DNA of 12,502 nucleotides. It comes from a virus. The notes under the pieces were generated by a model. The model was given only the letters and a program-made list of their open reading frames with translations. It made no database searches and had not been told where the DNA came from. Both the position numbers and the translations under genes were made by a program. Location of the stretch: the UHGV virus genome UHGV-1789726. One strand, given 5' to 3'. Shown here piece by piece: positions 1-12,502 of the stretch. How positions within the stretch are numbered: the first letter of the stretch is position 1; every line of letters starts with the position of its first letter.

Positions 1-19
1 TATGTCGTAGGTCTGACTC

Positions 20-47
20 ACCCATTTTTTGGGCGTTGGTGTATAAT
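20..47 (+). promoter_or_regulatory. Candidate sigma70 promoter: perfect TATAAT at 42-47 preceded by TG at 40-41, weak -35
   Basis: TATAAT hexamer read at 42-47 about 160 nt upstream of the first gene; no good TTGACA-like -35 at 17 bp spacing. Could be activator-dependent. Confidence 0.3.
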
Positions 48-81
48 CCAGCGCCTTTGTCAATCAATGGTGGCTCAGGCG

Positions 82-174
82 GGGGCTTCTTCGGAAGCGC
101 CGGTATCCTTCAGAGCCGGTTACGCCAACCCTGTCTGGGCTACCACCAGCGAAATTGGCGTTTCCGGTGGTAGC
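82..174 (+). promoter_or_regulatory. Structured 5' leader: UUCG-tetraloop hairpin (stem 85-89/94-98) and a 9-bp-stem hairpin (139-147/166-174)
   Basis: GCTTC-TTCG-GAAGC at 85-98; GCTACCACC (139-147) pairs with GGTGGTAGC (166-174) across an 18-nt loop. The 180-aa ORF called across this region has no RBS and low-complexity translation. Confidence 0.3.
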
Positions 175-203
175 GTAACCTGCTATCTGAAGGAGGCTGC
201 CAC

Positions 204-398
204 ATGCTGGCTACTACCCCTACCCAAAAAACGCAATTTATCTGGATTATCGCCGCAGTTCGCCGCGATTGCCCGACAATTACCGCCAAAATTCATCATA
301 TTGCTGCCGAGTCTGAACGCGATGCTCGCCGTTCTCTGGTGCGCGATCACATCTGCTTTTTTGCTGGTCGTATCCGCATGGAGGTGGCACATGATTAA
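204..398 (+). CDS. Small early protein, Icd/Kil-like (host cell-division inhibitor family of P4-type prophages), 64 aa
   Basis: AGGAGG at 191-196, 7 nt before ATG 204. Translation (FIWIIAAVRRD...RRSLVRDHICFFAGRIRMEVAHD) resembles Icd-like proteins from memory, unverified. Stop overlaps next start (ATGATTAA). Confidence 0.55.
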   Translation: MLATTPTQKTQFIWIIAAVRRDCPTITAKIHHIAAESERDARRSLVRDHICFFAGRIRMEVAHD

Positions 399-609
399 AA
401 CCTACGATGTGCATATGGATCCCCTCGAACGCACAAGCCAGATCATCACACTGACAGAAGTGATTAACGACATTCTGGTGAGCAACTCTCCCTCACGAGA
501 CGAAAAACTGAAGGCGTTACTCGCGATATTGGACCTCGCCGTTCGTGACGTTCATTTCCTGCTGGAAGGTGGACAAATGCCATGCAAAACGGGGGCAACC
601 AATGAATAA
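391..609 (+). CDS. Hypothetical small protein, 72 aa (internal start of the 67..609 track ORF)
   Basis: GGAGG at 381-385 before ATG 391; start overlaps the previous stop; stop overlaps next start. Confidence 0.5.
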   Translation: MIKTYDVHMDPLERTSQIITLTEVINDILVSNSPSRDEKLKALLAILDLAVRDVHFLLEGGQMPCKTGATNE

Positions 610-796
610 CTCAATTAATACCCCTCGCCTTACGTCCGCACTTCAATTAATCGAGCAAGCAGCGGCTGTCCTGGTTGCTGTCAGTCTTTCGGCTGAAGAA
701 ATGGACGCTGCTGATGTCGTGGATGCGATTAAAGCGTGCTCATCTTTGGTTAACGATGCCCGTGCCGAGCTGGTAATTCTTGGGGGTGAAAAATGA
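602..796 (+). CDS. Hypothetical small protein, 64 aa (internal start of the 545..796 track ORF)
   Basis: ATG 602 preceded by a G-rich SD-like run (GGGGG); overlaps previous stop 607-609; stop overlaps next ATG at 793. Confidence 0.45.
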   Translation: MNNSINTPRLTSALQLIEQAAAVLVAVSLSAEEMDAADVVDAIKACSSLVNDARAELVILGGEK

Positions 797-1056
797 ATAT
801 CAACTTAATTTATCGTCATCCGTGTGAGCTGGAAATTGAATCATTGCTGGGGCGCGAAGAGCCATATCCAGACACATTCACTCCCGCAGATTGCGCGACT
901 GAACGGCTTACCAGAGCGCGCACAGGTCTGGTTCATGTGATGAATGAGATTGTTCCCTCGGTGGGAGGGGAACAGGCGACAGTAATCAATAGCTGGCTAC
1001 AAAAAGTTACCTCCCTGATAGATATCGGTTTAATCGATGTGGAGAGTGCGAAATGA
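793..1056 (+). CDS. Hypothetical protein, 87 aa
   Basis: GGGGGTGA SD-like sequence before ATG 793; ATGA overlaps at both ends. Confidence 0.55.
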   Translation: MNINLIYRHPCELEIESLLGREEPYPDTFTPADCATERLTRARTGLVHVMNEIVPSVGGEQATVINSWLQKVTSLIDIGLIDVESAK

Positions 1057-1274
1057 CCAACATCCAGCTCATTGAAGCGCAATGTCGCATCGAACAGGTT
1101 CAGACTGTTTTAGGGTTCTGGCTTGAAGGGGCCAGCCCCAGCAACAGAGACAAGTTAATGATTGGCGCGGTTATGTCACTGCTCAATGGCGTACCAGAAG
1201 CTATTCAGGAAGCGGACGAATTGTTGGGCAAATATGAGTTACAGAATCATTCAGGCGAGGCGAAACATGAATAA
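1053..1274 (+). CDS. Hypothetical protein, 73 aa
   Basis: GGAGAG before ATG 1053; overlaps neighbours at both ends. Confidence 0.5.
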   Translation: MTNIQLIEAQCRIEQVQTVLGFWLEGASPSNRDKLMIGAVMSLLNGVPEAIQEADELLGKYELQNHSGEAKHE

Positions 1275-1869
1275 TTTCTTAACTTTCCATGCAGAAGCAA
1301 CGCCTGACGGCGTAAACATCATGTACCGCAGCAACGATGGCATGACAGAACGCGTTGAGACCGTCTCATATATTGATGCCGTAAATCGTCTGGATGCCGG
1401 GGATTATGACGATAAACCAGATGAAGGCATGTTTATACATCTCGCTATTGCCAGTGGCGGCAACCAGGGATATTTCGATTACACATCACAGCATCACGTG
1501 ATTATGTGGCGCTGGCTGATAGCAACAGCATTCATCAATGAAATGAGAAAGGAAAACGGCACTGTCAGCATCATTGATGATACTGGCAATCCTTCCGAAG
1601 TGGCTGTTTATTCCAACGGCATCGTCGCCATGCCGCTGTATCCAGTAGCAGAGCGCCTCGCTATGGCAAACAACATTGAGGGCGCGATGATAGAACGTTT
1701 TGGCATCGAGTCTGGCACAGAACGCGCCATCATTTTCTACAGAGCCATGATGGATGTGGAACAAGGAGCACTGACTCCATTTGGTCGTGAAACGCTTGCT
1801 GAACTTCACAACAGCTTTATAGCTGAACTGAATGAAAACGGCATGCCAGCGGAACCAGTGACGCACTGA
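1267..1869 (+). CDS. Hypothetical protein, 200 aa (internal start of the 1162..1869 track ORF)
   Basis: ATG 1267 overlaps the stop of the previous gene (ATGAATAA); GAGG upstream. The N-terminal extension in the track has no RBS and overlaps the previous gene. Confidence 0.6.
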   Translation: MNNFLTFHAEATPDGVNIMYRSNDGMTERVETVSYIDAVNRLDAGDYDDKPDEGMFIHLAIASGGNQGYFDYTSQHHVIMWRWLIATAFINEMRKENGTVSIIDDTGNPSEVAVYSNGIVAMPLYPVAERLAMANNIEGAMIERFGIESGTERAIIFYRAMMDVEQGALTPFGRETLAELHNSFIAELNENGMPAEPVTH

Positions 1870-1879
1870 GGATGGAGCC

Positions 1880-2221
1880 ATGATTACTAAAAATTTCCGA
1901 CTGAATGCGCTGGCAAATAAGTATGCGTCAGCACTGTATAACCACATTACCTCCACCAGCGGCGGGGACTATTTCATGATTGATGCGGACGGAGAGGCCG
2001 TCCGTGTGGAAATCGTCAATGGAGTAAAAGGCGTTCGCAGCCTGATCGATAGTTACGCACTGGCAGCCATGAAAGTGTTCTACCCGCAGTGGGAAACCGT
2101 GGGGATCGAGCTTCTTGATCGTTGCGTCACTAAGGACAGATTGACTGACGTCGGGCGTGAGATATGGCAAAGCATGGTTAATGACATGGGCGCAACTGTA
2201 GCGGGAGGTTCTCATGCGTGA
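1880..2221 (+). CDS. Hypothetical protein, 113 aa
   Basis: GAGGATGGAG SD-like sequence 5-8 nt before ATG 1880; 10-nt gap from previous stop. Confidence 0.65.
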   Translation: MITKNFRLNALANKYASALYNHITSTSGGDYFMIDADGEAVRVEIVNGVKGVRSLIDSYALAAMKVFYPQWETVGIELLDRCVTKDRLTDVGREIWQSMVNDMGATVAGGSHA

Positions 2222-2585
2222 AAATGTAGAAATGGCGCTTAGCTCCGCAATCGGAGAGCAGGTGGCAAAGATTGCTGGTGCTGTGTGGATTCATAACCTT
2301 CATTCTACTGGTGAAGAGAAAATGGCAATTCAGACGCCAGAGGGACGCACCATTACTACATCTCTGAAGCCGTCAGATGTTTGTGATCTGATTTGCGCAT
2401 TCATGTACCCAGCAATGAGGACTGTCCACGGCGATAAGTGGAAACTTGCGACAACCGCTGAATTTGATATGTGGCTAAACAATGATGGCATGCTGACTGA
2501 TTACGGAATAACCAAGTGGCAGATGCTAGTTAGCCATATCGCAAACGCTATAGACCACGTGGGGTACGGTGATGCGAAACATTGA
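2214..2585 (+). CDS. Hypothetical protein, 123 aa
   Basis: GGGAGG before ATG 2214; start overlaps previous stop; stop overlaps primase start. Confidence 0.65.
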   Translation: MRENVEMALSSAIGEQVAKIAGAVWIHNLHSTGEEKMAIQTPEGRTITTSLKPSDVCDLICAFMYPAMRTVHGDKWKLATTAEFDMWLNNDGMLTDYGITKWQMLVSHIANAIDHVGYGDAKH

Positions 2586-5328
2586 TCTTATCCGTCAGGT
2601 TATCAGTGCGTCTGAAAACAACTGGCCTCATGTGCTGGGCTGCCTGAACATAAATGTCCCTGACTCTCCGCGCCGTCATGCTCCCTGCCCTGCATGTGGG
2701 GGCAAAGATCGATTCCGGTTCGATGACAACGGGCGCGGTAGCTTCATCTGTAATCAGTGCGGCGCTGGTGATGGGCTGGATTTAATTAAACGCGTAAATA
2801 ACTGCGACACAACAGAGGCGGCGCTTCTTGCCGCTGATGTTCTGGGTATTGATTACCGGACAACGGAAACACCAGAAGCCACCAGCCAGAAACGGGAACA
2901 ACTGGAAACCGAGCGCCAGCGACGCGAACAGGAGCGCCTGAAAAGGGCAGAGAAGGACGAACAACAAAGACGGGATACGTTTTCCCGTCAGTTTGATGAC
3001 ATGCGCAGAAAGGCTGTAAACGGCAAATCTGATTATCTGGTTGCGAAAGGGGTAGGTGATTTTACATTCCCCGTGTTGCCCGATGGATCTCTGTTGCTGG
3101 CGCTGGTGGATAAATCCGGCGCAGTAACAGCAGCACAGACTATTACCTCACATGGTGAAAAAAGACTCCTGACAGGTTCAGCAAAGCGAGGGGCATATCA
3201 CGCCATAAACGCACCAGAAACAACACAGAGCATCTTAATCGCAGAAGGGCTGGCAACGGCATTATCTGCCCATTTAATGCGTCCAGAGGCGCTGACAGTG
3301 GCGGCGATTGATGCCGGGAACCTGTTATATGTCGCCCAGGTACTGCGGGATAAATTTCCTTCAGCACAAATCATCATTGCTGCGGATAACGACCACAGCG
3401 AAGGAAGACAAAACACGGGGAGAATAGCAGCAGAAAAAGCAGCTTTATCTGTTTCTGGATGGGTGGCATTACCCCCGACAGATCACAAAGCAGACTGGAA
3501 TGATTACCACCAAAAACACGGCATTAAATGCGCCACAGAAGCGTTCAATAAGTCAATGTACCAACCACAGGGTAATGGCGTGAAACAGGAGCCACAGACC
3601 ATTGAGGGAAGCGATTTTAAGGTTATGGATACCGATCCACTGAAACCAAGAATAGAAAGCCGCGAGGATGGTATTTATTGGGTATCTCCGAGAGCTGACA
3701 GCCAGAGTGGAGAAATCATCAATAACGAAAGCTGGTTATGTTCTCCGTTAAGCGTTATCGGTACTGGCAGAGACGATAAAGACCAGTATCTCATTCTTCG
3801 CTGGCTGTCGTTTGGTTCTGAAACGCCGACAACCGCTGCCATTCCACTGGCTGATATTGGTGAACGTGAAGGATGGCGCACACTTAAAGCTGGTGGGGTA
3901 AATGTCACGACCAAAAGCAGCCTCAGAGCAATACTGGCAGACTGGCTACAACGCAGTGGCTCTCGTGAATTGTGGCGTGTTGCTCATGCCACTGGCTGGC
4001 AATGCGGAGCGTACATCATGCCTGATGGGGAAATCATCGGAACACCTGAAAATCCTGTGCTGTTCAGCGGGAGAAGCTCAGCCGCAGCCGGATATACCGT
4101 CTCAGGGAGCGCGAAAAGCTGGCGTGATAACGTGGCGCGTCTGGCCTTTGGTAACTATTCAATGATGACCGGGATCGGCGCAGCACTGGCAGCGCCATTG
4201 ATTGGGCTGGTGGGCGCTGACGGGTTCGGCATTCATTTCTATGAGCAGTCGAGCGCAGGTAAGACCACCACGGCAAACGTGGCGAGCAGCTTATACGGCA
4301 ACCCTGATTTACTGCGGCTGACGTGGTACGGAACCGCGCTGGGGCTGGCAAATGAGGCCGCCGCCCACAATGACGGACTAATGCCGCTTGATGAAGTTGG
4401 TCAGGGCGCTGATCCTGTCAGCGTTTCACAGTCTGCCTATGCGTTATTTAACGGTGTAGGGAAACTGCAAGGCGCTAAAGATGGTGGAAACCGGGATCTA
4501 AAACGCTGGCGTACAGTGGCAATCAGCACCGGAGAAATGGATTTAGAAACATTTATCGCTACTTCCGGGCGAAAAACCAAAGCCGGGCAACTGGTGCGAC
4601 TGCTGAATATTCCGTTGAGTAAAGCAGTACGCTTTCACGATTACCAGAACGGAAAACAGCACGCAGACGCACTGAAAGACGCTTACCAGCATCACCACGG
4701 CGCGTCCGGGCGTGAGTGGATTAAATGGCTGGCAGACCACCAGCAACAGGCTATTAAAACCGTTCGTGACTGCGAAAGCAGATGGAGAAGCCTGATCCCA
4801 TCCGATTATGGTGAGCAGGTTCACCGTGTAGCCGCGCGATTTGCCATTCTGGAGGCCGCATTGTTGTTAGGCGAGGTTGTAACAGGCTGGGATGCTCAGA
4901 CATGCCGTGATGCGATACAGCACAGCTATAACGCATGGTTGCGCGAGTTCGGCACAGGTAACAAAGAGCATCAGCAGATTATTGAACAAACGGAGGCATT
5001 TCTTAATGCCTATGGGCTTAGCCGTTTTGCACCATTTCCATACAGCCCGGCAGATTTGCCCATCAAAGATTTAGCCGGATACCGTCAGCGTGGAGAACAT
5101 GACGAAAGCCCAATGATTTTCTACACATTCCCGGCCACATTTGAAAAGGAGATCGCATGTGGTTTCAACGCAAAACAGTTTGCTGAAGTGTTGAAAAAAG
5201 CCGGGATGCTAACCCCACCAAACAGCGGTCGTGGATACCAAAGAAAATCACCACGTATTCAGGGACGACAAATAAACGTTTATGTACTCAATTACCAGCC
5301 AGGAGATTACAACTCATCTGAAGAATGA
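2572..5328 (+). CDS. Primase-helicase (P4 alpha / PICI Pri-Rep type): N-terminal zinc ribbon, TOPRIM, C-terminal P-loop domain; about 918 aa
   Basis: CPACGG...CNQCG zinc ribbon (nt ~2686-2766); TOPRIM signature with IAEG Glu (nt ~3244) and AADND (nt ~3385); SSAGKTT P-loop (nt ~4258). ATG 2572 preferred over the track's GTG 2569. Confidence 0.9.
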   Translation: MRNIDLIRQVISASENNWPHVLGCLNINVPDSPRRHAPCPACGGKDRFRFDDNGRGSFICNQCGAGDGLDLIKRVNNCDTTEAALLAADVLGIDYRTTETPEATSQKREQLETERQRREQERLKRAEKDEQQRRDTFSRQFDDMRRKAVNGKSDYLVAKGVGDFTFPVLPDGSLLLALVDKSGAVTAAQTITSHGEKRLLTGSAKRGAYHAINAPETTQSILIAEGLATALSAHLMRPEALTVAAIDAGNLLYVAQVLRDKFPSAQIIIAADNDHSEGRQNTGRIAAEKAALSVSGWVALPPTDHKADWNDYHQKHGIKCATEAFNKSMYQPQGNGVKQEPQTIEGSDFKVMDTDPLKPRIESREDGIYWVSPRADSQSGEIINNESWLCSPLSVIGTGRDDKDQYLILRWLSFGSETPTTAAIPLADIGEREGWRTLKAGGVNVTTKSSLRAILADWLQRSGSRELWRVAHATGWQCGAYIMPDGEIIGTPENPVLFSGRSSAAAGYTVSGSAKSWRDNVARLAFGNYSMMTGIGAALAAPLIGLVGADGFGIHFYEQSSAGKTTTANVASSLYGNPDLLRLTWYGTALGLANEAAAHNDGLMPLDEVGQGADPVSVSQSAYALFNGVGKLQGAKDGGNRDLKRWRTVAISTGEMDLETFIATSGRKTKAGQLVRLLNIPLSKAVRFHDYQNGKQHADALKDAYQHHHGASGREWIKWLADHQQQAIKTVRDCESRWRSLIPSDYGEQVHRVAARFAILEAALLLGEVVTGWDAQTCRDAIQHSYNAWLREFGTGNKEHQQIIEQTEAFLNAYGLSRFAPFPYSPADLPIKDLAGYRQRGEHDESPMIFYTFPATFEKEIACGFNAKQFAEVLKKAGMLTPPNSGRGYQRKSPRIQGRQINVYVLNYQPGDYNSSEE

Positions 5329-5353
5329 GCTTCTTCATGTGCGTAGAAAAGGC

Positions 5354-5464
5354 GTTGGTTCAGTTGGTTCAGTTGGTTCAATTTGTAAAGAGTATTGTTT
5401 TATAAGGATTTTATTCTTTTTATTGAACCAACACTGAACCAACAACACGGTATTTTGAACCAAC
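5354..5464. repeat. Iteron cluster / candidate origin: 3 tandem GTTGGTTCA, a 43-bp AT-rich spacer, then 3 inverted copies TGAACCAAC
   Basis: Direct copies at 5354-5362, 5363-5371, 5372-5380; AT-rich 5381-5423; inverted copies at 5424-5432, 5435-5443, 5456-5464 (11 bp and 21 bp centre-to-centre). Sits immediately 3' of the primase gene. Confidence 0.65.
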
Positions 5465-5784
5465 ACAATGTGACTGAATTGATGCGCACAACACCTGGCT
5501 GGCATCAGAGAGTGTTTTACGAGACTTTCGTAAAATCCTGTGTACAAGGGCGTGACGTTTTTGAAAGTGAGCACTACGAAATTTTCGTAGTTCAGAAAAC
5601 AGCCTCTGAGAAGTTGTTATGCCTGTTCAGCAAACCATCCGCATAGCTGATCGCGAATCAAATTACCAATGGAGCCAGAAGCAAGGGCAGAACTGAAAAG
5701 CGCCTGCCGTGAAGAGTAATGCGACACCATAAATATAGTTTTTAGAGTCCATAAAAAACCTGTCAAAACCTGACACACAGAACG

Positions 5785-5817
5785 ATGCCACCAGCTACTG
5801 AGCGGTGGCATTTTTTT
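5785..5817 (+). terminator. Rho-independent terminator
   Basis: 8-bp stem ATGCCACC (5785-5792) / GGTGGCAT (5804-5811) with an 11-nt loop, followed by a T7 run (5811-5817). Confidence 0.6.
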
Positions 5818-5912
5818 GTGCTATTTGTTTCATATTTTGCAATTACGATGATGAATATTGCGATTTGTGAAACTATAATAACTGTTGTTTTATACAGTTC
5901 TAAGGGGGCGTT

Positions 5913-6074
5913 ATGGCTATTTCAGTAAAGCCGGTATTGATAAGTGAGAAGCAAATGGAAGCGATAAAGAAAATTCAGGAAGAGCAGCGTAAAAAATCAG
6001 GAATTGGAGTAGCGCCAACTCTGCATGAAATTGCACGAGGGTTAATAGATAAGGCGCTGGCAGGCTGTATGTGA
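5913..6074 (+). CDS. Small ORF, 53 aa, absent from the ORF track; possible ribbon-helix-helix (Arc/MetJ-like) regulator
   Basis: AAGGGGG at 5902-5908, 4 nt before ATG 5913; stop TGA 6072-6074. Translation MAISVKPVLISEKQMEAIKKIQEEQRKKSGIGVAPTLHEIARGLIDKALAGCM has a strand-helix-helix layout. Fold assignment is inference. Confidence 0.45.
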   Translation: MAISVKPVLISEKQMEAIKKIQEEQRKKSGIGVAPTLHEIARGLIDKALAGCM

Positions 6075-6090
6075 AAATGGATGGCATCGC

Positions 6091-6552
6091 ATGGAACTAA
6101 AATTTATTGATAACCCTGTGCGATTACAGGCCTTTCTTAACGAGCCAGGCAATACCGAAAATATTGTTGAGCCGGGGCACACGTACTACATCAAGCCTGA
6201 TGCGGTATATCTCGGCATCTACGAAGGATTAGTGCTGGCTGGCGTTCATGAAGTGCGTAACTTCTGGCATAGCGTTGTTGAATGCCATGCGGTGTACGAC
6301 CCCGGATTCCGTGGTGAATATGCACTGCAAGGACATCGATTATTCTGCAAATGGCTTCTCGAAAACTCACCATTCCTTAACAGCATCACTATGGTTCCTG
6401 ACACCACGAAATACGGACGGGCAATTATCCGTTTGCTTGGCGCTACCCGTGTTGGTCACCTTGATGATGCTTATATCAGATGTGGTAAACCCGTCGGCGT
6501 AACGCTTTATCAGTTAACTCGGCAACAATATAAGGAATTCAGCGAATGTTAA
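6091..6552 (+). CDS. Hypothetical protein, 153 aa; first gene of the four-gene cassette
   Basis: Long ORF, non-repetitive sequence; stop overlaps next start (6546). Confidence 0.7.
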   Translation: MELKFIDNPVRLQAFLNEPGNTENIVEPGHTYYIKPDAVYLGIYEGLVLAGVHEVRNFWHSVVECHAVYDPGFRGEYALQGHRLFCKWLLENSPFLNSITMVPDTTKYGRAIIRLLGATRVGHLDDAYIRCGKPVGVTLYQLTRQQYKEFSEC

Positions 6553-7223
6553 TTACCCATATAGCTCATAAACATCTCAATCGTGCCGTATACGAAAAAG
6601 GCGGTGATGGTGGTGCCTCTAAAGCTCAGGCGAAGGCCCAGCAGCAGGCAATTGATTTGCAGCGCGAGCAGTGGAATACGGTGATGAATAATCTCAAGCC
6701 GTATGCAGAAGTCGGATTGCCTGCTTTACAACAACTACAAGGACTGATGACTCTGGAAGGGCAGAATAAAGCCGCGAATGATTTCTTTGGTTCTGGTTTA
6801 TATAAAACACAGGCAGATCAGGCCCGTTATCAGAACCTTGTCTCAGCAGAAGCTACCGGGGGGCTTGGCTCAACAGCTACCAGTAACCAGTTATCTTCCA
6901 TTGCGCCCATGCTTTATAACAATTGGCTTAGTGGGCAAATGCAAAATTATGGAAACCTGCTAAATGTCGGGATGAATGCGGCATCAGGGCAGGCAACGGC
7001 AGGGCAAAACTACGCCAATAATACCGGACAACTCTTGCAGGGGCTTGGCGCTATTCGTGCAGGTCAGGCGCAGCAGCCATCCAGTCTTGCGCGTGGTATT
7101 GGTGGGGCAGCATCAGGCGCTTTAGCGGGTGCGCAACTTGGTTCCGTTGTTCCTGGAATAGGAACTGCGGCCGGCGCTATTGGTGGTGGGCTTATTGGTC
7201 TTGTTGGGGGGCTTGGATTCTAA
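6546..7223 (+). CDS. Q/N/A/G-rich protein, 225 aa, with C-terminal glycine-zipper hydrophobic segment; internal-virion/ejection-protein-like
   Basis: AAGGAA 9 nt before ATG 6546. C-terminus GIGGAASGALAGAQLGSVVPGIGTAAGAIGGGLIGLVGGLGF (nt ~7083-7220). Stop overlaps next start (TAATG). Confidence 0.75.
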   Translation: MLITHIAHKHLNRAVYEKGGDGGASKAQAKAQQQAIDLQREQWNTVMNNLKPYAEVGLPALQQLQGLMTLEGQNKAANDFFGSGLYKTQADQARYQNLVSAEATGGLGSTATSNQLSSIAPMLYNNWLSGQMQNYGNLLNVGMNAASGQATAGQNYANNTGQLLQGLGAIRAGQAQQPSSLARGIGGAASGALAGAQLGSVVPGIGTAAGAIGGGLIGLVGGLGF

Positions 7224-8542
7224 TGGCGACATGGCAACTTGGCGGGCTGCCTAGCATGGCACCGCAAAATGATAATGCTCCTCGTTCTTCCGTTCCTCAG
7301 CCTGTGCAGTATCAGCAGCAGCCAAACGTAGGTTTAATGGCGCTACAGGGGCTAAGAGGCGTTGCTGAGATTAATCAGCAGGCGCAAATTTCCCAGCAGC
7401 TAAAAGAATATCAGGCACGGTTGGGTAGTGCGGTAGCTAATAATGATCGTGTTGGCGTGCAGAAGTTAATGGCCCAGTATCCCCAGTTTATGGCTGATTC
7501 TCAAAAACAGATGGGATTCATTGATGCTGAGCAAAATCGGCAGACCGCTGACGCTGCCATGAATCTGCGTCTTGCGTCACAAACTGGAGATCCACTGACC
7601 ATGCAGAAGGCCATTCAGCAGGCAAATCCAGTATTACAGCGATTTGGTCTTCCTGCTGAAGAGGTTTATCAGTCTTGGCAGAATGACCCACAGGAATTCA
7701 ACAGAATCACTGACCTCATCCACCTCCATGCTGATCCAAATAGTTACTTTAGTGTTCAAGAGAAGCAGCAAGGGCAGAGTATTGCACAGCAGAACGCAGA
7801 TACATCTGCATATAATGCTCAGGTTAATGCGGAGCAGGGTAATCGGCGGCTCGATATGGAGCAGTTCAAAGTCCTATCCGATAACCAACTACGCACGAGA
7901 GAAATGGTTCTGAAAGCACGACTTGGACGTGCTCAAAATGACATCGAGAGAGACAAGCTCAATGCTGAACTGAGCAAGGTACAGCAGGCGAAAGTGGAGA
8001 AGATGAACGATAAAATTAATACTGTTGCAGGTAATATCGACTCCTTGAACTCTGCGCTTGAAGTGGGTCATGAACTGGCGGGAATTGTAGGGAAACATCC
8101 TTCGGCCGTTACCCGTTCGCAGAACTATAACCCCCTGACGCTGGGGTTTGGATTCCTCCCTGATGTAGCAGAAGACACACGAAGCCTACGCGCCAAAGCT
8201 GATGAATACAACCTAAAGGTTATTCTGCCTAGCCTAAAAGGTACTTTTGGCTCTAACCCAACCGAAGGGGAAAGGGCTGCCCTTATGCAATCTCAAAATG
8301 GCATTAAGTCAGCAACCAGCAATGAGGCATTTTTGCGAGAGTTGAATAAAGCGCAGGACGTAATTATTCGAATGCAGAAACGACAGATTGCCGGGCTCGG
8401 TATTCCTGTAACCAAATCTAAGGACGAAGAAACTGATACCAAAATGCTGTTGCAGGATCCTTCACTGGTTAAGGATTATGTGACCGCACATGGCTATCTG
8501 CCGGAAAGTTACTATCAGGCAAAACTTAAGGGATGGCAATGA
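7223..8542 (+). CDS. Gln-rich, predicted helical/coiled-coil protein, 439 aa; internal-virion/ejection-protein-like
   Basis: Long ORF coupled at both ends; Q/A/N-rich composition. Confidence 0.8.
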   Translation: MATWQLGGLPSMAPQNDNAPRSSVPQPVQYQQQPNVGLMALQGLRGVAEINQQAQISQQLKEYQARLGSAVANNDRVGVQKLMAQYPQFMADSQKQMGFIDAEQNRQTADAAMNLRLASQTGDPLTMQKAIQQANPVLQRFGLPAEEVYQSWQNDPQEFNRITDLIHLHADPNSYFSVQEKQQGQSIAQQNADTSAYNAQVNAEQGNRRLDMEQFKVLSDNQLRTREMVLKARLGRAQNDIERDKLNAELSKVQQAKVEKMNDKINTVAGNIDSLNSALEVGHELAGIVGKHPSAVTRSQNYNPLTLGFGFLPDVAEDTRSLRAKADEYNLKVILPSLKGTFGSNPTEGERAALMQSQNGIKSATSNEAFLRELNKAQDVIIRMQKRQIAGLGIPVTKSKDEETDTKMLLQDPSLVKDYVTAHGYLPESYYQAKLKGWQ

Positions 8543-11259
8543 TGGCACAACTGACAGAAAAACAGAAAGCCTATTCCCGTCATCTCGATGAAAAATATGG
8601 TTTCCCATCAGGGACGATGGAAACATTAGTTGGCAATGAATCTAGTGGTAACGGAAGTGCCGAGTCACCGAAAGGAGCTAGAGGATTTGCTCAACTGATG
8701 CCCTCAGTAATGAGTGATGCTGGTTATCGTGGAACAGATCCGCGCTCACTGCCATTTGAAAAGCAAATGGATATCGCAGCAAACCATCTCAATAAAGGAA
8801 TGAAGCGATTTGGTGATATAGGTATGGCATTGGCTGGGTATAATTCTGGCTATGCTCGTATTAATGCCGTAAGAAACGGTAAATCTACACTGCCAGATGA
8901 AACGGCTAATTACGTAAGTAAATTTGCAGATGCCGGAATAATCCCTGATGACAGTGAAATCTTGCAGTTTGCACAAACCAGTCAACATCGCAATCTTCAG
9001 CAGCCTGACTACTCAGAGCTTGATAAAGAAATCTCTCAGGTGGGAGATATTTCTGCATGGGAAGCAAAACGTCAGCAATTTAAGAACATAGAAGCAGGAC
9101 TACCAACAGCCAGTTCATGGGAGCAGAAAAGAGCTCAGTTTCTCGCCGATGAAAATGCCGGGGAACCGCAGCAGCAAGTAGCCAAGTCTAACCTTAATCC
9201 TGAGATGGAATATCTTTCGCCAGGACTGAAAGCTGCGCCAGAGCAGATGGCCAGAGGGATTGCTAATATACCGTTTGATGTAATGGACGCAGGCGTGGGG
9301 GTAGTCAATGCGGCGCAATCAGCCGGAGCATGGGCAGCTCAGAAGCTTGGTGTGGGTGATGGCACATACACGCCCATATCACCTGTCTTTCGCCCAGTAG
9401 ACCAACCTACAGATCCATACGCGCAGGCTGGTGAGCAGCTAGCACCTTACCTTATTACAGGATTAGGTGCAGGAAAGGCAGCTACCGCAGCTTCTTCAGT
9501 TGCCAACGCTCCACGTGCTGAACGTGCGGCCACAAAGGTGGCTAGTATGTTGGCAGAAAACCTGCCAGGTACATTGGTGAACGCCCAAAAGAACGGGCAG
9601 ATCAGCCCAGAAGACCTAGCAAAAGAGACAGGTATTGGCCTAGCAGGATCGCTAGGAGCACGCGCTTTAATAAAGAGCGGACAGACAGCCAGTGACGTAA
9701 TGCGAGATGTATTGCGGAGTAATACAAATCAATCAGGCCATGTGTTAGGGGCAGCAAATACTCTGGAAACCGCCAATGATGTATCGAAAGCAGCGCGTTC
9801 TGCCGTAGGCCGAGAGCATATCGCATCGCAGGCATCAAACGTCAGAGATGATGTCGCTAAGGCGGCGAAAATCACTGGTATTAATATCAACACCCTGACG
9901 CCTGGAATGCGCTCAGGTAGTCGTGGAATTGCCCAAGCAGAAGGTGTTCTGGCATCAACTCCTGGGAATGTTCAGGATGCTCACCTTACGGCCTTCAATG
10001 AAATATCCTCAAAGTTGAATAAGCAGTTGTCTGATTTCGGTGCTGAGTCTGGAAGCGCATCAGAAAAAAGCGCAGCAATTAAAGAGCGCATCATCGCGAG
10101 CCTCAGTGATATGAAAACAGCAGAGAATATGGCATGGGCAGAACTGCGAAGCACGATGCCACGCGAAAGGATGAAAATGAGTAATGGGATGGCTGTCGTC
10201 CAAGCAGAAAAAGCAGCCAATGTTCCACTCAGCCCGGAGATGAAACAGTTTCAGGCTGCCAACAACCAAGGTGGCGGCATAACCTTCGACGGGATGAAGG
10301 CATGGCGTGCTAAGTTTGCTGATGCTGAACAAGCAAACACCCGGGCAGGTAAGGCCAATGCCGCCCGGATTGCCGGAGAAATGCGCAGAGCTATCACTGA
10401 TGACATGCGCATCATGGCTGAAAAAGGAAACTTCCTCACAGAATGGCAGAAAGCTAACGATCTCTCTAAAAGTTACATTATCGCCAAACAAAATGCCGAA
10501 TCTGTTTTTGGTCGAGATCTCGCATCAGACGCTATGGTAAGAAAAGGTGCCGATACGCTTAAGGCATCCGCAAACACTGGAACTGGAGCTTTTCACCGTC
10601 TTATCTCCGCGCTGCCGGAAGCAGAACGCCAACCAGCAATAGCATCTATTCTTCAGCATGCTGTGGCGCAGGGAGAGAAGGGAGGAATCGGTGAAGAGTC
10701 TGGTATCCAGTATTTTGCCAAGCTCATGACCCAGCAGAATGTAAACGCCATCAGTCGTCATGCGCCAGATCTCGGTAGAATGATGAAAGAGTTCGGTGTA
10801 CTCGCTAAAGCCAGCACCAGACCGCAGCGATACGTAGAGCGCACGGGAAGAACAACTGAGGCTCTCAAAACGCTCGATTCAGGCCTTCCAAAGATCGTCG
10901 GCGTGATTATGAACGGAGTTCAACAGTCAGGTGCGATCGCTGGAGGCTTTGGCGGTGGTGTAATTGGTTCGATTAGTGGTTTGGTTGCTGGTGGCGCGCT
11001 GAGAAATACTGTGGCTAAGATTGGGGCGACAAGAAGTGGTAGGTATGCGATAGAGAAAGCCGTTCAGGAAGCTACAAAAGCAGTGCGCGCAGGGGCATCA
11101 CCAGCAGCGATCGCCGCAGCAGAGAAACGATTTTCGGCCAATAAAATTGCCATGAAAGCAATTCGTGATGCCGTTGGGGCTGAAGAATTCGTGAAACTGA
11201 CAAGGGCCGGGATTGTAGCTACCCTCAGTGGCATGAAAGATGTTAGCGAATGGGAATAG
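8533..11259 (+). CDS. Large protein, 908 aa, with N-terminal family-1 lytic transglycosylase (SLT) motif set and a glycine-zipper segment near the C-terminus
   Basis: Motifs E-S (GNESSGN, nt ~8638), G-x-x-Q (GARGFAQLMP, nt ~8692), A-Y-N-x-G (ALAGYNSGYA, nt ~8839); GAIAGGFGGGVIGSISGLVAGGA at nt ~10900-11000. Start may be 8533, 8539 or 8542; AAGGGA at 8526-8531 favours 8539. Confidence 0.85.
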   Translation: MAMMAQLTEKQKAYSRHLDEKYGFPSGTMETLVGNESSGNGSAESPKGARGFAQLMPSVMSDAGYRGTDPRSLPFEKQMDIAANHLNKGMKRFGDIGMALAGYNSGYARINAVRNGKSTLPDETANYVSKFADAGIIPDDSEILQFAQTSQHRNLQQPDYSELDKEISQVGDISAWEAKRQQFKNIEAGLPTASSWEQKRAQFLADENAGEPQQQVAKSNLNPEMEYLSPGLKAAPEQMARGIANIPFDVMDAGVGVVNAAQSAGAWAAQKLGVGDGTYTPISPVFRPVDQPTDPYAQAGEQLAPYLITGLGAGKAATAASSVANAPRAERAATKVASMLAENLPGTLVNAQKNGQISPEDLAKETGIGLAGSLGARALIKSGQTASDVMRDVLRSNTNQSGHVLGAANTLETANDVSKAARSAVGREHIASQASNVRDDVAKAAKITGININTLTPGMRSGSRGIAQAEGVLASTPGNVQDAHLTAFNEISSKLNKQLSDFGAESGSASEKSAAIKERIIASLSDMKTAENMAWAELRSTMPRERMKMSNGMAVVQAEKAANVPLSPEMKQFQAANNQGGGITFDGMKAWRAKFADAEQANTRAGKANAARIAGEMRRAITDDMRIMAEKGNFLTEWQKANDLSKSYIIAKQNAESVFGRDLASDAMVRKGADTLKASANTGTGAFHRLISALPEAERQPAIASILQHAVAQGEKGGIGEESGIQYFAKLMTQQNVNAISRHAPDLGRMMKEFGVLAKASTRPQRYVERTGRTTEALKTLDSGLPKIVGVIMNGVQQSGAIAGGFGGGVIGSISGLVAGGALRNTVAKIGATRSGRYAIEKAVQEATKAVRAGASPAAIAAAEKRFSANKIAMKAIRDAVGAEEFVKLTRAGIVATLSGMKDVSEWE

Positions 11260-11409
11260 ACGCTCTAACTAACAAAACCATAATAGCCAAGGACGGCATA
11301 CTGATATTGAGCCAACTATCAAAATTCCATATCACATTACGGGCCTGTGGCTTACATTCGCTTACAGTGATGATAATTTATAACCACGCAATTCTTAGGT
11401 GAGATTATC

Positions 11410-12108
11410 ATGATTAAAAATCTTCTTTTAATATTATCCCTGTCATTATTGGCTGGATGCGTACAAAAACCGTTAGTAACGGTCAATGCTTTATCTTCCG
11501 GGCAATCTGTCGGTAAGAAGTTCTTGATCATCCCCGCAAGCCAAGAACTTTGGAACACCAAACAGATTGAATACACTCAAATAGCTACGGTAGTAGCCGC
11601 CAGTTTATCAAGCCAAGGATATACACAAGTTAAAGATGAAAAATTGGCTGACCAGGTAATTCTCTTGAACTTTTTGAGAAGCGGGGCCATTTCAAATACT
11701 CGTAATGTAACCATCCCAATATACGGGCAAACTGGTGTGAGCTCAGCAACAACGTACGGAAACTCGAACACCACGTTCAATAGTTATGGTGGTGGCTACG
11801 GTACAGCTAATACCACTGGAACGGCAACAACAGTTTATACGCCTACTTATGGAATTACTGGCGCGTATAACACAACTGTGACGGACACGTTCTACGGCGC
11901 AGGGGTGATACTCCAGTCGTTTGATGCCAAGGCTTATCTCAATAATAGGCAGATTAATATGTTATGGAAAGTTGGTAGCTCAGTCGTCTCGCAACAGTCT
12001 GATGGAATTGCTGATTACAAGGGGTTGGCGAGAATAGCCGCTAGCTATGCCGGGAAAAATACAGAAGGTGATATAACTTTTAATGTTGACCCTAAAGCAC
12101 CAAATTAA
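11410..12108 (+). CDS. Putative lipoprotein, 232 aa, with Thr/Gly/Tyr/Asn-rich central region
   Basis: AGGTGA 7 nt before ATG 11410; signal peptide plus lipobox MIKNLLLILSLSLLAGC. Region looks more AT-rich than the rest by eye. Confidence 0.8.
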   Translation: MIKNLLLILSLSLLAGCVQKPLVTVNALSSGQSVGKKFLIIPASQELWNTKQIEYTQIATVVAASLSSQGYTQVKDEKLADQVILLNFLRSGAISNTRNVTIPIYGQTGVSSATTYGNSNTTFNSYGGGYGTANTTGTATTVYTPTYGITGAYNTTVTDTFYGAGVILQSFDAKAYLNNRQINMLWKVGSSVVSQQSDGIADYKGLARIAASYAGKNTEGDITFNVDPKAPN

Positions 12109-12115
12109 CTAATAA

Positions 12116-12137
12116 GCCCGGTACGCCGGGCATTTAT
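12116..12137 (+). terminator. Weak terminator-like hairpin after the lipoprotein gene
   Basis: GCCCGG (12116-12121) / CCGGGC (12126-12131) with a TACG loop, followed by ATTTAT; T-tract is poor. Confidence 0.35.
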
Positions 12138-12236
12138 GCCCCTATTATTCATGAATCGCTTTTTCTAGAAGGTATGCGACAAACGTTAAGTGACATTGCC
12201 TACACATTCGGGGCGGGATTTCAAATCCGCTCCCAG

Positions 12237-12408
12237 TTGATGGGGGGCGTTACAGTACGCGCATATCCGCTTTATGTGAAACAGGAAGATTTTTCTGATA
12301 TCACTGCCACAGCAAAACACCAATTTCGTGACCAGTACGCGCGCGAGGGGTATCAGTTGCAAAAAATTTTGCAACTACGTCCGACCAGTACGCACACGAT
12401 GGCGGGGG
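12237..12408. repeat. Repeat-rich noncoding region: three copies of CAGTACGC, two longer direct repeats flanking a 20-bp palindrome
   Basis: CAGTACGC at 12253-12260, 12333-12340, 12386-12393; GACCAGTACGC at 12330-12340 and 12383-12393; palindrome GTTGCAAAA-AA-TTTTGCAAC at 12356-12375; GATGG(G/C)GGGG at 12237-12247 and 12398-12408. Confidence 0.45.
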
Positions 12409-12502
12409 ATACCATAAAACTGTTCTCTACATGAGACAGAGTGGTGGTGAACCGCCCCGGGAATCCTGGAGACTAAACTTCCTGAGAAAGAGGTAAACAG
12501 GA

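Follow-up and report, generated by a model that had tools for sequence, protein, structure and literature searches.

What does the hairpin-rich leader that precedes the first gene of this locus do? The stretch of DNA analyzed here (the window, 12,502 nucleotides of UHGV virus genome UHGV-1789726) had been read in a first-pass annotation as carrying three successive hairpins between a TATAAT and an Icd/Kil-like gene, and the region was likened to the CI RNA immunity region of phage P4, where complementary leader segments lie before kil. When the whole window was compared with Rfam, the one match obtained was to the C4 family (RF01695) at positions 63-150 of the plus strand, with 79.9 bits (gathering score, 45) and an E value of 9e-15. 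The match covers the full-length model (positions 1-87 of 87), and the same RNA scores 97.3 bits with a covariance model built in this analysis (R1). Using BLASTN against phage genomes, positions 64-225 were found to be 71% identical over 162 nt to 8347-8506 of P4, which is the old "cI/ash" ORF, i.e., the CI-RNA/kil leader. Weaker matches were obtained to the "immunity regions" of SfV, N15 (cA), 2H10, Ayreon, and Stx phages. The P4 CI region itself scores 74.9 bits as C4, and a search for tRNA and tmRNA genes with ARAGORN returned none. The c4 misc_RNA annotated in P1 (77 nt) occupies alignment columns 7-85 and was aligned with the window column for column using R1; from this register, the mature RNA is predicted to extend from 69 to 147 (79 nt). 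On these grounds, 63-150 is assigned as a genuine C4/CI immunity RNA whose targets lie downstream, carried by a P4-like/PICI-like island. This kind of element has been described before and belongs to an ordinary, well-known family of small antisense RNAs.

The minimum free energy (MFE) of 63-150 is -46.4 kcal/mol (z = -4.8), and the z-score of the longer segment 54-210 is -5.9; for both segments, none of 200 shuffled sequences matched the native value. The hairpins proposed earlier are all present, but the arrangement as three tandem hairpins was wrong, and the predicted fold is a tRNA-like structure of three helices. The UUCG hairpin was found exactly where it had been placed, at 85-98 (hairpin 1, GCUUC-UUCG-GAAGC, with 5 bp closing the tetraloop), and the CCGG-closed hairpin, formerly bounded at 100-119, extends from 99 to 120 (hairpin 2, a GCCGG/CCGGU stem with a 12-nt loop). 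Both appear in the MFE structure and in the Rfam model. The dominant element, overlooked in the first reading, is a closing, acceptor-like stem of 17 bp that surrounds these two hairpins; its 5' arm is at 68-84 and its 3' arm at 129-145. The 3' arm is followed by CCA at 146-148, which gives a tRNA-like ACCA end at 145-148. No U-run terminator was found after any hairpin in 63-203.

A comparative set was assembled by scanning viral contigs for the pattern GCCGGTATCC-N6-9-CCGGT and filtering the hits with the covariance model. Of the 120 loci that matched the pattern, only 29 were true C4 RNAs by the model, and the others were dropped as chance matches. The 29 added members gave 28 distinct RNAs. 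Across these 28 sequences, the 27 pairs of the C4 fold are paired in 99.2% of cells, with changes on both sides at 12 pairs (94 cells). None of 500 shuffles reached a comparable value, and control helices slid out of register were 29-49% paired. The closing stem is 99.8% paired and 8 of its 17 pairs have changed on both sides, as have 4 of the 5 pairs in hairpin 1, while the stem of hairpin 2 is essentially invariant. C84 and C85 are also invariant in this alignment (A2). The folding and covariance analysis that had been proposed for this region thus found conserved base pairing with compensatory stem changes.

The RNA carries two putative specificity elements, and each has an exact complement a short distance downstream. 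The b' element (UCCUUCAGA, 106-114) lies in the loop of hairpin 2 and is the 9-nt complement of b2 (TCTGAAGGA, 186-194). The a' element (ACGCCAA, 122-128) lies in the unpaired junction and is the 7-nt complement of a2 (TTGGCGT, 155-161). The two targets correspond to the first (a2) and second (b2) halves of the P4 seqC, and the position of a2 is that of the annotated a2 in P1. The b2 site overlaps the Shine-Dalgarno sequence AGGAGG at 191-196, which serves the ATG at 204. The energy of the b'/b2 duplex is -14.2 kcal/mol, a value equalled by 0.2% of shuffled leaders. Second copies of the targets, a1 (L002 5948-5954) and b1 (L002 5964-5971), lie 16 nt apart in the isrK-like leader upstream of the window.

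Among the 28 sequences there are 12 types of b' and 10 types of a', and both co-vary with their targets. The full cognate complement, 9 nt for b' or 7 nt for a', is present in 25 of 28 sequences; noncognate b' matches do not exceed 6 nt. The cognate complements recur upstream as a1 and b1 across the homologues, and in 25 of 28 the last three nucleotides of a 9-nt b2 are the GGA of the Shine-Dalgarno sequence. This three-way covariation between the RNA, the upstream site, and the downstream site is the strongest evidence here for functional pairing. The covariation also shows that the element of the window has an immunity specificity of its own that differs from that of P4. The suggested search for complementary segments was therefore productive, with exact a'/a2 and b'/b2 complements and seqA/seqC-type sites that co-vary with the loops, and the comparison with a P4 CI-like immunity region ahead of an Icd/Kil-like gene is borne out by both the homology and the co-varying targets.

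Several further features of these elements were recorded. The types of a' and b' reassort freely, since 21 combinations of the 10 x 12 were seen across the 28 loci of alignment A2. The a' of the window is common to the phages SfV, 2H10, Ayreon, and sal3, and its b' is common to the homologous loci L067 and L107. It is conceivable that satellites and potential helper phages are partly cross-immune. Additional copies of TTGGCGT at 7012, 7452, and 10626 were considered as targets and set aside, as none adjoins a b-type site; the window holds five copies of this 7-mer against 1.8 expected, which is not clearly above chance (at least five in 8 of 200 shuffles). The palindrome CCGG occurs at 116-119, in the stem of hairpin 2, and again at 164-167, and the two copies flank a' and a2, so if hairpin 2 opens, the a'/a2 duplex could be lengthened past a 2 x 2 mismatch by 4 bp.

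The window cuts the immunity module in half, since the isrK/seqA leader with a1 and b1 ends at window position 1. This leader was recognized by a match to isrK (RF01394, 67.8 bits) at L002 5923-6000, corresponding to -77 to 0 of the window, and it contains an intrinsic-terminator hairpin at L002 5980-5994 followed by a T-run. Positions 1-62 of the plus strand are the spacer between the isrK/seqA-type leader RNA and C4, and they hold the TATAAT at 42-47 that had been taken as a possible promoter element. The hexamer is there, but a promoter role is unsupported; it has no -35 partner, it is kept only in the closest relatives, and a promoter scan of positions 1-800 of the window found none. A likelier source of the C4 precursor transcript is a candidate promoter, TTGCCG-18-TATGGT, that was located by alignment with P4 and lies upstream of the isrK-like RNA at approximately -115 to -87 from the start of the window and is conserved across the subgroup. 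The terminator-like hairpin lies between this presumed promoter and C4, so read-through would be required. The isrK-C4 tandem was also found in P4, SfV, N15, 2H10, Kpn74, Ayreon, and sal3, and in 276 phage records altogether. Spacer lengths were taken from the offsets of a1, as a measure based on the T-run was unreliable. IsrK and C4 have been described as structural homologues of the P4 seqA and CI RNA (Barquist et al., PMC3632133), and the Rfam C4 and isrK models match PICIs of Gram-negative bacteria (Mageeney et al., PMC10111431).

The third hairpin of the first-pass annotation, a 9-bp stem at 139-174, requires a different interpretation. Its arms, GCUACCACC (139-147) and GGUGGUAGC (166-174), are 9 nt each, they enclose a2 in the loop, and their pairing is conserved; it is an alternative helix, though, and not a third hairpin in tandem with the others. 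Hairpin 3 and the base of the closing stem are mutually exclusive because both use 139-145. The helix is missing from the MFE structure of 54-210 and is 8 kcal/mol less favorable when forced in the context of 63-210. Across the homologues it is paired in 98.4% of cells, with double-sided changes at 5 of its 9 pairs, and slid controls are 25-63% paired. It can be found in P4 as GCUAUCGCC/GGCGAUAGC (L001 1576-1611) and in P1 with 8 of 9 pairs and one mismatch (L131 512-541). When the whole leader of 293 nt is folded, hairpin 3 is present in both the MFE and the centroid structures. The MFE structure of this full leader is a long-range, cis-paired fold in which b' pairs with b2. Hairpin 3 is not part of the Rfam C4 model. 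We regard it as a real alternative helix of the unprocessed leader that may present a2 or compete with processing. A possible further hairpin, 169-175/181-187, abuts b2.

The gene that follows the leader, at 204-398 of the plus strand, encodes an Icd/Kil-like protein of 64 amino acids (NCBIfam NF033153, 70.3 bits) and would be the first gene regulated by the RNA. The protein is 40% identical to P4 Kil (E 9e-10), which belongs to the same family. A tblastn search of phage genomes with the 64-aa protein at an E value of 1e-3 gave no matches, the protein being too short. Between 207 and 389, the numbers of changes at codon positions 1, 2, and 3 of the icd-like gene are 15, 9, and 43, respectively.

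The same DNA is crossed by a second and much longer frame. The 180 codons at 67-609 of the plus strand are the C-terminal part of an ORF of 355 amino acids (L002 5542-6609) that begins 459 nt upstream of the window, where its ATG overlaps the stop codon of a DUF4222 gene. PGAP annotates this ORF as an 'ash family protein' (WP_016245737.1). It runs through the RNA module, crosses icd out of frame, and continues in frame into the next gene (391-609). The icd-like gene is out of frame with the long ORF because its ATG is at +137, rather than +138, from the AUG of C4. The 355-aa ORF has no Icd-like domain, and P4 eta (199 aa) has one. An icd gene that is out of frame in this manner (ATG at +137 or +134) was also found in L068, L090, L079, L006, and L119, and in these loci as well the ORF has no stop across icd and fuses to the next gene.

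No amino-acid-level constraint acts on the 180-aa ORF. In 67-203, the first, second, and third codon positions have 1.33, 1.54, and 1.47 changes per site, respectively, with no excess at the third. Variability in this segment follows the role of each nucleotide in the RNA, with stems at about 0.9 changes per site and loops and targets at about 2.0. Within icd, the third positions of the gene are the second positions of the long ORF, and the variation there consequently does not fall on the third positions of the ORF. Synonymous-type conservation across 67-390 had been named beforehand as the outcome that would count against an RNA; with the ORF free of amino-acid-level constraint across 67-203 and 207-389, and the pairing conserved, the opposite pattern was observed. 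The N-terminal part of the eta-like ORF differs too much between lineages, or is not homologous (nucleotide identity of 52-65%), to allow a codon-position test.

The frame is nevertheless retained. The AUG at positions 5-7 of C4 (window 67) is invariant in 28 of 28 sequences, and the frame that it opens is free of stop codons in 26 of 28 homologues, compared with 11 of 28 and 5 of 28 for the other two frames. In the homologues this frame usually remains open over a stretch that begins more than 200 nt upstream and reaches at least the end of icd. When the icd genes were resampled synonymously, the probability of an open frame across icd was 0.17, 0.18, 0.03, 0.04, 0.01, and 0.01 for six sequences that represent about three lineages. 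The earlier reading of the 180-aa ORF as probably noncoding is thus right with respect to the amino-acid sequence but misses that the frame has been selectively kept open, and the pattern suggests that it is kept open for the transit of ribosomes rather than for a protein. The 355-aa ORF corresponds to P4 eta and to Gifsy-1 orf45, both of which are reported to be translated for regulation (PMC10111431, PMC4825925). In P4, translation of eta from an upstream late promoter prevents termination (PMC10111431), and orf45 of Gifsy-1 is translated, with conservation of its nucleotide rather than its amino-acid sequence (PMC4825925). In the limited literature examined, no description of hairpin 3 or of the open frame from the C4 AUG was found.

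These overlaps have consequences for annotation, since a C4 RNA and an Icd-like gene are hidden under the 355-aa "ash family protein" call in E. coli genomes. The Icd-like gene is omitted where PGAP calls the 355-aa ash protein, and its annotation was seen only in a genome with 'ash' marked as a pseudogene. The Pfam family Phage_ASH (PF10554), which matches the translation at L002 5911-6237 (window 67-237) with 73-98 bits, is in effect the translation of the isrK, spacer, C4, and leader segments.

The surroundings of the module are those of a satellite island. Many E. coli strains have near-identical sequence (99.9%) in an island that adjoins tRNA-Thr and proA, and positions 1-700 of the window are matched in 1,114 of 5,426 complete genomes. 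The gene order in this island is integrase, alpA, a hypothetical gene, antA/B, DUF4222, the "ash family protein," small genes, a Toprim/DUF927 primase, and cargo. The Toprim and DUF927 primase (919 aa) is encoded at 2569-5328 on the same strand as C4. The primase operon is located 3' of C4 and the integrase and alpA genes are upstream; judged from this gene order, C4 would control the operon. Overlapping small ORFs at 391-609, 545-796, 793-1056, 1053-1274, 1162-1869, and 1880-2585 fill the region between icd and the primase and hold the position of P4 epsilon, orf151, and orf106; none was assigned to a family by comparison with Pfam and NCBIfam. Between 6091 and 11259, 3' of the primase, there are P22-type DNA-ejection genes, an unusual cargo for a P4-like/PICI-like satellite: a DUF2824 gene (6091-6552), a gp7 homologue (6546-7223), a gp20-like translocase (7223-8542), and an SLT-domain protein of 908 aa (8533-11259). 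Other strains have truncated versions or an IS3 insertion at the position of the ejection genes. A search of the downstream cargo with PADLOC found no defense systems.

Given the identity, fold, targets, covariation, and gene context observed for this locus, the module very probably encodes an immunity antisense RNA of the C4/CI type that belongs to a P4-like, PICI-like satellite island, with a mechanism modelled on that of P4. By this analogy, the RNA would most likely silence the E. coli satellite island by pairing with the ribosome binding site of the first gene in the replication operon. Transcription would start at a constitutive promoter of the PLE type, located shortly before window position 1, and give a leader composed of the isrK/seqA-like segment (a1, b1, and terminator), the spacer, C4, a2, b2 with the Shine-Dalgarno sequence, and the icd-like gene. 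The three-helix, tRNA-like C4 would be excised from this transcript by RNase P at U68/G69 and by 3' trimming to C147, leaving a stable RNA of ~79 nt. The a' and b' elements would then pair with a2 and b2 on nascent transcripts, and with a1 and b1 upstream. The b'/b2 duplex would mask the Shine-Dalgarno sequence and so prevent translation of the icd/kil-like gene, and the untranslated RNA would be exposed to Rho-dependent termination, which would turn off the Toprim/DUF927 primase operon. The island would be immune to elements that share its a'/b' specificity. Escape could be provided by an upstream promoter of the alpA operon, analogous to P4 PLL, with ribosomes translating the 355-aa eta-like ORF through the RNA module. 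In this scheme the processing, the action in trans, the Rho-dependent termination, and the role of eta translation are carried over from P4 and P1, and the a'/b' complementarities could also act in cis.

The co-varying hairpin 3, together with a frame that is open from the invariant C4 AUG in the absence of amino-acid conservation, leads to a more ambitious proposal. It suggests that translation through the RNA gene may pick the fate of the transcript, either processing to the repressor or refolding through hairpin 3 to an immunity-insensitive mRNA. The module would then be a ribosome-sensing RNA switch rather than only an antisense repressor. In addition, the freely reassorting a' and b' could form a combinatorial code of cross-immunity between satellites and helper prophages. 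We consider this proposal speculative and rather unlikely as a whole; if true, satellites and helper prophages that share one of a' and b' would be linked by the code.

The invariant AUG and the open frame can also be read in the manner of the IsrK-orf45-anrP module of Gifsy-1, where the short isrK-like RNA would act in trans to open an inactive leader and activate translation. What would be activated here is the ORF from the AUG at 67 and the gene downstream, and the C4 piece would mostly be a structured target or a by-product of processing rather than the repressor. The isrK match with an intact terminator directly upstream, and the long-range, cis-paired MFE structure of the full leader, are consistent with this, as is the finding in Gifsy-1 that orf45 is translated, and is needed for the expression of anrP, and that a processed species of ~80 nt (STnc1160) exists (PMC4825925). 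However, P4 is the nearest relative, both in sequence and in the genes around the module (a satellite island with icd/kil and a primase), and P4 genetics, as cited in PMC3632133 and PMC4825925, made CI the repressor and seqA/seqC its targets. The ORF of the window also differs from orf45 in that it runs past the start of the next gene. A mainly Gifsy-1-like role is improbable in our judgment, although the two modes are compatible with one another and not mutually exclusive.

Far less probable is a leader or attenuator that acts purely in cis, with the hairpins folding on the nascent transcript and the Shine-Dalgarno sequence sequestered there, so that no diffusible RNA is made. The conservation of hairpin 3 and the pairing of b' with b2 in the predicted fold of the full leader would be expected of such a device. 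The duplication of the targets on both sides of the RNA, the excisable tRNA-like fold with its ACCA end, and the absence of a U-run terminator after the hairpins in 63-203 speak against it, as does the trans-acting immunity of the P1 and P4 homologues (P1 record annotation; PMC3632133). That the region is simply protein-coding, with the hairpins incidental to an 'Ash family' domain in a protein of 355 aa, is scarcely credible: the Phage_ASH score, the PGAP call, and the frame open in 26 of 28 homologues favor it, but 67-203 has no third-position excess and varies according to RNA role, the stem changes are compensatory, and across icd the variation falls on the second codon positions of the ORF.

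The C4/CI-type repressor is thus our preferred reading. Recognition of the RNA pinpoints the immunity switch of the island and its likely specificity determinants, a' and b'. In other respects, the locus is a further allele of a well-studied system, and the alternative helix and the ORF kept open whatever its frame relative to icd are modest refinements.

Among the known systems, the island most resembles P4. The two share the nucleotide identity given above, the same C4 fold, and the order of an isrK/seqA-like leader, CI, seqC, an Icd-like Kil, small genes, and a primase. In both, the start of a long ORF coincides with the stop codon of the preceding gene, and its frame continues across the RNA module. 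In P4, a Rho-dependent terminator, timm, lies inside kil, and immunity is exerted in trans. The eta gene of P4 reportedly has three start codons, giving 197-199 aa, and Kil is said to have 65 aa (attributed to Forti et al. in 1999). The P4 sequence agrees, with ATGATGATG at L001 1240 for the 199-aa eta and an ORF of 65 aa at 1642-1836 with kil in frame. The a' element is ACGCCAA in the window and UUCUCAC in P4, and b' is CCUUCAGA in the window and CCUGUGAA in P4, and the targets match in every case. The spacer from seqA to CI is 45 nt shorter in the window element. Its icd/kil ATG is 1 nt closer, and for this reason the in-frame nesting of Kil in eta is absent; the eta-like ORF instead stays open across icd and is fused to the next gene. 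The primase of the window is of the DUF927 type (919 aa), and its island has more genes between alpA and the eta-like ORF.

The C4 RNAs of P1 and P7, the founders of RF01695, share the three-helix fold and the layout a1, b1, c4, a2, b2, and icd. In P1, b2 lies over the Shine-Dalgarno sequence of icd and is annotated as the site at which icd-ant translation is repressed, and hairpin 3 is recognizable there. The P1 RNA is more diverged, scoring 53.4 bits with R1 compared with 97.3 for the window. Its output is Ant, the antirepressor of a plasmid prophage, from the C1-controlled promoters P51a/b, whereas that of the window would be a satellite replication operon.

The modules of Gifsy-1 (IsrK-orf45(STnc1160)-anrP), lambdoid/Stx phages, SfV, and N15 cA have the same tandem of isrK and C4, and the conserved AUG at position 5 of C4 opens the same frame in Gifsy-1 and the phage modules as it does here. 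The lambdoid, Stx, SfV, and N15 modules differ in having a spacer of 24 nt and an antirepressor gene downstream. In Gifsy-1, orf45 stops at the start of anrP, and the molecule that acts in trans is the short IsrK RNA, which is an activator (PMC4825925).

Follow-up and report, generated by a model that had tools for sequence, protein, structure and literature searches.

The stretch of DNA analysed here (the window; 12,502 nt of the viral genome UHGV-1789726, all features below lying on its plus strand) contains at 204-2585 eight small open reading frames, g1 to g8, followed by a primase gene at 2572-5328 (918 aa), and all nine start with ATG. Seven of the eight junctions overlap, including the one into the primase gene. 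The g1/g2 junction reads ATGATTAA (8 nt), g2/g3 and g5/g6 both read ATGAATAA (8 nt each), g3/g4 and g4/g5 share ATGA (4 nt each), g7/g8 reads ATGCGTGA (8 nt) and g8 runs into the primase gene through the 14-nt overlap ATGCGAAACATTGA. The sole non-overlapping junction, g6/g7, is a 10-nt gap at 1870-1879 (GGATGGAGCC) which is also a recombination and module boundary: the E. coli matches H45-H48 stop at 1867, beside this gap, and in one related locus (L080) the primase gene directly follows the g6 homolog. The preliminary description of this DNA had reported these eight genes leading into a primase, with the single gap at 1869/1880, and its coordinates proved exact. A Shine-Dalgarno-like duplex of -6 to -12 kcal/mol lies upstream of each of the nine starts, so that the sequence does not demand strict translational coupling, and dependence of each gene's translation on that of the gene before it is not guaranteed.

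The tight stacking is retained in relatives. In 25 homologous loci from other genera, 132 junctions occur from the Icd-like gene to the primase gene, of which 110 overlap (70 by 4 nt and 30 by 8 nt), counts that are somewhat generous as the start-picking rule prefers the nearest start; in the remaining 22 the genes are separated by 6-16 nt, almost always behind the g6 homolog. Because the overlaps recur in this way, the pattern is not due to chance. In comparison with diverged orthologs, pN is far below pS for all eight genes (dN/dS about 0.1-0.4 where estimable) and, on this comparison of sequences, all eight are real genes under purifying selection. Moreover, g3 to g8 are called intact by PGAP in other E. 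coli copies (six times as 'hypothetical protein'). Other genera retain g1, g4, g5, g6 and g7 in this order; the accessory genes g2, g3 and g8 occur sporadically, yet are intact wherever found, and gene content from g1 to the primase gene is mosaic across loci. The proviso that homologous elements might lack or disrupt these frames thus applies to the presence of g2, g3 and g8 and to the integrity of none. What did need correction is the extent of the chain, which had been taken to begin at 204: the overlapping genes continue upstream of the window via DUF4222, AntA/B and a hypothetical gene to AlpA, and a ninth reading frame (1-609) had been overlooked.

Products of the chain

The first gene, g1 (204-398, 64 aa), had been described as Icd/Kil-like, which is borne out by a match to NCBIfam NF033153 (E 1e-19) and by 39% identity to P4 kil (tblastn). 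It has a perfect Shine-Dalgarno sequence (AAGGAGG, 190-196), normal codon periodicity and a dN/dS of 0.1-0.3, and is the first translated gene of what we describe below as an RNA-controlled operon. The P1 Icd protein binds and targets FtsZ (PMC11897509), and by analogy g1 probably arrests cell division. Around its 5' part, positions 196-299 are richer in C and poorer in G than any other part of the region (C/G ratio about 2 versus a median of 0.86), which in composition resembles a Rho loading (rut) site.

The second gene, g2 (391-609, 72 aa), is nested in frame at the end of a long reading frame discussed below and has its own GGAGG Shine-Dalgarno sequence; homologs with 40-45% identity occur in 3 other genera. 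It takes the place that eps has in P4 and shares its 8-nt junction, though no sequence similarity to it. Outside Escherichia, the accessory gene g3 (602-796, 64 aa) was found only in L004 (62% amino acid identity, dN/dS 0.20). The conserved gene g4 (793-1056, 87 aa) has homologs in at least 12 loci with 44-55% amino acid identity, and it matched no family, PDB entry or P4 Eps in searches of Pfam, NCBIfam, PHROGs and PDB profiles and in a comparison with Eps. For g5 (1053-1274, 73 aa), 17 homologs with 34-53% identity were found, together with a match to phrog_20558 (2.9e-9); the g4 and g5 profiles were unrelated to P4 Eps, and the g5 profile was unrelated to g2 and g3.

The largest of the eight products, that of the conserved gene g6 (1267-1869, 200 aa), belongs to phrog_1515 (2e-47) and has 551 homologs. 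Its C-terminal ~55 residues weakly resemble Cnr of P4 (DUF5375, PF17345; hhalign probability 77%, E 2e-5, 55 columns), and a precomputed PF17345 tag is present on a few g6 homologs; Pfam at E <= 0.1 matched neither g6 nor 23 of its relatives, and the AF2 model of g6 was too poor for a fold search (pLDDT 58.8). Cnr is the copy-number regulator of P4, encoded just upstream of its primase gene; g6 may be of the Cnr type and may have a similar modulating effect on the primase. The product of g7 (1880-2221, 113 aa) is confidently predicted to form a helical bundle with a beta-hairpin, a fold for which no known structural relative was retrieved. The accessory gene g8 (2214-2585, 123 aa), found outside Escherichia only in L032 (53-54%), is probably a diverged paralog of g7, judging from a BLASTP match between the two (E 7e-4, 23% identity over 97 aa). 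Last in the chain, the primase-helicase has zinc ribbon, Toprim and DUF927 domains by Pfam and PHROGs matches. Both g6 and g7 stay with the primase gene in different genera, even where the type of primase changes, which points to a role in replication.

The preliminary description had left the products behind g1 without a family. This holds for most of them, as nothing above threshold was found for g2 to g8 in Pfam, NCBIfam and PADLOC, and PDB sequence-profile searches with g4, g5, g6 and g7 gave no matches. It needs qualifying for g5, g6 and g7, which fall into PHROGs families, all of unknown function, and for the possible Cnr likeness of g6.

An antisense RNA gene and its targets ahead of g1

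As that reading began at 204, it overlooked a C4/CI-type antisense immunity RNA gene at 63-150, which matches Rfam RF01695 over its full length (79.9 bits, gathering score 45, E 9e-15), and a covarying target. The RNA is predicted to fold stably (MFE -46.4 kcal/mol, z -4.9) and its internal helices covary. Its specificity loop b' (UCCUUCAGA, 106-114) is the perfect complement of the target b2 (TCTGAAGGA, 186-194), which overlaps the Shine-Dalgarno sequence of g1, and its single-stranded segment a' (ACGCCAA, 122-128) is the complement of the leader target a2 (TTGGCGT, 155-161). We had initially placed a2 at GCGTAACC (173-180); the alignment moved it to its present position. The RNA has a tRNA-like 3' end, ...ACCACCA, which, with the rut-like stretch at 196-299, hints indirectly at processing from the leader and Rho-dependent termination.

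Several observations bear on the pairing between RNA and leader. The b'/b2 duplex (-14.2 kcal/mol) lies below all 159 control windows, and among 22 distinct sequences compensatory changes occur in 7 of the 9 pairs of the b'/b2 helix and in 6 of the 7 pairs of the a'/a2 helix, the latter being paired in 100% of cells. Overall, 98.3% of cells are paired versus 33-48% in slid controls, and the observed score was reached by none of 500 shuffles; the loci under comparison are themselves relatives, which makes the shuffle and Fisher figures look more independent than they are. Even in a sister element that is 99.4% identical (L001), three changes in b' relative to the window are matched by three in b2. 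Relatives also carry a second copy of the target upstream (a1 in 22 of 22 loci, b1 in 17 of 22), among them L065, which has the b' type of the window; the window's own upstream site would fall left of position 1.

In L001, an isrK-like element (Rfam isrK, 67 bits) that ends in a terminator hairpin and U run adjoins the position of the window's left edge. The same pair of isrK and C4 matches is found in the P4 immunity region upstream of kil, where the CI RNA itself matches the RF01695 model. Between the isrK-like terminator and the C4 RNA lies a TATAAT box (42-47), kept identical or nearly so in most of the aligned loci, which is a candidate -10 element of an internal promoter like PLE of P4; the box has no good -35 element, and a consensus promoter scan made no call upstream of C4. 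With the RNA fold, the targets overlapping a ribosome-binding site and an icd/kil-like first gene all present, the region has the sequence features of a C4/CI immunity module, and it is this RNA, with its target on the ribosome-binding site of g1, that gives the coupled chain its regulatory meaning. The RNA gene is missing from the feature tables of both annotated copies compared, L001 and EcCIMP1 of strain MP1.

A long reading frame across the RNA gene

The frame-1 ORF at 1-609 is the 3' part of a longer read-through ORF, annotated by PGAP in L001 as a 355-aa 'ash family protein', and is the analogue of eta in P4. It runs in from beyond the left end of the window, over the C4 gene, the leader and, out of frame, g1, and stops at the stop codon of g2. 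In L001 its start overlaps the DUF4222 stop, which couples it to the upstream operon headed by AlpA. The frame is open in all 23 related loci, whichever frame is used: the icd +1 frame is stop-free in the 9 of 9 loci where the long ORF uses it, and has at least one stop, at five or more different positions, in the 14 of 14 loci where it does not. We had considered the ORF a pure annotation artefact over RNA genes, a view that had to be rejected in part: because the ORF is open in every locus and its openness follows the frame used, it is probably translated.

Its coding content is another matter. Codon periodicity is absent from the part over C4, and the Pfam family Phage_ASH (PF10554; 105 bits) matches the ORF at window positions -89 to 237, just where isrK, C4 and the leader lie; sequence conservation of the ORF over C4 comes from the RNA. 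Depending on the locus, the ORF is joined to g1 or to g2, so there is no single conserved protein product. As the +1 frame is stop-free only in the elements that use it (about 40%, including the window), selection would act on the passage of ribosomes over the RNA target and the terminator and not on a protein, and the 'Ash family protein' would then largely be the translation of two RNA elements. In addition, C4/target specificities differ between near-identical islands and are perfectly compensated, which would point to heteroimmune satellite lineages that exclude or ignore each other through RNA immunity. We put this combined reading, of ribosome passage and of heteroimmunity, forward tentatively and hold it to be nearly, though not quite, an even call.

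The element and its relatives

Positions 190-12450 of the window are 98.8% identical in nucleotide sequence to EcCIMP1, a phage-inducible chromosomal island (PICI) of E. coli MP1 which a P22-like phage, vB_EcoP_Kapi1, was shown by experiment to mobilise (Pick, Stadel and Raivio 2025, PMC11773190). Helper-dependent excision, packaging and transfer were demonstrated for EcCIMP1 itself with Kapi1, and AlpA is its master regulator, induction in this PICI family going through AlpA. In the annotations of L001 and L082, the tRNA-Thr site between proA and yagU, the gene order and the size class are as in EcCIMP1, and the island plan is int - alpA - (Bro/antirepressor zone) - primase - ori - late zone, in a single direction over ~20 kb at a tRNA site. 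Iterons are present 3' of the primase gene, and the late zone holds P22-type gp14, gp7, gp20 and SLT genes. By these sequence features the window is an EcCIMP1-type Gram-negative PICI, a phage satellite of E. coli. Membership of the P4-like satellites (core set int, alpA, eps, alpha, sid, delta, psu) was rejected for lack of sid, delta, psu and eps: none of the four is annotated across the whole island in L001 and L082.

The family is common, with at least 80% of window positions 1-2600 contained in 258 of 5,426 complete genomes. The window differs from EcCIMP1 in its first ~190 nt, where C4 RNA and leader are of another specificity type (b' is CCTTCAGA in the window versus CCTTGTAC in MP1), and in ending, on the right, in an IS629-like sequence. 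In the available part of the EcCIMP1 description, the Ash family protein figures only in a conservation survey, and the RNA module and g2 to g8 are not described (PMC11773190).

Comparison with P4 and P1/P7

The left operon of P4 has the order seqA - PLE - CI RNA - seqC - kil/eta - eps - orf151 - cnr - alpha. The island shares with it isrK and C4 matches, in the same order, ahead of an Icd/Kil-like first gene, a homologous leader ending in ...GGAGGCTGCCA-ATG, a long ORF that reads across the RNA gene from the alpA-side operon, 8-nt stop/start overlaps (in P4 at kil/eps and eps/orf151) and a primase gene that stands last, with a short gap ahead of it where a possibly Cnr-like gene ends. The earlier assignment to a P4/PICI-type early operon is upheld, and the comparison of gene order with P4 stands for the kil-like first gene, the 8-nt junctions and the final primase, but not for Eps and ORF151, of which the island has no homologs. 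It further differs from P4 in lacking sid, delta and psu, in having a P22-like helper instead of P2, and in its primase, which has a DUF927 helicase part and is 32% identical to alpha over the N-terminal domain only (residues 7-361). Moreover, the long ORF of the window is out of frame with kil/icd, over which it runs in the +1 frame to finish with g2.

The C4-icd control of P1 and P7 was reportedly the subject of Citron and Schuster (1990) and Riedel et al. (1993). Their immI operon has the order a1 b1 - c4 - a2 b2 - icd - ant1/2 (for c4-icd-ant of P1, see PMC8198154). In immI, as would be the case in the window, a C4 antisense RNA derives from the leader of the operon that it represses; in both, its target overlaps the icd ribosome-binding site and the first gene is Icd-like. 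In P1, the genes 3' of icd depend on icd translation (PMC8198154). The cargo differs, being a chain of small genes and a primase instead of the Ant antirepressor, and the AntA/B antirepressor of the island lies upstream of the RNA, not downstream.

Proposed regulation and alternative explanations

We consider it likely that 204-2585 is the coding body of an immunity-controlled early (replication) operon of an EcCIMP1-type PICI, built like the left operon of P4 and immI of P1. By analogy with these systems, a constitutive internal promoter would in the quiescent island produce a short transcript that is processed to a stable RNA. The C4 RNA would pair with the leader and block translation of g1, after which Rho would load on the untranslated, C-rich start of g1 and terminate transcription. 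The overlaps would relay this on or off state along the chain down to the primase gene: as no untranslated gaps follow further down, the whole chain, primase included, would be either on or off. Upon induction of AlpA by a helper phage, transcripts from the upstream promoter would be translated continuously via the long ORF, and ribosomes crossing the target sites and the terminator region would override immunity, as eta does in P4. For the Rho step, the internal promoter and the override by translation, P4 and P1 serve as the models.

This arrangement might instead be ordinary genome compaction in a merely compact operon, its overlaps bearing no regulatory load and each gene initiating independently. 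Overlaps of 4 and 8 nt are the commonest classes in prokaryotic genomes, and the recognisable Shine-Dalgarno duplex at every start and the mosaic gene content agree with such a view, which we nevertheless regard as quite improbable. The stacking is kept in the 25 loci though genes have been swapped, at the head of the operon stand an RNA-targeted ribosome-binding site and a rut-like stretch, and in P4 and P1 such an arrangement acts through polarity on downstream genes (PMC10111431, PMC8198154). Far less probable still, to the point of being close to untenable, is that PGAP has the region right, with a single 355-aa Ash-family protein from the frame at 1-609, g1 and g2 not being separate genes and the C4 match incidental. 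The openness of the ORF, its Phage_ASH score and the fact that it is called in many genomes speak for this model; but g1 matches its own family in another frame, with a perfect ribosome-binding site, codon periodicity and low dN/dS, the Phage_ASH footprint is that of the RNA elements and leader, the part over C4 combines strong RNA covariation with absence of codon periodicity, and no one product is conserved as the ORF is joined to g1 or g2 by locus. PGAP itself is inconsistent, giving three annotations among near-identical elements: the Icd-like gene and g2 hidden within the 355-aa protein, the long ORF merged with the Icd-like gene, or Ash as a pseudogene.

The preliminary description had also suggested that the chain may include helper-interference or derepression factors, a suggestion that found no support. 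That several of g2 to g8 are such factors, like Eps of P4, and not replication or immunity accessories seems unlikely to us. Satellites often put such genes in early operons, g2 sits exactly at the eps position with the same junction, g2, g3 and g8 are variable accessory genes, and EcCIMP1 affects superinfection and replication of Kapi1 (PMC11773190). Against this, no product resembles Eps or any characterised interference protein (Pfam, PHROGs, NCBIfam, PADLOC and Eps comparisons), g6 and g7 move with the primase gene, induction goes via AlpA, and the EcCIMP1 phenotypes mapped so far belong to other genes, alpA, alpA_1 and a repressor (PMC11773190).

The eta/kil/CI/seqA logic of P4, together with C4 and isrK matches in Gram-negative PICIs, has already been reported (PMC10111431), and as the control logic is likewise known for P1, the immunity-controlled operon proposed here extends current knowledge and does not overturn it. 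It provides a working regulatory model for a common family of E. coli satellites, in which the b'/b2 bases and stop codons introduced in the read-through ORF are predicted switch points for EcCIMP1 replication and g6 would be the first candidate primase regulator. A further likeness concerns the IsrK locus of Gifsy-1 in Salmonella (PMC4825925): the element in sister copies of the window matches Rfam isrK and has the terminator hairpin and U run, but differs in being, as its sequence suggests, the upstream a1/b1 (seqA-type) partner of the C4 RNA.

Organization of the gene chain

Upstream of the primase gene, eight small ORFs (g1 to g8), all with an ATG start and all on the plus strand, occupy positions 204-398 (g1), 391-609 (g2), 602-796 (g3), 793-1056 (g4), 1053-1274 (g5), 1267-1869 (g6), 1880-2221 (g7) and 2214-2585 (g8), and the gene for the 918-aa primase (2572-5328, plus strand) comes next. 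The junctions from g1 to the primase are, in order, overlaps of 8, 8, 4, 4 and 8 nt, a 10-nt gap, and overlaps of 8 and 14 nt; Shine-Dalgarno-like duplexes are present at every start (-6 to -12 kcal/mol). Compared with diverged orthologs, all eight genes have far fewer non-synonymous than synonymous differences (dN/dS about 0.1-0.4 where estimable), and PGAP annotates g3-g8 as intact in other E. coli copies. The eight ORFs at 204-2585 that were proposed in the preliminary description are hereby confirmed, their positions being exact.

Among the 77 related loci collected by a scan with the primase, the order of g1, g4, g5, g6 and g7 is kept, at 30-87% amino acid identity, across other genera (Enterobacter, Klebsiella, Kosakonia, Lonsdalea, Pluralibacter, Leclercia, Pantoea, Erwinia and others); g2, g3 and g8 occur only sporadically. 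Over 25 loci, overlaps make up 110 of the 132 junctions between the Icd-like gene and the primase (70 of 4 nt and 30 of 8 nt), as counted with a start-picking rule that is biased towards nearby starts, and nearly all of the non-overlapping junctions are gaps of 6-16 nt after the g6 homolog. The only gap in the window (1870-1879) is likewise a module boundary: several E. coli matches end at 1867, the primase directly follows g6 in locus L080, and in locus L081 a g7 homolog precedes a primase of another type (DUF5906). Phage P4 has junctions of the same style, with 8-nt overlaps at kil/eps and eps/orf151, and cnr and alpha 14 nt apart.

An antisense RNA and its targets in the leader

The Rfam model of the C4 antisense RNA (RF01695) matches the window at 63-150 over its full length with 79.9 bits (gathering score 45), and this segment folds at -46.4 kcal/mol (z = -4.9). 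Directly left of window position 1, the 99.4%-identical sister element L001 has a match to isrK (67 bits) which ends in a terminator hairpin and U run. P4 shows isrK and C4 matches shortly before kil, likewise in this order, corresponding to its seqA region and CI RNA, and its leader can be aligned by eye with that of the window through ...GGAGGCTGCCA..ATG. While the coding chain of the preliminary description is borne out, its account of the operon lacked this RNA gene as well as the read-through ORF described below.

Two segments of the RNA pair with the leader: the b' loop at 106-114 (UCCUUCAGA) with b2 at 186-194 (UCUGAAGGA), over 9 bp of which 7 show compensatory change, and a' at 122-128 with a2 at 155-161, over 7 bp of which 6 do. 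The b2 site overlaps the g1 Shine-Dalgarno sequence AAGGAGG (190-196). In an alignment of 23 leaders (22 distinct, from nine or more genera), 98.3% of the cells are standard pairs when counted for the structure that we specified, against 33-48% when the 3' partners are shifted by 1-3 columns, and none of 500 shuffles reached the observed covariation. Three changes in b' between L001 and the window are matched by three in b2, and the first 200 nt hold 80 of the 139 mismatches that separate the first 2,600 nt of the window from EcCIMP1, the island of E. coli MP1, of which the b' specificity type is CCTTGTAC as compared to CCTTCAGA in the window. Together, the matched changes and the concentration of mismatches indicate that the operon is otherwise constant and that its immunity cassette has been swapped or has diversified. 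A second, upstream copy of the targets is present in relatives (a1 in 22/22 loci, b1 in 17/22), and the resulting order of target, RNA and Icd-like gene matches both the a1b1-c4-a2b2-icd layout of P1 and the seqA-CI-seqC-kil layout of P4.

The C4 core (97-171) also shows 84-87% DNA identity to sequences of lambdoid and Stx-converting phages, where the counterparts bear ORF annotations (Rha, antirepressor or 'immunity region'); judging from these matches, C4-type RNAs appear to lie within protein-annotated ORFs in many phages too. In five loci (L020, L022, L024, L040 and L060) the leader upstream of the primase is of another kind and gave neither a C4 nor an isrK match at Rfam thresholds; these loci may use another RNA or control type. 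Their first gene is Icd-like and their chain overlaps tightly, and they carry the int-alpA RNA motif (RF02996) between int and alpA.

A long ORF reading through the RNA gene

A 355-aa "ash family protein" called by PGAP runs in frame 1 to its end at window position 609, overlapping g1 out of frame and containing g2 in frame. The footprint of Pfam PF10554 (Phage_ASH) on it, residues 124-232 or window -89 to 237 (L001 14911-15237), coincides with isrK, C4 and the leader. Over C4, the three codon positions of the frame-1 ORF diverge equally (0.316, 0.303 and 0.311), whereas g1 has the usual coding pattern (0.157, 0.120 and 0.379), and the lack of codon periodicity implies that conservation over the C4 part of the ORF is imposed by the RNA. 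The Phage_ASH family signal may thus largely consist of translated RNA genes. For the region equivalent to window 1-609, PGAP makes three incompatible calls in closely related elements: a 355-aa Ash protein in L001, a 234-aa "Icd-like" protein in L081, and an Ash pseudogene beside an Icd-like protein of 64 aa in L082, the MP1 copy, in which g2 is without annotation.

The open frame itself is maintained. It is open, from 228-825 nt upstream of C4, in 23/23 loci, which are mutually related and do not amount to 23 independent trials. Fourteen loci have it in the reading frame of the Icd-like gene, with whose stop codon it ends; this is the nested kil/eta arrangement of P4. The nine others, the window among them, enter the Icd-like gene in the +1 frame, and eight of these end at the stop of the next gene; this +1 frame is stop-free in all nine loci that use it, and each of the 14 others has one or more stops in it, which fall at no fewer than five different positions. 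These sequence patterns argue that selection preserves ribosome passage through the ORF. Its ATG overlaps the stop of a DUF4222 gene, the last of a gene run headed by AlpA. For P4, eta was reportedly described by Forti et al. in 1999. According to PMC10111431, its translation from the late promoter upstream prevents immunity-specific termination, and eta is coupled to the alpA homolog.

With regard to g1, synonymous divergence (pS 0.35-0.5) stays below the 0.6-0.9 of neighbouring genes whose protein divergence is similar or lower, which fits an added constraint from the overlapping frame, or RNA/terminator signals within g1.

Proposed control of the operon

The window and its relatives contain the RNA, two covarying target pairs, one of them on the g1 ribosome-binding site, an Icd-like first gene, a stacked chain leading to the primase and a conserved read-through ORF. 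By analogy with P4 and P1, the C4 RNA would be made from the operon's own leader and would block translation of g1, upon which Rho would terminate transcription; positions 196-299 form a C-rich, G-poor stretch (C/G about 2, median 0.86). The gap-free chain would transmit the on/off decision down to the primase, and AlpA-driven transcripts, translated through the long ORF, would override the block. We consider such an RNA-controlled operon probable as a whole, and place more confidence in the homology of the architecture than in any single inferred step.

The regulatory logic goes back to work on P4 and P1 in the 1990s. The EcCIMP1 family was published in 2025 (PMC11773190), and PMC10111431 already mentions C4 and isrK matches within "Bro-zone" genes of Gram-negative PICIs. 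Modest novelty may lie in linking the present module explicitly to islands of the EcCIMP1 type, in the variant of the eta-like ORF that uses the +1 frame, in the derivation of most of the "Ash" domain signal from RNA, in the swapping of specificities among near-identical islands and in the possibly Cnr-like nature of g6.

Predicted products

The first gene, g1, is Icd/Kil-like; Icd of P1 binds FtsZ and thereby blocks division (PMC11897509). For g2-g5, relatives of known function were not detected and none resembles P4 Eps. The g6 product has 551 homologs, belongs to phrog_1515 and was without match in a Pfam search. When a profile of its family is used, g6 residues 131-185 align with P4 Cnr (DUF5375) over residues 42-100 of the latter, with a probability of 77% (E 2e-5), the probability being 38% against the single P4 Cnr sequence, and its AF2 model is poor. 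Given the Cnr alignment and its position before the primase, g6 is a candidate replication regulator, no more. The predicted fold of g7, a helical bundle with a beta-hairpin, is confident (pLDDT 91.6) and gave no informative match in PDB or BFVD; from its similarity to g7 (E 7e-4), g8 seems to be a diverged paralog.

Identity of the island and other features

E. coli chromosomes match the window at 99% identity as part of an island of about 20 kb at the tRNA-Thr beside proA. Its order is integrase, AlpA, a hypothetical gene, an AntA/B antirepressor, DUF4222, the "ash family protein", six hypothetical genes, the TOPRIM/DUF927 primase, DUF2824, P22 gp7-like and gp20-like genes, a 908-aa SLT-domain protein, a 232-aa hypothetical protein with an N-terminus that, as read from the sequence, resembles a lipoprotein signal, Abi and PerC. 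Judged from its sequence, the window's island is EcCIMP1, the PICI published from E. coli MP1, window 190-12450 being 98.8% identical to the MP1 copy. EcCIMP1 is reported to span 19,963 bp at tRNA-Thr between proA and yagU, to be excised and transferred only when the P22-like phage Kapi1 is present, and to have alpA as master regulator (PMC11773190).

Shortly after the end of the primase gene, a non-coding segment contains three tandem copies of GTTGGTTCA (5354-5380) and, 44 nt past these, about two copies of the inverted unit, TGAACCAAC(AC), at 5424-5444; both are candidate origin iterons, located where Gram-negative PICIs have their ori. The satellite 'late zone' (6091-11259) is a P22-type ejection-protein module with DUF2824 (gp14-like), gp7, a gp20-type injectosome translocase and, in the gp16 position, the 908-aa protein, whose SLT lytic transglycosylase domain is N-terminal. 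Kapi1, a phage of the helper type, shares about 90% identity with the window at 6184-6579. The last 58 nt or so (12445-12502) match the end of an IS3-family element (IS629, 100% identity to a Stx2a phage record), and since all island matches in E. coli end at 12450, this copy has an IS insertion at its right side.

Follow-up and report, generated by a model that had tools for sequence, protein, structure and literature searches.

A probable replication origin immediately downstream of the primase-helicase gene of an EcCIMP1-type PICI

We analyzed a 12,502-nt stretch of viral DNA (UHGV virus genome UHGV-1789726; hereafter the window) in which six copies of a single 9-mer, arranged symmetrically around an AT-rich center, lie just behind a gene for a large primase-helicase (positions 5354-5464). 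This arrangement had been predicted from the sequence alone to be an origin of replication read by the adjacent protein, and we asked whether the array has this role, which part of the protein would recognize it, and to which known replication systems it is related. We consider it likely that this array serves an EcCIMP1-type PICI as its proximal origin and is the cognate binding site of the primase-helicase encoded just upstream (named Pri-Rep here). On the broader statement, the array is very probably either the origin or the proximal half of one.

Anatomy of the array and identity of the element

The primase ORF ends at position 5328 and the first repeat begins 25 bp past the stop codon, so that the array does lie directly after the gene, as first described. 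The left arm consists of three contiguous exact copies of GTTGGTTCA on the + strand (5354-5362, 5363-5371 and 5372-5380), and the right arm of three exact copies in the inverted orientation (- strand; 5424-5432, 5435-5443 and 5456-5464), which read TGAACCAAC, the reverse complement of GTTGGTTCA, on the + strand. These two opposed sets enclose a core of 43 bp (5381-5423; ATTTGTAAAGAGTATTGTTTTATAAGGATTTTATTCTTTTTAT) with an AT content of 83.7%, compared with 51% for the window, which is a predicted DNA-unwinding element. All coordinates and counts of the original prediction were confirmed. Helical-turn spacing holds for the right arm (starts 11 and 21 bp apart, about one and two helical turns) and not for the left arm, which has a period of 9 bp.

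All six exact copies of the 9-mer in the 12.5-kb window fall within these 111 bp. Allowing at most one mismatch, the window contains 9 matches as compared with 2.8 ± 1.7 in shuffled sequences, and none of 200 shuffles reached 9. The complete island carries 12 copies of GTTGGTTCA, all located inside two arrays, and 96 kb of flanking non-island E. coli DNA contain none (0.74 expected), which speaks against a common dispersed genomic repeat. No other 43-mer of the window is as unstable as the core (nearest-neighbour dG of -43.8 vs a mean of -59.0, sd 3.8; rank 1 of 12,460, some 4 sd away from the mean), and the same holds for the whole island. The array is a non-chance pattern.

We scanned the whole window against Rfam (E ≤ 1) and obtained no match at the array, the sole match being a C4 RNA at 63-150, and therefore dropped the reading of the array as an RNA element. 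A promoter and terminator scan of positions 5200-6200 returned no sigma-70-like promoter and no terminator within the array, and a full-text literature search for the 9-mer retrieved only primers and unrelated sequences. Three ORFs overlap the array (5282-5437 on the + strand, 5335-5574 on the - strand and 5395-5646 on the + strand); they are unannotated in RefSeq and were rejected as genes, since invariant repeats separated by spacers with indels are not a coding-like pattern.

Positions 190-12450 of the window are 98.8% identical to EcCIMP1 of E. coli MP1, an element that excises, circularises and is transduced only with the P22-like helper Kapi1, and whose att core lies at the island ends (Pick et al., PMC11773190). 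This identity places the element of the window among the PICIs, induction, packaging and transfer having been shown for EcCIMP1 itself. Neither “iteron” nor “origin of replication” occurs in the text of the EcCIMP1 paper (PMC11773190). The region is present in 573 of 5,426 complete E. coli genomes. In strain cq9 it forms an island of ~19 kb between yicC and dinD, encoding an integrase, an AlpA-like HTH protein, an antirepressor, DUF4222, Ash, the primase, ejection proteins and PerC. Upstream of the primase gene, the window carries an Ash-family fragment, small ORFs and a C4-type antisense RNA (63-150, + strand; Rfam RF01695, 79.9 bits, E-value 9e-15). The latter is followed by a small Icd-like ORF (204-398, + strand; PHROG “transcriptional repressor”, 4.8e-12; annotated as Icd-like by RefSeq in loci L082 and L083), the two together forming a P1/P4-style immunity cassette within a PICI.

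On the other side of the array, just 3' of it, are two 15-bp palindromes (TACGAnnnnnTCGTA; 5518-5532 and 5575-5589, 57 bp apart; 2 found vs 0.12 expected) that look like operators of a dimeric regulator. The first is also present in a 12.2-kb circular variant of the island, for which the stretch shown stops before the position of the second. Behind the array, from 5465 on, come ~330 nt that seem to be non-coding and end in a strong intrinsic terminator (stem at 5794-5809 followed by a T run); this stretch could encode a small RNA. Next comes a 53-aa ORF (5913-6074) without Pfam or PHROG match, a homologue of which lies downstream of the primase gene in 8 of the 15 relatives sharing the same 9-mer (class A below). 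Positions 6091-11259 encode homologues of P22 ejection proteins: gp14 (DUF2824), gp7, gp20 and a 908-aa gp16-like protein with an SLT domain. The PICI that carries this block has no capsid genes. In the island the block is flanked by the two iteron arrays, and it is absent from the circular variant and from almost all relatives (with the exception of L032). The circular variant (L083, NZ_CP148430.1) is a closed E. coli record of 12,152 bp deposited as “plasmid” with no replicon type listed; it encodes the same primase, lacks the ejection genes and has both arrays, separated by only 1.8 kb. Similar small circles with related primases occur in Klebsiella (H24, H25 and H29). Such circles may be excised, replicating satellites captured by assembly, and the NZ_CP148430.1 circle could also be an assembly of excised, non-replicating circles.

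The initiator and its match to the iteron word

The Pri-Rep gene (2569..5328, + strand) encodes 919 aa from a GTG codon, the annotated start being the ATG at 2572 (918 aa). Pfam matches (Zn_Ribbon_Prim, Toprim_3 and DUF927) delimit a zinc-ribbon and TOPRIM primase followed by a DUF927 (SF3-type) helicase, and a DNA-binding domain is predicted at the C-terminus. Residues 403-814 match the SaPI initiator/helicase of PDB entry 8tch (E-value 1.4e-11), which together with DUF927 makes Pri-Rep a Rep-type self-loading helicase homologous to SaPI Rep. The protein is modular: residues 8-362 are P4-alpha-like (window positions 2569-3650 correspond to residues 1-360), and many loci match residues ~1-347 only (L028, L030 and L033-L037), indicating that the same primase domain is joined there to other helicase and origin-binding modules.

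The C-terminal domain (residues 785-919; 4921..5325, + strand) had only a sub-threshold Pfam match, to the Cch helix-turn-helix domain, and phmmer and profile searches of residues 785-919 against PDB sequences returned nothing meaningful. A first AF2 model built on a shallow alignment (~80% identity) was unusable (pLDDT 40). A second model, built on a more diverse alignment of 22 sequences, is of moderate confidence only (pLDDT 73, pTM 0.67); in it, a helix-helix unit leads into a long beta-hairpin. A Foldseek search of this model against the PDB gave no significant match. In this model the C-terminus folds as the winged-helix domain of SaPI Rep/Cch, a predicted domain of the iteron-reading type. 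Because the sequence match to 8tch covers residues 403-814 only, the fold match of residues 785-919 is largely independent evidence, the two overlapping only at residues 785-814.

To compare the array across relatives, we fetched 80 loci with related primases (one genome per species) and inspected the DNA after the stop codon of full-length homologues, yielding a comparison set of 29 loci (33-99% identity) with 6 kb of flank covered. An origin-like array follows the initiator gene at the same offset in all 29. Counted from the stop codon, forward copies lie at about +26/+35/+44 and inverted copies at about +96/+107/+128, with an AT-rich gap of drifting sequence in between. The geometry is constant and the repeated word varies by lineage. 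Among these elements with homologous primases, the 9-mer GTTGGTTCA itself recurs in 16 loci that span a dozen genera, one of them a Morganella locus whose protein is only 55% identical; the words of other lineages are GTTGTCTCA, ACGGGTTAY, TCGGTTCA, GTGGTTCA, AGTGTGTCA, GGTGTAAC, TGGGATAAG, GTGGGAACA and GTCGGTTTT. In an alignment of nine species sharing GTTGGTTCA, which range from Escherichia to Erwinia, Tatumella and Lonsdalea, the outermost copy of the left arm and each of the three copies of the right arm were invariant; the remaining two left-arm copies were degenerate in some relatives, and spacers and flanks drifted, with indels. Invariant copies between drifting, indel-bearing spacers point to a binding-site footprint, which is neither a coding nor a neutral pattern. 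Two loci (L029 and L041) have frameshifted primase genes (26 and 46 in-frame stops on straight translation) followed by still recognizable arrays of TGGGATAAG, and are possibly decaying islands.

We then asked which protein follows the word. Among 23 island proteins or segments, the primase alone was present in 15 of 15 independent loci of class A (word GTTGGTTCA). In a sliding-window comparison, primases of the same iteron class were closer to the window protein only over the last ~50 residues (~871-919), where identities were 0.85 and 0.75 within the class as compared with 0.62 and 0.51 for other classes, the rest of the primase carrying no iteron-class signal. Likewise, segment 821-919 was the only primase segment with higher identity within class A (73.8%) than in close non-A loci (64.3%). 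Comparing class A (17 sequences) with class B (word GTTGTCTCA; 4 sequences), residues were disjoint in 9 of 919 alignment columns, and 5 of these 9 were contiguous at 892-897, which read RKSPRI in class A and GRV-RE in class B. In class D, whose iteron GTCGGTTCA differs by one base, the same patch reads RKTPRI (L016) or RKTLRI (L040). These residues (window positions 5242..5259, + strand) correspond to strand 108-113 of the model, the first strand of the hairpin, i.e. the wing, and constitute a candidate specificity patch.

The comparison between loci thus points to an iteron-cognate specificity of the Rep type, located at ~871-919 and especially at 892-897, and agrees with the claim that the array is the cis site of the adjacent primase, its word co-varying only with the C-terminus of that protein. 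The independent switches that inform this co-variation are few, mainly A vs B (possibly one lineage, four loci) and A vs D, and it is less informative in distant classes, where the entire C-terminal domain has diverged.

A second array and the alternatives to a proximal origin

The 12 copies of GTTGGTTCA in the complete island are shared between the array described above (array 1; 20555-20665 in locus L001) and a second array of six perfect copies (array 2; 28697-28817 in L001, 9853-9973 in L082 and 8436-8556 in L083), located ~8 kb downstream in L001 and outside the window. Array 2 is present in EcCIMP1, in the yicC-dinD island and in the circular variant, at 1.8-8.5 kb from array 1. Read on the opposite strand, it consists of three tandem copies, an AT-rich core and three copies at 21-bp spacing, and is thus a mirror image of array 1, the first 21 bp of the AT-rich core being identical between the two. 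Its core is less extreme (dG of -47.5 vs -43.8), and it overlaps a TATAAT-like box and ends 37 bp before the perC start codon. In EcCIMP1 (L082), the right arm of array 1 is spaced at 21/21 bp as a repeated 21-bp unit (TGAACCAACAACACGGTATTT), compared with 11/21 in the window, so that copy positions shift between the two yet stay near whole helical turns.

A second cluster adjoins the first, at +150 to +450, in 20 of the 29 relatives, which makes a two-part site the rule. In L022, L024 and L014 the second half takes the form “three at 21 bp, then three tandem” and directly adjoins the first half; in L003 and L012 perC directly follows the array or arrays; and in Serratia (L052) the second cluster is distal, at +4785 to +4900. 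From the relatives with adjoining halves we infer an ancestral origin of about 300 bp in which the two halves formed one continuous unit; in EcCIMP1-type islands, cargo including the ejection genes now lies between them. That both halves keep perfect repeats suggests that both arrays are still used. Array 2 probably cooperates with array 1, and by analogy with ori and crr of P4 the EcCIMP1-type origin may be bipartite.

Since both halves may still be in use, we kept as the main rival a role in which Pri-Rep binds array 1 as a crr-like set required in cis, or as a copy-number-control (handcuffing) set, while replication starts at array 2, 5' of perC, or requires that the two arrays pair. Such an organization is found in P4: its annotated GenBank record has crr, a region with iterons pointing both ways, right behind the alpha gene, and ori at a distance of 4.5 kb. 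In P4 replication starts at this distant ori and not at the cluster next to the gene, and by this analogy array 1 may not be the start site itself. The perfect six-copy mirror array of EcCIMP1-type islands, the distal cluster of Serratia and the adjacent second clusters of the 20 relatives all fit this role. It is array 1, however, that is universally conserved at a fixed offset (29/29 loci) and that holds the least stable core of the island, while the origin-binding part of Pri-Rep is not P4-like. Moreover, the rep-proximal array is the functional ori in SaPIs and in EcCICFT073 (PMC9371898, PMC6092414), which resemble the island either in the helicase and the type of C-terminal domain of the initiator or in layout. 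We therefore regard a purely auxiliary array 1 as unlikely.

The position of array 1 between two transcription units would also suit a transcriptional operator without direct replication role, serving autoregulation by Pri-Rep, or control by another island regulator of read-through from the primase operon into the genes behind it. Plasmid iteron initiators commonly repress their own genes, and iteron binding at array 2, which overlaps the TATAAT-like box 5' of perC, could affect transcription. An operator, however, would need neither symmetric arms nor an unstable AT core, the scan of 5200-6200 detected no sigma-70-like promoter, the primase alone co-occurs with the word, and the binding domain is, in the predicted model, that of a replication initiator, all of which makes this reading very improbable. 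We give even less credence to a packaging or recombination signal (pac for the helper terminase, or a site for the island recombinase). EcCIMP1 is packaged specifically by Kapi1 (PMC11773190), and intergenic repeats downstream of a replication module would be a plausible place for its pac site; yet the word tracks the primase C-terminus rather than the helper type or the integrase, it is the same in islands with and without P22-type genes, and the att core of EcCIMP1 is at the island ends (PMC11773190).

Under the favored reading of array 1 as the proximal origin, we infer binding, melting and initiation at the array, as well as bidirectionality, as follows. Upon helper-phage induction and excision, Pri-Rep would be expressed and its C-terminal winged-helix domains would bind the two opposed sets of GTTGGTTCA iterons, so that a helicase assembly would be brought to each side of the 43-bp core, the two facing in opposite directions. 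The core would then melt, the SF3-type helicase would load itself, the N-terminal TOPRIM domain would prime and a host polymerase would extend, so that the circular island would be amplified and then packaged in P22-like (Kapi1-type) capsids. We also considered a more elaborate, joint reading that we hold to be doubtful as a whole: a ~300-bp origin split by P22-type ejection cargo, the mirror halves of which would cooperate over 2-8 kb through Pri-Rep pairing (in the manner of P4 ori/crr or of handcuffing), with array 2 coupling Pri-Rep occupancy to perC and the patch at 892-897 acting as a portable recognition code, by which replicon specificity would be set among islands residing in the same cell.

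A proximal origin would define the replication module of EcCIMP1, a widespread E. coli satellite in whose description an origin is not mentioned. The roughly ten iteron words carried on one conserved scaffold amount to a natural experiment in initiator-iteron specificity, including one near-isogenic protein pair in which the C-terminal domain differs mainly at the six-residue wing patch, and swaps of the domain or patch could predict which islands cross-replicate. The ejection-gene cargo between the origin halves bears on how satellites acquire helper-derived genes.

Comparison with known replication systems

In iteron plasmids (P1 incC/incA, F, RK2), initiator-binding repeats adjoin an AT-rich unwinding element, and additional sets of iterons, located beyond the minimal origin, take part in copy control through pairing. 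Their initiators (RepA, RepE, TrfA) are non-helicases that recruit the host DnaA and DnaB, whereas no such initiator proteins or DnaA boxes were identified in the island.

The likeness to P4 that had been proposed holds for the N-terminal primase domain and fails for the origin-binding part and the iteron word. P4 alpha is a multifunctional primase-helicase with origin-binding activity, as is Pri-Rep (by prediction for origin binding), and the two proteins share 33% identity over residues 8-362 (E-value 2e-41), the primase domain. Beyond these residues, BLASTP detected no similarity in the helicase and origin-binding parts. Both elements have a gene-proximal cluster and a second cluster kilobases away, and the island carries a C4/CI-type antisense RNA as P4 does. 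The P4 type 1 repeat, however, is an 8-mer (GGTGAACA/TGTTCACC) that differs from the island 9-mer and is absent from 5354-5464, and the gene-proximal cluster of P4 is crr rather than the start site.

Closer in design are the origins of Gram-negative PICIs, which were defined by the same layout as those of SaPIs, a pri-ori plasmid of EcCICFT073 replicating only with both parts intact (PMC6092414). We located the island of CFT073, taken to be EcCICFT073, and found it to be of the same element class (int, alpA, Icd-like, DUF4222, primase, ori, perC), in which tandem copies of CTGTCTACC at a 9-bp period begin just past the stop codon of the primase gene, and an AT-rich stretch and copies in the opposite orientation are present as well, as in the window. 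The iteron word differs, and BLASTP detected no similarity between the 584-aa CFT073 primase and the 919-aa TOPRIM-DUF927 protein of the window, which led us to reject the window initiator as one of the experimentally tested EcCICFT073 type. The resemblance is thus one of design only, with an initiator of a different lineage.

SaPI origins consist of 6-12 iterons immediately downstream of rep, at least two on each side of a central AT-rich region and in opposite directions, which are bound by a winged-helix domain in the Rep C-terminal domain with a cognate specificity shown by EMSA (PMC9371898). At the level of sequence, the array has every feature by which SaPI and PICI origins are recognized, and the proposed kinship with pri-rep-ori modules of this type is upheld by the layout kept in 29 relatives, the SaPI Rep-like helicase and the C-terminal fold (PMC9371898, PMC6092414). 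As in SaPI1, SaPIbov1 and SaPI5 (PriRep5), the origin would lie immediately 3' of the initiator gene, with short iterons in two opposed sets around an AT-rich center. The initiator is likewise a self-loading SF3-type helicase, fused to a primase as in SaPI5, its helicase core being homologous by sequence and its C-terminal domain, in the model, by fold. The island differs from SaPIs in its Gram-negative host, its P4-alpha-like zinc-ribbon/TOPRIM primase module, its additional array set apart from the first and its 9-mer iterons (penta- or hexanucleotides in SaPIs), and the cognate specificity read from co-variation here was read from EMSA there. The array therefore extends a known design, that of the PICI/SaPI origin, to a TOPRIM-DUF927 initiator and does not overturn current understanding; the details that it adds are the candidate specificity patch and the separated, mirror-image second array.

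Follow-up and report, generated by a model that had tools for sequence, protein, structure and literature searches.

The ORF-poor stretch after the primase gene of an EcCIMP1-type island is probably the tail of its early transcription unit

Between a replication origin and a strong terminator in the virus genome UHGV-1789726 lies a stretch of DNA that is poor in open reading frames (ORFs). What is this stretch? The question concerns positions 5465–5830 of the window, which is the whole 12,502-nucleotide stretch of DNA that was analysed, read 5' to 3' on one strand. The initial annotation offered three answers: a long 3' untranslated region (UTR) of the primase transcript, a small RNA, or the seam between a satellite-like module and a second unit that carries a gene cassette. 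The analysis described here points to the first of these. Positions 5465–5830 are probably the non-coding end of an early transcription unit, running from alpA to the primase, in a phage-inducible chromosomal island (PICI) of the EcCIMP1 type.

The description of the stretch as ORF-poor holds up, and no credible gene lies inside it. The primase ORF occupies 2569–5328, and no supported gene follows before 5913. The gap between them measures 584 bp, which makes it the longest intergenic gap of the window. Its G+C content is about 0.39–0.42, compared with about 0.5 in the flanks. The short ORFs named earlier are indeed present, one at 5395/5482–5646 and one of 25 amino acids at 5619–5696. Direct reading of the sequence finds neither of them equipped with a Shine-Dalgarno sequence.

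The element to which the stretch belongs can be recognized by alignment. Positions 190–12450 match EcCIMP1 of E. coli MP1 as a single block, with 98.8% identity over 12,273 aligned bases. Judged by sequence, the window is an allele of an EcCIMP1-type PICI, and not an identical copy. EcCIMP1, a phage-inducible chromosomal island of E. coli MP1, has the P22-like phage vB_EcoP_Kapi1 as its helper, which both induces and transduces it (Pick, Stadel and Raivio, ISME J 2025; PMC11773190). Its ends were determined by excision/circularisation PCR and sequencing, giving an extent of 19,963 bp that includes both the cassette and a PerC gene, and its early operon is controlled by AlpA (PMC11773190). Helper-dependent excision and transfer have been published for the MP1 copy only, and the same paper does not mention origin iterons, the spacer, the terminator, relics or a C4 RNA (PMC11773190). 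RNA-seq of E. coli MP1 exists (PMC12922286). The element is already known and experimentally characterised, and the features of the interval are of well-known kinds: real, but ordinary.

Annotated copies reveal how the whole island is laid out. The order starts with an integrase at tRNA-Thr, continues with an AlpA-type regulator, an anti-repressor, an 'ash'/Icd region and the primase, and then reaches the spacer. Beyond it lie the 53-aa gene, the gene for a DUF2824 protein, those for P22-type ejection proteins, and finally the PerC regulator. A tRNA-adjacent integrase, an AlpA-type regulator and a primase are found together in the RefSeq annotation of the ABU 83972 and MP1 copies; these genes lie outside the window or at its edge and were read from the island copies. 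The ABU 83972 copy (L001) is integrated at tRNA-Thr (thrW). A BLAST search of 5,426 complete E. coli genomes recovers the region from hundreds of strains.

The island also encodes an antisense RNA. It is a C4 antisense RNA (Rfam RF01695, 79.9 bits) of the type known from P1/P7/P4 immunity, present at full length on the plus strand at 63–150, inside a region annotated as the CDS of an 'ash family protein'. Perfect complements of 8–9 nt to its loop and stem sequences follow directly downstream, at 166–194. The spacer was considered as a target of this RNA and rejected, as complementary sites occur only at 166–194 and none is found in the spacer.

On its left, the stretch begins at a replication origin. 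PICI origins consist of iteron sets around an AT-rich core and are located 3' of the primase (Fillol-Salom et al., ISME J 2018; PMC6092414). The same arrangement is found here at 5345–5472, directly past the primase gene. A repeat finder locates three direct iterons, GTTGGTTCA, at 5354–5386 and three inverted iterons, TGAACCAAC, at 5423–5466, with an AT-rich core between the two sets. In full-length islands, a second iteron cluster can be found outside the window, about 8.5 kb past the origin and just upstream of the PerC gene (22476–22590 in L001; 18446–18566, reverse strand, in the MP1 island, L048). It contains three plus three copies of the GTTGGTTCA and TGAACCAAC repeats in inverted orientation and is 77% identical to 5347–5472. 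The extent of this second copy puts the end of the origin unit at about 5472, and the spacer is not part of it. The cassette, in turn, is bracketed by two origin-like sites. An extended origin reaching into the spacer was rejected: DnaA and IHF motifs are not enriched, and the duplicated unit stops at 5472.

Beyond the origin, related islands differ from one another. The comparison covered 44 loci, selected by the promoter pattern that follows the terminator; their sources were genomes of E. coli, IMG/VR contigs, metagenomes and a single Leclercia genome. Each locus was scored block by block with BLAST for sub-blocks of the window, and six arrangements were found. Class I is the window type; it comprises 17 loci, together with three truncated ones that have the window-type gp14/gp7 cassette and whose left side is not recoverable. 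In class II (12 loci), a DUF5906 primase with its own GGTACAGGTGG iterons is followed by the window slot content from 5511. Class III (5 loci, L004 type) has the window primase and origin, and 5523–5662 is replaced by 427 bp with a 153-aa ORF. Class IV (2 loci, L006 type) consists of a P4-family primase and a 93-aa ORF, and then follows the window from 5683 onward. In the four class V loci (L003 type), the slot is empty: a P4-family primase is followed by TATCCCTAC iterons that directly abut window 5756 onward. Finally, class VI is the single Leclercia locus, with a related primase and origin, an SSB-like slot gene, a different terminator hairpin, and the same promoter and 53-aa gene.

Each primase type has its own iteron sequence. 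For instance, the DUF5906 primase is accompanied by GGTACAGGTGG iterons and the P4-family primase by TATCCCTAC iterons (L002 11800–11920, L003 11760–11960). The layout of direct set, core and inverted set just before the slot is shared by all of them. The ETEC type has two extra genes, of 76 and 245 aa, between primase and origin. ETEC H10407 retains the second iteron cluster despite its different primase and primary iterons.

Partial matches in other E. coli genomes place the breakpoints at about 5511, 5523/5663, 5683 and 5756. To the right of the last of these lies a block that stays constant. This hinge block, 5756–5912, is present in 499 of the 5,426 complete E. coli genomes, always at full length and with at least 90% identity. 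The slot block, 5500–5760, is found at a coverage of at least 80% in 455 genomes, and the whole window-type arrangement in 328. The hinge occurs together with three primase types (TOPRIM/DUF927, DUF5906 and P4-family) and with at least four cassette types. Comparative genomics had been proposed as a check on whether the primase/ori module and the cassette occur independently of each other. They do: the two modules reassort. Three sets of genes can follow the window-type left side: gp14, gp7, gp20 and a transglycosylase-domain protein of 908 aa, which is the set of the window and of MP1; gp14, gp7, a different gp20 and a 701-aa protein; or this second gp20 and the 701-aa protein, with gp14 and gp7 missing. 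In classes IV and V, the cassette has a peptidase-M41-family gene instead.

The DNA between the origin and the hinge can be divided into several pieces. The first, 5473–5510, is the tail of the primase/ori module; block-wise BLAST of the related loci and alignment show it to be present only where the window-type primase and origin are present. The second, 5511–5560 on the plus strand, is the left part of an accessory slot. It contains a palindrome, TTTTACGA-GACTT-TCGTAAAA (5514–5534), that is degenerate in the ETEC-type islands of class II and absent in class III.

The third piece, 5561–5662 on the plus strand, is recognizable as a pseudogene relic of an anti-repressor (phrog_1726), both from its similarity to intact members and from its disabling lesions. 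In blastn, tblastn and pairwise DNA alignment, its 102 nt match an internal part of an intact gene for a 242-aa protein, with 75% identity in DNA. Intact relatives are found in the immI region of a P22-like prophage and in Klebsiella phages, where they are annotated as anti-repressor, and the intact 242-aa protein matches the PHROG family phrog_1726 'anti-repressor' with E=2e-99. Only about 38 of the 242 codons, approximately codons 52–89, are retained in the relic. These are interrupted by a 9-bp deletion and by a 1-bp deletion that shifts the frame by −1.

The fourth piece, 5663–5732 on the plus strand, is the 3' tail of a lost accessory ORF, traced by tblastn and haplotype translations. Its frame ends with the TAA at 5730–5732, and the window allele has a premature TGA at 5694–5696. 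In tblastn, 5613–5729 resembles the C-terminus of the class III 153-aa ORF with a stop codon inside, and 5684–5716, in another frame, matches the C-terminus of the class IV 93-aa ORF. Unrelated genes thus enter the same conserved flank in different frames, which is the pattern expected at a recombination joint. Class V islands are without any relics, and the other classes hold different DNA at this place. Thus, in the window lineage the slot (5511–5755) quite likely contains nothing but debris, and the relics are most simply read as non-functional.

The slot of other islands is not always filled with debris. In Leclercia sp. EMC7 (L008, about 4290–4742), an intact SSB-like gene whose product ends in ...DDQIPF lies between origin and terminator, so the slot can carry a replication accessory gene.

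Palindromes of the form TACGA-N5-TCGTA in the slot, at 5518 and 5575, were considered as operators because they are nominally enriched, with 2 found compared with 0.12 expected. Both were rejected. The copy at 5575 consists of codons for HYEIFVV that are also present in the intact anti-repressor gene, and the copy at 5518 survives in class II only in degenerate form and is missing from class III. A third exact copy can be found at 23064–23078 of L001, downstream of the PerC gene in ABU 83972; it may be an anti-repressor relic as well.

On its right, the stretch ends in the strong terminator that the initial annotation placed at 5785–5817, and this terminator is real. A hairpin at 5784–5812, GATGCCACC-A-GCU-ACUG-AGC-GGUGGCAUU, has a predicted energy of −17.6 kcal/mol and runs into seven T residues at 5811–5817, a combination well beyond chance. 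With a stable G+C-rich hairpin and a run of T directly after it, 5784–5817 on the plus strand has the sequence features by which intrinsic (Rho-independent) terminators are defined, and it is classed as one. Among hairpin-plus-T-tract sites on both strands of the window it ranks first, the runner-up reaching −14.7. It is as a feature that the terminator is conserved. In 45 related sequences, all ten terminator variants keep a stable hairpin followed by seven or eight T residues. The Leclercia relative has a different hairpin at the same position, GGCCACC-TCT-GGTGGTC followed by T7, with a shorter loop and one compensatory exchange of U-A to G-C. Within E. coli, no compensatory changes were found among the terminator and hairpin variants.

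The terminator is part of the constant hinge, which as a whole spans 5756–6062 and takes in a repeat, the terminator, a promoter and codons 1–50 of the 53-aa gene. Its left edge is marked, in all classes found in E. coli, by a tandem 10-bp repeat, AAAACCTGTC/AAAACCTGAC, at 5755–5775, which can also be read as the palindrome TGTCA-N5-TGACA. In classes IV and V, the same C-to-T change is found at the equivalent position of both units. The repeat could be a protein-binding site or part of the 3' domain of an RNA. Across classes I–IV, the positions around it (5710–5835) are nearly invariant, although the upstream genes differ. This near-invariance and the concerted change in the repeat could reflect a cis element or an RNA that lies outside the main explanation.

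Downstream of the terminator, a PWM scan finds the best sigma-70-like promoter at 5851–5879 on the plus strand. It has a weak −35 (ATGAAT/TGAATA) and a perfect −10, TATAAT, at 5874–5879, and its sequence is conserved in Leclercia. An inverted repeat, GCAAT-N13-ATTGC (5839–5861), overlaps the −35 region. Its spacing and arms are kept in Leclercia amid surrounding divergence, and it is a candidate operator.

The first gene of the cassette, at 5913–6074 on the plus strand, encodes a protein of 53 aa. Its first 50 residues are near-invariant in all classes, and its last residues vary with the cassette that follows. No match was found for it in Pfam, PHROG, NCBIfam or PDB sequences, and a Foldseek search gave no significant match. 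The AlphaFold2 monomer (pLDDT 78) has an extended N-terminus and two helices, a predicted strand-helix-helix arrangement that is reminiscent of ribbon-helix-helix proteins. When genome contigs were scanned with the 53-aa protein, only two loci were found.

The remainder of the cassette (6091–11259, plus strand) encodes DUF2824/gp14-like, gp7, gp20 (Inj_translocase) and 908-aa proteins, which are the satellite's own P22-type virion-internal proteins. Pfam identifies DUF2824, P22_gp7, Inj_translocase and SLT domains in it. The SLT lytic-transglycosylase domain is located at the N-terminus of the 908-aa protein, which takes the place of gp16. At the DNA level, the gp14-like gene and Kapi1_055 of the helper are 81% identical.

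Taken together, these observations can be arranged into a simple mechanism. Transcription of the early operon, which is AlpA-controlled in EcCIMP1, would pass the primase gene, the origin and the relics, and would stop at the terminator at 5784–5817. The terminator would insulate the cassette downstream, which would be expressed from its own promoter (TATAAT at 5874–5879), possibly under autoregulation by the 53-aa putative regulator. Recombination would swap replication modules, slot contents and cassettes around the hinge (5756–6062), which itself stays constant.

The default reading of 5465–5830, compatible with all findings, is a long 3' UTR of the primase transcript, and this is also the most likely one. 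Two results fit it. The sequence from the primase stop to 5784 contains no terminator, and on the plus strand of 5465–5785 the PWM scan finds no promoter above the background of about one site per 145 nt, the consensus scan finding none at all. We infer that the primase transcript reads through to the terminator, that termination there is efficient, and that the relics it would cover are without function.

Sites that may be relevant to transcription are also present on the minus strand. A promoter-like site at 5766–5739, which is directed leftward across the relics and the origin, consists of a perfect TTGACA (5766–5761), a 16-nt spacer and TAAAAA. Inside the 3' end of the primase gene, at 5217–5202, a hairpin with a T-run resembles a terminator. 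The two sites could produce an antisense transcript across the origin; the −10 of the promoter-like site is not conserved in class V.

Could part of the stretch do more than end an operon? There is perhaps a slim chance that the core, about 5710–5817, is functional in its own right and not a passive operon end. For instance, it might give rise to a satellite small RNA of about 70 nt, derived from the 3' UTR or weakly promoted. The specific form of this idea, slightly less probable, is a small regulatory RNA of about 5746–5817. It would either arise by processing of the primase transcript at its 3' end or start from a weak promoter, GTGAAG-19-TATAGT (−10 at 5734–5739), and would consist of a hairpin UGUCA-AAACC-UGACA, the terminator hairpin and a U-tail. 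The strong terminator with its U7 tail speaks for it, as does the near-invariance of 5710–5835 in classes I–IV. The plus strand folds with a z-score of −2.8 relative to shuffles, but this surplus comes mostly from the terminator and two local palindromes. Weak promoter-like sites exist, with scores of 6.3–6.6, but such sites are at background level, as 173 of them score at least 6 in 25 kb.

Other tests of the small RNA that the initial annotation had suggested for 5465–5830 were negative, leaving it without positive support. Rfam yields no family at the gathering threshold or at E<=10, where the only matches in 5465–5830 are chance miRNA-like ones on the iterons. In class V, the sequence upstream of 5756 is wholly different, and Leclercia shares only the terminator as a feature. 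Hairpin variation within E. coli is not compensatory. The spacer has no complementarity to the C4 RNA and, to the helper Kapi1, none beyond chance length. Nor is it conserved in excess: mean pairwise difference is 0.016–0.063 in every segment, no higher conservation than in the flanks and no lower difference than in the 53-aa gene. This last comparison is a weak test, since diversity is very low throughout, coding or not.

Less probable again, and distinctly unlikely, is a role for the spacer or for the core at 5710–5785 as a cis-acting DNA site. Such a site might be a pac signal for the P22-like helper, or its tandem repeats might be bound by the 53-aa protein, AlpA or a helper regulator, and so control the cassette or modulate termination. 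The packaging mechanism of EcCIMP1 is unknown (PMC11773190), which leaves room for a pac signal. However, the longest exact matches between 5329–5912 and the Kapi1 genome are 12 nt, about what is expected by chance, and none lies in the terminase region; a mimic of the pac site is therefore not supported. As to protein binding, the repeat or palindrome at 5755–5775 occurs once in the window and in all E. coli classes, with its concerted C-to-T change in classes IV and V. Yet the motif is absent from the Kapi1 regulatory regions, from the rest of the island and from Leclercia, and the terminator separates it from the −10, which is about 110 bp further downstream. DnaA and IHF motifs are not enriched either.

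Very improbable is the idea that two tandem mobile elements meet here, a satellite ending after the origin and a P22-like prophage remnant with ejection-protein genes. P4-type satellites end shortly after their origin. The cassette genes are of P22 type (Pfam P22_gp7, Inj_translocase and DUF2824), the similarity of the gp14-like gene to that of the helper fits the same picture, and the relic derives from a gene of the P22-like immI region. This reading is refuted by the mapped ends of EcCIMP1, which enclose both the primase/ori module and the cassette within 19,963 bp (PMC11773190). The seam between modules that the initial annotation proposed therefore stands as a mosaic joint inside one island, but not as the border of a separate second element. 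Furthermore, the same architecture is found at different host-bounded sites (thrW in L001, yicC-dinD in L004), the second iteron cluster lies past the cassette and still within the island, and the spacer contains no att-like repeat or tRNA fragment.

Finally, a small protein made from the 54-aa ORF at 5482–5646, the 25-aa ORF at 5619–5696 or a 64-aa minus-strand ORF at 5617–5811 is hardly credible: the ORFs exist, but besides lacking a Shine-Dalgarno sequence they have no PHROG match, their substitutions in haplotype translations are non-synonymous, a tblastn search of phage genomes with the 54-aa ORF gives matches to its relic part only, and across sister haplotypes none is conserved, each losing its start or stop or shifting frame somewhere (class II has no start codon for the 54-aa ORF and no stop codon for the 25-aa ORF, the frame of the former is shifted in L022, the start of the latter is gone in L021, and several haplotypes have a frameshift in the 64-aa ORF).

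The reading as the tail of the early transcription unit is of use mainly for annotation. The gap after the primase gene of EcCIMP1-type islands can be labelled as origin, pseudogene debris and terminator, and is not a place to mine for genes. The most useful by-product is a modular map of the island family, consisting of the hinge, exchangeable replication modules, the slot and virion-protein cassettes. Such a map indicates where cargo may be inserted or deleted without touching known functions, and it points to a small conserved piece as the first candidate for regulation of the cassette. It has no bearing on any long-standing open question.

How does the locus compare with known systems? Its terminator shares with intrinsic terminators between operons a G+C-rich hairpin with a T-tract next to it, and nothing unusual was detected. 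Likewise, gene relics, nested recombination breakpoints and unrelated ORFs entering a shared flank are also found at the mosaic joints of lambdoid and P22-like phages and satellites. The 53-aa protein is similar to Arc and Mnt in size and, in its predicted structure, in layout.

Satellite P4 offers a partial likeness. In P4, ori and crr are two iteron clusters several kb apart, and the island also has two such clusters several kb apart, as well as a C4/CI-type RNA upstream. Only these two features are P4-like. In contrast to P4, the full island copies have no sid, delta or psu annotated, the helper is P22-like and not P2-like, and the island primase is of the TOPRIM/DUF927 type.

The closest match in general layout is found among the PICIs, in which int, alpA, primase/rep and ori are followed by an interference or packaging module (PMC6092414). 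As here, transcription of the module that follows ori keeps the same direction. It differs in content, since the module past the origin consists here of P22-type ejection proteins and not of proteins that redirect capsid size or terminase, and the immunity region of the island has a C4 RNA of P4/P1 type. Finally, EcCIMP1 itself has the same gene order as the window, and its MP1 copy contains the spacer, the terminator and the cassette.

Follow-up and report, generated by a model that had tools for sequence, protein, structure and literature searches.

At positions 5913-6074 of the viral DNA analysed here (UHGV virus genome UHGV-1789726; the whole stretch of 12,502 nt is called the window), a 53-codon open reading frame (ORF) precedes a run of genes for homologues of P22 virion proteins. 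The question raised by this locus is whether so short an ORF is a gene and, if it is, whether its product controls the genes that follow. In a sequence-only reading, the ORF had been taken for an unannotated gene, possibly of an Arc/MetJ-type ribbon-helix-helix (RHH) repressor, placed behind a terminator and a promoter-like region at the head of a cassette operon that it may autoregulate or gate.

The 53-codon ORF is a conserved gene

The ORF is a real, conserved gene. It runs on the plus strand from ATG at 5913 to TGA at 6072-6074, as had been proposed, and its product, read from the window sequence, is MAISVKPVLISEKQMEAIKKIQEEQRKKSGIGVAPTLHEIARGLIDKALAGCM, which is predicted to be an RHH protein. 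The ORF had been described as unannotated, but RefSeq carries its product as WP_001018524.1, a hypothetical protein, in E. coli cq9 and E. coli MP1, and the identical protein is encoded in the satellite EcCIMP1. The good ribosome-binding site ascribed to the ORF is present as the Shine-Dalgarno (SD) sequence AAGGGGG at 5902-5908 (plus strand), and every relative examined has GGAGG or GGGGG equally far from its start codon. The distance from the stop codon to the following 153-aa gene (ATG at 6091) is 16 nt and not 17 nt as first given.

The case for a gene had been made to depend on conservation in homologous loci, and the ORF was found in the same position, under purifying selection, in over 70 loci, which represent at least 12 enterobacterial genera. 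A comparison of diverged loci showed an open sense frame in 18/18, with pN of 0.185, pS of 0.755 and a median dN/dS of 0.105, and each of the other five frames is interrupted by stops in at least 15 of the 18. Variable columns in these loci are distributed over the three codon positions as 32/17/45, the third positions varying most. An antisense ORF of 56 aa (5917-6087) was considered as a gene and rejected, being not conserved, with stops in the antisense frames of the relatives.

Homologues with 64-98% identity were found in Escherichia, Citrobacter, Serratia, Klebsiella and Salmonella; a genome scan added Leclercia, Cedecea, Raoultella, Rahnella, Pantoea, Erwinia, Lonsdalea, Pectobacterium and others, and IMG/VR contributed 50 more loci. 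The family is small in protein databases: a profile search of 1.84 billion representative proteins returned only 60 relatives, nearly all of them 50-90 aa long. DNA matching window positions 5700-6200 was present in 499 of 5,426 complete E. coli genomes, indicating that islands of the EcCIMP1 type are common.

The ORF opens the Late zone of an EcCIMP1-like satellite

Over 12.3 kb, the window shares 98.8% identity with EcCIMP1 of E. coli MP1, a phage-inducible chromosomal island (PICI) whose excision and transduction by the P22-like temperate phage Kapi1 after mitomycin C treatment have been demonstrated by experiment (Pick et al. 2025, PMC11773190). According to the same work, AlpA is required for the PICI cycle and EcCIMP1 adds superinfection immunity against Kapi1; the promoter work reported there concerns the alpA promoter only. 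All four zones known from Gram-negative PICIs (Tommasini, Mageeney and Williams 2023, PMC10111431) are seen in the window island, namely an integration zone (int, AlpA), a Bro zone (AntA, Ash and a C4 antisense RNA at 63-150), a replication zone with a TOPRIM/DUF927 primase ending at 5328, and a Late zone, which in these islands lies downstream of the primase and the origin and houses captured helper late genes. The origin at 5354-5464, after the primase, is composed of three iterons of GTTGGTTCA, an AT-rich stretch and three copies of TGAACCAAC, a layout that agrees with the PICI origins described in PMC6092414.

Gram-negative PICIs are recognised by co-oriented int, alpA and primase genes, an iteron origin after the primase, a size of about 10-20 kb, helper-dependent mobilisation and the lack of a full set of phage structural and lysis genes. 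The island maps, the iterons and the identity with EcCIMP1 all agree with this definition, and the ORF is assigned on these grounds to an EcCIMP1-like Gram-negative PICI. Within the satellites the gene is always the first of the Late zone, after the primase and the origin, and its supposed place at the head of the cassette operon is thus confirmed.

The protein is predicted to adopt an RHH fold

The RHH superfamily is made up of obligate intertwined dimers in which the two N-terminal strands form an antiparallel DNA-reading ribbon. At the start of helix B, a further hallmark of the fold is a conserved turn of the G-x-S/T/N type, which has small or hydroxyl residues and contacts the phosphate backbone. 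The 53-aa protein very probably has this fold, which is accepted here because a confident and reproducible structure prediction coincides with conserved residues at the usual place of phosphate contact. AF2 gave a pLDDT of 85.6 with 13 sequences and of 91.6 with 36 sequences, with the same topology in both runs, and all five models of the 36-sequence run reached at least 87.5, which agrees with the RHH-like structure that the earlier reading had expected. The predicted layout consists of an extended segment at residues 1-11 (strand region about 4-11), helix A at 12-28, a loop, and helix B at 37-52. The beta-alpha-alpha part of the predicted monomer, about 45 residues, can be superposed on solved RHH domains; its strand region is extended and unpaired.

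In the family alignment, a basic N-terminal arm is followed by a hydrophobic strand, [KR]P[VI]LL. Right before helix B, where the turn typical of RHH proteins is located, S29, G32 and P35 show conservation of at least 90% among the 36 sequences, and T or S predominates at position 36. The strand of the window protein, VKPVLL, is mostly hydrophobic and contains a nearly invariant proline; this is unusual for a base-reading RHH ribbon and counts against an autoregulatory role.

The best structural match was the N-terminal domain of TraM, and ParD, CopA and MazE-type antitoxins were also among the structural matches. Pfam gave no match for the protein or for any of the 36 family members at E values up to 10, and the PDB gave no sequence match with the single sequence or with the 13- and 36-sequence profiles; the phmmer and profile hits to coiled-coil or designed proteins in the PDB were rejected as chance. 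NCBIfam, PHROGs and PADLOC gave no match to the 53-aa protein, and Arc and Mnt of Kapi1 did not align with it by BLASTP or hhalign (probability 0.1%). Of the supposed Arc/MetJ-type identity, the RHH part is therefore supported by the predicted fold, but membership of the Arc or MetJ families is not supported by sequence. The protein is not filed under Arc, MetJ, CopG or TraM, from which it differs in sequence or domain content; judged by sequence comparison, it founds a small family without match to known families, although of a well-known kind of small regulator.

Two conserved palindromes adjoin the -10 hexamer

Upstream of the gene, a strong intrinsic terminator was found on the plus strand at 5785-5817 (stem ATGCCACC/GGTGGCAT at 5785-5811 followed by T7, -17.9 kcal/mol), in agreement with the earlier reading. 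A similar GC hairpin with a T-run occupies this position in many relatives, and the terminator is proposed to insulate the operon from transcription of the replication zone. The promoter-like region fared less evenly. Its -10 hexamer TATAAT at 5874-5879 (plus strand) is kept in nearly all relatives, but no complete sigma-70 promoter emerged from a consensus scan upstream of the ORF, owing to the poor -35 (ATGAAT at 5851-5856). A weak -35 of this sort is also compatible with an activator-dependent promoter.

A search for an operator between 5820 and 5910, which the earlier reading had suggested, yielded two conserved 17-bp palindromes next to the -10, in addition to a LexA box. The distal palindrome O1 lies at 5827-5843 (GTTTCA-TATTT-TGCAAT), and the proximal palindrome O2 at 5857-5873 (ATTGCG-ATTTG-TGAAAC), where it abuts the -10 and spans the spacer and part of the -35 region. 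Both fit the motif RTTKCA-N5-TGMAAY. At least one copy of the motif with up to two mismatches was present in 64/64 distinct upstream regions (5.3/64 in shuffles), and two copies 30 nt apart (31 in one case) were present in 54/64 (0.015/64 in shuffles), a comparison that overstates independence because the loci are related.

The pair is also kept in homologues of about 35% identity whose flanks are unalignable and fully diverged. When upstream regions from 20 loci and 12 genera were anchored on the -10, the order was O1, 13 nt, O2, TATAAT, 2 nt and CTGT…, and the spacing from O1 through O2 to the -10 was free of indels, with the two centres 30 bp apart. In L087, the most divergent case, the palindromes differ and the alignment there is not confident. 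The pair is unique within the whole island and accompanies the RHH gene whatever the primase (DUF927 or D5_N) or the cargo type.

The half-site centres are 11 bp apart, and O1 and O2 are separated by three helical turns and lie on the same face of the DNA, a geometry matching that which an RHH repressor acting as a dimer of dimers would be expected to use. The strand (VKPVLL) and the half-sites are both conserved, which leaves too little variation for co-variation between operator and protein to be read. The position of O2 over the spacer and the -35 argues for repression, and the RHH protein would bind O1 and O2 to repress rather than to activate. The opposite action of the same protein on the same sites, by which it would recruit or stabilise RNA polymerase at a promoter without a usable -35 and so turn the Late zone on, is considered unlikely. 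O2, at about -13 to -29 and abutting the -10, occupies a position that normally occludes sigma-70, and classical activator sites are centred near -41.5 or -61.5, whereas O1 is centred near -51.

A LexA box overlaps the expected transcription start

Immediately downstream of the -10, a LexA (SOS) box, AACTGTTGTTTTATACAGTT, is located at 5880-5899 and overlaps the expected transcription start. It is the sole CTGT-N8-ACAG in the window, where 0.21 would be expected. Its score of 20.4 bits, with a PWM built from 30 E. coli LexA boxes, equals the median of these boxes, of which that of dinD (AACTGTATATAAATACAGTT) was verified in L001. The next best 20-mer of the window scored 9.5 bits, and 20.4 bits was reached by 0/200 shuffles. 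EcCIMP1 carries the identical box.

A CTGT-N8-ACAG that overlaps the promoter or start is thus present in the window, but it is not a property of the whole family. Arms with the N10 spacing and a varying spacer sequence were found in 20/61 distinct relatives (Escherichia, Leclercia, Serratia, some Pantoea, Lonsdalea and others); arms that are kept while the spacer varies are the signature of a protein-binding site. An N9 form, CTGTATAAATATCAG (CTG-N9-CAG), was found in 33/61, among them Klebsiella, Raoultella, Rahnella and Erwinia, and scores 4-6 bits as a LexA site; the remaining 8/61 have no box. Because the N9 majority scores low, SOS gating would be clade-specific at best.

O1, O2 and the strand are alike in both clades and the CTG…CAG spacing is not, and the box is therefore most simply read by a factor other than the RHH protein. 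In the N10 clade, this reader would be LexA. In the E. coli version of the promoter, the primary gate is probably LexA, with the RHH protein as a second layer. The CTG…CAG element was also considered as an RNA hairpin and rejected, since a by-eye reading gives only 3-4 base pairs.

A proposed portable control module precedes variable DNA-delivery cargo

The 3' remnant of an upstream ORF (…RAELKSACREE, then stop) at 5685-5719 on the plus strand marks the left edge of a conserved mobile module. The window resembles L011, an E. coli satellite whose primase and origin are of another kind, from about 5685 onwards, through the terminator, the promoter and the RHH core; in L011, the equivalent of 5685-5719 ends an intact 93-aa gene, and the RHH gene precedes unrelated cargo. 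At its other end, the RHH core is followed, after an invariant …KAL, by a variable C-terminal tail (AGCM in the window, 6058-6071, plus strand). In about 75 loci, each tail sequence goes almost one-to-one with one family of downstream cargo, which places a mosaic junction between regulator and cargo at the end of helix B.

The downstream operon genes of the window (6091-11259, plus strand) encode homologues of P22 virion proteins by Pfam and PHROG, namely gp14 (DUF2824, 153 aa, 6091-6552), gp7 (6546-7223), gp20 (7223-8542) and gp16 with an SLT transglycosylase domain (8533-11259). They are tightly packed or overlapping, and part of 6091-11259 has about 90% DNA identity to the helper Kapi1. By homology, these proteins would act in ejection-protein assembly and DNA ejection. 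The RHH gene is separated from them by the 16-nt gap mentioned above, and in many relatives the stop and the next start overlap as ATGA; the frequency of such overlaps indicates one operon. A hairpin at 6115-6130 in the DUF2824 gene was examined as an attenuator and rejected, because it is weak (-6.0 kcal/mol) and relatives that share this cargo do not keep it.

At least 10 unrelated families supply the first downstream gene over the roughly 75 loci, and nearly all of these are virion DNA-delivery proteins. The cargo includes P22 gp14/7/20/16-type genes, a tape measure with a 108-aa partner, a tape measure with Dit and hub, a baseplate hub, and internal virion proteins with a transglycosylase. 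This bias towards DNA delivery under a common regulator module is not mentioned in the PICI papers cited here. The terminator, operators, promoter and RHH core are proposed to form a portable module, to which helper-matched delivery cassettes are joined at the end of helix B.

The constant company of DNA-delivery genes could also mean that the protein itself takes part in delivery, either by binding DNA and travelling with it on packaging or ejection, or by helping to load ejection or tape-measure proteins, loosely like TraM. The co-variation of tail and cargo and the structural match to the TraM N-terminal domain would fit such a role, as would a distant homologue, P0055 (about 40% identity, on a metagenomic contig), whose gene lies between internal virion protein genes in a podovirus-like structural cluster. 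At the P0055 locus, the operators are absent and an SD-sequestering hairpin is present; no protein related to P0055 was found in deposited phage genomes or in IMG/VR. The context of P0055 hints at a role linked to ejection proteins rather than to transcription, and counts against autoregulation.

A delivery role is nevertheless judged quite improbable for the satellite protein. The conserved palindrome pair in front of its own gene suggests that it works while bound to the promoter, the cargo that follows the gene in L011 is unrelated, and a recombination junction is the simpler account of the co-variation between tail and cargo. In addition, the window protein has no homologue in 50,697 deposited phage genomes, including that of Kapi1, which builds a working ejection machinery without one. 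Delivery and promoter-bound roles are not mutually exclusive.

Other candidate readers of the palindromes

Binding of O1 and O2 by the RHH protein itself was also weighed against binding by AlpA, a helper protein or a host protein, with the RHH protein acting elsewhere, for example on helper promoters or in superinfection immunity. The immunity of EcCIMP1 against Kapi1 and the need for AlpA in the PICI cycle (PMC11773190) would suit this arrangement, and two weak matches to the motif, 22 bp apart, occur in Kapi1 at 27453-27491 upstream of the ejection genes. Each of these matches, however, departs from the motif at two positions; they fall within a coding region and could be due to chance (estimated p of about 0.13), and the late promoter region of Kapi1 looks lambda-like and unrelated. 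AlpA was rejected as the binder, as the motif is absent upstream of alpA, a gene that is autoregulated by AlpA. A helper-specific factor is unlikely because the sites co-occur with the RHH gene across satellites of different helper types. Overall, only a small probability is given to a binder other than the RHH protein. Mimicry of a Q-dependent late promoter of the helper was considered separately and rejected, as the region after Q in Kapi1 looks lambda-PR'-like and unrelated.

That the protein is a type II antitoxin whose toxin is encoded by the next gene, as its ParD, CopA and MazE-type structural matches, its small size and its translational coupling in many loci might suggest, is scarcely credible, since there is no adjacent cognate toxin, the partner varying over at least 10 unrelated families of mostly large virion proteins, the tail after helix B counts only 4-16 residues, and no PADLOC or toxin-family match was obtained.

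Proposed regulation of the Late-zone operon

The reading preferred here is that of an Arc-like autoregulator of an SOS-gated Late-zone operon, and taken as a whole chain it is given a slightly better than even chance. In an uninduced cell, host LexA on the SOS box at 5880-5899 would keep the promoter closed, and the terminator at 5785-5817 would stop read-through from the replication zone. DNA damage, which is also the inducer of prophage Kapi1, would remove LexA, and RNA polymerase could then fire from the TATAAT promoter. The RHH protein, as the first product, would dimerise, and pairs of dimers would occupy O1 and O2. Such occupancy is expected to shut the promoter again, a negative autoregulation like that of Arc at P22 Pant, and the outcome would be a limited pulse of membrane- and murein-active cargo. 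We infer both the binding of LexA in vivo and the oligomeric state of the RHH protein that this scheme contains.

A wider reading, in which the terminator, the dual operator, the promoter and the RHH protein together form a dedicated cassette adaptor of the satellite lineage, is speculative and seems rather unlikely as a whole. Such an adaptor would be portable and self-limiting, would not depend on the AlpA master switch and, in some clades, would be gated by SOS. The recombination junction for helper-matched delivery modules would lie at its 3' end (…ARGL-x-KAL), and P22-type ejection, T7-type internal core, and tape measure with Dit and hub would be the modules exchanged there. In the same scheme, the RHH protein might act in trans on the helper and thereby add to the superinfection immunity of EcCIMP1.

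The ORF, its promoter, the RHH protein and LexA are not mentioned in the EcCIMP1 paper (PMC11773190), and neither this paper nor PMC10111431 describes the ORF, its fold, the paired palindromes or the LexA box; a full-text literature search for "ribbon-helix-helix" with "phage satellite" found no paper. Published work on switching in EcCIMP1-like islands covers the AlpA switch only, and the promoter of the ORF would be a previously undescribed control point. The autoregulator reading offers a specific model for the promoter of a satellite's helper-type DNA-injection genes, with a LexA box, two palindromes and a satellite RHH protein as its parts. If it is true, expression of the Late zone in the E. 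coli clade would be coupled directly to the host SOS response and not to a helper signal, and a handle on the superinfection immunity of EcCIMP1 would be gained. The protein itself is of an ordinary regulator kind, and it is the promoter model that bears on the timing of the Late zone in Gram-negative PICIs. In addition, the family, which Pfam does not model, is useful for annotation, since it marks where the Late zone begins in this satellite lineage.

Comparison with known systems

In its working, the proposed regulator is closest to Arc at Pant in the immI region of P22, although it has no sequence similarity to Pfam Arc or to Arc and Mnt of Kapi1. The window has two putative operators 30 bp apart where Pant has one; it belongs to a satellite and carries a LexA box, and the genes downstream encode ejection proteins, whereas in P22 the antirepressor is encoded there. 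In structure, the closest known protein is the N-terminal domain of TraM of F-like plasmids (pED208, F), with 13% identity. TraM is about 120-127 aa long, whereas the 53-aa protein ends after helix B and lacks the C-terminal domain for tetramerisation and TraD binding; it has neither a Pfam TraM match nor a conjugation context.

Operon I of the staphylococcal pathogenicity islands (SaPIs) was reportedly found by Ubeda in 2007 to be under LexA control. The window resembles it in that an operon downstream of the satellite replication module lies under an SOS box, LexA control being predicted in the case of the window, and in both systems a box in this place would lead to helper-related functions being expressed when DNA damage induces the helper. 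The differences are that the host is Gram-negative, that the cargo serves DNA delivery and not capsid size and TerS functions, that a satellite RHH protein would add a second layer, and that the LexA box is found in only about one third of the family. Among Gram-negative PICIs, the agreement with the published Late zone (PMC10111431) is direct, as the ORF lies exactly at the start of this zone.

Cargo of the small-gene operon and the variable tail of the small protein

Across about 75 loci (window 6091-11259 and the downstream regions of L002-L084, the relatives compared), phage DNA-delivery proteins were the near-constant cargo of the operon that begins with the small gene, and the type of cargo is apparently matched to the type of helper. 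The cargo includes P22 gp14/7/20/16-like proteins, a tape measure with a 108-aa partner, a tape measure with Dit and hub, a baseplate hub, and internal virion transglycosylases. The tail of the small protein, 4-16 residues past the invariant …KAL (window 6058-6071 and the equivalent residues of related proteins), corresponded almost one-to-one with the cargo family. This co-variation puts the cassette-exchange junction within the 3' end of the small gene. Alternatively, contact between the tail and a cargo protein may explain the same co-variation.

Promoter variants and operator-like motifs

The element CTGTATAAATATCAG (CTG-N9-CAG) replaced the canonical LexA box of the E. coli clade in 33 of 61 distinct relatives (L002, L008, L018-L024, L049-L078), where it begins the stretch of ~24 nt leading to the start codon and is kept across several genera; its LexA score is 4-6 bits and its spacing is wrong for LexA. 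Outside the E. coli clade, the motif CGATC(R)AA occurs in repeated copies (e.g., ttcgatcaaaacgatcaaat) 5' of the operator-like palindrome O1, at a distance of ~90-120 nt from the start codon (L002, L008, L019-L022, L028, L031-L032), at the position held by the terminator in the window.

In the helper phage Kapi1 (L034 27453-27491), the operator motif was weakly matched at two sites 22 bp apart, within the tail-needle gene and ~460 bp upstream of the Kapi1 gp14-like gene. One of them is a perfect palindrome (GTTTCA-GACCA-TGAAAC), and chance could account for the pair (estimated p about 0.13).

A homologue of the small protein with 40% identity is encoded inside a podovirus-like structural cluster (L085 5890-6201) consisting of genes for major head, tail tubular A/B and internal virion proteins, followed by a phrog_1044 transglycosylase protein. 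Sites resembling O1/O2 were absent at this homologue. Immediately 5' of its gene, an inverted repeat with perfect 11-bp arms, CTTTCCTCCTG…CAGGAGGAAAG, would sequester the SD of the homologue.

Other features of the satellite

A C4 antisense RNA (RF01695; P4 CI-type immunity RNA) was matched in Rfam at window 63-150 on the + strand (79.9 bits, E 9e-15), inside the Ash-family gene in the Bro zone; Tommasini et al. (PMC10111431) describe this feature in other PICIs. On the + strand, 3' of the gp16-like gene, a 232-aa ORF (window 11410-12108) gave only weak matches: its lipoprotein-like N-terminus weakly matches Rz-like spanin families, and the TraT/DUF4136 matches are marginal. This ORF could be a candidate for surface exclusion, relevant to EcCIMP1 superinfection immunity.

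No intact ORF was found in window 5438-5719, the stretch separating origin and terminator, and only its final ~12 codons correspond to the 3' end of a 93-aa gene of the related E. coli satellite L011, so this stretch resembles a scar left by recombination or the remnant of a gene.

A short distance 3' of the primase stop codon, an origin-like structure (window 5354-5464) begins with three direct iterons GTTGGTTCA (5354-5382), continues with an AT-rich stretch of ~40 nt, and ends with three inverted iterons TGAACCAAC (5424-5464). This is the same iteron / AT-rich / iteron layout as that given for Gram-negative PICI origins (PMC6092414).

Follow-up and report, generated by a model that had tools for sequence, protein, structure and literature searches.

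The window analysed here, a stretch of 12,502 nucleotides, carries within a phage satellite four genes that, judged by profile matches, are a genuine P22-type gp14/7/20/16 set, kept in order and translationally coupled. We propose, as a reading with even chances of being right, that the satellite loads these matched conduit proteins of its own into helper capsids in order to deliver its DNA. Known satellites resize capsids, redirect terminase or make their own heads; we know of none that brings its own DNA-ejection machinery. The element itself is known: nucleotide identity places the window in EcCIMP1, a published phage satellite of E. coli (PICI; Pick et al.). What is added here is the conservation of the cassette across genera, its gp20 + gp16 core, its divergence from the helper set and its mosaicism.

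EcCIMP1 was described as a PICI of E. coli MP1 (Pick, Stadel & Raivio, ISME J 2025; PMC11773190). It was 98.8% identical to the window over 12.3 kb at the nucleotide level, with proteins 98–99.8% identical, and has the same tRNA-Thr/proA-yagU site, gene order and att core; the window copy has an IS3-family insertion at 12448, and both it and locus L001 depart from MP1 in the accessory end. With its flanks the island is 19–20 kb in size and lies at tRNA-Thr in the proA-yagU site, as in MP1. The att repeats, TCCTATTATC, are spaced 19,963 bp apart in MP1, exactly as published, and 19,216 bp apart in L001, and a tyrosine integrase adjoins tRNA-Thr at one island end (both outside the window). An HTH regulator follows int in L001 and L002, and Pfam Phage_AlpA matched the equivalent genes in L010, L015 and L018. 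The earlier note had seen no virion genes beside the cassette and proposed reading the flanks for an integrase, att repeats and capsid or terminase genes. Integrase and att repeats were present; read with its flanks, the whole island (19.2–20.0 kb between att repeats) lacks genes for capsid, portal, terminase, tail and lysis. Since P22-like phages carry the counterparts of its gp7, gp20 and gp16 inside the virion, the description of PICIs as free of phage structural genes applies to this island only in part.

The induction, excision and transduction of EcCIMP1 depend on the P22-like phage Kapi1 (PMC11773190), so that the satellite, one of three candidates in the earlier note, is established by experiment for this element. 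Excision requires alpA, and Kapi1 transfers the island inefficiently, yielding about 4.8e3 particles per ml; induced lysogens release Kapi1 at equal titre with and without EcCIMP1, and Kapi1 lysogens carrying it are more resistant to Kapi1 superinfection (PMC11773190). Neither the low transfer nor the unchanged titre offers positive evidence on the cassette. The island yielded no packaging determinant (terS, Rpp, pac). TerS, Rpp and Cpm-like packaging or capsid-redirection families were absent among the window proteins (Pfam, PHROGs, NCBIfam), and Sid, Psu and Delta families were absent from the window proteins and from the RefSeq annotation of the island. Pick et al. classified EcCIMP1 as 'Type C #var01' because a packaging/capsid-redirection module is absent (PMC11773190). 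The best explanation is that the window spans the core of a PICI of the EcCIMP1 family, and that this island is a satellite of P22-like podoviruses.

Table 1. Features of the window, with positions counted from its first nucleotide
Feature	Position	Strand	Evidence or remark
Ash-family protein gene, 3' part	1..609	+	Pfam Phage_ASH 2.8e-20; cut by window start; satellite regulatory module
Primase/replicase, P4-alpha type (Zn-ribbon + Toprim + DUF927)	2569..5328	+	Pfam, PHROGs
Origin-like iteron block	5354..5466		GTTGGTTCA three times direct, AT-rich spacer, TGAACCAAC three times inverted (repeat search)
Terminator-like hairpin with T-run	5776..5820	+	Parts replication module from cassette operon
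Conserved 53-aa ORF	5913..6074	+	Leads the cassette in most of the family's satellites sampled
P22 gp14 homologue (DUF2824; 'head morphogenesis'), 153 aa	6091..6552	+	PF11039 1.5e-61; phrog_651 1e-66
P22 gp7 ejection-protein homologue, 225 aa	6546..7223	+	PF25688 (P22_gp7) 6.6e-73; phrog_598 3.2e-70
P22 gp20 ejection-protein homologue, satellite allele A, 439 aa	7223..8542	+	PF16928; phrog_917, phrog_2534
SLT lytic transglycosylase + gp16-type ejection protein fusion, 908 aa	8533..11259	+	PF01464 1.1e-12; phrog_770 'DNA transfer protein' 1.8e-120
Outer-membrane-type lipoprotein	11410..12108	+	Lipobox LLAGC; TraT/PelC/DUF4136/CsgG-class fold
86-aa ORF	12174..12434	+	Start of variable accessory region of island; hypothetical in L001
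End of IS3-family (IS629-like) insertion sequence	12448..12502		Interrupts island here

The backbone has much in common with classical Gram-negative PICIs (EcCICFT073, EcCIEDL933) and P4: integrase, AlpA regulator, PerC and a primase with its origin are all there, and like them the island falls within 10–20 kb and is induced through a helper. Only the Ash-family protein and the alpha-type primase are shared with P4 in particular, Sid, Psu and Delta being absent here. In L001, RefSeq annotates a 1068-bp 'ash family protein' over the position of the window's Ash gene. The primase matched DUF927 (3.5e-47), Zn_Ribbon_Prim (2.8e-15), Toprim_3 (7.4e-15) and phrog_1139 DNA primase (2.4e-178), and the iteron block lies directly 3' of its gene, apparently as in other PICIs; the primase and iteron origin that the earlier note put ahead of the cassette are confirmed. 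That note also gave the cassette its own promoter, but no canonical sigma-70 promoter was called upstream of it. The protein of the 53-aa ORF, the putative small regulator of that note, has an identical accession in L001, L002, L006 and L007 and counterparts of 51–100% identity in Salmonella, Pectobacterium and metagenome satellites, whereas no small ORF was called ahead of the cassette in L009, L016 and L017. It had no match in Pfam, NCBIfam or PDB and is predicted to form two helices with a putative RHH-like topology.

The four co-oriented, coupled genes noted earlier were found as ORFs on the plus strand, with start/stop overlaps of ATGTTAA, TAATG and ATGATG/TGA, indicating translational coupling, and ribosome-binding sites of AAGGA or AAGGG. 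Their likeness to P22 gp14/7/20/16, first noticed from size and order, proved to be true homology at the profile level (Table 1), with gp14 (DUF2824), gp7 (PF25688), gp20 (PF16928) and the gp16-type protein following one another as in the P22-type cassette. The gp20 homologue matched PF16928 Inj_translocase (3.7e-22) only in N-terminal residues 34–196, and its gene has a mosaic junction after about nt 161. In the 908-aa protein, the SLT domain covers residues 17–119 and the gp16-type or 'DNA transfer' body residues ~189–864. The N-terminal SLT motif set described in the earlier note was recovered with the catalytic E-S, QLMPS and AGYNxG motifs intact, and these are invariant among homologues and all satellite copies. 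The protein is 47% identical over 97% to those of phages Dewey and Huey, its gp16 body is 48–52% identical to gene 16 of HK620, CUS-3 and epsilon34, and an 84%-identical homologue from Salmonella carries PF26808.

P22-like phages (P22 14-7-20-16; Kapi1_055-058; HK620, CUS-3, Sf6) have the same four families in the same order with coupled translation, and SLT-gp16 fusions also occur in true phages (Dewey, Huey) and in a Serratia prophage (L012). The context is different. In the P22-type arrangement, present in Kapi1 and in prophages L012-L014, the cassette comes after gp4, gp10 and the gp26 needle as part of the virion-assembly operon; that site is not occupied here, and the satellite cassette instead follows primase, origin and the 53-aa ORF with no other virion gene. 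Relative to the helper, the gp14 homologue is 84% identical to Kapi1_055 and the gp7 homologue 58% identical to Kapi1_056, whereas the satellite set is strongly divergent in gp20 (26% to Kapi1_057, no phage record exceeding 28% over the full length) and gp16 (24% to Kapi1_058). The resemblance to T7 gp13-16 drawn in the earlier note held for the SLT domain but not for the rest: the phrog_342 match was limited to residues 9–217 of 908, with no sequence relationship past the SLT domain, and the other three proteins matched P22 only. The T7 gp14-gp16 core is analogous in function: it is ejected, forms a conduit across the envelope and has an SLT domain at the start of its largest protein. In the EcCIMP1 paper the four genes are not named as a gp14/7/20/16 ejectosome set (PMC11773190).

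The recurrence of the cassette beside satellite-type primases, proposed as a check in the earlier note, was found in several Enterobacterales genera: satellites from Leclercia, Salmonella, Pectobacterium and Serratia and from metagenome contigs have it at the same position, and E. coli islands that differ in integrase, site and replicase carry it as well. This recurrence across genera, integrases, sites and replicases argues that the cassette is a satellite trait and not an accident. The whole window context was present in 70 of the 72 complete E. coli genomes carrying this gp20 + gp16 allele, and the satellite-type gp20 start in 259 of 5426 genomes. Between the E. coli and Leclercia copies, dN/dS was 0.065–0.083 for all four genes, with dS of at least 1. 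This low ratio, together with the invariant SLT motifs and coupled translation, indicates that the genes are functional.

The invariant core of the cassette is gp20 + gp16: L018 has this pair alone and L019 lacks gp14. This agrees with published work in which gp16 and gp20 must match and gp7 is interchangeable (PMC10883804). E. coli has at least three alleles of the cassette, which is mosaic. Allele C and Kapi1 share a 1,261-bp patch (88.5% nucleotide, 95–100% amino acid identity) spanning the C-terminal half of gp20 and the N-terminus of gp16, which from its sequence is a satellite–phage exchange.

In the mechanism we favour, the place after the primase where other satellites have capsid-resizing or terminase-redirecting genes would be taken by an ejectosome operon encoding gp7, an assembly factor of gp14 type and a matched gp20 + SLT-gp16 pair. 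When a P22-like helper such as Kapi1 goes lytic, the island excises and replicates from the iteron origin, as Pick et al. showed for EcCIMP1, and it would presumably express the cassette. The satellite proteins may then enter helper-built procapsids by a scaffold-dependent route tolerant of very divergent E-protein sets, a step suggested by P22 hybrid-phage experiments: P22 virions take up the sets of Sf6, L, CUS-3 and HK620, which work there (PMC10883804), and gp7 and gp20 bind procapsids by their N-terminal parts through scaffold (PMC8402733). From the sizes, a helper headful (helper genome ~39.4 kb) would be filled by some two copies of the island (2 x 20 kb). On infection, satellite gp7, gp20 and gp16 would be ejected into the new cell, where the SLT domain would cut peptidoglycan and gp20 + gp16 form a trans-envelope conduit for satellite DNA.

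The likely, yet speculative, benefit is delivery freed from the helper's E-protein type. One may conjecture that it would allow escape from gp20/gp16-aimed (SieA type) exclusion in lysogens, the cells in which the satellite would meet its helper. The HK620 set escapes SieA, with escape mutations in gp16 and gp20, and sieA homologues are reported only in Salmonella phages (PMC10883804). Mixed gp16/gp20 arising from helper–satellite co-assembly could be harmful to both, and the lack of a called sigma-70 promoter ahead of the cassette also counts against the mechanism. More tentatively, and with some doubt on our part, the EcCIMP1-family islands may be the first known satellites to pirate entry and not assembly or packaging: the helper podovirus conduit would be swapped for their own matched gp20/gp16 (plus SLT), an exchangeable allele pool would open cells, especially lysogens, that exclude the helper's type, and the TraT-fold lipoprotein would then close the door.

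The divergence of gp20 and gp16 from those of Kapi1 would also suit interference with the helper, in which satellite E-proteins compete for scaffold-dependent procapsid sites and leave mismatched gp16/gp20, poor injection and less helper spread, an outcome that other satellites reach by different routes; exchanging gp16 or gp20 singly between P22 and Sf6 did give particles that were non-infectious although they had incorporated the foreign protein (PMC10883804). We consider this improbable, as the Kapi1 titre does not change with EcCIMP1, particles carrying the satellite would be poisoned likewise, and mere competition needs no conserved gp14, gp7 or intact SLT active site. A decoy or exclusion system in the resident cell, another candidate of the earlier note, would have cassette proteins in the envelope disturb conduit assembly of incoming P22-like phages and would thereby account for the island's share in superinfection immunity. 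It draws on the raised resistance of Kapi1 lysogens and on the membrane association of gp16-type proteins (PMC10883804), but leaves the retained gp14, the catalytic SLT and full-length purifying selection without explanation. The cassette moreover lies behind a terminator in an operon with no recognisable constitutive promoter, PADLOC defence models gave 0 matches for 10 window proteins (E <= 0.01), and the adjacent TraT/PelC-fold lipoprotein is the better candidate; we regard exclusion by the cassette as quite unlikely.

A role in capsid morphogenesis or island packaging, for example by filling capsid volume and so altering the DNA content of a headful, was hinted at by Pick et al. and would fit both the place of the cassette, where PICIs usually have packaging genes, and an island of about half the helper genome (ratio 0.49–0.51). 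Its relatives are nevertheless ejection proteins, none with a known pac-recognition or capsid-size role, any volume effect is small against a 20-kb difference, and the invariant gp20 + gp16 pair is left without explanation, which makes headful tuning very unlikely. The prophage remnant, last of the earlier candidates, did not stand. As a decayed P22-like fragment fused to a PICI backbone with no present function, it is consistent with the origin of the genes in P22-like phages, the degenerate L017 (gp16 split, primase absent) and L006, in which IS66 disrupts gp16. A dN/dS of about 0.07 at saturating dS, ORFs intact and coupled in 70+ E. coli genomes, conservation across genera, sites, integrase and replicase modules, and the lack of leftover neighbouring phage genes (needle, tailspike, arc/mnt) make it scarcely credible.

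Classical PICIs and P4 carry assembly or packaging tools (Rpp, TerS, Sid/Psu), whereas the EcCIMP1 family has DNA-delivery proteins and a podovirus helper. Should helper particles indeed take up these proteins, the entry step would be a new target of satellite piracy, and the islands a natural proof that podovirus E-protein sets are exchangeable cargo. Loading would also account for a class of PICIs that satellite classifiers now call 'incomplete', present in some 5% of complete E. coli genomes and in several further genera of Enterobacterales. The reading gives a handle on two features of EcCIMP1, its low transfer by Kapi1 and the superinfection immunity that it adds, and bears on why gp20 and gp16 vary most among virion proteins after the tailspike.

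The lipoprotein gene is conserved, follows the cassette and travels with it, and its product is a candidate exclusion factor. The 86-aa ORF beyond it had no family match. Homology to un-interrupted islands ends at 12450, and the insertion sequence end matched IS629 ends in Stx phage records at 98–100%. Abi_2 genes occur farther downstream in some relatives, outside the cassette.

The four co-oriented ORFs described in the earlier note lie exactly where it had placed them, all on the + strand, and profile searches assigned them to the gp14, gp7, gp20 and gp16 families of P22 (see table), in keeping with the podovirus-type ejection cassette that had been proposed from sequence alone. Homology of the genes to the P22 set is near-certain on these matches; the parallel also drawn with T7 gp13-16 holds for the SLT domain only. 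DUF2824 is the family occupying the gene-14 position in P22-like phages, including Kapi1 (Kapi1_055) and three P22-like prophages (L012-L014). Overlaps at the ORF junctions (ATGTTAA, TAATG and ATGATG/TGA), preceded by ribosome-binding sites AAGGA or AAGGG, indicate that the ORFs are translationally coupled. The 439-aa protein carries the RefSeq name 'phage DNA ejection protein'. In tblastn searches the body of the 908-aa protein was 48-52% identical to gene 16 of HK620, CUS-3 and epsilon34, and coliphages Dewey and Huey encode proteins 47% identical to the entire protein with its SLT domain, at 97% coverage. The N-terminal SLT motif set noticed previously was recovered: the catalytic E-S, QLMPS and AGYNxG motifs are present and invariant among homologues. 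The gp16 proteins of CUS-3 and HK620 are reported to be 26% identical to each other (PMC10883804); at odds with that figure, the window's gp16 body (residues 177-901) is 51% and 48% identical to them, respectively.

Features of the ejection cassette and its surroundings (window positions)
Feature	Position	Strand	Remarks
Terminator-like hairpin	5776-5820		Upstream of 53-aa ORF
53-aa ORF heading the cassette	5913-6074	+	In most sampled satellites including L018; none called in L009, L016, L017
gp14 homologue, 153 aa	6091-6552	+	DUF2824, E 1.5e-61; phrog_651 'head morphogenesis'
gp7 homologue, 225 aa	6546-7223	+	P22_gp7, 6.6e-73
gp20 homologue, 439 aa	7223-8542	+	'Inj_translocase' residues 34-196, 3.7e-22; phrog_917, phrog_2534
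SLT-gp16 homologue, 908 aa	8533-11259	+	SLT residues 17-119, 1.1e-12; phrog_770 'DNA transfer protein' residues 189-864, 1.8e-120
Outer-membrane-type lipoprotein, 232 aa	11410-12108	+	Lipoprotein signal, lipobox LLAGC, residue +2 = V; directly 3' of gp16
IS3-family (IS629-like) end	12448-12502		Breaks up the accessory region of the island in this genome

Of complete E. coli genomes, 70 contain the window at ~99% identity, and a DNA search of a phage database returned no phage record containing it, only ~350-400 bp of the gp14 gene being matched at ~90%. Read with 18-kb flanks, it belongs to an island of 19-20 kb with tRNA-Thr on one side and the pao/yagU genes on the other, in the order integrase, AlpA-type HTH regulator, AntA/B anti-repressor, DUF4222, Ash-family, small ORFs, primase, cassette and two unknown ORFs, beyond which the island ends in a variable accessory region (Abi, PerC). 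In relatives without the IS, this region runs on into Abi or other variable genes, and PerC. The lack of virion genes seen in the window extends to the whole island, on which the flanks revealed integrase and att repeats and no capsid, portal, terminase, tail or lysis genes.

EcCIMP1 is a 19,963-bp PICI at the same site in E. coli MP1 (Pick, Stadel and Raivio, ISME J 2025, PMC11773190). The window is 98.8% identical to the MP1 island over 12.3 kb (proteins 98-99.8%), and the published att core TCCTATTATC delimits exactly 19,963 bp in MP1. Judged by this match, the element is almost certainly EcCIMP1, and the satellite status that had been one candidate reading has therefore already been shown experimentally for it. 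EcCIMP1 needs its own int and alpA, and its excision and circularisation depend on the presence or induction of the P22-like prophage Kapi1; Kapi1 transduces it at ~4.8e3 particles per ml at an unchanged phage titre, and EcCIMP1 further raises the superinfection immunity of lysogens (PMC11773190). A pac-like sequence common to EcCIMP1 and the Kapi1 terS region was sought, and only two 14-mers, near chance, were shared. One family satellite, from strain NRZ14408, is deposited as a separate 19,226-bp record, 'phage_14408_2' (L007, NZ_LT599831.1, 1-19226), which is circularly permuted since both its ends fall inside the gp16-type gene; a further record of that strain (H131, NZ_CP158426.1) is listed with a match on the chromosome, and the separate record may reflect an excised circular form in culture or an assembly artefact. 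'Salmonella phage S.Kent 1-2-1' (23.5 kb), considered as a packaged satellite, proved to be an incomplete ordinary P22-like contig with terminase, portal and coat genes.

Upstream of the cassette, profile searches identified the 919-aa protein as a primase with Zn-ribbon, Toprim and DUF927 domains, and the gap 3' of its gene contains GTTGGTTCA in three direct and three inverted copies flanking an AT-rich core, so that the primase and iteron origin of the earlier note were both confirmed. Its suggestion that the cassette has a promoter of its own fared less well, no canonical + strand promoter being called in a sigma-70 scan upstream of the cassette. A single-sequence model of the 53-aa ORF predicts an extended N-terminus followed by two helices, an RHH-like topology. 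The ORF gave no match in Pfam, NCBIfam, PDB sequences or profiles, nor in Foldseek with that model, and an RHH regulator, suspected from the sequence pattern, found no support in these searches.

Kapi1 has a canonical cassette of its own (Kapi1_055-058), positioned after the tail-needle gene. Identity between the island and Kapi1 proteins falls from 84% for gp14 and 58% for gp7 to 26% for gp20 (alignable over residues 1-298 only) and 24% for gp16, and no gp20 of a sequenced phage was more than ~28% identical to that of the island over its full length. The island's ejection-protein type thus differs from that of its helper, and its cassette was not acquired recently from any phage sequenced so far. 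Only gp14 and the 5' part of gp7 (window 6091-6680, Kapi1 27948-28536) clearly resemble the helper at the DNA level, 596 bp being matched at 81%. This region is common to all E. coli satellite alleles and might act as a homology arm through which the gp20/gp16 alleles 3' of it are exchanged.

Homologues of the island-type gp20 were searched for among 5.8 billion proteins, and the genomic contexts of matches were sampled. Full-length homologues (36-89% identity) were found in Citrobacter, Kluyvera, Klebsiella, Salmonella, Pluralibacter, Pectobacterium, Serratia and Providencia. In the sampled contexts, those at 49-89% lie in satellites with AlpA, AntA or Bro-N, DUF4222, Ash and primase genes and without structural genes (Leclercia L004, Salmonella L008 and L009, Pectobacterium L010, metagenome L011, Serratia L016, and L017-L020), and those at 32-47% lie in the complete P22-like prophages, which carry terminase, portal, scaffold, coat, gp4, gp10, needle, arc/mnt and tailspike genes. 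The cassette accordingly recurs beside satellite-type primases in several genera. Two E. coli islands (L006, L015) have another integrase, site (yicC/dinD) and replicase (DUF5906), with the cassette position unchanged. The cassette of L019 and L020 is without gp14, and a minimal module without gp14 and gp7, consisting only of the 53-aa ORF, gp20 and SLT-gp16, occurs in L018 (9822-14178) on a satellite backbone of int, DUF6387, AlpA, AntA, Ash and DUF927. The invariant core of the cassette is gp20 plus gp16, which agrees with the finding in P22 hybrids that gp7 is interchangeable and gp16 and gp20 must share one source (PMC10883804). Between E. coli and Leclercia, dN/dS was 0.073 for gp14, 0.067 for gp7, 0.065 for gp20 and 0.083 for gp16, at a dS of at least 1; the primases of the same pair are only 68.5% identical. 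In satellites of other genera a variable insert separates primase and cassette: L004 (6039-8426), L008 (6531-8450), L011 (4875-6794) and L019 (5854-8896). SSB, ProQ-like and phrog_6204 proteins are among those encoded there, L019 having a reverse-strand block with HipA_2, and the site seems to be a second hotspot for accessory or defence genes in the family.

The satellite family is present in 259 of 5426 complete E. coli genomes (~5%). Allele A, the gp20 and gp16 version of the window, occurs in 72 of these genomes, 70 of them with the whole window context, and in ~187 further genomes, which have other alleles, only the first 161 nt of gp20 matched, at ~100%. Among these other alleles, allele B (L005-L007) has a 473-aa gp20 and an 'injection protein', and allele C (L015) a 432-aa gp20 and a 705-aa protein; no phage comes close to either, the best matches being APSE (53%) for B and Sf101 (63%) for C. 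The three gp20 alleles are identical in the first 40-residue window and 50% identical in residues 41-80, B and C remaining identical up to ~residue 160. Over residues ~200-360, allele C shares 95-100% amino acid identity with Kapi1 gp20, within a 1,261-bp patch of 88.5% nucleotide identity (L015 10544-11804, Kapi1 29674-30916) that spans the C-terminal half of gp20 and approximately the first 150 residues of gp16, the gp20/gp16 junction thus being shared as a unit. The patch indicates that satellites and P22-like phages exchange ejectosome segments. The variable region of satellite gp20/gp16 coincides with that in which SieA-escape mutations of P22 map, namely gp20 residues 338-350 and gp16 (PMC10883804).

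These data are best explained if, in this PICI lineage, the module after the primase encodes an ejectosome instead of a device acting on capsid or terminase. The cassette proteins would be made on induction, enter helper procapsids via a scaffold-dependent, N-terminus-mediated route that tolerates very divergent sets, and form the conduit that delivers satellite DNA to a new cell, where the SLT domain would cut peptidoglycan. We consider the chances of such delivery, by a satellite-encoded conduit in helper particles, to be about even. P22 virions take up whole E-protein sets of Sf6, L, CUS-3 and HK620, and these sets are functional; SieA exclusion is escaped by the HK620 set and by gp16/gp20 point mutations (PMC10883804). 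A paper on Tai tail-assembly interference by PICIs against P22 and HK620 was set aside as a precedent, its target being the needle protein, not ejection proteins. With a length of 0.49-0.51 Kapi1 genomes, the island would fill one headful in two copies, so that no capsid-resizing gene would be needed. The benefit to the satellite, speculatively, would be that it need not rely on the type of E-proteins its helper has and that it evades exclusion aimed at gp20/gp16. The element and its satellite nature were already known (PMC11773190), a paper in which the word 'ejection' is absent; in the literature searched, coverage of which was incomplete, we found no description of the module as a full P22-type ejectosome set, of its conservation, selection and mosaic exchange across this satellite family, or of the idea of a satellite pirating the entry step.

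Interference with the helper through mismatched gp16/gp20 is plausible, as single swaps of these proteins are lethal (PMC10883804), although Kapi1 titres are unchanged by EcCIMP1 (PMC11773190). The cassette could instead act as a decoy in the resident cell, which would account for the superinfection-immunity phenotype (PMC11773190) but leaves the retained gp14, the catalytic SLT and the full-length constraint unexplained, and PADLOC gives no match for the window proteins. Packaging or headful tuning, at which Pick et al. hinted, finds no support in the known roles of these families. Individual decayed copies do exist (L017, and L006 with IS66 in gp16), as an inert prophage remnant would predict; that candidate of the earlier note is nevertheless contradicted by the selection on the cassette (dN/dS 0.065-0.083) and by its distribution.

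The 232-aa lipoprotein encoded after gp16 is a reasonable candidate for the superinfection-immunity phenotype of EcCIMP1. It is 100% identical in MP1, and an ORF of the same size also follows gp16 in the Salmonella and metagenome satellites. DUF4136 was found on distant homologues, and a confident AF2 model predicts a TraT/PelC/DUF4136/CsgG-class fold with a long beta-hairpin. The position of the gene parallels that of sieA after gene 16 in P22.

Follow-up and report, generated by a model that had tools for sequence, protein, structure and literature searches.

An EcCIMP1-type satellite island encodes a predicted P22-type DNA-ejection protein fused to a lytic transglycosylase domain

EcCIMP1, a satellite island of Escherichia coli MP1, was described by Pick, Stadel & Raivio (ISME J 2025; PMC11773190). 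The MP1 copy excises only with the P22-like helper phage Kapi1, which transduces it, albeit inefficiently (~5e3 particles/ml; PMC11773190). Its authors listed EcCIMP1_017 to _019 as hypothetical candidates for packaging and reported that they had identified no structural genes of a phage; the words 'ejection' and 'transglycosylase' do not appear in the EcCIMP1 paper (PMC11773190). In P22 itself, the virion tolerates foreign ejection proteins with no more than 22-26% identity, provided that gp16 and gp20 match each other, and exclusion by SieA is affected by the ejection-protein type (PMC10883804). For P22 gp16, membrane association in vitro was reported not to require the C-terminal residues 476-609 (PMC10883804). 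In phage T7, gp16 is a protein of 1318 aa that forms a core stack (PMC8954989), and only certain conditions call for its lytic transglycosylase activity (reviewed in PMC8954989).

The DNA analysed here is a stretch of 12,502 nt (UHGV virus genome UHGV-1789726; hereafter the window), which over positions 190-12450 is 98.8% identical at the nucleotide level to EcCIMP1 of E. coli MP1. Insertion site and gene order are the same. At its left end the window copy has an ash gene longer than that of EcCIMP1, and its right end carries an insertion of the IS3 family. In the annotated islands of two strains the element, of ~20 kb, lies at tRNA-Thr between proA and yagU and contains an integrase, alpA, an antirepressor, ash and a primase. 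By its sequence, the host element is a PICI of the EcCIMP1 family and not a phage, and its virions would be borrowed from a P22-like helper. The first-pass annotation had placed the gene studied here outside any virion context. This holds for capsid, portal, terminase and tail genes, none of which occurs in the window or is annotated in the island (nor are lysis genes), but not for internal-virion genes, since gp14-, gp7- and gp20-like ejection genes lie directly upstream. The features of the window are the following:

2569-5328, + strand: island replication gene, a Zn-ribbon/Toprim/DUF927 primase-helicase (Pfam and PHROG 1139; same gene in EcCIMP1)
5913-6074, + strand: conserved 53-aa ORF heading the cassette (85-91% identity to its counterparts in islands of Citrobacter and Leclercia; dN/dS 0.02)
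6091-6552, + strand: gp14-like DUF2824 protein, 153 aa (Pfam DUF2824, E 1.5e-61; PHROG 651; 84% identity to Kapi1_055)
6546-7223, + strand: gp7-type ejection protein, 225 aa (Pfam P22_gp7, E 6.6e-73; 58% identity to Kapi1_056)
7223-8542, + strand: gp20-type ejection protein, 439 aa (Pfam Inj_translocase, E 3.7e-22; PHROG 917/2534)
8533-11259, + strand: SLT-gp16 fusion, in which a P22-type ejection ('DNA transfer') protein carries a lytic transglycosylase domain at its N-terminus (ORF, Pfam SLT, PHROG 770, RefSeq CDS)
8545-8982, + strand: folded lytic transglycosylase domain, aa 5-150 (Pfam, AlphaFold domain model, Foldseek against the PDB)
8638-8640, + strand: codon of the predicted catalytic Glu36 in the E-S motif (alignment to Slt70 Glu478; invariance in homologues)
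9097-11124, + strand: gp16-family region, aa 189-864 (PHROG 770, PF26808 for homologues, hhalign, AlphaFold secondary structure)
9241-9468, + strand: conserved block aa 237-312, EQxxRGxxNIPFD...RPVDxPTDPYAQAGE (common to otherwise divergent gp16 types)
10930-10992, + strand: glycine zipper G800-x3-G804-x3-G808-x3-G812-x3-G816-x3-G820 (motif scan, hydropathy, homologue conservation)
11410-12108, + strand: predicted lipoprotein, 232 aa, with a signal peptide and lipobox LAGC, Cys17 (sequence and hydropathy)

The ORF at 8533-11259 is real according to the ORF list and its translation; it starts with ATG and encodes 908 aa. Further in-frame ATGs are found at 8539 and 8542, and the true start is more likely 8539, the RefSeq start giving 906 aa, than 8533, because the ATG at 8539 overlaps the gp20 stop codon as ATGA (8539-8542) and is preceded by AAGGGA ~6 nt upstream. 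The product is 99.8% identical in amino acids to the 906-aa protein of EcCIMP1 (WP_000968283.1), and its RefSeq CDS label is 'lytic transglycosylase domain-containing protein'. Profile and alignment evidence identifies the product of the 908-aa gene as a DNA-ejection protein of the P22 gp16 type that bears, as a fusion, an enzyme domain for cutting the cell wall. The initial description, a 908-aa ORF with SLT motifs and a glycine zipper, is confirmed as a whole by the ORF, the Pfam SLT match and the motif scan.

That the N-terminus is a lytic transglycosylase domain had been proposed from motifs, with an SLT-profile comparison as the check. Pfam SLT (PF01464) matches aa 17-119 (nt 8581-8889) with 48 bits (E 1.1e-12), against a gathering score of 21.3, which shows that the motifs did not arise by chance. 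E36-S37 (nt 8638-8643) aligns with E478-S479 of Slt70, which puts the predicted catalytic Glu codon exactly where the first reading had located it. Motif II is G51-F-A-Q54-L-M-P, starting at nt 8683, and motif III is A100-G-Y-N-S-G106 (nt 8830-8850). That is, the E-S and G-x-x-Q motifs stand as first read, whereas the third is not the literal A-Y-N-x-G, its Y-N-x-G being preceded by A-G. Conservation of the Glu in homologues had been set beforehand as a test: Glu36 proved invariant in all 19 SLT-bearing homologues. The E-S, GxxQ[LV]MP and Y-N/H-x-G motifs are likewise kept in 19 of 19, with G51, Q54, M56, P57, Y103 and G106 invariant. The AlphaFold model of the domain has a pLDDT of 92.7, and in a Foldseek comparison of this model with the PDB the best match was Slt (5ohu; E 1.4e-4, TMq 0.64), and each of the 50 listed fold matches was a lytic transglycosylase, T7 gp16 or a related enzyme of the GH23 type (a chitinase of Ralstonia), as fits a lysozyme-like alpha-helical fold. 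The profile match, the alignment of the catalytic residue and the fold prediction agree, and together with motifs II and III they assign the predicted domain to the family-1 lytic transglycosylases (Pfam SLT PF01464, GH23 fold); it would be expected to have muralytic activity yielding 1,6-anhydro-MurNAc.

The remainder of the protein is of the P22 gp16 type. PHROG 770, the P22 gp16 'DNA transfer' family, matches aa 189-864 with an E-value of 1.8e-120, hhalign aligns the protein to P22 gp16 over 366 columns (probability 99.9%, E 1.2e-32), and both the identical cluster and homologues carry an entry for PF26808 (Phage_P22_gp16). These matches uphold the earlier suggestion that the protein belongs to a genome-delivery machinery. 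The body is predicted to be largely helical, with low-confidence prediction for aa 152-515 (AlphaFold); its description as A/K/Q-rich is only partly apt, given that aa 141-908 consist of A 16.7%, G 9.4%, S 7.6%, E 6.2%, K 6.0% and Q 5.7%. The block aa 237-312 is 46% identical to aa 73-137 of P22 gp16 (BLASTP, E 1e-16), and aa 177-312 are matched in phages that otherwise show no likeness to SLT-gp16. The C-terminal glycine zipper noticed at first sight was recovered by the motif scan, with six Gly in five consecutive GxxxG. Across 23 homologues, some of which have no SLT, G800, G804, G807-809, G812 and G816 do not vary. The maximum 19-residue Kyte-Doolittle hydropathy of SLT-gp16, 1.55, falls at the zipper (usual threshold 1.6), and AlphaFold gives aa 760-823 in this region a pLDDT under 50. 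The zipper may be a membrane or helix-packing segment, but neither hydropathy nor model confidence supports the membrane insertion first proposed for the protein. Hydropathy also revealed neither a signal peptide nor an N-terminal transmembrane segment in SLT-gp16.

Because the gp14-, gp7- and gp20-like genes directly precede SLT-gp16, the four together make up a complete ejection-protein cassette, in the gene order 14-7-20-16 shared with P22, Dewey and Kapi1. The cassette, from the 53-aa ORF through the gp14-like, gp7 and gp20 genes, is translationally coupled, with SLT-gp16 as its last gene. The gp14-like protein is annotated 'head morphogenesis' by PHROGs, and family searches with the 53-aa ORF returned no match.

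P22 gp16 (609 aa) has a homologous body and occupies the same place after genes 14, 7 and 20, but it lacks the SLT domain, is 300 aa shorter and is phage-encoded, and the C-terminal halves cannot be aligned by BLAST. The SLT-gp16 architecture is not new, because such fusions occur in true P22-like phages: Dewey (PQ850600), Huey (PQ850609) and Serratia prophages share it over the full length (46-56% identity), with the same catalytic motifs and glycine zipper, although the SLT domains of the Dewey type and of one Serratia type are only 32-36% identical to that of the island. In these phages, unlike in the island, the fusion sits in a complete virion module (portal, coat, gp4, gp10, needle, 14-7-20-16, tailspike). 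The third ejection protein of the Sf101 type ('transglycosylase' or 'lytic tail fiber protein', PHROG 21143) shares, with 33% identity, the N-terminal SLT domain and the conserved block as far as about aa 312, but its C-terminal body is of another kind and shorter (profile length of PHROG 21143, 576 positions). In T7 gp16, an N-terminal lytic transglycosylase is likewise fused to the largest ejection protein, and it superposes on the predicted domain (9jyy_I, TMq 0.70, rmsd 3.4 Å; 7k5c_B, TMq 0.65). PHROG 342, the T7 gp16 family, matches aa 9-217 only, with no detectable similarity beyond the N-terminal region, and phmmer of the whole SLT-gp16 against the PDB gave no match. Membership in the T7 gp16 family (internal virion protein D) was rejected, whole-protein homology being absent; the resemblance, as judged from the model, is one of architecture and of a shared lytic transglycosylase fold.

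The islands of E. coli, Citrobacter and Leclercia all carry every cassette ORF intact, and stop codons overlap the following start codons. Between the E. coli and Citrobacter islands, dN/dS is 0.02-0.07 (0.05 for the SLT part) at a saturated dS of at least 1, indicating strong purifying selection on the cassette. Cassette proteins are 83-90% identical compared with only 67% for the primase. Since the ORFs are intact in three genera, dN/dS is this low and conservation exceeds that of the primase, the cassette can be regarded as functional and not as a relic. The closest phage relative of the island gp20 is only 28.5% identical; for gp16, the best full-length phage match is 47% identical and partial matches without the SLT domain reach ~52%. 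The Kapi1 proteins are 26% (gp20) and 24% (gp16) identical to those of the island. These values argue against a recent capture of gp20/gp16 from a phage, and the island gp20 represents, by comparison, a sequence type unseen in sequenced phages. A sister island has the same backbone with a different gp20 and gp16 pair plus a SieA-like membrane protein, which indicates that gp20 and gp16 are swapped together within the island family. Of 5426 complete E. coli genomes, 253 contain the cassette front and 72 its SLT version.

We consider it fairly probable that EcCIMP1-type PICIs carry a P22-like DNA 'ejectosome' that delivers island DNA by way of helper capsids, and that SLT-gp16 is the component nearest to the inner membrane. 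Upon induction of a P22-like helper, the island would excise and replicate with its own primase, and at that stage produce the ejection proteins of its cassette as a matched set, which would be loaded into helper-built procapsids alongside island DNA. In the next cell, gp7 and gp20 would build a conduit through the outer membrane and periplasm, the SLT domain of gp16 would cut the peptidoglycan locally with Glu36 as acid catalyst, and the gp16 body would complete the channel at the inner membrane. With a private gp20/gp16 pair, delivery of the island could become independent of the ejection-protein type of the helper, and island particles could bypass SieA-like exclusion. Both the loading into helper capsids and a selective advantage of carrying these proteins are what we infer. 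Some observations weigh against this reading. Kapi1's own gp16 is without the conserved N-terminal block of SLT-gp16, and the transfer of EcCIMP1 by Kapi1 is inefficient, as noted above. Kapi1 titres are unchanged by EcCIMP1, so mixing with the helper proteins, if any, has no visible effect on the helper, and since T7 gp16 activity is needed only under certain conditions, a phenotype of the SLT domain may be subtle. Tentatively, EcCIMP1-type islands might be the first recognised satellites with a complete ejection apparatus of their own, here with the lytic transglycosylase built in, loaded into P22-like helper capsids, with gp20/gp16 and an adjacent exclusion gene exchanged as a module. If so, the satellite would be freed from the helper's ejection-protein type and from the SieA-like exclusion of recipients. 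The noteworthy part is that an ejection module, with the putative function suggested here, is borne by a satellite.

The same proteins could alternatively act against phages, either by poisoning helper virions through mismatched gp20/gp16 in one capsid or by working intracellularly against incoming P22-like phages and so adding to superinfection immunity, instead of serving to deliver island DNA. Mismatched gp16/gp20 pairs do yield non-infectious P22 particles (PMC10883804), the island and helper pairs are as divergent as given above, and EcCIMP1 has been published to raise lysogen immunity to Kapi1 superinfection. However, such interference is unlikely: the Kapi1 titres of induced lysogens stay the same, a four-gene set with a gp14-like factor exceeds what poisoning needs, purifying selection is strong over the full length, SLT catalytic motifs included, and the predicted lipoprotein or the SieA-like protein of the sister island would be simpler candidates for exclusion.

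A location at tRNA-Thr between proA and yagU and a gp14-like gene that is 84% identical to that of Kapi1 in amino acids and ~90% in nucleotides over ~400 nt, pointing to exchange with P22-like phages, would both suit a cassette that stems from past recombination of the island with a P22-like prophage and persists as passenger DNA without a current role. We regard this as very improbable in view of the low dN/dS at saturated dS, the intact, overlapping genes in three genera and a conservation better than that of the island primase; furthermore, homologue searches found a close gp20 or gp16 in no phage, and the cassette front is found in 253 genomes as against 361 for the primase. Secretion and conjugation systems often include SLT domains, and the RefSeq name mentions only such a domain, so that a stand-alone envelope enzyme, engaged in VirB1-like wall remodelling for a secretion or transfer apparatus or in lysis for particle release, was also considered. 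It is scarcely credible for a protein in which hydropathy finds neither a signal peptide nor an N-terminal transmembrane segment and whose SLT domain heads a complete gp16 body encoded behind gp7 and gp20, the same fusion occurring in virion modules of true P22-like phages; besides, the annotated islands are without secretion or conjugation genes.

Beside the proposed ejectosome cassette, the predicted lipoprotein gene at 11410-12108 sits where sieA sits in P22 (gene order 16-sieA), and its product has no family matches in searches that included Pfam and PHROGs. At the other end, the primase-helicase gene at 2569-5328 marks the element as a PICI.

The window belongs to a known satellite island. 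Across positions 190-12450 it is 98.8% identical at the nucleotide level to EcCIMP1, the 19,963-bp PICI of E. coli MP1 (Pick, Stadel & Raivio, ISME J 2025, PMC11773190), and the 906-aa form of the protein studied here is 99.8% identical between the two. Of 5426 complete E. coli genomes, 70 contain at least 80% of the window at ~99% identity, as part of an island of ~19-20 kb located at tRNA-Thr, with proA on one side and yagU/pao on the other. On it are genes for an integrase, an alpA-type HTH protein, an antA/B antirepressor, DUF4222, ash, a primase, the cassette described below, two small genes, Abi and PerC. Genes for capsid, portal, terminase, tail or lysis functions are absent from the annotated E. 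coli island. Compared by megablast with phage records, the whole window gave short matches only, namely ~400 nt of the gp14 gene (from Kapi1-like phages) and IS629 ends, indicating that the window does not come from a sequenced phage. A search found neither att direct repeats (seeds of at least 12 nt) nor copies of the tRNA 3′ end; the published EcCIMP1 att core is just 10 nt long (TCCTATTATC; PMC11773190), and this core does occur at the tRNA 3′ end.

The 908-aa protein encoded at 8533-11259 is the last member of a cassette of P22-type ejection proteins. The relevant features are the following.

Features of the cassette and its surroundings (window coordinates unless stated)
Upstream of the cassette: Zn-ribbon/Toprim/DUF927 primase and Ash-family gene
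5913-6074, plus strand: 53-aa ORF, first in the cassette, conserved
6091-6552: DUF2824 (P22 gp14-like), upstream of SLT-gp16, Pfam/PHROG profile
6546-7223: P22_gp7, upstream of SLT-gp16, Pfam/PHROG profile
7223-8542, plus strand: Inj_translocase/gp20, directly upstream of SLT-gp16, by profile
11410-12108, plus strand: predicted lipoprotein, 232 aa, with signal peptide and lipobox LLAGC (Cys17)
10311-14470 of locus L011 (NZ_CP027387, E. coli 2014C-3057): sister-island module

The gene order 14-7-20-16 is common to the cassette, P22, the P22-like helper phage Kapi1 and phage Dewey, and stop and start codons overlap at gp14/gp7, gp7/gp20 and gp20/gp16. NCBIfam gave nothing informative for any cassette protein, and a promoter and terminator scan gave no signal above the shuffled expectation. 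The 53-aa ORF matches no family, and the P22, Kapi1 and Dewey modules lack an equivalent; its Citrobacter and Leclercia versions are 85-91% identical to it, and its dN/dS is 0.02.

The ORF at 8533-11259 on the plus strand is translated without interruption into 908 aa. Three in-frame ATGs lie at its N-terminus (8533, 8539 and 8542), of which 8539 is the likelier start (906 aa, as in RefSeq), since it overlaps the gp20 stop as ATGA and has AAGGGA ~6 nt upstream; residues are nevertheless numbered here from 8533, the start used in the first-pass annotation. That annotation, made from the sequence alone, had proposed a peptidoglycan-cleaving, membrane-inserting protein of the phage genome-delivery type, a reading that was largely right but overlooked the neighbouring ejection genes and the identity with a known satellite. 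Its E-S motif is located at E36-S37 (Glu codon 8638-8640) and its G-x-x-Q motif is present as G51-F-A-Q54-L-M-P, while the A-Y-N-x-G motif was correctly placed but reads A100-G-Y-N-S-G106, a slight variant of the textbook form.

Residues 17-119 score 48 bits for Pfam SLT (E 1.1e-12), above the gathering score of 21.3; this is the family match that the motifs had led the annotation to expect. In a HMMER alignment, E36-S37 pair with E478-S479 of E. coli Slt70 (1QSA), in which Glu478 is the known catalytic acid. Conservation of this glutamate, on which the annotation had staked its reading, holds in 19 out of 19 SLT-bearing homologues (from Escherichia, Citrobacter, Leclercia, Serratia and Tatumella), even though some of their SLT domains are just 32-36% identical to that of the island; E36, S37, S38, G51, Q54, M56, P57, Y103, G106, E123 and Y127 are among the positions invariant in all 19. 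For the full-length protein AlphaFold gave a poor model (mean pLDDT 54.6, fold search E 0.02 or worse), and residues 1-155 were therefore modelled as a separate domain on the alignment of the 19 homologues, giving a pLDDT of 92.7 and a pTM of 0.87. All 50 PDB fold matches listed for this model are lytic transglycosylases (Slt, MltE, MltD, MltC, MltF, LtgA and Cj0843), a Ralstonia GH23-type chitinase or T7 gp16; among them the lowest E-value is that of P. aeruginosa Slt (1.4e-4) and the highest TM-score, 0.70, that of T7 gp16 in the mature core. By sequence, phmmer found no match in the PDB for the full 908-aa query, and the N-terminal 156 aa gave marginal matches (E 0.065-0.21) that served solely for residue alignment. 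The N-terminal domain is thus, by profile and by model, a predicted lytic transglycosylase.

Beyond this domain, the protein has a P22 gp16-type body. PHROG 770 ('DNA transfer protein') covers residues 189-864 (E 1.8e-120), both PF26808 (Phage_P22_gp16) and PF01464 are recorded in the protein database for the identical protein cluster and its relatives, and a profile of 23 homologues (query 153-631) aligns with P22 gp16 (8-390) at 99.9% probability (E 1.2e-32), so that, compared with P22 gp16, the SLT domain is an extra part at the N-terminus. The body had been described as A/K/Q-rich, which is true of Ala (16.7%) but not of K and Q, each near 6%; Gly accounts for 9.4%. The glycine zipper noted earlier near the C-terminus does exist, with six glycines at i/i+4 spacing from G800 to G820 (nt 10930-10992), and these are kept in all 23 homologues, including the SLT-less ones, which argues that the segment matters. 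Its hydropathy maximum is 1.55 against a usual transmembrane threshold of 1.6, and P22 gp16 truncations suggest that the C-terminal quarter is dispensable for membrane binding in vitro (PMC10883804); the zipper is at most a putative membrane-inserting segment. BLASTP gave no alignment between the zipper and the SieA-escape positions G532 and P546 of P22 gp16. In the full-length model the SLT domain is confident, the helical stretches at 515-760 and 823-900 are moderately so, and residues 152-515 and 760-823, the latter holding the zipper, are of low confidence.

A block EQxxRGxxNIPFD...RPVDxPTDPYAQAGE at residues 237-312 (nt 9241-9468) is shared by gp16s with otherwise unrelated sequences (P22, the Sf101 type, phiv205-1, UPF_BP1 and JEP4); it aligns with P22 gp16 73-137 at 46% identity by BLASTP, and none was detected in Kapi1 gp16. 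A possible function of this block is incorporation into virions or docking to gp20.

Islands of Citrobacter and Leclercia contain the ejection cassette too, again with Ash and primase as neighbours and without capsid genes, its proteins being 83-90% identical to those of the window and the primase 67-68%. Nei-Gojobori dN/dS between E. coli and Citrobacter is 0.02-0.07 for all five ORFs (0.05 for the SLT-coding part alone) at a dS of at least 1, indicating long-lasting and strong purifying selection on the cassette. The scan of genome contigs yielded one locus, in Leclercia, and the taxonomic breadth is therefore judged from the protein search and from look-ups of contigs. In 50,697 phage records the top relative of gp20 is 28.5% identical, and the best full-length phage match of gp16 reaches 47%, with SLT-less partial matches up to ~52%; the closest relatives overall are Serratia prophages (gp20 46%, gp16 56%). 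Judged from this divergence, the cassette is not a recent capture. Identity between the island and its helper Kapi1 falls along the cassette, from 84% for gp14 to 58% for gp7, 26% for gp20 and 24% for gp16, and the Kapi1 gp16, unlike that of the island, lacks an SLT domain. The SLT-gp16 fusion is not unique to the island, as phages Dewey and Huey also encode it (46.7% identity over residues 21-903). Their fusion sits in a normal P22-like virion module, with the tail needle on one side and the tailspike on the other, as does that of two Serratia prophages.

The sister island of E. coli 2014C-3057 is ~99% identical to the window over the backbone and the front of the cassette, up to nt 7383, past which its gp20 (473 aa) is a different one, its gp16 (701 aa, PHROG 770) has no SLT domain, and a multi-pass membrane protein of 204 aa follows that has a weak SieA-like match (PHROG 7745, E 4e-4). 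The exchange seems to involve gp20, gp16 and the neighbouring gene together, as one module. In the window the same position, which is that of sieA after gene 16 in P22, is taken by the predicted lipoprotein (MIKNLLLILSLSLLAGC..., lipobox LAGC), for which no family match was found. EcCIMP1 raises superinfection immunity to Kapi1 (PMC11773190), and the lipoprotein is a candidate source of this phenotype. Among the 5426 complete E. coli genomes, the primase occurs in 361, the cassette front in 253 and the SLT-type cassette in 72; this exact cassette is thus carried by ~1.3% and a related one by ~4.7%.

EcCIMP1 excises solely with its helper vB_EcoP_Kapi1, which transduces it at low frequency (PMC11773190). 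We consider it reasonably probable that the cassette serves delivery of the island: upon helper induction the island would express a matched set of ejection proteins, which would be loaded into procapsids built by the helper; after adsorption these would form a trans-envelope conduit, the SLT domain opening the peptidoglycan locally and the gp16 body finishing the conduit at the inner membrane. Capsid loading, muralytic activity and a selective advantage are inferred. The feasibility of island-borne ejection proteins is supported by published work on P22, which takes up foreign ejection proteins just 22-26% identical to its own, and these function; moreover, P22 gp16 and gp20 are needed as a matched pair, and the type of ejection protein influences SieA sensitivity (PMC10883804). 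These findings fit an island that carries a full set and in which gp20 and gp16 are exchanged jointly.

A role of the cassette in interference or exclusion seems unlikely, given that helper titres are unchanged by the island. That it is a prophage relic is very improbable, being contradicted by the dN/dS values, and we give still less credence to the SLT protein being a non-virion envelope enzyme, such as a secretion-system transglycosylase, which its fusion to gp16 and the gene order contradict.

The 908-aa protein itself belongs to two known families, and a near-identical copy (99.8% at the amino acid level) is already in RefSeq and in the published island. What has not been described previously is the conserved, modular ejection-protein cassette of the EcCIMP1 satellite family: the words 'ejection' and 'transglycosylase' are absent from the EcCIMP1 paper (PMC11773190), and in the literature searched on satellites, PICIs and helper phages we found no description of a satellite with its own ejection proteins, that is, with proteins to take DNA through the envelope of the recipient. 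EcCIMP1 does have virion-component genes, which corrects the paper describing it, and a P22-like gp16 can carry a transglycosylase domain, which corrects a 2022 review (PMC8954989). What the satellites known so far take over or alter is capsids, tails or the specificity of packaging. If the island ejection proteins are used, the satellite rather than the helper could set the host range and exclusion resistance of the particle. This would also explain why EcCIMP1-like islands are found mainly in strains without a Kapi1-like prophage (PMC11773190), and the swappable gp20/gp16 would offer a simple genetic system for ejection-protein compatibility and SieA-type exclusion.

Further observations concern the rest of the window. 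A C4 antisense RNA (Rfam RF01695) lies at 63-150 on the plus strand, where the Ash-family ORF (67-609) begins; its score is 79.9 bits (E 9e-15), the gathering score being 45. It is a P1/P7-type immunity antisense RNA within a PICI, and an Icd-like gene is located near the MP1 copy. The 585-nt gap between primase and cassette (5329-5912) is AT-rich (GC about 0.40-0.43) and contains two copies of a 22-nt repeat, AGTTTT..GAGTCCATAAAAAA (5580-5601 and 5737-5758), a third copy being located upstream of the window, in the ash region. The corresponding gap of Citrobacter islands contains genes for SSB, a ProQ-like protein and PerC. A regulatory or origin function is possible for this region. The window closes (12443-12502) with ~50-60 nt that match IS629/IS3-family ends from Stx phages, and other E. 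coli islands match the window up to 12450 and no further, so that an IS seems to have inserted in the source strain just past the ORF at 12174-12434.
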